DNA of 60,653 nucleotides, the filler included, from Sphacelaria rigidula (Eukaryota): the NCBI GenBank assembly GCA_964200075.2. It is 8 parts of 8 records of this genome, joined end to end, with 100 filler letters (N's around TTAATTAATTAA, not from the genome) between each part and the next. Parts side by side here need not be neighbours in the genome. Positions count along the whole stretch, not along the records: positions 53,161 to 60,653 come from CAXNAA020014670.1; 7 more parts are not named here. One strand, given 5' to 3'. Of this stretch, positions 1-60,653 are shown one piece after another. The notes beneath the pieces were generated by a model. It did not search any database. It saw only the letters and a list, made by a program, of their open reading frames with translations, and was not told the origin of the DNA. Position 1 is the first letter of the stretch. Every line of letters starts with the position of its first letter. The position numbers and the translations under genes are program-made.

Positions 1-613
1 ACTCATTTGTTGCTTGCCTTAGTCATTTGACCATTGACCACGCATCCCTTTCGAGACGGAGCACCGCAGTTTTCGAGGGGGGGGGGGGGGGAAGGGGTAC
101 CCAGCCTGATGTTCCCTAGTCTATTGCCGAGGTGTTGGCGGCTGCGGTCAGCTACCGTCTACAGAGATCCTTGGCATGACGACCGATGAGATAGCGGACA
201 TGCCGCCCCCTCAAGCTCATCACATTCCATGATTACGTTTATGGTACCATGTTCCGTGTCGCGGGCCTCGAGTACCAACCAGTAGTCCGGGCAAGATTGG
301 CAAGGCGTGAGACAAAGTTGCTACTTTGGCTGCAGGCTGTCGCTACCGTCCGCTCGTGTGCATACATGTGTGTGGGGGTGGCAGGCATCCGGGGTCATCG
401 GTACAGTAGAGCGAGCAAGGAGCAGAAGCGAATATACGAACCTCGCAAAGCCCACCAGACCTTTCGGTTTTTGTCAGTGTTTTTTTATATTAATATATAT
501 ATATTACGAACAAAACAAAAAAAATCATGGACAATTTTCGAAAAATTGCCCTCAGGGAGGGCGGGGTGGGGGGGGGGCTCCGTGTCCGAAAATCTTCTCC
601 CGACAGACCCTTG
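1..613 (+). mobile_element. Non-autonomous DNA element (hAT-like, 'CAAGGGTCTGTCG' family), right part
   Basis: Ends in GGGG-TCCGTGTCCGAAAATCTTCTCCCGACAGACCCTTG, shared with 15601-15655. 1-75 matches the reverse complement of 52445-52523, and 95-190 matches the reverse complement of 60105-60245. Confidence 0.6.
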
Positions 614-990
614 CCATTATTGTGAATGTAGACATAAATGGTGCCGATCGAGGGAGCCCAGAGATTAGGATTTCTCGATTCTCACATGAGTTTTCCCCGA
701 TCTGCTCGCAGCATCGCTGCGGCGATGACATTATAGTGTATTGCACTGTTGTTGTCCACAGTAACGAACGGTGCTGTGCTATCCTACTGATGTTGTCGAT
801 GTCTTAACACCGTAAACAGTACTGCACTGGTGCGGCACTCGTACATCCTTCCAGAAATTACTGTTGTTGTACCATCATATTACCGCATGGCATTACCGTG
901 TACTGTACTACATGCAGTCTTGTAATGGTGCACTGTGTACTACTACTCCAGGGTACCACAGTAGTACGGCACTGTACTCAACGATGATTC

Positions 991-1197
991 CAAGGGCAGG
1001 TCGAGTAGGGTATACTCAATTGCGGGGTATTTTAACAGTCGTACCACAAGTACTCAAATTGGGGTAGAGTGTTGGGAGTCGTACCCCAAGAAAAACTGGA
1101 AAGCGACCCCTAAAAAACCCCTACCCCCATTTGTGTACTTTAAGTACGACTTTCAAAATACCCCGCAATCGAGTATACTCTACTCGACCTGCCCTTG
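991..1197. mobile_element. hAT-type MITE
   Basis: Long imperfect TIRs CAAGGGCAGGTCGAGTAG.GTATACTC.ATTGCGGGGTATTTT; perfect 8-bp TSD GATGATTC (983-990, 1198-1205). Confidence 0.92.
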
Positions 1198-1389
1198 GAT
1201 GATTCGCTGCCTACTGCCTGTTCCTCACCTTCAAAAATGACAGGTCCATGTTCATGAGTATTATTTCCGAAATTTATGAAGCCGTAATCGGGCCCTCGCA
1301 AATCCAACTTTCGCAAATCTGAGTCACCCCAATTTTGAATTTTGCGCCGATTGGGGCCACTTCAGATGATGGAGACTTGTCCCCACAAG

Positions 1390-2019
1390 CAGTGTTGAAA
1401 ATCGTGTATCGAAATATCGAGTATCGATCGCGATTTTCGGCAATTAATTCTCAGTATCGGAATCGCGAGCTGGTAAGCCGATACTTTCGATACGCAAACT
1501 GATCCTCACGGGGGTCCCGCCTGCTGAAAAGGGGAGGGAGTAAAAATACCAAGTTTTATGGCAACCAATCTCGATTTTTACAAACATAAGGATTTCAGCC
1601 CGTCTACAGTACAGGCGATTTTTTCCCGAGGGTTGATTTTTCAGACCCCAGTCCGTTGGGCATTGTTTTCCGGCTAGCAGTGAGCAAACCAGATAAATTC
1701 TCCGATTTTCTGGACGCTTACTTTCGGTATAATAACACCTTTCTGTTCAAATGGGGAGACTCCCGCACCTCATCCGATTTGTAGAAATCGAGATTGGTTG
1801 CCATTAAAGTTGGTCTAATGCATTCACATCATCATCGGTCCCCTCATTTTCTTAAAAAAAAACCCTTTAAAAAGTACAGCGAAAACGGCCAAGAAACCCA
1901 GAAAACCGGTTCTTTGGCCATTTTCTAGTATCGATGACAATATCGGTATCGACTTTTTTTCGTCGATATTTAAAACTAAATCGTTTTGAACTTTTTATTC
2001 CGTTCGATTTTCAACACTG
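1390..2019. mobile_element. hAT-type non-autonomous element with nested inverted repeat (1548-1814)
   Basis: Perfect 15-bp TIR CAGTGTTGAAAATCG; degenerate 8-bp flanks CCCACAAG/CCCAATAG; internal ~37-bp inverted repeat ACCAA.TTT.ATGGCAACCAATCTCGATTT.TACAAA. The same left terminus recurs on the minus strand at 53415-53466. Confidence 0.85.
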
Positions 2020-3685
2020 CCCAATAGTGATATTACAATCGCCAACCAAAATGTCACCGAACAGAGCTTACGCGGGTGTTTGACGATGTATTTAATCATA
2101 CTGAACTCCTTCTACACAAAAACGGAGACATGCGACCGACCGCACATATCTATGGATACGGCACAATACAGCGTATAGCTCTGATATGTCGTTCTGTTCG
2201 TGCGTGGATACTTTTGGGATATACGAAGGCTACTCGTAGAAGAGCGCTAAGCTTTTTTTACCGCAGTCTTTCCCCAGAGGGTCCATGCTGCGAGCACGTT
2301 CCAAATCAAATCATGGAACACATCATTCAGGATAACGGGTTTGGAATTGGAACGAAATGGCGAAAGTGGAAAGTCGTATCTGTGCGCCTCGGGAAGGGGG
2401 GGGCATCGATGTTGTACTGTGCCCGGTGGGAGCTGTATGGGAGCTACTCTGGCAGACTGACGGTGGAATTGGAACCAAGACTGCTCACTGCCAAGTGAAG
2501 CAAAGGTTTGGGATTTTTGATCGAGCGTTTGATGTAGTGCCGAGTTGCCATTTGGTTGAGCCAAAGAGCCCCCCTGCTCTTCGCTCCGCTGAGGTGCTCC
2601 CCGTTTCGTTTGCGCGTAGGAGGCGCCGAAGCGCACTGCGGCATGCCAATCACCAATGTGCTGTTGACCGTATCGCATAGGCTCTGTGTCTGTCCGCTCA
2701 GATTGACTTCCAGTGTAAGGCACGAGTCCCTGGTCCCGTAAACCCAAGGAGTTGTCTCTTCTTCGTAGTTCTTTACCACCCCAGCTATCCATACCCTCAT
2801 CGGAAATATAATACGAGGGAAAGAGGAAGCAAGCCATATGACGCACGGTGGCACAGACGGAGATGTTTCTGTGCTGGATTGATGTTGCAAGGATGTTCGC
2901 TGCCCGTATTCACGCTCTGTTACTCGTTAGGACTGGGTTGCTCGTTCCATCAACAACATGTGAACCGTGCGCGATCGAAGCTTGTTTCTTGCTGCTGCTC
3001 CTGTGTGCCGTGTTGTTTCGAAACTATCGCCACCCTACCCACCGACTGACGTTGAATTGATTTTCATCAGCTCTGCTTCTTTTTCCACACTCATGCTATA
3101 CGAATCTGTCTCGTGTCTCCCTACGTACGGGCTCCCTTGTGATGAATTGGAAAACCCGAAGACCACAGCTGCTATACCATTTCACATGTCCTTTACGTCG
3201 AGGTAGACATACGGGTTGTCAATCCAGCATGCCATTCCTCTGCAAGAGATTTGTGCTCATAAAACAGCGCCACTTTCGTCTCGGTGTGCTTTTTCTGACC
3301 ATACTGTACTAAAAAGTACTGTCTGTAGTTCTGTATCAACTTTTTGCTCCAATACGTTGCTGGAATGTGCACTTCTTGCCGAGCGGCAGCTGCTATGTTG
3401 ACCACGCTGTCTTCTCGCGTGACAACATGGGTCTCCGCGGACATGTTCAAGGCAGGAACATAATAGACACGCCGCGTGATGAACCTCAAGCACCCACCTA
3501 CTACTGCACTGTTGAACTATACGTGTTTCAGCTTTGCAGAAGAAGGGTCAGAACTCTCCCTGTATAATCAGACAGAGTCGTCTCTGTGACAGTCCAGTAT
3601 AATAGTAGCATATGCTGTTTGTTACCCACTGTAGGCGTATGCTGCCGACTTGCTTCCAAGGGATGTAAGATATGTACGTTGTCTT

Positions 3686-3727
<42 letters not shown>

Positions 3728-5065
3728 CGCCCCGCCGCGCGGGGGGGAGGGCGGGGGGGGCGGGGGGGGGGGGGNNNNNNNNNATTTGCTGTTTTTTTCC
3801 CCCCGGAGGGGTTTGCCGCCCACTTGCTTCCAAGGGAGGTAAAAAATTTACGTTTTTTTTTCCCCCCCCCCCCCCCCCCCTGTCCCCCTCCCTCACGGTT
3901 GTAATGGAAGAGGGAGAGCAAGGTTGCCACAAATTTGTTTCGTGAGGCACATCGACATTTTCGCGATCCGGGTGACCTCGTTGTTTTCTCGGGTGCCTGA
4001 CCCCCAATCGGATCGACCAGTACCTACCGTACTTGAACGGCACGTGGCGAGAGCGTTGTTCTACTCTGTACACAAGAATGAACTGTTGATGGGGGGCAGC
4101 AGACCTCTACCCTGCTCCTGCACATGTCCAAACTTAGTGTGCAACCTTCAACCAGCAATGGGCCGCTGTTGACTGCACTAAATCTCCGCTGTGCGGTGGT
4201 CCCATCGTGCTCCTCATGCTGTGTGCACTGTTGTTGTTGTTGTTGTTGTCTTCACATTATCCGTGTCGATATTTCAGGGCAGTGACCTGTATACCTAGTT
4301 TTCGTCAAATTACTGCACTACAGTACTGTGTACACTGTCCGCTACAGCTGCAATGCTCGTGACTTGGCCCGCTCCGACACGTGATGACACTGGGAAAGTG
4401 TATCTCAAACATCAAGCTGGAGGCCTCGTCATGACTGACATTCCCCGTGTACTCTGAGACAAAGCGCAGTGTTGGATACCTCATCAAATACCGAGCGTAC
4501 TGTGTTCTACCGCACTGCCTGTCCTGTGTGCGGTGTTGTGAAATGGTTCCTCGTTTTCCTATATCGGCGTGTCAAATTCCTGGAAGTACTCCTGTGTTAG
4601 ATAGCAGTCCGTGGGCAAACGCCTTCGCCGTTCTGCGCTAGTACTTTCACCGGTCGCCCTCTCATGTCCTGAAGTCGAATGGTGTGACCAAGAATGCCCT
4701 CTTCTGGAAGGTGCGACGCGGGCCTTGACGTCGAATAAATGCCCACTGATGTCAAGCCAGTGTTGCCGTGCTAAGAGAAAACGCAAGAGTGGTGACTTCT
4801 GCTGGAACGAACTTCCTACATGCTGGTGGCCCGTCGCTTGGCCCGTCGAAAACTAGGCGTATCACCCCCTCCTTGTAGTTGGGAGGGTGCAAGATGCAGG
4901 GCCAACGATCGGTGGACTGTTTGGACTCGTTGTCAAAAATACAGTCCGTGTCGCCTTGAGCGCCGCGCACGCCAACATTGCCGTACCACGGTGTTTGCCA
5001 GCCTTGCGCGCCCTCATGATCGTCTTGCAAGTTGACGTACACGCGTGGTCAAAGCAATGGGTTAA

Positions 5066-5163
5066 CCCTTAGACCGCGAGATTAGTCTTTCTGGATCATG
5101 CATACTATTTTTCACTTGAAATTGATGCCGATTCAACAGAAGACTAACCTCGCGGTCTAAGGG
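5066..5163. mobile_element. piggyBac-type MITE (98 bp)
   Basis: TTAA on both sides; TIR CCCTTAGACCGCGAG(A/G)TTAGTCTT; CCC...GGG termini typical of piggyBac. Confidence 0.9.
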
Positions 5164-5929
5164 TTAAGGCACTACTTCGAAGTACAATACACTGTTACGC
5201 CCCGGGACAACTGCTCTCTAGCAGTGTACAGTTGGGTACTCTACGCGGCGAAATATACTCGGCTGTTGAATGACGAGGCATTCAAGCATCTTCGCGCAAG
5301 ATCGTTCATGTATATGTACATGATATGCAGGACGTGAGTTACAATGAGACATATGGGAGGATGGATGCATACGAATCAAATTGGTGTGCTTGGCGATCAA
5401 AGGCAAGGGGAAATCCCCGTCTCTACTTCTAGCTACCTGGTACAACAAGCTGCCCTTGTCGCAGGCGAGTTTTTTTCTTTTGTTTCCTCGTTCCTCGTGT
5501 CCCAGGCAATTGTTCAGTATCTATATTTAGAGGAGCAGTGCGCACTGCACCTCAGCGCCATATCGAACACACCTCAAACCGAGAAACGGGTTGAGCGCAC
5601 GAGAAGACAAACTGCATTGAAGATTGAAGATGCCTTTTTTTTTAATGCCGTGTTTATGCACGACTGGTGGCACAAGAAGGCGCTGCGATGAAAATCGCCC
5701 AAGAAAATACTAGCAGAGAAGAAGAAAATCTCGAACCGGAATCATATTCATGATTGTTTCCCTCGCTACCAGCCGTGCGAAACTGGTCATCCCTAGAATC
5801 CTCTAGTTGTATAGCGCAAAAAAAACAAACATGGCGGAAATCCTTGCTGGTCTCTTCGGAGAGAGCAACTTTGTCTTTTCGCATCGCCCTACTGCTGCTG
5901 CCGGATTTCTTTCTGTTATATGTTCAGAG

Positions 5930-6073
5930 ATGAAGTTGGAGGCGGCGGCGGCCGTCCTCGGCGTAGCGGTCGATGCAGATCCCGAGACGCTGAAAGCTGC
6001 TTACCGCCGACTGGCGCTGAGATGGCACCCGGACAAGTGCAAAGATCCCGACGCAAAGGAGCGATTCCAAGAG
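5930..6073 (+). CDS. J-domain (DnaJ/Hsp40-family) protein, exon; remainder not identified on this contig
   Basis: [48 protein letters not shown] with the HPD motif; GAG|gtattt donor; ttcag acceptor at 5927. Confidence 0.9.
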
Positions 6074-6306
6074 GTATTTATACTGCTGTATTGCACAGTG
6101 GCGTTGGGTGTACTCTTGTGGCTCATTTATATTCCGGTGATGTTTTTCATTTTTAGAGTATAACCCAACTGATTTTGCGGTGGGATGTTGTGATCAACGT
6201 GCGGTTAGATTTCGTGTCATGCAATGAATTGCGCTCACACAGGTTTCTGTGCCGCCGTTTGTGTTCGTGAAGAGGATTAGTATACTGTGAAAAGTTTCGT
6301 AGCGAT

Positions 6307-6736
6307 ACGAGCCGGGCCAGCCAAGAGTAAGTGTGAATCTCGCTCTGGCGACGCACGGCGCGGTAGTAGGCGTTGGACGCTGAAATTTCGACAGCAGCTT
6401 TTTATGATCGAAATGCAGATCACGTGAGCAGCGAAGAAAGAAACGAGAAAAAAAGACGTGGGCATTCAAAATTTCAGCAAAAACAAGATAATGTCGTAGA
6501 TCCAAGAAAAAAGGAGAATCTGCAGCTGCTCACGTGAAGTATCAGTTCCTTGGGTGCAGAAGATATACCTGGAATTTTGAAATTTTGGTTCAAAAGTCGT
6601 CGAATTAGGCCGTGTGTTCAACCTTTTCCGTGACGTTGCTGCACCCCTATAAATCAAGTGATGGGAGACTCCAATTATTGAGGTCATGAGTTCGAATCCC
6701 GACGGACTCCCTCTTTTTTTTCGTCCGTCGTAAAGG
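6307..6736 (+). repeat. Interspersed repeat ending in a tRNA-like unit (second copy 48350-48776)
   Basis: About 430 bp colinear with 48350-48776; B-box GAGTTCGAATCC at 6688-6699, followed by a T-run. Confidence 0.85.
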
Positions 6737-6749
6737 AATTGAATACATT

Positions 6750-7135
6750 AGGCCGTTTCTCCCGGTTCGTATTTCGTTTGACTTGTATTTTCCACTCTCG
6801 AGATATTTGAAAAGGTTTTTGACCCCCAAACAGGGAATATCGCCACCACCAGCTGCAAATACCTGCAGACTGTGCAATACATGTTTTTCTCGTATTTTTG
6901 TCCAGAGGCCGCTCTCGAAATCTCTGACCCGAGCGAATCGGAAAAGTGGGCTAGGCTCCTCTCGTTGGGGTGATACAAAGTGTCCAAGACGTGTGGTGGC
7001 GATATTCCCTGTTTGGGGGTCAAAAACCTTTTCAAATGTCTTGAGAGTGGAAAATACAAGCCAAACAAAATATGAACCGTAGGAAACGGTCGTAGGCCGG
7101 ATGATATGGCAACAGATCTTTGGCCCACAGAATTT
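6750..7135. mobile_element. Foldback/MITE-like repeat with ~100-bp inverted arms (related modules at 53200-53400)
   Basis: 6750-6849 is an imperfect inverted copy of 6994-7094. The core (GAAAAGTGGGCTAGGCTCC...GTCCAAGACGTGTG) recurs at 53240-53330. Confidence 0.8.
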
Positions 7136-7495
7136 GGAACTCTGGTGAAACAAATCCGCGGCAAATTTGGTTTCGGGAACGACATCATGGCAGCACACAG
7201 ATTTTCATACCATACTGTTCTGATTAGTACACCTCCACCAGGGTTTCGAGTTTCATGTTTAGCGTGTTTCAACAGCTCACAGTCCCGTAGATGTTTCGTG
7301 TGCTGTGGCGTGCTGTAGTAATGTAGCGTCACGGCCGCAGAGAGGTCATCACCACCCCACTAACACCAGTGCCGGTTCTTTCGAGCAAATGAGTAAGCGA
7401 CCATGCCCCCCTCGTTCTTGCTAAAGTTGAATCCTTCATCGAAGGATCACAGAACTACCCGCCAGACAGCGACAGTGCGCATCACATGTCTACTC

Positions 7496-7595
7496 NNNNN
7501 NNNNNNNNNNNNNNNNNNNNNNNNNNNNNNNNNNNNNNNTTAATTAATTAANNNNNNNNNNNNNNNNNNNNNNNNNNNNNNNNNNNNNNNNNNNN
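7496..7595. other. Artificial contig linker (N44-TTAATTAATTAA-N44); identical linkers at 15091-15190, 22685-22784, 30279-30378, 37873-37972, 45467-45566, 53061-53160
   Basis: Seven identical 100-bp spacers with an all-frame stop core. The segments between them are 7495/7494/7493 bp, i.e. length-sorted contigs. Confidence 0.97.
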
Positions 7596-7854
7596 GAGGA
7601 GCCAGACTCCAGGGGGGCCGGGGCAGCAAAAAAAAAAAAACCCCCCCCCCCCCCCCCCCCCGTCAAATGCAAGACACACATGAGCACATCAACACACCAA
7701 CAATATTGGATCATGACAAGGGATATATCAGCACCCCAAAAACATTAGATCATGACGAGAAAGGCATCAACAGAAACAACACCCGACTCACTTCTTCTCC
7801 CCTTGTCCTAGCTTCTCCTGGAACGTCCTTAGCCGCGGCGCTCCCCCACCACCC

Positions 7855-7974
7855 CCGTCGGCTGCAGCGGCGGACGAGGACCCTCGTCTTTCTCCCCCCG
7901 GTGCAGGCGGCAGCCCGTCGGCTACAGCGGCGGACGAAGACCCTCGTCTCTCTCCCCCCGGTGGAGGCGGCAGC
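7855..7974 (+). repeat. 60-bp tandem duplication
   Basis: CCCGTCGGCT.CAGCGGCGGACGA.GACCCTCGTCT.TCTCCCCCCGGTG.AGGCGGCAG x2. Confidence 0.85.
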
Positions 7975-8856
7975 AGCGTGAAATTCGAATTGACCTCTAC
8001 GCCTTGCGACCCTTTGCTCCGAGAGCTTCAGGCAAAAAGGAGTGAGAAGCAGGTGAGACAACACCCCCGAAGGGACGGCAAGGTAGCAGCAAGAGAAGGA
8101 CAGGAAGAGACAAGACAGGCATACACAATCACAGTAAGATAGAGACAGGCAGACAAGACACAAAAGATAGAGACAGACAAAGCAATGCTCTCATCGTGAG
8201 CGTCAACATATTCCTCGCATGCATTTGGTCGGCAGCACCATGCAGCCCTCGCAGCAGCTTCCCGTCGGTCTAGCCGTGCGACTGACAGCACTAGGTGAGT
8301 GTTTACTACTGGATGGTGTATTTGTATAATATGGCTGTTGGGGTGGGTCAGCATGTTTGGTGTTTGGTTGGGGTGCATGAGTGTTACAATAGGATGGCTT
8401 TTCGTTTCTTGGGGGGGGGCTCAAAGGAAGAAATCAAATTGATCCGATTTTACACCAGATGTGTTTAGTGTTTGGATTTTCCTGCAAAAGTATCTGATTT
8501 CTACATTTGAGACCCGTGTGGATGGGAGCTGCAAAAAAAAAAGAGTGGATTATGACAAGAGGTTACGTTTCCAGGAATTGTACTGCGTACAGTATCGACT
8601 ATTGCGATTTTGCGTCTATTGCAATAGACTATACTCTACGCAGCACACTCTTTGACCATGCCATAATCTTTTGTCCGGGGTGTGGTATATACGAGTATCC
8701 CTTCAGTAAAAATGGATTTGATCCTCGTAACGTAGTTGATTGGGTTTGTTCTTGTAATTGAGCTGGAGTCTAAAAAAATGATAGAGGACTCTATGTCTTG
8801 TAAGGAATAGCAGGGACGGTATTGGAAAGACGAGAGATCGGACTAAGGTGCGGAAA

Positions 8857-8857
<1 letters not shown>

Positions 8858-8898
<41 letters not shown>
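8858..8898. repeat. (AAT)n microsatellite; others: (TG)n ~11035-11082, (CT)n ~21072-21100, (TA)n ~31278-31298
   Basis: Read directly from the sequence. Confidence 0.95.
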
Positions 8899-8899
<1 letters not shown>

Positions 8900-9358
8900 G
8901 ACGGGCTCCTCCATATCGAGGGAGCGGAGGAGTTCGAGGTGTGACAGCAGAAAAAACAAAAACAAAAAAATGGTCTCGAACATGATTTGACGAGCTTTGA
9001 TACATACCACCTCCTGTCAACTTCGCGGAAACAGCTTCTAAACACTTCAGATATGTTTTGTAACATCATATCCCGCGTCTTGTACCGGGACCTTCACTGC
9101 GTAACCGCAACTTGAGGAAGGTGGGAGGGAGGAGGGGGGAAGATTGACTTTGTTTCAGTCATCCTGACCCGACGTATTTGCTCGTTGGCCATGCGCACAT
9201 AATCGCCGTACAGCTACAACAGTGCCCAGCTTATACGCTCTTGCAGACTGCCTAACATATCGGCATGTTCTCGAAGCTTCTCGGAAAAATAGGAAACCAG
9301 TGAAAGATCTGCGGTCAAGGAGCACATAGACACCGTGTAACCAGCATTTTTCAAAGGC

Positions 9359-9447
9359 GGCGTAATCATATTCGGTCCTACATCCCATGTCCCAAGGGTT
9401 CCCGGCGTAATCATATTCGGTCCTACATCCCATGTCCCAAGGGTTCC
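9359..9447 (+). repeat. 45-bp tandem duplication
   Basis: GGCGTAATCATATTCGGTCCTACATCCCATGTCCCAAGGGTTCC x2. Confidence 0.92.
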
Positions 9448-9711
9448 TACGGTAGTGTATGTAACCTGAGGTGTCAGTTACCCTGCATTTTCAGGGTATT
9501 TCAGCACCCAGTACTCCACGGTTCGACGGGTATCGACTGTCAGGAATACCGACCACTCCAACGTACGCAGGTTATCGACAGCAAAAAATACTCAGTATTT
9601 TAGAGTGTCCAGGGTATCGACACTCCTCAAACCCTCGGCTTTGCACACCACCGAACGGTAAGCACCTTTACTTGTGTTCCTTCACAGTAGTCATTTCTGC
9701 GTCACACCTTT

Positions 9712-9895
9712 AACCCCCCTAACCTCCTCGGGACGAGTCCGTGGCCTCAGGGGATCAATCCATCTCCCTCTCCCGGTACACGCCCTGCATGTTGGTTTCG
9801 TGGGTGTGGATAATGACCAGCATCGCCGCGACGCGTGACCCTCGTCAAACAAAATCAGTCATATTCTTCTTTTTGCTCCTCACGTTTTCACGTCT
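9712..9895 (-). mobile_element. tRNA-SINE family A, diverged body/3' part
   Basis: Reverse complement matches 47750-47920 (GGCGTGTACCGGG...CCACGGACTCGTCCCGAGGA). Confidence 0.75.
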
Positions 9896-9959
9896 TCAAG
9901 GATATGTTGGATAGGGTGTTTCCTATATTCGGTGATCGTGAAAAATCGTACTCTAAGCA

Positions 9960-10243
9960 CCCACACATTCAGGTAGAGTGACTGAGACTGTACTTGACAA
10001 CAGTCACCCAGATACTGGGTGGAGTAATGCGATCGTACCCAGCTTTACCCAATTTGTGGGGAGGGTTTGGAGATCGGACCATCGAAACACACGATCCGGG
10101 AGAGTACCCAACCAAACAAACCCTTGCACGCTTTTCAACGGCGTACGTGGAGAAAAAAAACAATGTATCTGGCGGGAATTGAATCCACGCTTTCTCCACC
10201 CTTACGGTGTCATGTGGACCATTACACCACTGGGGCGCGCCGG
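9960..10243 (-). mobile_element. tRNA-derived SINE (family-A-like head, different body)
   Basis: Minus strand GCGCGCCCCAGTGGTGTAATGGTCC...GGATTCAATTCCCG (A and B boxes), then a T-run. The left boundary is approximate. Confidence 0.7.
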
Positions 10244-10649
10244 CAAAGGACTGTACAGACATAATTCGTTCCGCTGCATGAGGTCATGATCCCGGAATTG
10301 TCTCTCGAGCGTGTTCCAGACAACATTCCCCCTTCATAGCAGCCGCACCCGTGTGCTGTTACCGGGGTACACATCAACTCATCGACTGGTCGATCAGTTC
10401 ATCATTTGTCGCAAGAACACTGATTCGCCACAAATCCAAGCGTCATCAGATAGACGTGTTGCACACGAGGTAGTAAAACGGAAGCGCTCACTACGACAAA
10501 AAATACACACATTGAGAAAACAACACATACACGTTATTTACCCCCATGATCATGTTCCTGCGGTCTCTGATACCATAATCGAATGGCATGATGACTTTGT
10601 TCGTCCCTCACAGAGCTATCTACCCCCCTTCCCTCTCTTACTGTCGTCC

Positions 10650-10870
10650 GTATGCAAGATAATCAGTAGGCTTCGGGCCGAACAATCTTCGCAGGACGCA
10701 GCACACACCCTTCATGCGATTCGCCGAGCACACCACGGCGCTTCGCGCTTGGTGGTTGATTGCGAGCCCGGTCCGGCGAAAACCGGCGTGCTCCGTCCCG
10801 ACTTTGTAGGGATGCGAGGTCAACGGTCTCACGACTATGGCATGCAGGGTCATGAGTACCCCCCCCCCCT
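10650..10870 (-). mobile_element. Internal module of the CAAGGGTCTGTCG family
   Basis: Reverse complement aligns with 35110-35330 (GGGGGGTACTCATGA...CCCTACAAAG.CGGGACGGAGCACG). Confidence 0.8.
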
Positions 10871-11033
10871 CTCACACAAACACCTACACACAGTAAAGGG
10901 GGAGATAATGAGCCTAGCGAAAATACGGCAGGGTTCAAATAACTTCCAACAACTTTTTCGCCTGGATTGAGAGTCCAGCATTTGATCGAGAGTAAGTATC
11001 ATGATTTACTTCAACTTGACTAATTTTCCATCG

Positions 11034-11082
<49 letters not shown>

Positions 11083-11439
11083 TTGCCGTGTGCATACAGG
11101 TCTACGTTGATATCCCACTCGAGGATAACAGAGGCTTTAGTGGCAAGTGGCAAGCTACCGCAGAGATCATAAAAGACCTCGAGAGAAACATATACTGTTT
11201 CAGGCAGTGATTGACCAATTTCTGGGAAGCTGGAGTTTTAGATTTTCTGTTGATTGACAAGGTCAATGCAATACAAATATTTTGACTCATCTCACGGCAA
11301 AGAGCTTTCATTCCAGCCGCTCCTCTCCTGGCTCGGCGACGTATTCTCCAAAAAACACAAATCGATAAATGGATTAAAATTTCCATTCGTGGGGTTCTCA
11401 CTCTTAATCAAACGCTCGACACCCATGACGAAGTTAAAC

Positions 11440-11740
11440 CCAAACTCTGGGGCTGTCTCTGGAAGTGGTGATATCCGAAAATGAAGCAACTCATTGTAGG
11501 CTGTGATCCAAATGCGAGATAATCAGCACGCCTCGGGCCGAACAATCTTAGCAGGATGTAGTTCACTGTTCACGCGACTCGCCGAACACATCACGGCGCT
11601 TCCCGCTTGTTGATTGATGACGAGTCTGATCCGGCAAAAATCCGGCTTGGCCCGTCTTAGCTTTTTAGCCATGCGAGGTCAATGGTCTCATGACTACGAC
11701 ATGCAGATCATGAGTACTCCCCCCCTCCCGCCCCCTCCAC
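11440..11740 (-). mobile_element. Internal module of the CAAGGGTCTGTCG family (second copy on this contig)
   Basis: Reverse complement aligns with 35110-35410 and 15191-15310. Confidence 0.8.
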
Positions 11741-12001
11741 GTCTCACTATCCACCTGGCCAATTCAAATCCTGCATATCCGAGGGACATGTCCACCCGCT
11801 GAGTCGGCACCATCTTCACTTGGAAAATGACCATCAGACTCTCTCAGGTGTCTCATCCACTGCAGGCACTCAAATGGCCAACAGGCCCGCGTTCAATCCT
11901 CCAGCTCCCCGCACAGAAACAAGCACAAATCGCAAGGCGCAAGGACTCTCGGTACCCCCCTCCCCCCCCTCTCTCTTCTTCTGCGGACGGATAACTTTCA
12001 C

Positions 12002-13810
12002 CTGCTCGCGACGCCCCCTCGTCCTCTGGCGCCTCCTGCACCCACACCCATCCTCCCATAGCTCTCCTCCAGGCTCTTAATCTCGCCGAGTCCTGTGCCC
12101 CTACCGCGGGTGGGCGAACCGGACAGTCCTCTACTCGAACCTCCCCCTCCCCCACCAATGACACCAGTTCCTGTTCCCGTCACACGAGCGATGCTGGTGC
12201 CCAGCAGTTTAGACGGCGACCGCATGCGCTGAGCGCGTAGCGAGTGGGGGTTGTCTGCTACTGCATTTGACGACGACGACGACGACGCCGCCGTAGCTCC
12301 GCCGGTTGCTATAGCGCTGCCGACGCCACCGCTAGAGCTGGTACTGCTGCGTGCGCGACGGTGTTTGATGGCGGGGTTGGGGTCATTTTGTCGGGGCATA
12401 TTGTTGTTGATGTTGTTGGCGATGTTGAATCGGCCGTTCGTTGGATTTGTACTTCCGGTGTTTGCGTTCGAGTTTTTGTTCGACGTTGTTGGGGTCGTTG
12501 TTGGTGTGGGGGGCGGTGTTTTGGTGGGTGAATGTTTCGGCGATGCGGTTGATGGTGGTTTGGATGGGTTCAGTGCCGGCGTCGGCGGCGGTGTCGGCGG
12601 AATGGTTTTGGTCGTGTAAGACGTCGATTTTTGTGCGGTTGTAGTGTTGGCCATGGCGGTAAAAGGGCCAGGAGGAGCGTGCGGTGTGTTGTAGTTGTTG
12701 TCGCCGAGTCGTCGTCGGGACGATTGAATCAACGGCCGTTGTCGCGGTGAGGTTGGTGTCGGGTTGTGTTGGGAGACGTGGTTGATGTTGTAGTTGTCGG
12801 TGGCGGCGGCAGCAGCAGCAGCAACGGTGGCCGCACCAGGAGCAGAAGAAGCCACCACCGGAGATGTTGACATGGCCGTACCCGACGCCGCGACGGTTGT
12901 TGTCCGAATGGGCGACGTCATCATGGCCGTGTTGGGTCCCGTCATGATCGGAGACGTGGGCATGCACGCCGCAGCGGTCGACACACCAGAAGAAGACGTC
13001 CCCGAAACCGACACACCGACCATCACCGGCGTTACGATAGCGATCGGCGGCAATGAAGCCGCCGAATGACGAGCGTTATTTGTTGTCAAAGCCGGTGCCG
13101 AGGAAGGTGCCACCAAGGTTTCACCATCACCATTACCATTACCGTCACCATCATCATCACCACCGGTAGCGGTAGCAGTGGAAGTAGCGCCGCGCGAAGA
13201 CACCCGAGAAGATCCAGAACCCACCGAAGCAGCGGAAAAAAAAGACGAAGGGGCAGAAGCCGAGTGCGTATGACCCACCGAAGCCACCGGGGCCGCGGCG
13301 CCATTTTTCGACGTCGCAGACAGCACAGCACCCCCACCCGGTTTCGCACAATAGAATGGATTCGAAAAATCCGGGTTCCACGATGGGAGCGTTACAGGCG
13401 GCGGGGAATCACCAGTAGCAGCATCACCAGCAGCAGCGGCAGCAGCAGTATTACCAACACCACCAGCCGAACCGGAAGTAGGCGGAGAGAGACGCACGGA
13501 AGAAGGAGCGACGGTGGCGGCGGAGGGGGCGGGGGCGGGGGCGAGGGGGGAAGAAGACGGCACGGGATCGGACACGGGAGGGGGGGGGGAACGTCGGCGT
13601 CGTGCTGTCGTAGGCAGACCAGTCGCGGCGGCGGCCGCGGTGTCACTAACGCCCGTGGCGTTGCGACCCGACGAGGAAATGGATCCCCGCCGGGGCGACC
13701 CCACGGGCGACGTAGAGCGCGATCGCCGGCGACGTGGATGCATGTTCAGCCGAGGGTACGACCTCGGAGGAGGGGCAGCGGGGGGCGTGCGGTGATGTGT
13801 CGGCGACTGC
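12002..13810 (-). CDS. Large exon of a low-complexity Ser/Thr/Pro/Ala-rich (probably disordered) protein; 5' boundary uncertain
   Basis: Part of a 675-aa open frame (11998-14025) with trinucleotide-run coding texture; CAG|gtgaaa donor at 12002. No recognisable domain. Confidence 0.7.
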
Positions 13811-14532
13811 CGCGGGGGCGGAGGAGGAGGCGGCGGTGCGACGGAACGGGCGGCAAGAGGTACACTATCGTTTCCGCGGCCGGTGCGGGCGCGCGCGCCG
13901 AGAACAGAGACGAGAGCGGGGACGGGGGGCGGAGAGATCCGTGTGCAAGCCGAGCCGCGCGTCCACGGGGACATGGGTGCAAAGCGGGCCAAGATGGGTG
14001 TGAGGCGATTTTGATGGGAGATCAATCAACATTTGTTCTTCGTGAGTGGATAATTTGGGAAGAGATACACGGTGTTGAGTGGGTGAGTGGGGGATCTGTT
14101 TATTTTTCACGTACGAGGTCTGCCAGACAGTAGCGAATGGATAGTCCGTCGGACATGCATGCCATCTGAACAAGCAAATACCCTCGCAAAAACAATCGTC
14201 ACATATCAGCAGGAGCGCGAGAAGTGGTGGACGTACCAGTTGCATGAAATCCTCACCGCAGCAGGAGCAGGAACCGGGGGGATGGGGGAGGAGGGCGCGG
14301 GGGGGTATTGATTTGTTGTTTGCCTCAGTCATTCGACTATTTACCACGAATCCCTCTCGAGATGGAGCACTCGTAGGGATGGGCGGGGAGGGGAAGGGGG
14401 AAGGAACGCGAGAGATGGACCAACATTTTACACTCTACGGTACCCTCAAAGTCACCTACTGAAAAGAACCAAAGAAACGAGAACACGCACACACAGCGGT
14501 AACACTCTCACCGAACCCAACCAAGCACCCAC

Positions 14533-14975
14533 CTAGCTTGATGACCCGTCGGCATCCCTCCTCCACCCGCCGCCGCCCTGGCAGGCGTCGAATCCCCCGG
14601 GGACGCCATCAGCAACGGAGACGGCGGCTCCGTCCTCCCCGAGTTTGGTCTACTGCCATTGCTCCCACCACCCCCTACTATCCCATTTCCGGCCGGAACT
14701 GGCGCAGGCGCTGGTGTTGCTCCCCTGGACTTCGGGTGCCCCGGTTCCACGGCGAACCCAGCTATGCTGCTGCCCAGGCGCATGGAGCCCGGCCGGGCAC
14801 CGGAGAAGGAGGACGGCGGAAGAGAGTTGGCATGGGCTCGGCCGCGTTGAGGGGCGTCAGATGACGTGCCCCCCGCCGCCGGGTTGCGTTGCGCCTTGCT
14901 GCTACTACGGCTGCTGGTGTTGGGAGGGGGAACGGCCGAGTCGTCTCGTGCCCGACCTGATCCCGGAGACATTTT
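14533..14975 (-). CDS. Probable upstream exon of the same low-complexity protein gene
   Basis: catcag acceptor after a pyrimidine-rich tract; open G/S/P-rich frame (MSPGSGRARDD...GHQA); TAG|gtgggt donor. The phase link to the 12002 exon is not resolved. Confidence 0.55.
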
Positions 14976-15190
14976 CTGATGAGGACGGAGCGCGCGCGCA
15001 AAGCGGAAGGTGGGGAAGGTGGGGGGGGGGGGGGACAGAAGTACTGCTTTGTTGCATGCCTTGGGGACTGGACACTTGAACACGCCTTTCNNNNNNNNNN
15101 NNNNNNNNNNNNNNNNNNNNNNNNNNNNNNNNNNTTAATTAATTAANNNNNNNNNNNNNNNNNNNNNNNNNNNNNNNNNNNNNNNNNNNN

Positions 15191-15655
15191 GGTGAGCTGC
15201 ATCCTGCTAAGATTGTTCGGCCCGAAGCCTACTGACTATCTTGTATTTGGATGACAGCCAACAGTGAACTGCTTTATTACCTGGTATTACCACTTCTTAA
15301 GACAGTCACATCTTGTACACTGCCTCATGGGTGCCTCACCATTTAAACACTACGGGGAATGACCATACCCATTGTGCGGAGTTGAGGTTCTCCCACGCCG
15401 CACAACATGATCTAGCTCGACTACCATCATGGTTACCGCAAAACAAACGCAAGCGCGCAAGAAAAAGCGGTAACCTGGTTGCCTAGCTTACGCAGTGAGT
15501 GGCGTGTTGTACAGCGTCATCGCCAACCGACACCAACCCGATCGGGGGTCCGCCCCTACAAAGCCGGGACGGAGCACGCTGGGTTCGTCGGACCAGGCTG
15601 GGGGCAAGGGGGGAGGGGGATCCGTGTACGACAACCTTCTCCCGACAGACCCTTG
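15191..15655 (+). mobile_element. CAAGGGTCTGTCG-family element, right part with TIR
   Basis: 15191-15555 colinear with 35278-35645; ends CCCGACAGACCCTTG as at 613 and 60348. Confidence 0.8.
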
Positions 15656-17619
15656 GATTAAGTATCAGTTTTCGCCGGAATGCGGGGCTCGGCGGGCTGT
15701 ACCATCTCAAAATAAGTTCCTGCTGTAATCTCCGGGAGGATTCTAGCGACCTTTGTCCGGTCTTTCGTGGGTCCGGTTTGATTTTGGGCCGGATACAAAC
15801 GGTTTCTCGAGCAACCTTAAAGAATGATATCAGGTCATCTGTATGTGTTTTCCGGGAGAGACCTTGAAGGATTTTGTGAATTGTTTGGTAAGTCATTGTT
15901 GGGCCAAAATTCAAAGTGGGCGTACGAAAAAAGTCGGGAAGGGCGCTGACATTATCTCGGAAAAGTACAGCAAGACATCCCGAGGGAGCACAACCCCCGA
16001 AACCCCGTACTGCTCCTCTATTCCGGTCAAAACTAGCGCTGGATCGCCGAACGAAATATTCAACAGGCTCTTTTTGCAGAGATTTTCTTCATTCCCCTGA
16101 GAGAAATGCACTCGAACTGTCGCACCACCATTTCGTGACTCGTTTCTGCCACACATAATCTACATGCCGATACGGTTGACCCTTTTGTAACGAATATTTC
16201 TTCAGTGCCGACACATGGTCCGCGTCCCACCAGCACCTCCCATCAGCACCCACTACCCAGGCATACGACCAAAAACACTTGAGGGGGGAGAAAACAGCGC
16301 CGGGAGGAGGATATTTCGCCTAGCGTTCGCTACATCTTCAGAGAAGAACTCACGCCAAGTGGTGTCATGGCGAGCAACAGCACACATATTCCACATGTTT
16401 GTCATATTCGGGGCTTTTGTTCCAACTATAACTTGTTTCTGAACTTCTCGCACATCTAGAGATAAGCCCACACATGTTCGGCATCAAATTACAGCTGCTC
16501 GTGAGTAACTCGGGGTTCTTGCCTTCCGTGACGCAGAAAATGATCAGAAGTTTACACAATTCAGTCCAATGCGACGAATGCAATAATATCGAAAACGAGA
16601 TAGGGCTCGGAGCCATGTCCTATGGTAATGGTCTTACGGCTGTGGCATGCAACACAACGAGTACACCCCCTCTCCGTCGGGGCCACTCGAGAACGAAAAA
16701 ACCCCGAAAATTGTCGACCGTTTTCTTCCCCTCCCCGTTTCCCCGCCATTGTACCCGATTGAAAAGCGGTTTCATCATCCAGGAATCGCCCGTGCACGGG
16801 AAGTTTAACACCGATGAGGTTTTGTACCTCCGTTCCCTCTTGGATCAGCGCCCATGGGGTTCCGGCGGCTGGATTATGACTTTCTAAACGCGCGATGGAT
16901 CAAGGAGTGCACCGCATGCCGCAGCAAGGCTGCAATTGTCTGTTCAATCACCTACTGTACGAAAACATTCCCGTCAACAACAGAAATAAACAATTAGCTG
17001 AAGGCACGACAAGGAGACCGTACACCGCCCCCTGGGATCTCGGAAATCTGACGAAAAAACGAATCAAAAGGCCCCACTCATACAGCGTTTTCAAGCATGT
17101 TAGAGCACCCGTGTGCAAAATTTCAGAGTCCAACTTTCCGGTCCTTCACCCTGAACCAGCCTCTACGCTCCCCTGATTTTTTTTGGGAATCAAATTGCAT
17201 TTCCCAGCCGAGTCCATACCCAAAGAATCGGCTTTTGTAGCGCTCCTGCTGAATTTTTGGCATATTGGAACGAGTGAATAAACAGCGGTCTCATCACCTT
17301 GTCCGTCTCCAGTTTCACCAGTCCACTTGAGGCATTGGTGTTCAGGAAGCGAAGAGTTAACCCATTGATCCGGTGAGCGCCCACTGGTTCAATGGGTAAA
17401 CGGTTCGCTTCCTGAACAAACGAAATATGCGGCTCGAGTCCCGGCATGATCTATTATGGAAGGAACGGGTTTGACTTGTGAACAGTGAGGCTTGCGGGGG
17501 GCAAGGGGCCCCGGAGATCACTGACGTGTCATGCCGGGACGGACCACACAGCATATCTTTTGTTCAGGAAGCGAATAGTTTGCCCATCTGTTGACGGGTC
17601 CCTGACCAGTATGAACCGT

Positions 17620-17800
17620 CGGTCTCCCGTCGTTGATATCTTGTAGTCTGACATCCGGACTGGTTAATCTTGCCAGCAGATTCTGACCGATCACCGTATG
17701 TTTTATCTGCGAAATATTTTTTTGCCCCCTGTTTGAGCAACTGATTCAATGGCTTCGTCAGCGACGCCATCTGGGGCAGATGTTAATGATAAAACTGAGG
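17620..17800 (-). pseudogene. Ty3/gypsy RT-RNase H connector relic
   Basis: Translates as YH*HLPQMASLTKPLNQLLKQGAK...(frameshift)HTVIGQNLLARLTSPDV, resembling the gypsy 'YYRxF.P.MA....PL..LL' linker. Confidence 0.6.
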
Positions 17801-18486
17801 TGGTGTACAATTCCTGCAGGCTTGGACAGGGGAATAAAGGAAAAGGTCGGAGGGCGTCGGGGCTTGCAGAATCGTCGAAACAGGACAATGTCCCACATTG
17901 TGTGCGTTGGTAGATACCACGTGGGCGCGAACAAGCGGGTGCCGTGCCCCTTCGTCCATCAATGTCTTGTGCTGCTGCCGACGCAGCGTCAGCACGATGG
18001 CTGCTCTCGTCACACCGCCGATCCCGACGATAATTGCTGTCGATGTTTGCGGTGGTGTGGCTCCTCCCATATCTTTGAAAGCGTTGTGTCTACTCCACGT
18101 GACTAGTCTGAACCCCCTCGTGAAATGAAAGTCCCACGAGAGACCTTGGCGCCCAGGGGGTACCCCTTCGACTGCGAGATCTTTCAGGGATCTCTACTGC
18201 AGACGCAGGGCAAAGGTTCCCAAGTCATAACACTTCCCCAGTGACCGTACGTCGAAAAATATTGATACAACGCGGCACCATTGTAGTCCGAGGGCGAAAG
18301 TGGGACCCCGACTACTGCACGTTCCTCCATCACTCCCGCTCGCTTCGCTTTCCTGTGGATACCGTGTTGAGACAAGAACCGCTGACCAAAACGTTGGATA
18401 GCAAGGGTGCGGCAGTCAGGCGCTAACATTTTTTTCGCGGTCATATTGTTGTGCCTGTCTTTCTTTGCGCACGTTCTTACGAACAG

Positions 18487-21069
18487 GCCGCTGTTGCAAC
18501 CTCCGGAACTCATCCGGCAATGATTCCCGCAGGGGACCCGCGCCACCGGGGTTTCGGTAGCGCCCAGGAGAAAGCGCTTGCCCGACAAGAGCTGAAAGCC
18601 TTGATCGTGGATTACAAGGGCTTCGGAATTTTGACGCTTATCCGCTTGTTGCTTTTCAGGAACTTTCGATGCATGCTTCTCGGGATCATGGGGGTCATGC
18701 TTATGATCGGTCAGTGGGCCGGACCCGTTGGTTACTCAGCGGCCAAGTTTACCAATGACGAGGGGCTCACATGGTGTGACGGGTGAGCAATGTGATCCCT
18801 GATTGGGGGTGAGGAAAGGAGATGAGGGTGCAGAATTGTTACGCTACTATGGCTGTCACCGCTTCTTCCGTGGGTTTCCTTTCTGGCTTGTAGCACTCAC
18901 TACGCACTATCCTCCTTCTCCCGCCCCCTGTGTGTCGCGTTTGCGTTCAAATCTCTTCGGTTCAGCGTGCGTTATCTTGAGTCTATGGCCACCGCGGTCC
19001 CCGCATGGCTGGTTCGCAACCTGCTGTCAAATCTTGGCTTCTCTCTGAGGCGTGTCGGGGAATTTCTCTGGGGTTAATCGGAATTTGTTTTTGAACAACT
19101 TCCTCGTGCAAATGTTTCCGTGTATGTCCTCTGTCATTTATTTTGCATCATCCTTAAACTCGAGCTTTGCTTGCTTGTGTTCACCTCATTTTTGCCCATC
19201 AAGCGTCCAATCGACCAAACTCTATCAAGGTAGCCGGTGTTGGTTCGCCCGACAGCAGCAATTCAATCAATACACGGACCAACCCTGTACCTGAATGACT
19301 TTCACGTCCAAAAATGTGTTTGCTCAGGGTGAAATACATGAATACCCGAGTGACTATTTCCCGCAATTTCTCTACAGAGAGTTCCTATTCTTGATCCCCA
19401 GTGCACCTACCCACTGTCGTCTTCTACCAAACTCACGTCCGCTTTTGAATTCGATTGACTCAAACTGCGCATCATGGAATATCGGAATTGTGTTGATATC
19501 TGGAGTTTTTGCTATATCTTCAAGCGCCCCACTGGATACGTGAGTTACGGTATAGTAGGGTCCGGGAAGTGGGAGCTCAGTCAGCTGTAGGCGAGAATGA
19601 GGATTTTGTGGGCGTCTTGTTTTACACAAGAATGCTCGTGGATAGCACTGTGGTGAAGATGAAAGTCGACTCTTTTTCGTGCGGTCCGTCAGCCAAAGCC
19701 ACCACATCCACAGAGAACGCTTGTCTTCGTGACCCTTACCTTAAATTTGCACGAGGAAGTACATCTACGCTTGCTTGAAGATGAGTTCTGGCGGCCACTG
19801 TTTTTCACAAGAGATGCGCGCGGTGTACTGTGCTTTAATCAGGAACGCGGGACCGTGGGCTCGAATGATCATTGCTTCCGTGGCTATGATCTACTTCGCG
19901 AGGCTATCCACGGCAGCGCTGAGGCACCGACAACGACTTCCCAAGGAATTTGAGGCCTACAACATGCCCAAGTGGTGGCCATTTTATCGGCATATGGGTG
20001 AGAGAGCAACCCGCCCCGAACCCTGATCTTGAATGCGGCTACCCGCGGACCGCCTGCGATACGTGGTCCTTCAGCGGAATTGAATAGCTGGATTTCAAAT
20101 CGTGACGCCTTAACCACAGAACGCGGGCAAAAGACCTCACCTGCGGCAATGAAGACGCCCCATAGGTAACGGGCTTCTGCGAAATCCCTCCACGAGGCCC
20201 TCCCAATCCAGCTGATATTGGGAGTGATTGGGGACCGTGCACTCCCTAAAGATTCCGTTGTACCAGAGGTCCTCGCGTCGGAACAGGTCGTATTTGCAAA
20301 CCGCTCGACTACACTGAGGCGGTTCGTGACTTTTTTTGCGATCTGCTTGTCGTTGTTGGCTCTTCCCAAAATTGTCCGGGTGTCCCTCCCCGTTCCACCC
20401 CCGGCTCGCGCGCCATACCCCCTCTGCAGATCTGGTTGTAACGTCTCTATTCTACGACACGTGCATCTTCACGGTTAATCTGCTCGTCGTCTACTCCGAT
20501 GCCATCCCCGAGAGCATGGTCGTGGATGTGTTGGCCCTCGAATTTTTCACACTGCTGGACGACGAGTTTAAAACAGCAATTCTTCAGTACGATGACTCTT
20601 GGCTCGACGACATGTTGTTGCCCCCCGGTAGTAGCAGCGGGGGTGTGGTTGCAGACCGTGGCCCAAGACGGCGGGGCTACTCAGAGAAGTTATCGAGCTG
20701 GCAGCCGTCCCCACCAGGAGGGCGCCTCGGCGAAGCGTTGTTCGATGTGAACGAGGTACGAAACACGAAAAGGAAGTACGCACCTCACAGCTCTTTTCGT
20801 GTGCAACCTTGAAACACCTGCGCGTAGGTGAACGTTCTGTGCTTATTGCGTAATGCACCCCCAGACAGTCGTCCGAATATCAGCTGGTATTGGCCAGCGA
20901 CGTGAAATGTTCTTGGTAGGTAAAGACCGCCCTCCGCTCGCACTGTCATGCAGCCGTCATTATGGGCTAGGTGTGCAGTATGGCGGTTTGGTCAACGCGG
21001 AGTGAAAACGGTTTGGATCGTGACAGGTAATGGATAATCGAACATTATGTCCCGCCCTCGCCTCCCTAT

Positions 21070-21103
<34 letters not shown>

Positions 21104-21352
21104 GAACCAATCGTATGTTCCTTTCAAAATGCTTTGGGTCTGCGTTCGCAGGTAGACGAGGATGCCGATAGACCTCCTGCTCCGAGCAGCGCTAGCCACG
21201 GACCCGCCGATCTCTGTTGCGACGGAATAGTGTGTCTCATCCTGATCCCGCTCATGGTCATTCGTCTCGCATGCCGAATCGGGGGCCCCCTGTTCTCCCT
21301 GTTCATGGTGTGGTACGGTCCCTACTGCTTGGCAGCCCGGGGCAATGTATAG
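18487..21352 (+). CDS. Multi-pass membrane protein of unknown function; exons 18487-18782, 19843-19997, 20430-20755, 21152-21352 (5' exon(s) not found)
   Basis: All junctions are canonical AG/GT and phase-compatible (GG|G, G|AT, phase 0). Several hydrophobic helices; motif NLLVVYSD...VVDVLALEFFTLLDDEFK; ends in TAG. Confidence 0.85.
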
Positions 21353-22784
21353 CGCCACCTGCGGGGGAATGCATCGGCCCCTGTGTCTCTCCCTCGGTAC
21401 ACAAGGTGGTGTTGGGCTGGGCTAGTCATGTCCGGAAGGAACGTGAAAAAACCGACTGGATGGTGATGTAACATGATTTGGCTTGGCTGATCGCGAAAGC
21501 GAAAGCGAACGACAGGGGCGTGTAGAGAATCTTGTCATGGTAGCGAAATCCTTGTCTGTATTTTCCAAACTGCTGGGATGTTCTGAATGATGGGCGTTGC
21601 TGATGGCGTGGCCTGCGACATTTCGGGTACGTTGCCAATAGCTGTGGTCAGGTAACACGGTGTAGATGCAGGCCTTTTCCTCGTGGGACCATACAACAGT
21701 CGTCATATTTTGATATATTGACCTTTTGTGTATACGCTCTCAAAACGTCATATGACAATGTGTAGCTGCGACGTATCACGCAACAGTGTCAAATATTTGT
21801 CATGGATGACCATATCATGTTCGGATGATGACTAATATCGCGAAAACATCATTGGACTGCGCCAAGTGGTACGCTTGCGTGTAGTTTTTACGGGTGATAC
21901 GCGCGCTTCGGGCGTCAGGTCTACTGTAGGTACTGTACACAGCAGGCAACAGACTGCAAACTATAGCTGGCAGAAACAGTAATGGCCAGCGGATCACGTG
22001 CAGGATGGTGTCCTCTCTAGCAACGCACAGTGGCAATAGTATCGGGGGTAGCGCCGACATGAGTAATAGTAGTTCCTCAAGCTGAAACTTCGTAGAAATC
22101 ACGCAGACTGCTAAAACAAGCGTGGGGGAAGGACTCCTCGTCGGCGCCTGCCTCAGATGCGGAGCATGCAGGGACAATGGCGGGGGCAGCAGCTGACACA
22201 GTCATGGGCTTTCCTTGTAAGGAAGCTCGGATGCACATTATGGACTTCTTCTCCGAACAGTATAGGCGGAAGGTAGGTATGACTCGATAGCGTTCTGGCA
22301 CAACGATATGCGCGAGGTTCCAGCATGGTTCAGTGTAGTCAAGGACGTTGTGCCCCTTCAAAATATCTTCAGCGTTCGTTAAACGAGTCTTCTCCGCCCT
22401 TCGATCCGTCATCTAAAGCAACCACATGAAGCGCGTTGGTCGACCGCATTCAAACGATGGTGGATAAGTACAGCAGGCCGCGATGACAAGTTGCAATGGC
22501 TTCTGGGGCGGAGGCAGCAAGCCACGAGAGTTGAATGCCCGCTCATGTCTTGTTGAGATACATTTTCACGTCCAAAGCTTTGTATATTGCATCCACACTG
22601 AACAGAGGATCCTGAAAAATTGGAACGAGTCACGAGTCATTCTACGATGGGGGGGGGGCGGGGGGGGGCACACGTCACAAGTAGNNNNNNNNNNNNNNNN
22701 NNNNNNNNNNNNNNNNNNNNNNNNNNNNTTAATTAATTAANNNNNNNNNNNNNNNNNNNNNNNNNNNNNNNNNNNNNNNNNNNN

Positions 22785-23085
22785 GTCCTGTTGTCTAGCC
22801 AGGGCTCCTGCGAACAGCAGTCGCCGTTGCCGAACGATGGCTTCAGCACTTTGGCAGCCGGTACTCTCGAGGGCCTGGGCGTACGATAACTGCCGGTATG
22901 TGCCACGCACTCGGTGGTACCCGATAACCTGCAACAGGAGCCGGTGGTGTACCGTCCTCAGTAACCGGTAGTGTTCACGGCGTGGGGCCCACGTCATGCA
23001 TCCGTACAGTAGAGCCTCTATCGCCTCTGCCTTCAGTAGGCGGACCTTGATTTCCCACGGTGTTTTCGGTCGGTCGAATAGTTCT
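22785..23085 (-). mobile_element. Non-LTR retrotransposon (RTE-clade-like) C-terminal ORF fragment
   Basis: ELFDRPKTPWEIKVRLLKAEAIEALLYGCMTW...IVRQRRLLFAGALAR: the post-RT 'LLYGxxTW...RRLxxxGH' region typical of RTE LINEs. Confidence 0.85.
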
Positions 23086-23349
23086 TAGCAAACTGAAATT
23101 CCTTCCTTTAGTCATTTTCCTCAATACGTCACAACATACTCATGCTATTCATCCATCCCATCACGCCTTTCAGTACTGAAAAAGAATTCGAATTCAAAAA
23201 CTCAAATCATCGCAAACCAAAATGTCAAAAAATCTCAGATATATATATTCAACAAAAATGGAAAAATTCATCAACCAAACGCAAAGTCGAAAACCAGTTC
23301 AGTTTCCGATATTTGCTATGGCAACTTTTGTGGCACCCGAAGTCCATGA

Positions 23350-23497
23350 CCAAAAACCATTGAAACATATTTCGTCTGCAACGAAAAATCAAATCCGTCG
23401 TACCCGTCGAAGACCGAAATCCTACACCAAAAACCATTGAAAAATATTTTGTCTGCAAAACAAAAAAATCCGGTGGTACCCGTCGAAGACCGAAATA
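23350..23497 (+). repeat. ~75-bp imperfect tandem repeat
   Basis: CCAAAAACCATTGAAA.ATATTT.GTCTGCAA...TCCG..GTACCCGTCGAAGACCGAAAT x2. Confidence 0.85.
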
Positions 23498-23624
23498 ATT
23501 CATTGTAAAATTGAAAATATTGCAACCATGGCCTCGTACCCCTACTTTTCCGGGGTGGATAAATGTCTCCGAAAACAAATCAAACCAGCTCAAAGCAAAC
23601 CGATGTACCAGTGTCTGGTAGACT

Positions 23625-24460
23625 CTATATGATGTTCATGAAAATATTACGGTGAAACTCAAAAGACTCTGTCGACAACAGTTTAGTGAGGAAATCTGCA
23701 TGTTGATATTCCGATCTCACGTGAATAATCGAAACCTCATTCCTCCCGACCAACTCCCTGATAAAATGATGCAGTATGTCGATGTGCTTGGAGTTGGAGT
23801 TTGTGATTGGGTTATTTGCCAACGGGAGAGCTCGCTGATTATCCTCGAACACCGGGATGCATGGCATTCCCATCTGCGGTAACATGAAACGCCAAACCTG
23901 TCTCAAAAATAATACCTCCTTCAGAATATCTGTCATGGCAAGGTACTCTGCTTCCGTTGTAAAACAGTGTCACACACTTCTGAGTCCTCGAAAACCAAGA
24001 CACACATCCACCTCCACACATGACTAGCCCTCCTGATACCGGCCGCCTATCAGCTGCCTTACTTGCGTAATCGGCGTCTGCAAACACATGGAAGCTCAAC
24101 CCCTGTACACTTCCTCTGCGAGAAGAAACCCCCAGCGAACTTGTTCGCCTAACATACCCCAAAATACCAAGCGCAGCACGCCAATGCAGGTGTTGTGGTG
24201 AGGCACAGTACCTCGCTACTGCACGTACTGCGTTAGATATGTCTGGCCTCGTTTGAGTTGCCAGCCACATCAATGACCCCATCAATTCCCGAAACGGAAA
24301 TTCCGTTGCCTGCTCTTCTACACCGAACTCTTCAAGCTTCGCACCAACAGCGATAGGGATACTCTTTCCCCGCTCTATTCCGTATTCCTTTGCCAACTCT
24401 TCTGCGTATGTTTATTGTGAAATTTTGATAGTCCCCCCTTCAATATCTCTCTCATGGTAC
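23625..24460 (-). mobile_element. Ty1/copia RT C-terminus + RNase H (disrupted)
   Basis: FRELMGSLMWLATQTRPDISNAV, FADADYASKAADRR.VSGG, VSWFSRTQKCVTL(frameshift)TEAEYLA, FEDNQ, SKHIDI.HHFIRE, QHADFLTK. In-frame stop near 24414 and frameshift near 23960. Confidence 0.95.
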
Positions 24461-24499
24461 AGTGTTCCGGATGTATCGGTTATGGTCCAGTCGAGTAGA

Positions 24500-27400
24500 T
24501 TCCATGTGTCATACTCTTGCGTTGCCCAGCCCGACAAGTCATGGGCCATTCTGAGTCTGGTTGATTCCGAGAGTGCCCCCACTTGGCGACAGTCTTTTGG
24601 GAACTCATCTCAACGCACACGTAGCAGCTATCAGCCAGTTGCCAATAATACAAGAAGTATCAACACTATCTCGGACTGCTATCTCAGAGGAGCCTTTGAC
24701 CTTCATGCAACACATGTTGTGCTGCAGCCTGCACGGCTCATGACATGCCACCTGACCACTGGTGCGGTGGCTGACTCGCACTCGATAATATCGAACTCAA
24801 TGGTTTCGATACTAAAGACTGTGTTTGGGCCTGCTAGCCCCGGTGCCCACTGAACGGGCATCTTCCTACCCAGGTCGTAAGTATCGTACCATGACACACC
24901 TACAATCGTCCACAAAACGATTCAGGTATACAAGTCATAATGTGCTTCCGCATTATCAACAAGCAACTACACCGGTACTTGCTCCTTAACATCATCCAAC
25001 CCGGCGTTCACCACAACATCAAGCACCTCAGGTAATGCCTTCCGTGTAATTCTCCTGCGCTCCTCTTGAGAAGCAGCAGCTCTCAGGCTACAATCTCGTC
25101 CATACCGTAGAGTAGCATTTCCACTCGGAGCGTCGCTCCTCGCATCATAGATACAGCTACAGCTCTCATAGCTTTCCCGAAAATCGGTGTTCAATGCCCA
25201 CTGCACGGCGGGTACCAAACCCACCCAGGCATTAGCATCGCGTCTTCCTCCCTGCATTATGACCTTCAAGGTACGAACAATTTCACGCATCATTCGCTCA
25301 CATTCACGATTTGACAACCGCGAGTTGGCCACCAGGAATCTGCGATCCATCAGCGCCTTCTTGAGCACTCTCACCACACGATTCTCATATTGCGATACCG
25401 TATCGCTGACCCATCCCTCCTGCGGCCCCAGCGCTTTGCACCATGTCCACAGATGCTTCACCGTCGTCGCCGCCGTACAAGACTCCGCGGGCTTCAACCG
25501 CACGAAGTCGCCCAGGTCATCCATCCTTACCAATACGTGCTTGAACGAATCTCCTTCGTCCAAGCCATTATCTCCCAGCGGACCACCCTCGCCAACACTG
25601 AGAAAATTGAAATGAAGCACCTTTCCTAGGCGAGCACCACGCACCACCTCCTTGTGGGGACGGGGAACTTCCTCCCCCGCCTTGTATGCACTCATCCAGC
25701 GAAAGTAGGACTTCTCGGGCGTTGCAATCGCTGCTCTCGCCCACATTACTTGCAAACTGCAGTACACGAGTACACGAGCCCGAGCGCCACCAATGTTGCG
25801 ATGCAACGTGCCAACCACGTCAGAGCAGTGCTACGGTAGGGGTGCACTTTTTTCGCGAAATTATGTCTAGTTCAGGGGCTCCTAACAATTCTGTAGATGC
25901 ACGAAAATATGGATCAGGGCATCCCCGTTTGCAAATTATTCGGGATGTCTCCAGCACATTGGAAAAGTAATCCTGGCGTACTTTCACATATTTTCATAGG
26001 TCGTATTTTGCATGAGATAAAGGGCTCCTAACAATTTCGACCTCAGAAAATATTTCTGCACCCCTACCGTAGCATCACTCGTCATCCTGACCGGAAACTA
26101 CGCCCTAAGCCGAGCCTTTGCCTTCACAGCAACACGTTTGAATAACACCTTCAAGGGCTCGACGCGAGCAGGCGGATAACCATGCAGCACTCGCCTAAAA
26201 ATGCTCGCTCTGTTCCATACAGGCTCACGAATCTGGCTCACGTCGCTTTCCAACAACCGCTCGACTGAGGAATTAACGGGCTCCGCCTGATCTCCTCTTT
26301 GCTGTAAAGCGTCAACCGCGATACTGACACGCCGACAGTCCGTCAAATCAGGCGTGTTTATACCTCGCACCGAAGTGTCTCTTGCACGTGCACAATCACC
26401 TAAGCTACTGTACACGTCAATGCCCAGCGCCTCCAGCGTAGGGCTCCCCATGATGATCACATCATCTGTACCCGGCATGACCGCATATGAACATGGGTCC
26501 AGCACAACCGGTCCCCAGCTGGTGTGTAAAGCGGTTCGGACAGGGCAAGTTTTCTGCTTCACGCGCTTAACACTGCCGTTAGCCAGTTTCACCAGCTGTT
26601 CACCAAACATGGGTGTGACCACTCGAACATCTGGAACCATAGCTTGTACTTTCGTCGCTACATCCACTGACATGGTCGTGATTCCAGATCCCGAGTCTAA
26701 AATGGCCTTGACCGGACAAGCACTCTATGCCCCTGTACTCGGTACAGACAAGTCGGCGAGACACCATTGTTCCTCTTTTTTTATGCGTATACCCTCAGAT
26801 TGAAAACCTGATACTTCACCCGGTTTAAGCGATCTCCACGACGACATCGCCTCAGATGTCCAGCGCGGGACTGTTTCCCCTGTTTCCCCCGATACGGTCT
26901 GCTCTACGCCACCAGTAGAAATGACCGGTTCTGGTGGTAGCATCGCTCCACTGCTGGGAGCACCCCCTCCATCGGTTGAAAATACAGCCCTTGTAGCGGC
27001 AGTACGCTTGCCTCCTCCTCGACGCACCTGTCCAGGGCCCTGCGACAGCTGCTGCTGTTGTTGCTGCGTGTCGCCGGCCTTCGACTGCCCACCCGTAGTA
27101 TGTTATGGAGCAGCAGCTCGGTTTTGCTGCTTACAATCCTTCACGAAGTGGCCCCTGTCTCCACATGAGAAACAACCTGCATAGCTTGGGCCCGGTTTCC
27201 GAGATTTCCCAACACTGGCAGTCTCACTGCGAGTGGTCGCCGTTTTTCCACCATTCGCTTCACGCTTGGACCCGGAGGTCCCGCTGCCGCCCTTCTGTTT
27301 CAGCTGCGGCTGGTGACGGCGCTGTTTATCAGCTGCTTCTACCGTCTTTCATGCCTCTGCTGCTTTTCTAGCCGTATCATACACGAGCCCAGGGCCCTCT

Positions 27401-28011
27401 TTCCACCTCCCCTTCATGTGAAGTATGTTGAGCACTTTCGTCTTGAACTCAGGGGGGGAAAATGCCGGCGAGCAATTCCCGCGTAATTATATGAGCGGGT
27501 CCTTCTTCGAAAGTCTCGCCCTTGCGGAATGCGCGCTCGATGCTCGCGTTTTCGGCAAAAACACCCTCGAGGGCACCCCACTGTCCCTCGATTCTACCCA
27601 TGGCAGTCGGCTCGTTGCGAGCGGCCAACCCCTTCCGCACACCCGCTGCAGCAACTGAAGGATCGATCTCTGTACCAGTCCAACATTTTGCATGTCGGCC
27701 TAGTGCCTCCTTTAGATGTTCATCATCGAGTACCGATCCGTCAAATATTTTACGTGATAAACACGCGCGAATGTGCTCGGGCACGAGTGCTGTCACGGTC
27801 AATAAAGCGGCCTGTACTGTCCTCCCCTTATTGCTTAGTTGTACGATCTCTTCGTAATCCCTATATTTTTAATAAACCGTCTGGAGGCATCTTTGCTGAA
27901 ATGCCGTCCGTACTCCGGTGCTTTTAGTGATCCACCTGGCATCAGCTCAGTAAATTTAATCGTCACGTCATCGCCTGCATCGCTCCCACCTCCTTTCCTG
28001 CGCGCTGCCAT
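24500..28011 (-). mobile_element. Ty3/gypsy LTR retrotransposon internal region: gag, protease, integrase; RT/RNase H deleted; degenerate
   Basis: gag from ATG 28011 with zinc knuckle CFSCGDRGHFVKDC (~27132-27174); protease AILDSGSG (~26680-26706); integrase core LHFNFL..HVLVRMDD..WVSD..SNRECERMMREI..WVGLVPAVQWALNT (25190-25620). Confidence 0.9.
25834..26069. mobile_element. Tc1/mariner-type MITE nested in the gypsy element
   Basis: Perfect TIR CGGTAGGGGTGCA; TA duplication; the reconstructed target TGCTAGCA is palindromic. Confidence 0.88.
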
Positions 28012-28169
28012 TCTTTCTTAGCTGCACGCAACGCTTCCAGCCAACATAGCTGTCCCTCTGTTCAACGAGCTGCAACGAGCTGCCTCGCGTTACAGACTGC
28101 ACACCTGTCTGTGTACACTACAAAGATGCTTTTGCACAGACTGTCCGCAGCTGAAAAAAAAGTTTGCCA

Positions 28170-28405
28170 GAACCCAGCAGGTTCCCTGAATAAACGTTTA
28201 TTATAGACCCCTCTTGGATTCAGAACAAGATCACAAGACTGCTCCAAGGGCTTCCTCCCTCACTAGGTAGGGCTTGGAGACTCCAAGACAGATGTTGTTC
28301 ACAAACACACAGTCTTCGTTATCGGAAGTAACCCTGCACCTCCTTGAACACATATACTGTCAAGCAGTCATGGTTATACTCCAGAGAACATCTCATGACC
28401 TAACA
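28170..28405 (-). repeat. Probable 5' LTR of the gypsy element; diverged related LTR-like copy at 28670-28899
   Basis: Two diverged ~230-bp direct repeats upstream of gag. The minus strand starts TG and carries AATAAA in both copies. Confidence 0.6.
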
Positions 28406-28955
28406 TCATGATACAAAGTTCATATCCAAACCTACATGGATCAACCTGCAGCTCCTCATGCATTTGTACGTGTACTAGAGGTGGACTACTCTACAGACCA
28501 CGGCACCCCTTATTAACGCAGCTCTCATCACGTCTTGAAATCCTGCGTAGACTCCTTGCCTGATGCCATCTTCAATGGCTTTGCGCCTGTTCTCCGTCGC
28601 GTCTTTCCCCTCTGTTATTCAACGATCACCCTCGCAATGTTTCAGGGTTCAGCGACCCCCTTCAAAAACTACAAGTTTCCTGAATGAACGTTTATTATAG
28701 ACTTGTATGGATTCAGAACAACGAATCAGTGCTTGCTCCAAAGGCTTCCCCCCCAGCAGGGCTTCAGAGACTTCAATCCTGAGCAGTTGTACAAACAGCT
28801 GTCTTCGTTAAACCGGAAGTGACATTTTCCTCCCTGCACACACATGATAACTCAAGCAGTCATGGTCATACTTCAGAGAATATCCATGACCAAGTCTCAT
28901 CTAACTTTATATCCAGCTGATCATGTACCTGCACGTGTACTGGAGATGGACAACT

Positions 28956-29790
28956 CTACATATCGCACACATCCTCCCGAGTGGGATGTGCAGGACTCTT
29001 GACACGTCGGGTAAAATCAACGATGACATCCCCCCCAACATGCGATTGGATCTTGGCGCAACCGTCCTTGCTCGCACATGTACGTGTGAGAGTAGTAGCG
29101 GTGACGATAACATCGCCTTGTTTTTCGACAACGTCTTCTGCAGCGCACAGAGGCACGTCTGTCCAAAAGAGAGGCAGAGATGAGTCGATCTTTGCGTTGG
29201 TCAGGGTCACAGACAACAGACGATTATAGCAGTCGAGATGCGGCAACCCTCTGCACTCTGGTCTTTTTGGGGGGGTTGTGTAGCAATAAACAAAAAAATT
29301 TGGTATGTGTTGGTAGCGTAATGCCAATCTCTCTAGAGATTTGGAATCGCCGAACGAGGAGACGCTCAAGACACGGGCGAGAAGCTTCCTCTCCGACATT
29401 GCTCCTCCGGTGTTATCGTCATCGACGCACGTGTACACCTCATTCGTTGGTTAAGTGCACCTGTGAGCCACACCTGCTTAGCTGTAACATGAACTTTTTT
29501 CTGCGCTAATTATTTAATTTGGCAATGCAAAACTCACGTTTTAAAAGGCGACCTTAACCCCATTTGAGTGTTCAATCTCATTTTCCAGGATCCTTTGTTC
29601 AAACCTGTCCCGAAGAAAATGGCCACAGAGTGCATGATAGCTGGTTTCATACATCATGAAATCCCTCATATGAGTGGCATTGTCGAAAACGACCCCAAGC
29701 ATGGGAGTTCTCAGCTTCTCAGCTGCTCGGTGCGCTTGGATTTTGTCGTATTGGTTCATATGTAGGTTTTTCTTCCTCAAACCAGCCATT
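28956..29790 (-). pseudogene. Degenerate two-block coding relic, possibly a MuDR/MULE-like transposase N-terminus
   Basis: MAGLRKK...MLGVVFDNATHMRDFMMYETSYH...RFEQR followed by a Cys/His-containing frame. Splice-like sites are present but the joined frame is broken. The family call is tentative. Confidence 0.3.
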
Positions 29791-30659
29791 TTCTTGGCGG
29801 GGGAGGGAGGGGAGAGGGGGGGTGGGGGGGCTATTCGCGGCATCACTTCGCTGGTGAAACAACGTCCATTCATTGGTCGCAGACAGATGGTGCAGTTACA
29901 CGCCGATATAGACACGGTGGACTATGGAGTTGCCCCCCGCCCACGCGTCAGACGTACTGAAGCTCGAAACTTTTCTGTACGGAACTCGCTATATATAGTA
30001 CCACCGTATCATAGTATAGCAGTGCGGTTCTGGATTGCACTCAGGTTGCTTGCTGTGGAGGACCTACTGGGAAGAAGATACGAGCAGCGGTGCGTGTTTG
30101 AAACCAGGGATAAGTCTTGGTGATTTACTACTACTGACACTGGGCTCGTACCGCTTCACTAGGATCTGTCCCTTCGTCCCACAAGCGTTTTCTCATTTTT
30201 CAACTATTCCAAGGGTCGGACAAATAATGATTCGTCGGGAAATTATTTGGTTTTAGTATGATGAGTCGATTCGTGACGNNNNNNNNNNNNNNNNNNNNNN
30301 NNNNNNNNNNNNNNNNNNNNNNTTAATTAATTAANNNNNNNNNNNNNNNNNNNNNNNNNNNNNNNNNNNNNNNNNNNNGCAATCTGTGCGTGCTCAATTG
30401 TCAATTTGCTATTTTAGTCATCATACTTTTTCCCTCCCCCCCCCCTCTCCACATCCTCTCATTTTTTTTCAGCGAGAAGTTTACGTTTCGTTTACCTCGG
30501 GTACGTTCCTCCGGAAGCACCCGATTCGCGACGATCGAATAAATCAATACCGACTTCGACTGTTCGTTTTGGTCATACTGGCAACCTTTGTTTCCTGCCC
30601 GTCTGACGGACCACCCGTACCTTGTACCAACCGTGAGAATTCTCACCCCTAGACAAAAT

Positions 30660-30843
30660 GTCATTAGTTGCAATATACATGAAATTGTACTGCGTAAAGT
30701 ATAGACATTTTGCAACTTTTGTCGGTCTGACAATAGCTGTAATAGGCCTATACTTACTCCACGCAGTGCATTTTTTGCGACCGACAATATTTGCAGTAGA
30801 CACATACTTTACGCAGTACATTTTTTCTATTGCAACTGTTGAC
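30660..30843. mobile_element. Palindromic MITE (related relic at ~8575-8660)
   Basis: ~65-bp imperfect TIRs GTCA..AGTTGCAATA...TGTACTGCGTAAAGTAT...TTGTCGGTC. Confidence 0.8.
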
Positions 30844-30892
30844 CACACATCATCCAGGATTGTGGGACATTGAGATTTCGATTTACAATTTT

Positions 30893-31298
30893 GCCGCCGC
30901 GCCCCGGTGGTGTAATGGTCTGACTGTCGCCCTTAGGGTGGAGAGAACGGGGGTTCGATTCCCGATGCGTTGGTTTTTTTCTTCGTAATGTGTGATTTCC
31001 ACCGTGGAAAACGTAAGAAGGTGAGTAAACAAAGTAGTCGACCGGGTTTGTGCGACGTGAGTTGACGAGGTGCGGGAGTGCTGACCAGATCCGCGAGACC
31101 AAACGTGAGTAAACAAAGTAGTCGACTGGGTTTGTGCGACGTGAGTTGACGCGGTGCGGAGGTGTTGACCCAATCCGCGAGACCAAAATGAAAGGCGCGT
31201 ACCGGAGAGAGATGGGTTGATTCCTTGAGACCACGGATCCATCCCGAGGAAGGGGAGTAGTTCAAAGTGTGAGGGAAATATATATATATATATATATA
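30893..31298 (+). mobile_element. tRNA-derived SINE family A, with an internal 84-bp tandem duplication (31021-31188)
   Basis: A box TGGTGTAATGG, B box GGTTCGATTCC, tRNA-Pro-like anticodon arm; body shared with 47641-47950, 38046-38197 and 9712-9895; (TA)n tail. Confidence 0.88.
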
Positions 31299-31783
31299 TC
31301 CGCTCTGCGGCAGGGCTATGCTCGGTGGTGGCGTGAACGATGTTTAGCGTAACCAGCACGAAGAGTCTACAGCTGACCTCAGATAACCAAATTTTGTGCC
31401 GGAGTAGTGCTGTCCACGAAACTGACGTTTGGGGTGCGTGACTCATTGTGGCTATGGAATTAAAAAACCTCCAAAAGGCTGGTCATGCTGTTACCTGACC
31501 ACACGAAAACGGAACGGACGGCGATTCAGATCATAAGAAGGTGGGTGGTGGTGGACGCGAACATTCACCGACGGAAACTCGAAAAAGGGAAAGTGTATTT
31601 ATTTTGTCGTCACCTTTGATTCCAATGATCAAGCGCCGGTATGATGAAATACGAAGTTGTCCCTCGAGTTCAGAGCTTTCGATGGGACCAATCCAGTCCA
31701 CTGCACAAACTCACAAGGGGTGTCGAGTTATGGCGTTTTGACAAACTTCATCGTTTCTGGGACCGTTTATCCATTGCTGTGTT

Positions 31784-32029
31784 CGACACTTTCTGCGATA
31801 GCCCCCCCCCCAAACCAGCTAAAAATGCCACGAAAACAATGGCCATACAGCACCTGATGTTCGGGTTCAGGCTGCATGAAACGCCTCATATTGGCGACAT
31901 TGGCTAGAACGAAGCCAAGCGTGGGAATTCCCAGTCTTGTGCTCGGCTTTTCCCAGTTCGATTTACGCGAAGATTTTGCCTCCCAAAACCATGCACTTTT
32001 GGGGGGGGGGGCTATCGTAAAAAGTGTCG
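31784..32029. mobile_element. MITE-like element
   Basis: ~30-bp TIR CGACACTTT.T.CGATAGCCCCCCCCCAAA. Confidence 0.7.
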
Positions 32030-32155
32030 TTTGTGCATTTCGCATGCACGGGTACTGATTCGATGAGTGGAGACGAGGTATTTACTTTCAGATCGGCCAA
32101 TTTTTCGCGTGATGACCCAAACCTACGGTATCGGTGCCGAACATACCACATTTTG

Positions 32156-32593
32156 TAGGGCTGTGAACTGGACCAGTTTATACTGACGATGAAATTGGGA
32201 CTGGAGTTGAACTGCACTTGGCGACGAGGGCGCCAGTATATCCAGTTTTGTTAGGTTTACGGTTGCCGGCTATTTTTATACTTACATATATATCGTGTGG
32301 GATGATTTGTTTTTCCCTTGTTTTTGGACAAGGAGAAGACAATATTCAACGCTATCTGAGCCTCCAAGCTCCTCAACGTTACTGGTTATATTTAATAACT
32401 ATCCACATTTTTGAAGGGAAAACAAGCCAAATGCCGCAATTTTTCTTGCCTCTGGCGGCGCACCCGTGAGGCCCTCTCACCAGCCGGGGAGGAGTGTTGG
32501 AGCTAGCCGATTAGCTGGAAAAACATCGATGTACTGGCCGCTGGCGCGGCCAGTTTGAACCCAACCGGCCAGAGCTGCCAGTTCACAGCCCTA
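32156..32593. mobile_element. hAT-type MITE
   Basis: Perfect 16-bp TIR TAGGGCTGTGAACTGG; TSD not preserved. Confidence 0.8.
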
Positions 32594-33046
32594 TCAATAG
32601 CATTCAGTGCTCAGAACATTAATCAAACTTGTCATACTTCGATTACTCCCCTCCCTCCTTCTGCGTGAGCATCTATCCATCTGTTTTTTTTTCAATGGGC
32701 AAGGGAGTACGATCCTCCTACACTCGACCCCTCCTCGTGACTGTGGAATTGCCTCGAAGAGATTTATCCCACGATGAAACTTTTGGTGTTCTGGACCGTA
32801 ACGTGGTCATTAAGGGGCAGCCGCGACTTTCGAGAGACTGAAGGGACTCAAAATCGTCAAAGAGGGGACAGGGGGCAGGGAGGGGTGTATGCATGGCTTC
32901 AACAATTACCTCCCCCACCACGTATTGATTTGACCCTGATTCTTGTCTCCACCTTTGTACTTTCTAATAGACGCTTGTTCCACGGGTAGGGGGTGGAATC
33001 CCCCGTAAACTTACGTTTTTCCTATGATTGATTTCCCTTGCCTCAC

Positions 33047-33214
33047 CTCTGCCGGCTTTCCGCCTTTACCAGAAGCCACAATTTGCCTATCCAAGATATG
33101 TGTCCTGGGAGCACCAGTCCGTTTAGTTGAGTCCATGGTTACAGTGTGTGGACAATGTTTTCCTGTCGCTTCGGTGAGATTTCCGTTGATCCAGTAGCGT
33201 TGGTACACTACCGG
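33047..33214 (-). CDS. Putative internal exon, unknown protein (possible terminal exon 32718-32837)
   Basis: ctcttcag acceptor, GAG|gtgagg donor, 168 nt open (PVVYQRYWINGNLTEATGKHC...). No recognisable homology. Confidence 0.35.
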
Positions 33215-35109
33215 CTGAAGAGCAGAGTTGCAGTACAGAACGTACAGACACAAATGCCGGAGTGTGTTGCGGTACTTGGTGCCCAGTTGGGTTGCCGAAA
33301 GCCGCAATATATCAGGATTGGGCGGTGAGTCTTGTTCAGTAGCGGCAGCAGTTTCCTATGTTCCAGTACAATGCAGCGAAAAATGTAAGGTTCGTCGTGT
33401 TGCAGTACACGAGAGTCGTCGCTGGGGTAGGGCAGCTAGTGAAGCGGAGGGATTTTGTTCCGAGATGGGCTTTTTAATTATGGTGTGTGTACATAATATG
33501 ATTGGATAATGAACATTCACCATATTCTTCTCCCTCTTTTCCAACTACAGCGAACTGTTGTATCCTATACTACTCTACTTTTTTTTTTGGCATATGCGCG
33601 CAGTGCAACGCGATACAGTGAGTTTCAAAACATAATAAAGGCGTAAAAAAATATGTCGTTGAAAACGAGATATACTCAACGCTAATATTACACTTACTGA
33701 TCGTGTGCAAGCTACTTTTCTTTTTCTCGACAAACGGGTATGACTTCGAATATCAGTATATTGATGCAGCAGCATTTTTGTTATATCGCATGCCGCGTTT
33801 GATCTGATCTGGAGACAATACGAGCTACATGTTATCTTCCTGAGACATTTCGGGTGCGCATTTGCGCGTGCACATTTACGGGTACACATTCTCCGTCGAT
33901 GCGTGTGTGCATCCATTGCCATCTTGTATCTTGTCTAGAGTTTTCATTTTTTTGTTTGATGTATTCGATAAATTGTGCGACCGGTAGTCCTGAAATGTCT
34001 TGGAACATGACAAAACATCTTGTTGCTAAAGAATGCCTGAGAAACGAGCATCCGAGCACAACAGTTTTGGGTAGGAGAGCACACGGACAGAGAACGCACG
34101 TCAAGGTGAGATTATCTGAAGAGTATCCGCTGAATATATGGGTATGGTCATCGCTAGCTCGAAGTTGTGCAACGTCGTATTTCCCCATGAACGCAGGGTC
34201 TCCGGTTAGCGTCGGATGGGTACTGGACTGTACGGCAGGCACTGCTGTATCGTACCAGGCTTCGCGCAGCTCGTATATAAAGTTAGGACTCTCTCACGAT
34301 GGTTGCGCACAAGGCTTGCCTGCAAGTTGCTGAGCCGGGGCGAGCTCTGTCAAGTTTTTTTTGCCGACACGTAATACCACCGTTGTCGTATAGGGAGTAT
34401 TGTCGCACACACTGCTTTCAACGACCCAGAGTGTCGTGTTGTATCGACGACCCTGCTACAGTACACTGTTCGCTGAGGTGAGCATCACAGATGCAACTCC
34501 GCGCTCAAGCACAGGACAGGGAGCACGGGACTTCGTTCGAGCATCTGCAGTCCCGTAGTACAGCAGTCACAAGCAGTGTGGAGTATCATGATACAGTACA
34601 GTGGACTCTCTGTCTCGGCGATGGTAGTAAATGCCGACTGCACGCTGTGGGAAGGTCTGTGTCCTTCGTCAATTCTCAATGCACGCCGTGCCAACATATT
34701 GGTAACCCAAGAGACAACGCCTCTACTCGTACAACTGTACCCGGGATAGCGTGTCACAGCTGTACCTGGGTAAGACGGCTGGATGCACCCACCGTCCGAC
34801 GTTTGGATAGGTGGACAAAGCCGAGCTCCCGAGCTTTCAACAATTGGCTTTACAGAGACTCTTACTCTTACACGTAGGTGTGGTGCCTGGCCACCCTGCA
34901 CTTGAAGAATCGTTGTGTGCTCTCTTGCGGGTCCCTCTCCCCCTCCCCCCCGCCCGCACAAATGCAACACGCGTTTAAACACGAGGCCTCGTGTTCACCG
35001 CGCGACGACACAGGCAGAACGATACAGACTACCGTCTGTATTGTACGGAAAATACACTATATACGATCATAGGGTGATGACTCTTGCCAAAACCCGGTGA
35101 TATCTCGTT

Positions 35110-35645
35110 GGGGGAGGGGGGGGGGTGTACTCATGATCATGCGTGCCATAGTCTTCTGACCATTGACCTCGCGTCCCTACAAAGCCGGGACGGAGCACGC
35201 CGGGTTTTCGCCGCACCAGGCTCGCAATCAATCACCAAGCGCGAAGCGTCATGGTGTGTTCGGCGAGTCGCATGAAGGGTGAGCTGCATCCTGCTGAGAT
35301 TGTTCGGCCTGAAGCGTACCGATCATATTATTGCATTTGGATGGCAGCCTGCAATGAGTTGCTTTATGTCCTGGTATCGCCACTTCGAGAGACAGCCAGG
35401 GCTTGTACACTGCCTCATGGGTGTCTCGCCATGTAAACACTACGTGATACGATCATTCCCATGGTACGAAGTTGAGGTTCTCCAACGCCGCACAACATGG
35501 TCCAGCTCGACTACCATCTTGGTTACCGCGAAAAAACTCAAGCGCTCCAAAAAATTGGTAACCTGGTTGCCTAGCTCCTGCAGTGAGTGGCGTGTTTCAC
35601 AGCGTCATCGCCAACCAACGCCGACCCCACCGGGGTCCACCCCTC
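35110..35645 (+). mobile_element. CAAGGGTCTGTCG-family internal region (longest copy)
   Basis: Shares modules with 10650-10870, 11440-11740 and 15191-15600. Confidence 0.8.
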
Positions 35646-38045
35646 CAAATTGTCAAAGCCCAAATACTACGTACACCAGTACTGTAGGTACTGGTATGGA
35701 CCCGCAAGTACATGCGGTGGCGTTCGGAGCATGGCTCGGTGGATCACCAGCTGGAGACTACCGCGCTATGTTGTGCCACCGCACTATACTGGCATGACGC
35801 AGTCACCTGAGATTTGTGCAGCGGATCGGCTCCTCGCCGCACTGTAGCTGAACCCCCACTGTAGCCGAAAACGTATCCCCAAGGGCTATTATTCAGGTGG
35901 TGGCATACAGCGTATGATACGGTGCGGAATTCAACCTTAGTCGCATCCGCGGTTAATCTGACATTCTCGCCGAATCTTTTGTTTGACTGAACATCTCACA
36001 TTAGCTGATTACAACAATCCAGCCCGTGGTCAGGAGCAGCAAAAAAAAAGCAGAGTGAGAGTATGGGAATATTGTAGGCATAAACGGCCGCTGGATGGCC
36101 GTCCGAGCCCGGGACAGGCTTTCTTCCTCCGTGATCGTCGTGACAAGTGGGAGTGCAGTCGATCATGGTCGAGAAGGATGGTTGGTCGAGTGTTTTTAAA
36201 GGCTGTGTCTGCCGAAGTCTCAGCAGAAAATAGCCTTCGGTGAACGCAGGCGTATGTGAAGGAGGACAAGCTCACCGTTGTTGCGGTTCCATGCATTTCG
36301 CTTTCAGAGATTTCAACCTGCTTTTGTCCTGCTCAGTCGGCTCCCGGCGTTAGGAAGCGGGAGAGGGAGAAGAATTTCCGCAATGCTCCGGCCCTAAAAT
36401 GAAAACATCAATCAACCACATCTGCACGCGCGGGCTGCGGCGCGTATACTCGACACCAAATCAGCTGCGCCCTTCAGTAGTTTAGCAACGAACACAGGAA
36501 CCTGACAAATGGGGACGATATTCTTCTGTGGGAACGATCTCACGTGAGAAGTTGCAAATAAAATGGCAAAATGGTACCGGTCGAGGGCACTTTTGGACCC
36601 CTATGCAGATGGAACCATTGGTGTCCCCTCGCAGTAGGTAGTATATGCACTCGCGGAGGTCCGAGATGAGCTCGTTATTTTCCAGTTATCGTGTGCCGGA
36701 CACTCCCCGGTATGTTTTGTTGCGCTGTTGCGAGGCACCGCAGACTGAGCACGACTCGACATTACGGGACTGAAACGGACACTATGCCCACAGCTTGAGC
36801 GTGAATTTTGACTGGAGTGGGTGTGGCGTCGACCCCAGTCTATCCATACAAACGGACTGTAAGCGCGGACGCTGCTGTTTGGCAATGCTGTGCTGTGTGC
36901 ACGTGTGGGCGGTCGGGCGGCTGTATCTGTGTTTCACCGGAACAATGAAGCCGTGATCAATTTCCGTTACACCGTCGGATTGCCACGACCTATATAGATG
37001 GCTGCTGCTACTTGCTCGTGGTTTTTCAACAGCCATCCGCTTATCCTTGACAAGATAATCGCATCATTTTCATCATCCTGTACGCTTGTCACGGACGCGG
37101 CGCGGTTTGGTCTCTACCCGTTTCAGTCCCGTGATGCCGGGTCGTGCTCGGTGCACTGTACCTCGCAACAACGCAGCAAACATATGCCGGGATGTGTCCG
37201 GCTCACCATAACTGAAAAATATCTAGCCTGCCTCTGACCTCAGCAATTGCACCTACTAGCTACTGCAGGGGGACCTCAGTCGTTCCACCTGCAGAGGAAT
37301 CCAAAAGTACCTCTGACCGGTGCTATAGTGGTGGGTATTTGCAACTTCGGCGCAACTTCGTTTCCGTAAAAGAGTGTCGTCACCATTTTTCAGAATCCCG
37401 TGTTATTAGTTGTGGGTGTTTTTGTCACGTGTGCGTGTGCCGTGACTTGTCTGTGCGATTACGGCCGCTGTACGGCGGTGTTTGAAATTGGGAGATGACA
37501 GTGGCGCTAGCTCCGGGTTCTAATTCTTGTATTCACGAATAGCTATGCTGTGGCTTTTGCTGCATGTGCATGACCGCGATCGAATACAAACATACCAAGG
37601 GTTGGACGGATGAATGATTCGTTTGGAAATCACTTGATTTTAGTGTAATTGATTCGTACTGCACGAATCAGTTCTTGAGCTTTGTTTTCAGCGTTGCAAC
37701 CAAGGTATGCGCAGCCCAGGCACGTGGAATGGCGCAAAAATTGCGTGGAAACCTTCTTGACCAGCGTTCAACATTTTTTTTTTTTTTTAGTAATTGGTCC
37801 TGGAAAATTGTGGAATTGGTGATTCGAACCGGCGATGATTCGTCCGAACCGTGAAACATACGCCACGATAGTNNNNNNNNNNNNNNNNNNNNNNNNNNNN
37901 NNNNNNNNNNNNNNNNTTAATTAATTAANNNNNNNNNNNNNNNNNNNNNNNNNNNNNNNNNNNNNNNNNNNNTGCTCCAGGAAATGTCCACCCCAAAATT
38001 TTCAGTCACCTGCTGTATATATCGTTAGAGGTTTCATTTAGACTA

Positions 38046-38197
38046 GTGAGTTGACGCGGTGCGGGGGTGCTGACCGAATCCGCGAGACCAAAATGTAAGG
38101 CACATACCGGGGGAAAGATAGGTTGATCCCTCGCGACCACGGACTCTTCCCGAGGAAGGGGAGGGGTTCAAAGTGCGAGGAACAAAAAAAATAATAA
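38046..38197 (+). mobile_element. 5'-truncated SINE family A
   Basis: GTGAGTTGACGCGGTGCGG...CCCGAGGAAGGG...TTCAAAGTG followed by an A-rich tail. Confidence 0.85.
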
Positions 38198-40495
38198 TGG
38201 ATAATGGACGCTGTCTCCATACCGCATGAGAATTACTGGACATTCGTCTGTGTAGATGAGATATTGCTCTGAGACGATCTGAGAGAGTGAAATTGTCATC
38301 CATCCTTCGATAGGAAATGATACCAGTTAATGGGGTCTCCCAACACTCGTTCTTCATTTTTTGTTCCCATTATTTTTTACAAACTCCCCCTGTACTGTCG
38401 GACCACATGCACTTTCAACACTTCATGTGTGGTGACTTGATCCCGTGTAAGTTCTTGACACTCGAGAGTGAAACGCCCCCCTTCCCACCTCCCCCGGCCC
38501 AGATGGGCCGTGCACACAAAAAACGCCGTACCAATACAGCATCTTCTTTCTACCCCACTTTCTACTCCCGTAAATGAAAATTGAAGGTCCTCCATGATAC
38601 CGTAACTCCTACGCGACGGAGGTCCTCATCCCGCGTAGTATCATGATCAACCATAAGCCTTCCGCTGCTTCGAAATATGAAACGCGAGACATTAGAGTGG
38701 TACTGAACCCAACCAGCGCCACCCACGTCGCAGCTCTCCGAGGATTATTTCGTGTTTCTTGTTTGTAAGACAATGCACACTCGTGGAATGTCAGCATGTT
38801 TCCCCTCTTTTCCTCAAGCACAAGAAAAAAAACACAAAATCCGTACTCCTCTATCATTTTCATCAACAATACCTAAAACTACTATACTGCAAGTCTCAGT
38901 CAACTCCTCGAGTTATAAAATACACTCCCAACGCCAACACATGATGTATATAGCATCGTCATATGGAGTAACCTTACATATTTTTCTAATTACTACTCTC
39001 ACATCTATGAGACGTCAAATTTCCAGTCATCATCCACACGTCTATGGGTCGCCTGGGTGCCGCTGCAACAAGTCAATGGTCACATGCGAACATGAAACTC
39101 AAAGCCGGTGTACAAAGTGCTATGAATATTGTCAACAGAACGTCGAACTTAAGACCGCATCTTAGTTTTCATATATATATATTGGTCATCCCCCAATCTT
39201 CCCTTTTTCTTCCCCCTCCGTCGCCGTCTGCTGTATTCTGTTCTAAACCGTCTCACACGCACACCCACTACGATCCTACATCTTACCACAGGACCATACC
39301 GCGATTTGGTCGTACCATTCCCAAACCTTCAGGGCCCCCCGTAGGAAAATACCCCAGGGTTAAAAGTTCAATATTTCATAGTAGAGGTACCGTTTTTTCG
39401 CATAACCTCACCCAAGGTAGGACATGCAAGCAGCCTCCCCAGCCCCCACACCAACCGACCCAATAAAAAAAATCAAGTTTCGGGGGGTTCGCCACAATGA
39501 GCAAAAAGCGTCAAGTGTACAAAGCGTGCCACCTCATGTGGCACTTCGCCCCCAGTTGTCAACAAACAACACACGCAAAGAGCCACACGTGTTTTTCTCA
39601 TGCTTCCTCACTTTATCCCTTCCACTTGTTCTTTTTACACCCGTTCCCTGTCCGCGTAAGTCAACGTTCAGGAACAAGCCCAGCCAAACCAGCAAAGCCC
39701 CATTATTTCGTCTTCATCTTCACTTTTTCCGAAGGCAAGGGCAAGAGCTGTCACCGTTGATAACAGTGTCTTCCGACAAACAAAGAAAAACTCCGCGTGC
39801 ATCAACAAATCTGGCTTCGATTAAATTCGCACGCGTCTTTCGATCAAGCTGAAAGGTTTCCATTCTTCTCCATCTTTTTCGCCTCATACCTTGGGCGCGG
39901 CCACGCGGAGCTCGCCCGAGACAAGACAAGGACGGCTCAGACCTAAACAACACTGTTGCGCGTGGCGCTCCCCCCCCCCAAACGCTCTATTGATCTCACA
40001 TGCCCAAACTAAACCAAGCACATCACAGATTGGCAGAAGGACGCACGAAATCATGACTTGCCGATCGTAATCCGCAACAAATTCCACTCATGTCATCCCT
40101 CGTCGTCATTTTCATTTTGCGCGGAATTTTTCATGGAATGTGCCCTCGAAACCCGGATTTCGACACCAAATTTGCCGACCCCATGCCCGTCTACGGCTCC
40201 AACCTTCTTGCCTTGCTTATTGCCCATTGCTCGAAGGAATCTCAGCAAAACGCGAATTTTGTGAACAAATTCACCGTGGATATGGATTCGCCGTAAAATA
40301 CACGTTGAATTAGACACCACCAAGACAGAAAGGAGCACAAGGAACACTCACCCTTACTTTCGGGCTCTCACTCCGCCCCCCACCCCCACTGCCGCACCCA
40401 ATTTCCAACATAAACCATGGTGGGTTCGTGGGTTTTGGCGGGAAGAAGCAAGAAAAAAACGCACCGACGAGAAGCGAGGAGGCGTTCTTCCTGAT

Positions 40496-42348
40496 TCACT
40501 GCAAAAGGCGGTACGTCGATCCACCTCCGCGGCGCGCACTAGCCTCCAGCGGATCGATGTTGGAAAATCCAACCAGGTTGTAACCACTGCCGTCCATGGA
40601 CGGTACGTCACCGCTGCGGATAGCGGACGCCGGCACGGTGTTCGTGTGGGCGTCATCGTATGCGTTCAGGTACCGCTTGCCGAGGGGAGAAGTCACCAGT
40701 GCGCATCCCACGAAGCTCAGCGCCGAATCGTACGCGTCCGCTGCTCCGTCGAGGATGTTCGATAAAATACCATTTTGGTAGTCGTCGTCGTTCTTCGTCG
40801 CACCAGCACCATTCGAAACATTCTTTCTATTACCACGACTCACTCTTCTACCGACCTCCGAAATAGCGCGGGGCGCTCCTGGGGCCGCCAAGGTCCTCGC
40901 AGCAGACACCGACAGCACTTCCTTCACGTCATCACCACCGACACCATCAAAGTTGTTTTGTACATTTATATTACCTTCGCCACTGCCACCGCTACTGCGC
41001 ACACCCGCCATCGTTTCCTGCTCGGGCGAGATCGGGGTCACACCGTTGCTGCCGCCTCCGCCCAACACACGCCTGCGCGAGGGGAAACCCCCGCGGGATC
41101 GAAAACCCAGCAGCATTTGGATTCCATGCGGACAGCTGCCGCGCACAGCATGACCGCCACTACCGCCGCGACGCGCGACGGGGGCAACACGGAATGCAGC
41201 AGACCGTTCAGGATGCTTACCGCCAATCTCGGCGAGAGACATCCAGCGTTGATTCTGCTGGTCATTGGCGCGCGCTTGGCATATATCCATCTTGCCGCGG
41301 ACCACAGGGGAAGGTACAAACGCCATTCCGGGAAGTGGAGGCGTAGGTGCTGCTCCGCCGCGCCCGGCCCCGGTGGCTGCCGCCGCCGCTGCCTTTTTTG
41401 CGACCCAGGAGCCGCGCCGCAGCCACGCCTTCACGGTGCTGTGAAATCGCTCTTCGAGAGACGGCGCCCAGTCCGGAGTGTAATTGTCCACATCACCGTG
41501 GAGGAATTCATCCGGTACTCCCGTGCGCATGGCAAAATCATCGGGGGTTCTGGGTGTCAGCTGCCGCCTCTGTGCTTGCTGCAAATAGGATTTCGAGGAT
41601 TGATGGACGGGGGGAAGGGGGGCAGAGGCGACGGATGCGGACGAGAGAGATATCAGGTGTGTGTGCACAGAGCATAGCGAGAGGTGGTGTGGTGGGCGTG
41701 ACTCTCAATGACGGTTGGGGGGTGGGGGGGAGGGGGGGGGGGGGGGCAGTTCTGCGTTCGACGTTACTGGTGGACGTGGTTGATTCCTTGCACCTTCATC
41801 AGATTCGCAATTCTTCTTTGCAGTACCTCTCGGTTTTTGTTGCGGTCGGGGGTTGAACTTGCAGAGCCGTACAAGTATCAGCAACGTTTCAACGACTTGT
41901 GCGATGTCCTCACCCATGAATGATTACAAGTACAGGGCGAAAGACCAACGTGGTCCGCACCAGAGTGCGACCCGTCCTCTCGAGTATCGCAATTTGCCAA
42001 GCGGGATGCTCGCTAGAGCGCATGGGACAGCCGCACAGAACGATACTCAGAGTTGCGCTCGAACACGATACGTATTGGGAATCAGAATAGAGAGGACAGA
42101 TGGCTGCACGAAACACTGCTGGAACAAACGCCTCTTCACTGCAATGTACTAGTACTACTGGACAGTACAGGGCATTTTAGACCGCAACATCAACATGGCA
42201 CAATAGGTGTACCACTCACCGCAAACAGAGGGACAACGAAAAGTAGGCAATACATCAGATGACTAGCGTCTTGACACAAGCAAGCACTCACCAGCTGTCC
42301 TTCCGTAGCCACCAGATCACGGTTCGGGTAGCGGTTGCGCAGATATGC
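40496..42348 (-). CDS. 3' part of an unknown protein gene; exons 42292-42348 and 40496-41578
   Basis: 57-nt exon AYLRNRYPNRDLVATEGQL (acag|...CTG|gtgagt) joins in phase 0 to a 361-codon terminal exon (tttgcag|QAQRRQL...RLLQ*). Confidence 0.75.
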
Positions 42349-45300
42349 CTGTCCATCACACGTCGCTAACGTGCCCGGATGGCACACAAAAAAAAGTGCG
42401 ATTAGCCGTCCTAGAACGTAATGCGCAAAGACGCGTCGATGCTTATTCTTCTGCGGCGGCCCAAACAAATGCGGGGCAAAGGTCGTGAACGGGGAGTGCC
42501 GGACGAGGCACGGTCAATTGAACGGCGCGACGATTGGTCTGGGTTACGAGAAGCAGTACGTATATACCTGCTGCCACACATGGTAATCGATCTCAAGTCT
42601 TGGGGCAGTCATTTCGTTTCTAAAGTGTGTGTGGGCTGACGTCGCCTGTTTCGTATGATCATTTGACAGGAGTACCATAAATAGTAGACGACCGCGGCTG
42701 TTGGATTGTACCGCCGGGGGTATCCATCACCCCAACACAAGATACAGCACGCGCCTAACCAAGGCACGCTCTCCAGTGCAGAACGCACAACGCTTCAATC
42801 AAGCGGAGCAAAGACGACATACCATGGGGAGTCTTGGGTACATTCTCGGGGCTTTCCGTTTCCACCAAGTTCTCGAGGGGATGGCCGAAAGTTTGTGTAC
42901 CGGAGTGATCAATGGGGGGGAGAGTCGACAGTTGCCTGTTCGGATGTATGGTTGAAGCCCGTCATTTTTCACTGTTGACACTGCAAAAACAATGATGATT
43001 GAGAACAATAATAATAAAAAAACTCAACACCTGTACATTGAATTTATTCAAGCTTGTAAAAACATATGTACTGACTGTACGGCAGCTGAGAACAAACTTC
43101 TCAACACACCAGCGCTAGAGTACTAGCGGAGGGGGTCATGGTCGAAGCAGGGATGCTCCGGTAGGGGGGGGGAGGGGCTGAGCCAGATGATGGTGGCTGT
43201 GCTGGTGGTGATTGTAAGGTATGCAGCATGAGGCAAAGCACAGTAGTGTACTGTGTTGTCAGACCAAGGCACGTCCCAAATTCAATATTACATCCAAGTA
43301 AGTACGTACGCGCCCGTTACGCCCACTCACGCACTGCGAAAATATGGATCGTAGACCCCACCCTCCGAACCAACCCTCAGTCTCTACGCACGCATTGGCC
43401 GATACGCCGACTATATCCAACTCACGCTGCAGAGAAGGTCTGTCTGATCGGTGGGCTGGCGGGGGGTGTTCTGAGGATAAAGTAATACAACACTCGATGG
43501 CAGTCTTGATTGTGCAAAGGAACAAACTACTGCAGAGCTCAGCATGTGATGATTCTCGCGCGTTTTTGAGAACTACGACGGACGAGTTCCAAAGTGTAAC
43601 GGGAGCAAGGGAGCAAAGATGGACCATATTTGCTTGCAGCAAAACAACTGAGAAAACTTCAGCCCGCAGAAGACTCCGCGGGCGATGAAGACAGTACGGA
43701 CAAATGCTATTCATAGCCCCGACCACTACCTCCTGCCCATACCAGCGTACAGCACTGACCTGATGCCCAAATTGAGCCATGGAATGCGGCTGTCTCCTTT
43801 CTCGGTTCTTTGGTTGGATTGCGATCTGCGGCGGAGTTGGCGTTCCTTCTTTGCACCACCTCCTCAAGACAGAATACCAGTGCACGCGTTGCAGCTGGGT
43901 CGATGGAGTTGTGGGATGCTTGTGAGTTCGCTTACTTGATGTTTTTCTTTCTGCCTTATAGAGAATCTACGCGTGTTCCTCGGTTCTCCTTGGTCTCTCG
44001 CGGCAACAAAATGCACGTCTCTCTCGCACAGGATGTGTAAGCTGTTGGTCGTACGTTGTGTCTACCGAGGGCCGGAAATTTCTGTGGCCTGCATACATGG
44101 AACATGACAAAGTTGAAGATTTCACGAAACAATATGATTGGCCAGAAATCGACCGCAAAACAAAATGATTAGTCAAGAATGTTCTCGAATCCGCAACGGC
44201 AGATTCCGAAGAGAAAGATCGGAAAGGTCAATACTTGAACTTCGAGGTTCGGCCCTGTGACACGCCGTCACGACCCGACGCGTGTCACTGTTGCCGGGGT
44301 TTGGTTATCCATTTCTCCGTATTCCATCACTGATCCGTATTCCATCACTGAGCTTGGTGCTCTGCTCGATTATCTTATTATGTGGTGTGCAGTGCCGCAT
44401 CGAATGAACCACGAGAGATGTTGCCGGTGGATTTGAGGCAATTTTTCTCTCGTGAAAGAACAAGAGAAGGGAAGGAGAGCCAAACAGCTCCCAGCTATGA
44501 CACACACAGCGGCAGAAATGATGGCTGGGGGGAGATGCATTGATCCCTTGTGCGTCTTCTGTGGATGGCATCGCAGCAATAGTAGTCGAGATAATCGCGA
44601 TCGAAAGACGTGAATCGCACCATTTGTTTCTTCCCTGACCATGAGTACACAGTACAGGACAACCAGTACAGACAGCACAAGACCTTGGACCTTGCTTCGC
44701 TGCTCGATGGTGAAGAAACGTGACTGTCGTGCTTCCGTGCTTTCAGCACCGCATGAAAATGCCTCAGTGTTTCGACGGTCGGAGATGCACCAGCCGGCGT
44801 GCAAACACTACTGTTGTACTACTGCCCACCCCAAAGCTATGTTTGGAACACTCTGCTCTTTTACATTTGTAACTTTTGGAGTCTTTGTGTCCGGATATCC
44901 CTGCCGTGCTGAACAGATTCCTAATTGACTCGCATTTCTCGTTCGCATTTCACTCGCTCGCGTTTCACAGTGATGTCGCCAGTTTGGCCATGAACAGTAC
45001 AGCACATACTCGTGTCTGGGATCTGTCTCGTCACAACATGATGGATGGAATGTGAAGGGTCGGAGCGTAGCGGGATCTACGGTTTGTGTATAGGTACGAA
45101 TCGTTACATAACGGATTACGCTGCCGGATTACAGCGAAGCAAGAATCGGATTCAGCGTAATCGGGAAAAGGAGTAGTAACAACAACAGTACAGTACGGAA
45201 TTTATTCGGCAATATCGTCAAGCAACGCAGCAGGCGATTTCGTTTTTCTAGTTTAAATTATTCCAGATTCACAAGAGGAGCAAAGCTTTCATGAAGCCAC

Positions 45301-45566
45301 AGAGACGACGAATCTACGATCTTCGTGCTGCAAAATACTGAGGTTATAGGTTCCGAAATGATGAATATGACGATCAAAAAATGCAACGCAATGCAACTAG
45401 ACGGGAGACCAACGAAACCCAAATAGCACGGCAATGACGACGATCCAGAGACGTGGGGGGTGGGGGNNNNNNNNNNNNNNNNNNNNNNNNNNNNNNNNNN
45501 NNNNNNNNNNTTAATTAATTAANNNNNNNNNNNNNNNNNNNNNNNNNNNNNNNNNNNNNNNNNNNN

Positions 45567-45730
45567 ACTGAAGCAGCAGCTGCCGCTGCATACTCCGTCG
45601 CACGTTCTGGGCAATTCTCAGCTACCGAAATCAACTGCCTATATACCGCTTGTTCATCCCCGCCCACTTCATACATGTTAACTGCACACTGCAAGTCATC
45701 GGCAGAAAGATGAGCAGAACTCATGACGGT
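45567..45730 (-). CDS. Possible coding fragment at contig edge
   Basis: MSSAHLSADDLQCAVNMYEVGGDEQAVYRQLISVAENCPERATEYAAAAAAS runs off the contig; unidentified. Confidence 0.3.
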
Positions 45731-46860
45731 AGCTCCTTTTGCCTTTCCACAGCCCACCGGGGTTTAGTGCCTTGTGAAAATGACCACATTGTAGCATGTA
45801 CACTCCTTCCCGGTTTTTCCGGTCGACCCTGTGTTAGTGTAATTACTACGTTCTAGTATGAAATGGTGACCCCAAAAAAACACCGGAAAATTCGGAAACG
45901 CTATACTGAGTGCAAGTGATCAAGTTACCAAGTTCCGACCGCCCTGCACTTGGAAATCTGGGAAGGCTTTCCTGGGCTAGGGATAGGGCCCCAATACGAT
46001 CTTTGCAGTGGCATCACACTCGCCAACAATCCCCGCGCTGGTCGTTCGGGTCTGGTCAATAAATTTCGCCTCACCGTGATTGGGCAGGTCGCTCGAAGAC
46101 TTATTTTCTATTATTTCACCAACACATGGTCAACCCTGTGTTAGTGGGGGGTCGGTCCCAATAGGGCTGATCGTCTGATCACGAGGGAGGTGCCCATCTG
46201 CCAAAAAAACTGGGTCATTTTTGTTTTGTCATTGTTGAAACCCGCATGTTTAACAATTCCTATACCGTACGGAGATAGCGTCTATGTCCAGGTCTGTATG
46301 AAACTCGGAACGACATATACAGCGGATGATGACGAGTTTTGGTGTGGACATTCCCTGAAGCACGGGGAGACGATCGATACCCTCACCTTCGCCTAATTCG
46401 TTATCCATCTCAAGATACGGCGCATAGTGAATAATGATTGAAATAAGACAGCTTTCTTTTTCTTCATTTTCTGTTGGCTGTTTTTTCGGTCTTCAGGGGA
46501 GTTTTTAGGGGAAATGGACAATGCTCTCGCACCTTATTTCAATTTTTCAGCCCAATCTCAAGAAATGTTATTTGAAACTCATCATGGGGAATCACGAAGG
46601 CATGACGAAGAAAACAAAATGGACCTTCGCTTTTTTTTTTTGGAACGGTATGGGCGTTCTAGTGAAATATGGTCTTGACCATACTAAAACGTCCTAGAGA
46701 AGTGAAAAAAATAATACGAATCAACTTTTCTTACGCTTTTAATACATTTTGGCCTAGCGAGGTCCTACACAAAGATTCAAAACACAAGTACAAAACCTTG
46801 GTCGATAAATGGCCTGGAAAACACTGTTCCGAATTTCACCCAGCTCGGTTTCTAAATCAC

Positions 46861-47428
46861 CCCGCCCCGTCTCACCTCAATTTCGAGAGTTGGACTTTCA
46901 AATCTGGTGCTAAGTAAGAATAGGGCATGCTCAATTCAAATCGAACGGGACGGTCAGTTTTTTCTTCGGGAAGTAACGGCATTTTCCTGATGACTAGGTA
47001 CTGAATATTGCCACATACTTACGAAAAAAAACACCGTCTCTATCACTTTTTTCTCCGTGTGTTGTCGTCCCATTTATTCTGGGCACCAGTCTACACCTTT
47101 CGGTATATGTGGGCGCATCAGCCGGGATCACACAAGAGGAAGGTTAACACAGGAGCTTTTCTCTTCATCGTTTGTTTTTAATGTCCCACCTTCCTTCTGC
47201 GGTGCTTGCCTTTATTTTTCATCCCGAGAGGGGTTCAGCAGTCCCTTTCCCCTGTTGGGCATGGGGTGAGAAAAGATTCCAGATCGCTCCGGGAATCGAA
47301 CCCCATCAGAAGGCTACGAGGTTACCAACTGAGCCACCGGGGCGACCGGCTCTCCGTGCCCTATCAAAATATTTTGACGTACCAAATTTGAAAGTCCAAT
47401 TCGCAGAATTGAGGTGAGGCGGGGTCTG
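46861..47428. repeat. ~50-bp inverted repeat pair enclosing a SINE insertion
   Basis: CCCCG.CTCACCTCAATT...TTGGACTTTCAAAT.TGGT at 46861-46910, inverted at 47379-47428. Confidence 0.7.
47060..47350 (-). mobile_element. tRNA-derived SINE family B with TSD
   Basis: Minus-strand head GCCGGTCGCCCCGGTGGCTCAGTTGG...GGTTCGATTCCC; TSD TCTCCGTG (47052-47059, 47351-47358). Confidence 0.9.
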
Positions 47429-47505
47429 CAAACCACAATTTCGCGTCTAGGCTAGCCCAGCTCGTTTTTCAGCTGAAAAGTAGTGAGCAAAGAAGTTTTT
47501 TAGGG

Positions 47506-47606
47506 ACGTTGTTCGAAGTTTTTTCCTCATGAGCTGGGGACACTCTCAGCCCTAACTCCTTAGCCAAAACGTCCTTAGCTTATGAAGGAAAAAACTCGAA
47601 CAACGT
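47506..47606. mobile_element. Small MITE-like palindrome
   Basis: ~35-bp imperfect TIRs ACGTTGTTCGA.GTTTTT(T)CCT.CAT.AGCT. Confidence 0.7.
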
Positions 47607-47640
47607 GTCAGAAAAAATGCAAATATATAGGTTTGAGATC

Positions 47641-47950
47641 GCCGCGCCCCGGTGGTGTAATGGTCCGACTGTCGCTATTGGGGTGGCGAGAACGAGGGTT
47701 CGATTCCTGATGAGTTAGGTCTTTCCTTTGTAATATCTGATTTCCACGGTGGAAAGCGTGAGAACGTGAGTAAACGAAGTAGTAGACTGACTTTGTTTGA
47801 CGTGCGTTGACGCGGTGCGGGAGTGCTGGCCCAATCCGCGGGACCAGAATGCAAGGCGTGTACCGGGGGGAGAGATGGAATAATCCCTCGAGACCACGGA
47901 CTCGTCCCGAGGAAGGCGAGGGATTCAAAGCGCGACAAAAAAACAAAACA
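47641..47950 (+). mobile_element. tRNA-derived SINE family A (full length)
   Basis: A/B boxes, shared body, A-rich tail. Confidence 0.88.
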
Positions 47951-48349
47951 TGCCCATGCGATTCTCACATGAATTTCAGAAGCGCGACTTTCGGAAGCGA
48001 GGTGCACAACCGCCTGCAACGCTCAAATTCGTTTTGAGCCTGCCCCTGTTCATGCTGCAGTGCAGTACACCGCAGAACCGTGATATAGTACAGACAGTCA
48101 GTACGGTAGGTATTACATTTACGACAGTTCAATCTCAGTAGGGACGCAGTACCGTACAGGTACATCACCCCGAAAGTACAGTATTCCAGACTGTACTGCC
48201 CTACGACAGTGCTCCACACTGCAAGCACAGTGTCGCACGTTGACAGTAACAGTATCCGAGTAAGGATCTATGGATAAGGTAGCGGAAGGGGATAATGAAT
48301 CGATATGATTGTAGTGGATGGGATGAGATGGATTTCTCGTTGTTTCTAC

Positions 48350-48776
48350 ACGAGCTGGGCCATCCAAGAGTAGGTGTGAATCTCGCTCAGGCGACGTACG
48401 GCGCGATATTAGGGGTTGGACGCTGAAACTTTGGCAGCAGCTTTTAATGATCCAAATGCAGAAGATCACGTGAGCAGCAAAGAAAAGAAGAAGAAAAAAA
48501 GTTATGGGCACATGAAATTTCAGCAAAAACAAGATACTGTCATAAGTCCAGTAAAAAAAGGGGAATCTGCAGCTGCTTACGTGAAGTATCAGTTCCTTGG
48601 GTGCAAAAGGTCTGCCTGAAATTTCAGCTCAAGAGTCGTCGAATCGGGCCGTGCGTTCAACATTTTCTGTGGCGCTGGCGCACCCCTATAAATCAAGTGA
48701 TGGGAGACTCCAATTATGGAGGTCATGAGTTCGAATCCCGACAGATTCTCTCTTTTTTTTTCGTCCGTCTTGAAGG
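48350..48776 (+). repeat. Second copy of the repeat with a 3' tRNA-like unit
   Basis: Colinear with 6307-6736. Confidence 0.85.
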
Positions 48777-49900
48777 TCATACATTATGCAGTACATTTTT
48801 TTTCATGTTTTTTTTATTCAGCGTCGATGCCGTGTGTTACGAGGTTGATCTACACTTTACAGTCATATGCTTACATCGGGTTCATTCGGGAAACTGGGGA
48901 AAGTGTGGTGTGAGCAAGTTTTAGTCACTTTTAAGGTGGCCCAGCTCGTACATGTGGTATGAACGGGTGTTTGGTGTTCGGTTGCGGTGGATGAGATGGG
49001 ATAGGTTATTTGTTTTTTGGAGGGATTTTCGGACAAAGGGAACACAACAAATGCATGATCACGGTCATCGCGAAAGCGCATAGCGTCATTTTCGTCTGCC
49101 TCTTCGTATACATTGGCAAACTCCGCTCAAGTTATGAAGCACCTGCGTAACGAGGCTGCTGCAAACGACGGCACAGTCTGTGTTCCCATCCATGAGGCTG
49201 TCTACTGCCCCAAGTGAAAATAGAACATACGCCTCCTGCCATATCCTGATACGTCACCCGACGTACGTTTGGTGTGTACAGATTGAAGGCGGGACACAGT
49301 TTCTTCATAAAAATCTGTGTGCAGATTGAAGGCAAAGGGGTCAAATGTTATATATTTTCATTGTTCCCAACGTACGCGCTCTGCATCCAGGCCAGGTTGA
49401 GGTGCATCACATACACAATGTGATTATCATGATGTACTGAAGCTTCATCTACGTACAGGTACAGATTTGTGGGTCCCCATTTCCATTCTTATTTCCGGGC
49501 ATTAATTAGCCGATCTGTTGAAGTCGTGGTCACAGACGTAGCCTCGATTTTCCAGTACCGTTGATACTGACTGCTCCTTGCATCAGATGGCAGCGCCTAC
49601 TGGGCCGCTTCTCTCGAGACTCCGAAAAAAGCAAAGCAAAATAGAGAAATGAAAAAGGGAGAGGCACCAAGAAAACAAACGAGAAGAGGCCTGCCCCGAG
49701 CAGGTCGGGCTGTGGTGAAATAACCAAATTAGATGTGCCACTCAAGTGAACGAACTCGAGAGGAGAAGACAAAACAAGTACCCTCCGGGAAACTAGAATG
49801 TCAGCGAAAGTCAAATAGCATCCCCAGGTATCGTGGACAATAAACGGCGTCTATTGCGATGGCAATAAAATCTGCCGCAATGGACGCCAATGTGTATGGG

Positions 49901-50256
49901 ATGTGTGTGTTGTCGTCCCATCTATTTTGGACGCTGTTCTACGTTTTTCGATACATGTGGGCGCACCAGCCGGGGTCACACAGGAGAGAGGCCAACACAC
50001 GAGTTTTGTCTTCTTTGTCTGTTTCAGTTGTCCACCTTCCATCTGCGGTGCTTACTTTTCTTTTTTATCGTGAGAGACGTTCAGCAGTCCCTTTCCCTTG
50101 TCGATCATTAAGTCGAATGCTGTGTACCCACGACACAGTCGCTCTCCACTGTTGGGCATTGTGTGAGAAAAAGTCCCAGATCGCTCCGAGATTTGAACCC
50201 ATGACCCAACCCGTCAGAAGGTTTCGAGGTTACCACCTTAGCCACCGGGGCAACCG
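49901..50256 (-). mobile_element. tRNA-derived SINE family B
   Basis: Colinear with 47060-47350; (CA)n tail on the element strand. Confidence 0.88.
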
Positions 50257-50269
50257 ATAGGGTGCACAC

Positions 50270-50830
50270 ATTGTCAGTAATTGATATCGATCGACAAGTT
50301 TCTCCGTTTCTTGTTGCCGGCAACGGCTATCGATAGGTTCCTTCCCCACATTTGTGCTCGGGCAGCAGTCTATTCTTGTGACCCTCAAAAGCTTTTGCTG
50401 CCGACCGGATTTATCGATAGATAGCGTTTCAAATCTTGATGACAGCAATGACTATCGATTGACTGTGATAAACCCATTGAAGGAGACAATGGCTTTTGAT
50501 AGACTGCGTACAAAATCGTTGATGATGGCAGTGGCGATCGATAGATACATGCCCGCTGTGGTATACTCTGCCTATCGGTAGGTATCCCGTGTCGTCTATC
50601 GACACACCCACCACGCCATATAGTGTACTGTGTGTAGAGCACCACATCTGTTCGTGACGGCAATGGCTACGGCAATGGCTATCGATAAATGACTCACCGA
50701 AACTATTGATCTCGGCAATAGCTACATATACATGGCTCAGAAATCTGTTGATCACGGCAACGGCTATCGTTAGATAGCTCCCAGAAACTGTTGCGGTATA
50801 CGATGCCCATCGATGGCCAGTGATCTTCTA
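50270..50830. repeat. Degenerate array of GGC(A/T)ATCGATA / CGGCAA(C/T)GGCTATCGAT motifs
   Basis: The motif recurs at about 50320, 50410, 50450, 50535, 50670, 50715 and 50760. Confidence 0.65.
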
Positions 50831-50950
50831 TCGTAATTTGCAATAGAATAATTGCAAGAGACTAATTGATCAACGCTTGCACACAGTGTACAGAATCAAT
50901 AAATATGTTGGCATTTGTTGTAAATATGTAAATATGTATCGAGAGATCAA

Positions 50951-51048
50951 ACCTTGGACTTCAAGGGTAGTCCATCTGGATCATGCATTCTTTTTTCGAG
51001 TGAAATTGATGCCGATTCAACAGATGACCTACTCTGGCCGTCGAAGGG
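50951..51048. mobile_element. piggyBac-type MITE, diverged subfamily
   Basis: Same core (CTGGATCATGCAT...TGAAATTGATGCCGATTCAACAGA) as 5066-5163; right end GGG-TTAA. Confidence 0.8.
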
Positions 51049-52444
51049 TTAAGCCTCCCCCCGCGTCCATTGCTGAAGCCAAGGACTGTCGTTATGTCCA
51101 CTGTCCAGAGCGTGCAGATCATCAAAGTTTTCAGAAAGACGGCAGACGCATTCCTCGTATAACAGTAGCGATAAAACGTTGGTATAATTAATCGCGTCGT
51201 CATCCATGCGGCTCTTCCGAATTTGAGTCTAGTACACGAGTAACGTTGTTTGCTGACCACGGGACAGTGCAGAGTTTGACAATCAGCAGTCGTGCAAGTT
51301 CGGAGCGTCCTCGGGCGTAGGAAAACCCGGTAGTTTTGGCGGTTGGGACCCTTGGTAACCGGGGAACTGGGATGTTAATATTGGGTATTTTCCAAGGCTG
51401 TGTGTATAGGGCATTCCCTACATTAGGTATTTTGAAAGCTCGTACTTTATATGTTGAAGACTGCCGCTTTGGCTCCATTTCGTATTTTCACGCCCGACGA
51501 GAGGGCTAGGCAAACATTGGCACCTTGAAATGACCTGCTTTACTCGTCAAGACCGTTCCAGGGCATTTTTGCGTTTCCCGGTGGCCGCAGTTTCGGAACG
51601 GTCTTAACGAGTGGAGCACGTGCTTCCAAGAGGTCGGCATCCGCCCAGCCCTCTCTCCTGGCGTCAAACGACGGAGAAGGGTCAAAAAGGCGGTTTTCGC
51701 CAGGATTTTATTCTTACAAATAATGAGATTTGGCCACCCAAATCTTGGTCAGAGTGTGGACCGTATCTAACTCTACAGTACCCGATGCTTGGGAAAAGCT
51801 TGGACATCGGATCGTTGCAACATGAAATTCGGGAGAGAAAATACGTGGGTACTAGAGGGTATGTACCCTATTCCAAGCACCTCTGGGACCGTGAACGATC
51901 GAAGGTTGACGGCACACCTCAGGCAAAACAAAACTCGGGTTGTTTTTCACAACCCACTCGTACGCGACGTGCACAGCCAAGTCTATCGACGCAGTTCTCC
52001 GTCAAGTTCGTGAGTGACAACAGACAGTACCTCACCTCACTGTTGTGAGTCGCATTTTCCGATTTTCGGGGGGAGGTTCTCAAACTCAACACCTGCCTGC
52101 TACCCGGTTTTACGGCCGAGCCAACGCACACGGGGGAAAACCTCTTCAACGCGCACCCCGTGCCAAAACATTGCTGGGTTTTTGGCTGCTTCTCCCGGGG
52201 CGTGTTTGGCAATGTGCGCGGTAGTCCTACATCTTGTGACTGCTGATCGTACGAGTACACCCTTACACTGCGATCACACCGCCATCAGTCATGGACGTCT
52301 TTCCATGGCTCGTAAAATCAGCGATGCTCCCTGATTGTGTTCCTGCACGTGCATGCTATGATTTGTCGTCGTCGTTATCTCGGCTTCTTCCTCCCCCCCG
52401 GAATTTTGAGCACCAAAACGTAAGTGTCTTTTTTAGGAGAAGGA

Positions 52445-52523
52445 ACGGTGCTCCGTCTTGAAAGGGATGCGTGGTCAACGGTCAAACAAATAAGGCGAGC
52501 AACAAATGAGTACCCCCCCCCCG
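52445..52523 (-). mobile_element. CAAGGGTCTGTCG-family module
   Basis: Reverse complement matches 1-65 and begins GGGGGGTACTCAT. Confidence 0.8.
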
Positions 52524-53160
52524 AAATGTTCTGCGTTTCCCTCCTCTCTCTCTCTCTCTCTCCCTCTCTCTCTGTACGCTCTTCCCCTCTTCTCGTCATT
52601 TCGTCTTATTCTTTCAATGCAGAGTTAGTGCCCGTCTTTCGCCCTGTCGAAACTCGCCAGTTAGAGTTTTTTGCCCGAACAGTATGGTCTTCATTCAGGT
52701 AGCTGAGTAGGAGCCTACCCCCAAGACTCGCCCACGTTTTCGGAGAGCCTACATAGCTAAATCCACGGGGCAGTGGACTGCCCGGGAGGGTCAATCGCAT
52801 TTCATTCTATTTTCGACACTGTGGTCCCAAGACATAACTGCGTCGGAACCTGCTTCCAAGGCTCTGCTGGGTATGTTTTTGCACGGCCTCCTCAGCTAAA
52901 TAAAGTTATGGAAGACGGTTCCGTTGGCCTCTTTTCCAGTTCGCAATATACTCTCATCTCGATTCTAAAATAATTTTGTCTTTTGCGAGTTCTCTAAACC
53001 CTTAGGAGCTGGGCCAGCCCAGAAACGGATTTAACCTGGCAGAGCACTATCTCATCACCGNNNNNNNNNNNNNNNNNNNNNNNNNNNNNNNNNNNNNNNN
53101 NNNNTTAATTAATTAANNNNNNNNNNNNNNNNNNNNNNNNNNNNNNNNNNNNNNNNNNNN

Positions 53161-53466
53161 TTATCTGTGGAGATCGCAACAGATTTTCTTGCACACGTAT
53201 TATTGTTCAGCGGCCATTCTCGAATCCTTGGAGCCAAGCGAATCTGAAAAGTGGGCTAGGCTCCATTCTGTGGGGTGATGCAAAATGTCCAAGACGTGTG
53301 TTGGCGATTTTCCCTGTTTGGGGGTCAAAAGGGGGATCAAACGCCAAAAAGTGAACAATCCGTGGGCCAAAAATCTGTTTGCCATAACATCCGGTCTGAG
53401 TGAGCATTGCAGAAACAGAAAATCGCGATCGATACTCGATATTTTGATGCACGATGTTCACCGCTG
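53161..53466 (-). mobile_element. hAT-type element end (family of 1390-2019) containing modules related to 6900-7135
   Basis: Minus CAGCGGTGAACATCGTGCATCAAAATATCGAGTATCGATCGCGATTTTC aligns with 1390-1438. Confidence 0.75.
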
Positions 53467-54182
53467 ATATCAATCTGTGTACACCTCATTGCGCTGCGTT
53501 GAACTTCGCTGTCAGAATTTGGGGTAGTTAGCCTGTGACCACAGAAGGCGTCCGCATCAGATGCCCAGTACAGAGTTCTGCACAGATATCGGAACGGTTT
53601 CTAGTATCAAGACTAAAGACTACGACGACGACAACAACGACAACGAATGTCGGGCGGCGGGGGAAATCAGGGGCGAGATGGATACGTGAAGAAGTTCACA
53701 CGAAAATATGCCGCCAAGAACACTAACGCCTCTTGCAGGTTGACCTTTGAGCATCGTCCCGTATCGGCCGCGCGTTCACGTCTTGGATGTTTACTTTGCT
53801 GTGTTCGACGTGATTTTGCAATCCTTTTGATATGCGGTACCCAAGTGATACGATTTGTATCTGTTCAATATCCGAAGATGTCAGAAGTAGAAAGCGGCGG
53901 GTGGAAAAACTTCTGCTGGCGCAATCGTTTTTGTGCTCATTAGAACCTAGACGATACAAAGTAGCTCCGGTAAGAGAGAGAAGAGCGTTCTGTTGCGTCA
54001 CTCCTTTCCGATGTCCAGTATCCCGCCTGCGGTGATTTCTACCATGTTTTGCGATGTAGTGCCGAATCCCAGTAGTATATTCTGTGCTCCAGTAGGACAT
54101 ACAACTAGTGCCACAAGTACTGCAGTGTCTGTACTGCGTGCAGTCCAGTTCACGCAGTTGTAGGTGTAACGCCTCCCCTCAC

Positions 54183-54337
54183 CTAGATAAGGCCGTCGCA
54201 TGGATCACAACGTCTGCAGCCTGGTAGTGATCGCACAGAGTCTTGAATTGAGCGGTGCAGATGCATGCGTCTCCCTTGCTCAGCAACGCGCCGAGCCCTA
54301 GCGCCACAGTTGCCAAGACACTCTTGCCGATGATCAT
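54183..54337 (-). CDS. Secreted TIMP-like (NTR/OB-fold) protein, first coding exon, paralog 1
   Basis: MIIGKSVLATVALGLGALLSKGDA|CICTAQFKTLCDHYQAADVVIHATALS: signal peptide, then C-x-C at the predicted mature N-terminus and ADVVIHA; AG|gtgagg donor. Confidence 0.75.
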
Positions 54338-54454
54338 TGCTGAAATGCCCTTGCCTCACTCCTTCTGGAAAAATGCAGCTTCTGCGTGTGTTCGGTCGTG
54401 CCTCAATTTGAGCGGGCGGGGTTGGTGCGCGGGGCCGCCCGCTGCTTACCCACG

Positions 54455-54464
54455 CTATATATAC
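54455..54464 (-). promoter_or_regulatory. Candidate TATA box of TIMP-like paralog 1
   Basis: GTATATATAG on the minus strand ~120 bp upstream of the ATG, inside the upstream block conserved between the paralogs. Confidence 0.35.
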
Positions 54465-56379
54465 CTCGCGGTCCACATGAAAGAATGTGGTACATCACGA
54501 TTCTAGGGAAATAATTATGGTGGGTCGGGCGGTGGTTGGCATCATAAAGAACACTCCGACTGCCAATGCGTCGATTCGTGCCCGCTCTGAGCATACCTAC
54601 CACCATAAACTTGTTTTGATGTGCTGGTGCTCCTCCAGATTCCTCAGCAATACTACTCGTAAAGGTATCTCAAACTTGAGATTCGCGGTACAGTATGTTG
54701 CACATTGATATGTAGTCGAATATATTCGAAACTTCGAGCTTGAGATATAGTGTATCCCTAGTAACTGCATTTTCCCCGCACCCGTACAAATAAGCGAAAG
54801 GGCAGCACTGGGAGCGACCACGAGTTTAGGCGAACTATTGTCCATCACAGCGGCTCCGATCCTAAGAGATCCCGTTTCACGTTGTTCCGACGAAACAGAT
54901 CATCTCTGGCCGATGGCACCATCTGCGCGGGGAAGAGGCGCAAGTTATCGTCTTCGCTGTACTTTGATCAGGCTCGATGGTTAACCATTCTAGCAATTGC
55001 AGATGGATACCGGATTGAAACCCCTGGCCAGCGAGGTTGGACCATCTGGAGCATGCGTACGAATTATCTATGCTCACCGCCACGCAACTCATCAAAATTC
55101 GACTGCAAATGATGCCAACTAAAAATATAAACACATGTCCCAACGGTTCGCCTGCCTGTGCATGGCGTGTTGTTCAACGTACTATTATACTAGCATAGAT
55201 TCATGACCGCGACTGAAGTGCGCGAGGTGCGGTCAATCAAAAATGATGAAACAACGTAGTAACAGGGCAAACAAACGGCCTTTCATTGGTGCTTTCAGGG
55301 TTTGGGACGGATCAATGCACGCTGCTCATCATCTTGTTGAAGCCACCGCATACGAGATACAACCACACTTCACAGTATATTTCAGCAATCTTGTATACTT
55401 GTACGGTATTGCTACTCCTCGTATAACAATCGGCAATATCGCGCGGCCTGCACCGCACGGGTACCGCGCCATACCGGGTACACGACAAAGATACAGACCG
55501 TAATCAATGCGCTGTAGAGGTGTACGTAGTACTTGTGGCAGACAACAGCAGTGTGGGGTGTCGGAAATGCAAGGAGTTGCCTCGTCCGTGCATATCACGA
55601 AAATGAAGAGGCAAGATTGAGCTTCACAGGTCGGATGCCGTACAGGAATCACCCTCCCGCAGTCGGGCGTAAAATCATCCATGGAAGAACGTTACTCCAG
55701 GGCCATGATGACCACGAGCGACGCTAGCGGGGTCTCAATGGATCCTTGAACAAAACTCAGCGATGTATGCTCACAGGCATCCAATACGAGCAGTGAGCAG
55801 CGCGACATTTTTTCCTTGATTGAGCGCTCAAGAATCATGTTTGGCAAGCGCACTCCATCCATAACTCATATTTCATACGATTTTCATCATAATATGACGA
55901 ACCTCTCCAGGGCTGCAGGGATAAAAGTCCATGTTGCCCACCCCCGACGGCTACAAAGCTGATGTGATACTGTACAATTGTAGCCACAGAACAGCCACTC
56001 AATCGACATGGTCTATATCACACACGTGGGGCATCAATACTCTCTCCCTGCTACTGACTGCCGGGTTTTCCGGCCTGTTTCTTAAGCTCCGCGCTGACTG
56101 TGCTGCCCTGCCCCCTTCGGAACTTCCCCCCCGTCTGCGGTTTGTCAGTAGGCCCAAGTAAAACCCACGAACCCACCGGTGCGCTTGCTTCCGTGCTGTA
56201 TGCAGCTAACGGTAGCTTCATACTACACACGCTCTCATCTTCTTTAAGATGCACACGATAGTCGTACAATTCTTTCGTGAGCTCCGGACTCTTGCGCGTG
56301 ATCAGGACACCAAACCACCCCATGCTCAATCTCGACAATACTCCACGTTTCGCCAAGGAACGGTCTACTGTTATCCATG

Positions 56380-56749
56380 GTGTGTGTGCGTGTGTGTGTG
56401 TGTGTGTTGCCGTCCCTTTATTCTGGACGCCAGTCTACGCATCTTTCGGTATATGTGGGCGCACCAGCCGGGGTCACGCAGGAGGAAGGTCAACACAGGA
56501 TATTTTTGTTTGTTTGTTTGTTTACAGTCATCTATCTTCTACCTTCCTCCTGCGGTGCTTGCCTTTTTTATTTTTAATCGCGAGAGGGGTAGAAGTCGAT
56601 TTTTGTGTACTCACGACATAAATAGTCGCTCTCCGGACTGTCGGGCATTGTGTGAGGAAAAAATCCCACATCACTCCGAGATTTGAATTAACCCAGGTCC
56701 CAACCGTCAGAAGGTTTCGAGGTTATCAACTGAGCCACTGAGGCGACCG
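56380..56749 (-). mobile_element. tRNA-derived SINE family B with long (CA)n tail
   Basis: Colinear with 47060-47350 and 49901-50256. Confidence 0.88.
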
Positions 56750-56767
56750 TGTCCCAGCGGAGATTAA

Positions 56768-56866
56768 CCCTTCGACCGCGAGGTTAGTCTTCTGTTGAAT
56801 CGGCATCAATTTCGAGTGAAAAAAAAGTATGCATGATCCAGAAAGACTAATCTCGCGCTCTAAGGG
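56768..56866. mobile_element. piggyBac-type MITE (opposite orientation to 5066-5163)
   Basis: TTAA-CCCTT...AAGGG-TTAA, same core. Confidence 0.9.
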
Positions 56867-58185
56867 TTAATGTTGTTTGCCAGTTTGAGTGAGGAGTCAG
56901 CTAATTGCTTGGAGGCACAATGTAGCCATGGTGGTTGTGGGAGCCGTTTCTTATTATTCTGAGGTGCAGTGCATTTTTGCAGCTTCTTACCTGCCGAATC
57001 CCTTGTACTTCCCGATCTCTTTTTCTAATGTTCCCCCTGAGTCCAACAGAAGTGCTCACCTGTAAATTATTAATTTATTTCAAAACGAGCCCGAGATTCT
57101 CAAGAACGAAATTCTCAACAACCGCCGCGCTCTGCATCTGTAAACTACTGTGAAATACAGCGGGAATCTCGAGTTTGAGATACCTCTACTACTATTGCTG
57201 TTGTAGGACGGTACTTCGCGCGTGCGGGCGGTCCGTCATCATGATGAGTTACGCAAAGCTGCAGCCATCTATGTGCATTGCTCCATCGCAGACCCCGAAA
57301 CCACAAACAAGAATCGCAATGTTTGTCCTGTCACTGCCCCTCTATCAGGTTGACCGCCTCGCGCACCGCAGTTCATGTACAGAATTGATTCTAGCCATGC
57401 GAAACGACGCGCGTCATGTAATGCAGGCGAACCCTCCGGGCTCACGGTAGTTCGCTGAATTAGCATCATTTTCAGTCGAAACTTGAGTGTTGAAATCGGG
57501 TACCTATATGCGGTCGCTGAAAGGTTCAGCATCGAACTTCATTGAAGTGCACTGAAGACCATACATGCCTCAGTTTTGTTTTGTCTGGGGTACGTCTATC
57601 ATGTTACCACGGCTGGATCCCCTAGGCGTCAGTTCAAGTGCGACAATCAATCGAATCAGTGAAACAAAGTTCCTCTCTCTTACCTGCGTAGACAGTACAG
57701 TGTAACCGGTCAGAAATTATATGTTTAGTCGCAAAAATGTGTAATTTCTCCGGCTTGCTACCGACAATCAAGCCGGTTTCGGAGATGTCTGAAGAGAGTC
57801 CGACAAATCCGGAAAGTTATGAGATCTCCCGAAAAGCAGTGTTGGTGATGGGCCTTTACGATGGGCCTCTTCGGCTGTCGGGGTGCGCGGAAGGAACATC
57901 AAAACAAGGTCACGGAATGTCTGTCCAAAACGGGCACGATTGACACATGCTGTCCTTACCGTTTAGCCATGTGATCATGATGCCAACCATCGCCTGACTC
58001 GCCATAATACCCTAGACGCGTGATTTACCACATTCAGTTATTATACGATCGACCGCCAAAAATGACGTGGGGAAGCCACGGGCGGCACAGTACACCCGCC
58101 CCTCCCATTTCAGAGGCACCACCAAAGACACGCAACGTGAACAGAATTTCAGTACTCGTAGGTGTTAGGCAAACGTATTTTAGCG

Positions 58186-58340
58186 ATGACCATCGCCAAG
58201 AGTGTCCTGGCGACTCTTGCGCTTGGAATGGGTGCGTTGCTGAGCAAGGGAGACGCTTGCATCTGCACCAAAATTTTCAAGACTCTGTGCGATCACTACG
58301 AGGCTGCGGACGTGGTGATTCATGCAACGGCCTTGTCTAG
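58186..58340 (+). CDS. Secreted TIMP-like protein, first coding exon, paralog 2
   Basis: MTIAKSVLATLALGMGALLSKGDA|CICTKIFKTLCDHYEAADVVIHATALS; same 155-nt length and same phase-2 donor as paralog 1. Confidence 0.75.
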
Positions 58341-59861
58341 GTGAGGGAAAGTATTGCGCCCACCACTTCAACAGAAGATGCAGTCGTGGTGGCGTATGCA
58401 GTAATAATGTTGATGTAGTACCGGCAGTACTGCTTTCGTTAATAGTTCACACTCAGGTGTAACTCGTAATACACAACGTACAACAGGAGTGATACGCGAC
58501 TCATGGTAATTAGTTCATTCCTTTCAAGGTGCTCAAGAGTAGTATGCGGTGAAAATGGACTTTCTCCCGCCTTTTTTCGTGACTCGCTTGAGAGCCTGGG
58601 GCTCTCTAGGTCGAACAGAAACGACGGCGCGTGATGTCAGTTCGTGAGCATTATATTTGTTTCAGGTAGTATTTGCCGGGATCTAAAATGTGTATCCTGG
58701 AACGGTGGCCCTTCGCATCTGGGGTGCTTCGGCGTATTCCCCATTTCATCTGTCTAAATGATTTCTTGATTTCCAGCTAGTTTCACGAACCGAAATGCTT
58801 CGCAATGAGCGGCTTCACTTGAACGTATCACAGCCATGATAATATGAAGAAAATCTTGGAATCGTGAAGTGACGATAAGGAAGCGATTGCATGGCATTAC
58901 AACACCCAGCAGTAGCAAAATCCATCTTCTCTCAAGTGTATAGCCTCGTCGTCACATACCCCCCTTCGCCTTTTTCTCAACAGTGAAAACAACGTAACCA
59001 AACACACCTCTAGCTAGACAAAAATAATTAATTACCCAATGATATCTGAAAGCAGAAATGATGAGGCGATGAAAAGGAATATTGTTTGAGTGCGAGAACA
59101 ACGCGAGATGCTTTGTGTTCCGATCATCTCTCCATGAATAGTGTCGTCTCTTCATTTATCATCTGTGTACGTGCTTGACTACAACCATTCATTTATTCGG
59201 TTGGAATGCAGGGCCTTGTTGTGCGGCTCTCTACGGGGGGAAACCTGCCATTACTTATCTCGTACAGCTGACTGAAAAATAGCGCGAAAACTGCACGGAT
59301 GTGGTGGTGTCGTAGATGGACGACAGCATTGACTAGTAAGTCTCCTGCAGGTGGCAGACTCGTGTTTCCGTCACCGATAGCGGACAAGAGGTTTCTACGA
59401 CCTCCTAAGGGGCTTGTAACTTTTGTGTGAGGAACCATGCCTCGATCCGCCCACCCCGCCCCTCTGCTTCCCGCCGATTGTGTTGGACCATGAACAGATT
59501 TCTCCAGACCAAGTTCGAATTAGTTCCAGTCTTCAAGCCAACATCGTTTTTCTTCACTGCTGTACTGTCAGGAAGCTCCAAGCGATCGATTCGTTTCGCA
59601 ATAAGCAGACTTCTCAGGGGCCCGGCAGCGCCCGGGCATCATTTTATCTGGGTGGTGATAAGGCAGCACCACTGCAATGTGGTTGGGTTTTGATATGCCG
59701 TGGGCGCACCCCCTCCCCCGCCTGCTTCGCCTATTTGGACGTTCTCGAAGTATGATGTAATGTGTGAGCGGACCGTGTGCTGTGTGGATCGCATCGGACT
59801 TCCAACAACCCGGGACCGACGTTTTCAAGACCGCTCGGACCAGTCCCTGCAGAGACCGCGC

Positions 59862-59896
59862 CCCTGATCCCAACCCTAACCCTAACCCTAACCCTA
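59862..59896. repeat. Short interstitial telomere-like (CCCTAA)n tract
   Basis: Three full CCCTAA units, one partial unit, and two degenerate units upstream. Confidence 0.8.
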
Positions 59897-60104
59897 CGAT
59901 TGTTTTTAACCTCTGATGCGGTCCATAAAGCACGCGGGGCAGCAGCCGCTCCACAAGATACATCAAAGCCTTCGCTAGTAGAGGGAAGTTCTGAAGATGA
60001 GCCCGGGGCGGGCGGCGGGCTTTATTGGAAATGTTCGTGGCTCGTGACGTTTGGTACTGTTCTTGAAACAGACCGACTACTGTCCCGAAGACAGTAGTTT
60101 AGCA

Positions 60105-60348
60105 GAGATCATCTCAGCGGTCTCCATGCCAAGGAGTTCTGCACACGGCAGCTGATCGCATCCGCTCTATACACGGCAGCTGACCGCATCCGCCAACGCC
60201 TCGACAATAACCTAGGGGACAGAAGGCTGGGTGTATCCCCCCCCCCCCTTCCCCCGCCGCTTCCGTACCCTCCCCCCTCCCCTCTCAAAAGCTCGAATTT
60301 TCGATCTTGGGGCCTACGTATCCCAAAATAGTTTTCGACAGACCCTTG
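60105..60348 (-). mobile_element. CAAGGGTCTGTCG-family element, left end
   Basis: The minus strand starts CAAGGGTCTGTCGAAAA, then G-tracts and a module matching 95-190. Confidence 0.7.
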
Positions 60349-60653
60349 GTAGCACCTCAAAATGGCCAAAACCTTTTGTTGATGGTGCGTGATGATTGAC
60401 AGCCGTGAAAAGTACTTGGGAAGTAATAAGATCGCATTGAAATTCGTCCTGAGGCTTTGAATGGAATTGCTTGACAACATTGCTTGACCACAGTCCTACT
60501 CTAGCACCGACCCTTCCCGATCATTATCCGTCATCCCTCCGCTGAGCGATGCTACGGTAGGGAGGGGCGGGGGGGGGGGGGGGGGGGGGGGTTTTTGCTT
60601 GTTGTGCAGGTGCGGGTTGTGTGGGTGGGGTTGTGAGTGATAGTGTATAGTGG

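Follow-up and report, generated by a model that had tools for sequence, protein, structure and literature searches.

Organization of the Divergent Gene Pair

Two divergently oriented first exons of 155 nt, designated P1 and P2, are located in the window (the whole stretch of DNA analysed, 60,653 nt), P1 at 54183-54337 on the minus strand and P2 at 58186-58340 on the plus strand, with their ATG codons 3,848 nt apart. This arrangement is as described in the original prediction, and the same holds for the 24-residue leader ending in G-D-A and followed by C-I-C-T in both translations, and for the phase-2 GT donor common to the two exons. The features of the pair are listed below.

54388..54545, minus strand: P1 upstream block common to P2, including a TATATATA stretch near 54457-54465
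54338..54387, minus strand: P1 5'UTR, minimum extent (X2 contig up to 54387, X3 contig up to 54360)
54337-54183, minus strand: P1 exon 1, 155 nt (51 codons and 2 bases), then GTGAGG
54266..54337, minus strand: P1 predicted signal peptide, 24 codons
54183..54265, minus strand: P1 predicted mature start, with the same motif set as P2
54248..54253, minus strand: P1 six-base patch, GCT CAA, mature residues 5-6, A-Q
53661..54182, minus strand: P1 intron 1, first part, GT donor at 54182-54181
57977..58096, plus strand: P2 upstream (promoter) block common to P1, 87/124 columns identical, blastn similarity from 57977
58097..58185, plus strand: P2 5'UTR, contig starts at 58097-58108, in-frame stop at 58159-58161, without upstream ATG
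58186-58340, plus strand: P2 exon 1, 155 nt (51 codons and 2 bases), then GTGAGG
58186..58257, plus strand: P2 predicted signal peptide, 24 codons with G-D-A at the end, from the translation
58258..58340, plus strand: P2 predicted mature start, with Cys1-x-Cys3, Cys11 and the A-D-V-V-I-H-A strand; exon end in phase 2
58270..58275, plus strand: P2 six-base patch, AAA ATT, mature residues 5-6, K-I
58341..60653, plus strand: P2 intron 1, GT donor at 58341-58342, extending beyond the window end, with exon 2 outside the window

The duplication extends beyond the exon, as 57977-58347 was aligned by blastn with 54545-54176 at 74.7% identity over 383 columns, and a core of 208 nt aligned without gaps at 81%. 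When the identity was divided by part, it reached 87/124 in the upstream block, 54/92 in the 5'UTR, 131/155 in the exon and 19/27 over intron bases 1-27; past these first 27 bases the introns showed a random level of identity (8/33). Collection of paralogues by tblastn had also been proposed, and within the window the P2 query recovered P1 at an E value of 1.3e-25, far above chance, and no further copy, the next match having an E value of 0.72. A candidate third copy near 49.3 kb was rejected, as it consisted of two matches on the same bases in different frames within a short direct repeat. In the default ORF list (at least 60 aa), P2 is present as 58162-58344 and P1 is absent, an omission that had been pointed out previously. 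P1 and P2 are securely identified as a real paralogue set overlooked by ordinary gene calling. ARAGORN and Rfam scans of the window gave no match.

Probable Transcription and Splicing at the Donor Sites

Read contigs were placed on 53161-60653 only; runs X1, X2 and X3 were taken as RNA by guess only, and X5 is a DNA run. The P2 contigs of runs X3, X2 and X1 start at 58097, 58102 and 58108, respectively, and cover the locus to 58342 at a depth of 76-421 without a differing letter, after which they continue for 25-33 letters without a match anywhere on 53161-60653. Past the donor, the frame of the P2 contig stays open, with no stop. P1 contigs were present in two of the three RNA-like runs, extending from 54182 to 54387 (X2) and 54360 (X3) at a depth of 77-116, and carry 34 further letters beyond 54182, the point at which they leave the genome. 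The P1 intron stretch 53661-54160 showed zero depth in X2 and X3, and the depth of X1, X2 and X3 was 0-9 in most single-copy bins. The letters found after the P1 donor differ from those after the P2 donor from the second base on.

In the DNA run, 30/30 bins were covered and the contigs were unbroken across both donors, with one contig (53570-56005) continuous across the first part of P1 intron 1. The P1/P2 unit is single-copy in this run, at a depth of about 25-26, compared with at least 1e5 for true repeats nearby. RNA-like contigs that part from the genome at the donor and carry on with other letters fit transcription and splicing of both P1 and P2, and the donor predicted from the sequence agrees with the RNA-like contigs of both genes, which leave the genome at that site.

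Coding Constraint and Mature Residues 5-6

A recount of the two exon peptides gave the figures put forward originally, namely 44 of 51 identical residues, 11 codons with a synonymous difference only, and a difference at six of six bases in codons 29-30, which correspond to mature residues 5-6 (58270-58275 vs 54248-54253). According to the Nei-Gojobori method, there were 13.5 synonymous differences over 37.0 sites and 10.5 non-synonymous differences over 116.0 sites, corresponding to a dS of 0.50, a dN of 0.096 and a ratio of 0.19, and the synonymous excess gave a Fisher p of 9e-5 to 5e-4 on rounded counts. The purifying selection proposed for the exon is therefore upheld, and since a dS of 0.5 is combined with a dN/dS of 0.19, both P1 and P2 have long been under protein-level constraint after the duplication.

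The proposed hypervariable spot in a diversifying family did not hold in the same way. It comes down to one six-base patch between two sequences, a single clustered change between two genes, and diversifying selection finds no support here. Six independent adjacent changes in codons 29-30 would have a probability of about 5e-4 to 2e-3, so a single complex event would explain the patch as well as selection.

Outside Homologues of the Pair

Only three further homologues were detected among 1.84 billion (1.84e9) representatives, with E values of 2e-15, 2.7e-5 and 3.1e-5. Because all three end at the same Arg-plus-stop read-through, the intron position is kept in five of five members. All five share the three cysteines and D-V-V-x-H-A without variation, the third early cysteine lying ahead of the first beta-strand in each of them (mature position 11 in the window pair), and the mature N-terminus reads C-I-C in four members and C-R-C in the remaining one. 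By our own reading of the -3/-1 rule, the P2 and P1 leaders would be cleaved after A24. The junction between leader and Cys1 is G-D-A/C in P1, P2 and one homologue, and G-D-A/Y-C and A-R-A/V-C in the other two; cleavage as predicted by eye from the same rule would expose Cys1 in 3/5 members, and in two of the three outside homologues one more residue would separate Cys1 from the probable cleavage site.

Similarity to TIMP and NTR Domains

TIMPs (MEROPS I35), usually presented as an animal family, are five-stranded OB-fold barrels of about 125 residues that inhibit metzincins tightly at 1:1. The NTR module (PF01759), found in netrins, C3/C4/C5, sFRP and PCPE, is a barrel with six conserved cysteines and is usually C-terminal in a larger protein. 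Compared with most NTR modules, the P1/P2 motif differs in being placed at the mature N-terminus, as in TIMPs. The likeness to animal TIMPs comprises the predicted signal peptide, the Cys-x-Cys that would follow it directly, a third Cys about ten residues on and a TIMP-2-like strand, just past which the first exon ends. However, the family differs from animal TIMPs (PF00965; 1br9, 2tmp, 3cki) in falling below every Pfam threshold, in having Ile at residue 2 (Arg in one member), in the third Cys being at position 11 and not 13, in a strand shifted by two residues, and in the extra N-terminal residue that some members appear to carry.

The original prediction had read the pair as TIMP-like and suggested a profile check against TIMP/NTR models; the reading is supported in part. 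Pfam searches with the whole 51-residue exon peptides and the five mature parts returned no TIMP/NTR match at E values up to 10, the PF00965 cut-off of 23.1 bits being a weak test on a fragment of this size, as the known part of the domain amounts to 27 of roughly 125 residues. When a profile of the five mature sequences was searched against PDB (177,635 sequences), the best match was TIMP-2 (1br9_A) at E=1, with TIMP-2 residues 15-25 aligned to family residues 17-27 and 8 of these 11 positions matching. The full-exon profile matched a Kazal-type elastase inhibitor (E 0.17) across the signal-peptide junction, which was taken as chance.

Four actinobacterial proteins matching Pfam TIMP PF00965 were used as a comparator; of the 16 PDB matches to their own profile, 15 were TIMP-1/2/3 chains, with a best value of 3.7e-7 and an alignment from Cys1. 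The P1/P2 family profile was aligned by hhalign with these four proteins at a P value of 5.4e-4 and with 24 such proteins at 1e-4 (probability 58%), in register, with family columns 4-29 on domain columns 1-26. None of the column shuffles reached the real score (0/400 for the 4-sequence set and 0/300 for the 24-sequence set; z about 6.7), and subsets gave P values of 9e-5 for the window pair alone and 3e-4 for the three outside homologues alone. Because of the different spacing of the third Cys and the strand, hhalign sets family Cys3 on comparator Cys1. With the actinobacterial profile, HMMER aligned Cys1 of each exon with position 1 of the model, at E values of 6.6 and 11 among 2,590 ORF pieces. 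On these sequence comparisons, the P1/P2 N-terminus can securely be called TIMP-like, its mature start resembling that of TIMP-type domains beyond shuffled profiles.

The actinobacterial TIMP-like exported proteins, which are the best statistical match to the family, share with it a leader ending in Ala, Cys-x-Cys, an interval of about ten residues and an A-D/A-x-V-F-V-G strand. In contrast to P1 and P2, they have four cysteines with no counterpart of Cys11, Ser/Thr at residue 2 and no introns, and many possess long C-terminal regions (open frames of 181-892 aa). Proteins with this TIMP-like N-domain were found in 50 of the 401 genomes searched, a tally that includes six unpublished genomes. 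The one locus given by the prokaryote genome scan was discarded, as it matched by chance over 15 residues of an ORF in the wrong frame.

Single-domain TIMPs outside animals, in Ectocarpus siliculosus, Sphaeroforma arctica and various bacteria, are listed in a previous survey (PMC3516229), and the idea of a non-animal TIMP is therefore less new than first implied. These proteins and P1/P2 would have in common a non-animal origin, secretion and a single NTR/TIMP-type domain. The only lead to the host group in this window, a retroelement ORF, hints weakly at a stramenopile; a brown alga would agree with this lead, and the host appears not to be an animal. Beyond one sentence in that survey, no study of algal TIMP-like proteins was found in the literature.

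According to two papers, Cys1 of TIMPs, with its alpha-amino group free after signal cleavage, coordinates the catalytic zinc (PMC9409782, PMC4860685); the former gives the disulfides as Cys1-Cys70, Cys3-Cys100 and Cys13-Cys123 (TIMP-1 numbering) and reports TIMP expression in all Metazoa. The NTR domain of PCPE-1 is an NTR-type module that can be cut back so as to begin with its first cysteine. The domain trimmed in this way showed no inhibition of the metzincins tested, and one Ala added at the N-terminus abolished TIMP inhibition (PMC2871463). Since the trimmed NTR domain does not inhibit metzincins, a TIMP/NTR fold would not prove inhibitor activity.

Search for the Second Exon and Full-Length Relatives

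Exon 2 was found for neither P1 nor P2, and the proteins are therefore known only to mature residue 27. Downstream exons had not been confidently found originally, and tblastx, Pfam, profile and loose-letter searches led to the same outcome here. The 25 loose letters after the P2 donor had no match in the window when 3 mismatches were allowed (best match, 8 mismatches) and none in metagenome contigs; the regions downstream of P1 and P2 had nothing in common by tblastx; 129 downstream ORF pieces contained no TIMP or NTR match in Pfam; and, with no E value better than 1.6 over the window's 2,590 ORF pieces, the actinobacterial TIMP-like profile gave only noise. On the minus strand near 51.3-51.5 kb this profile matched two pieces weakly (E 21 and 27), and both look non-coding.

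No full-length relatives were obtained in protein searches with P2 or the alignment, in metagenome loci or in the ESM Atlas, and a search for near relatives returned only P1 of the window itself. Neither partner cysteines nor a metalloprotease gene were seen in the window, and the sole Pfam match over 144 of the 174 listed window ORF pieces was to DnaJ.

Interpretation of the Gene Pair

In addition to the duplication, the purifying selection on the exon and the contigs that end at the donor and continue elsewhere, all of which are demonstrated here, the joint reading that we favour, with a probability slightly above one half (about 0.55), is that P1 and P2 are divergent paralogues of an old inverted duplication with a secreted TIMP/NTR-type start, most likely acting as a metalloprotease inhibitor or binder.

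A clearly less probable explanation is that they encode a secreted disulfide-bonded protein with some other fold, for example a small protein of adhesion, the wall or signalling, whose TIMP-like start would be due to convergence or coincidence. No curated model matches the family, the direct TIMP match has an E value of 1, the similarity is carried only by the 11-residue strand and the cysteines, whose spacing is unlike that of TIMPs, two of the five members appear to be N-terminally capped, and the pair was singled out of a very large scan for its TIMP look. However, out of about 75 possible offsets, the profile-profile match lies right at the beginning of the TIMP-like domain (P 1e-4, no shuffle equal), and it is carried by the family-invariant residues (three Cys, D-V-V and H-A).

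It is unlikely that a promoter and exon-1 cassette of about 370 bp alone was duplicated, with one copy spliced to unrelated or non-coding sequence as an exon-shuffling intermediate or a decaying copy instead of a complete second gene. The end of the similarity 27 nt into the intron, the lack of anything common downstream by tblastx and the divergence of the contig letters from the second base past the two donors would agree with this, but the dS of 0.5 and dN/dS of 0.19 indicate that both copies were constrained long after duplication, both are present at high depth and leave the genome exactly at the donor, and at such divergence a neutral intron that has taken up indels and repeat insertions may no longer be alignable. 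That the units are a non-coding repeated element with a chance open frame is highly improbable, for although the open frames span only 52-60 codons and no downstream exon was recovered, the substitutions fall mainly at synonymous sites, the DNA run shows the unit as single-copy, far below the depth of nearby true repeats, and the cysteines are kept in 5/5 homologues.

Under the favoured TIMP/NTR-type reading, P1 and P2 would originate from an old inverted duplication (dS about 0.5) and represent a small unannotated family of secreted proteins. Each first exon would provide a promoter-proximal 5'UTR, the 24-residue signal peptide and mature residues 1-27, and its phase-2 GT donor would be spliced to an exon located over 0.5 kb away in P1 and over 2.3 kb away in P2. 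The mature protein could open a TIMP/NTR-type domain in which signal cleavage exposes Cys1-x-Cys3, followed by the third cysteine and the strand A-D-V-V-I-H-A, and the three partner cysteines would sit in the missing exons. The product would most likely be secreted and inhibit or bind extracellular zinc metalloproteases in a wedge-type manner, with Cys1 and the next few residues entering the active-site cleft; residues 5-6 would then fall in the protease contact segment, which is the least certain step.

If the proteins are TIMP-type, the pair would be a duplicated and expressed case from outside the animals whose promoters are defined, and protease-inhibitor control of the extracellular matrix could be tested in such an organism. 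A more far-reaching proposal, which we consider doubtful, is that these are expressed, duplicated non-animal (possibly stramenopile-algal) TIMP-type wedge inhibitors with their own cysteine spacing, two recurrent versions of residues 5-6 and some naturally capped members, forming a tunable extracellular protease-inhibitor system that arose or was acquired outside animals. The versions observed at residues 5-6 are basic-Ile, in P2 and one homologue, and small-Gln, in P1 and another.

Paralogous Gene Starts in a Duplicated Unit

P1 and P2, the two paralogous gene starts under study, lie head-to-head, and their first exons were delimited by sequence reading of 53900-58700 and translation:

58186-58340, plus strand, first exon of P2 (155 nt)
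54337-54183, minus strand, first exon of P1 (155 nt)

In both exons the start codon is the first ATG downstream of an in-frame stop and opens a hydrophobic leader of 24 residues ending in G-D-A; C-I-C-T comes next, then a third cysteine and A-D-V-V-I-H-A-T-A-L-S. The exons end in phase 2, with GTGAGG next. The translations are identical at 44 of 51 residues, with synonymous-only differences in 11 codons, and at codons 29-30 (mature residues 5-6; GCT CAA in P1, AAA ATT in P2) all six bases differ. The exon pair described in the original prediction was thereby confirmed: the divergent exons, leader, motif, and phase-2 donor were reproduced, the counts came out the same, and the default ORF list contains P2 and misses P1. 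Between the exons, dS is 0.50 and dN 0.096 (ratio 0.19), with an excess of synonymous changes (Fisher p 9e-5 to 5e-4).

Promoter, 5'UTR, and exon were duplicated together, as inverted copies of about 370 bp (57977-58347 versus 54545-54176). Between P1 and P2 the exon shows 85% identity, compared with 70% for the upstream part, 59% for the 5'UTR, and 70% for the first 27 bases of the intron, beyond which similarity drops to random. No third copy was found within the window, and a look-alike near 49.3 kb was rejected as a chance match within a short repeat.

Transcription and Splicing

Read contigs from three of four small runs of one study, guessed to be RNA, and from one DNA run were mapped on 53161-60653; the splicing data are contigs, not reads, and no library is recorded as RNA. 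In the RNA-like runs, P2 contigs (depth 76-421) start at 58097, 58102, or 58108, reach 58342 with 0 mismatches, and continue for 25-33 extra letters that are absent from 53161-60653. P1 contigs, present in two of the three RNA-like runs (depth 77-116), cover the stretch between 54182 and either 54360 or 54387, plus 34 extra letters. Elsewhere the RNA-like runs show a depth of 0-9 over most single-copy bins, and the DNA run has an even depth of about 25, its contigs unbroken across both donors. Spliced mRNA would give this pattern, the RNA-like contigs departing from the genome at both of the donor sites that had been predicted. P1 and P2 are real, transcribed paralogues.

The 25 contig letters following the P2 donor keep the reading frame open; they were found neither in the window nor in metagenome contigs, and because of their absence from the window, intron 1 of P2 must exceed 2.3 kb. 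For P1, exon 2 lies outside 53661-54181. Downstream exons were found neither by tblastx between the P1 and P2 downstream regions, nor by Pfam on 129 ORF pieces, nor by a TIMP-like profile over 2,590 ORF pieces.

A Five-Member Family and Its Variable Residues

Only three outside relatives were detected among 1.84 billion representative proteins, one of 53 aa at 78% identity and two of 84 aa and 47 aa at about 50%, all singletons out of run assemblies. Protein searches found no longer related protein, and the "near" search returned solely P1 of the window. All three relatives end in Arg and a stop codon, that is, in read-through at the same donor, and the intron position is therefore common to all five members. 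Every family member retains the three cysteines and D-V-V-x-H-A; in two of the three relatives, one additional residue (Y or V) stands after the A-x-A-type cleavage site, ahead of the first cysteine.

Residues 5-6, previously proposed as a hypervariable spot at an inhibitory tip, are the least conserved segment of the mature part (the first 27 residues after the leader) and come in two versions: a basic residue plus Ile in P2 and one relative, a small residue plus Gln in P1 and another. That all six adjacent bases of codons 29-30 changed independently is improbable (P about 5e-4 to 2e-3), and the patch is therefore most simply read as a single complex mutation or micro-conversion. No evidence was obtained for a hypervariable tip or for diversifying selection, two DNA sequences being too few to judge.

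Probable Relationship to TIMPs

Bacterial comparators were sought by searching 401 genomes within a single bacterial phylum with Pfam PF00965, centred on the genome carrying a chance locus (a 15-residue match in an off-frame ORF); matches occurred in five genomes, four of them above cut-off. As a profile against the PDB, four of the mature domains gave 16 matches, 15 of them to chains of TIMP-1, -2, or -3, the best with E 3.7e-7 from Cys1 along about 100 residues. With this profile as query, the family was found in 50 of the 401 genomes, a tally including six unpublished ones; the 24-domain alignment leaves out those six and one stop-containing locus. Loci L002, L004-L011, L014-L019, L021-L030, L032, L035, and L036 are exported actinobacterial proteins that start A|C-S-C and have a domain of about 100 residues matching TIMP-1/2/3 structures, often as the front part of open frames that are much longer and reach 892 aa.

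The P1/P2 family has no Pfam match at E up to 10, and a search of 177,635 PDB sequences with a profile built from its five mature parts ranks TIMP-2 first, yet with E=1 (its residues 15-25 on family residues 17-27). Aligned by hhalign with the four bacterial domains, the five-sequence profile gave P 5.4e-4, the real score being reached in 0 of 400 column shuffles. Against the 24 domains, P was 1e-4 (probability 58%; family columns 4-29 on domain columns 1-26), and none of 300 shuffles reached the real 22.65 (means 8.5-8.7, maxima 15.9 and 16.7); the window pair alone gave P 9e-5 and the three outside relatives alone 3e-4. Judged by profile comparison, the match to bacterial TIMP-type domains is modest, real, and at the very domain start, the right place. 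From 27 mature residues, we judge a TIMP/NTR-type domain slightly more likely than not.

The family differs from TIMPs, whose Cys1 role and three disulfides are described in PMC9409782 and PMC4860685, in its cysteine spacing. Some members also seem capped at the N-terminus. In TIMPs inhibition is lost on adding alanine, according to PMC2871463, where an NTR domain cut back to its first cysteine showed no metzincin inhibition.

A TIMP outside animals is not a new idea: in PMC3516229, a survey of 388 eukaryote genomes, the domain is reported outside Metazoa only as single-domain TIMP, in Sphaeroforma arctica, Ectocarpus siliculosus, and various bacteria. Our literature search found no dedicated study of algal TIMP-like proteins. 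P1 and P2 are probably a new member of these scattered non-animal TIMP-like proteins, with a putative function; the overall interpretation first proposed was partly supported, the paired first exons and the TIMP-like start being retained and the hypervariable tip not.

Genomic Surroundings

The window is gene-poor: among 144 ORF pieces of at least 95 aa (of 174 listed), the sole Pfam match at E up to 0.001 is a DnaJ-domain piece (5807-6160, plus strand, E 3.2e-13). Retroelement-like ORFs at 23842-26724 (minus strand), Ty1/copia-like by eye, gave no Pfam match at E up to 0.001; in the Atlas, the clusters closest to them include one in which RVT_2 occurs in 20% of members and another for which the few taxa on record are Oomycota, a weak hint of a stramenopile host. 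A 675-codon open frame rich in Pro/Ser/Ala/Thr (12001-14025, minus strand) lies within a 63% G+C island and has no Pfam match. The 15 N runs between 3775 and 53160 comprise one of 9 bases (3775-3783) and paired 44-base blocks, 12 bases apart, every 7,594 bases; the blocks were read as withheld sequence.

Between P1 and P2, a very high-copy repeat occupies 56411-56910 (DNA-run word depth 266,646 and 387,956, versus about 25 for single-copy sequence) and is also abundant in RNA-like runs. By eye, part of its minus strand, near 56690-56775, resembles a tRNA and has an inverted repeat close by; ARAGORN and Rfam made no call in the window. The repeat may be a SINE derived from a tRNA, or a MITE. 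Intergenic (GT)n and (TTTG)n microsatellites lie at 56376-56416 and 56497-56531, where reads are seemingly cut. The length of the introns and the abundance of repeats are consistent with a large eukaryotic genome. Further high-copy repeats are found at 53161-53660 (DNA-run depths 141,480 and 106,788) and 60161-60410 (32,151), the latter adjoining poly-C/poly-G inverted repeats at 60237-60272 and 60548-60591.
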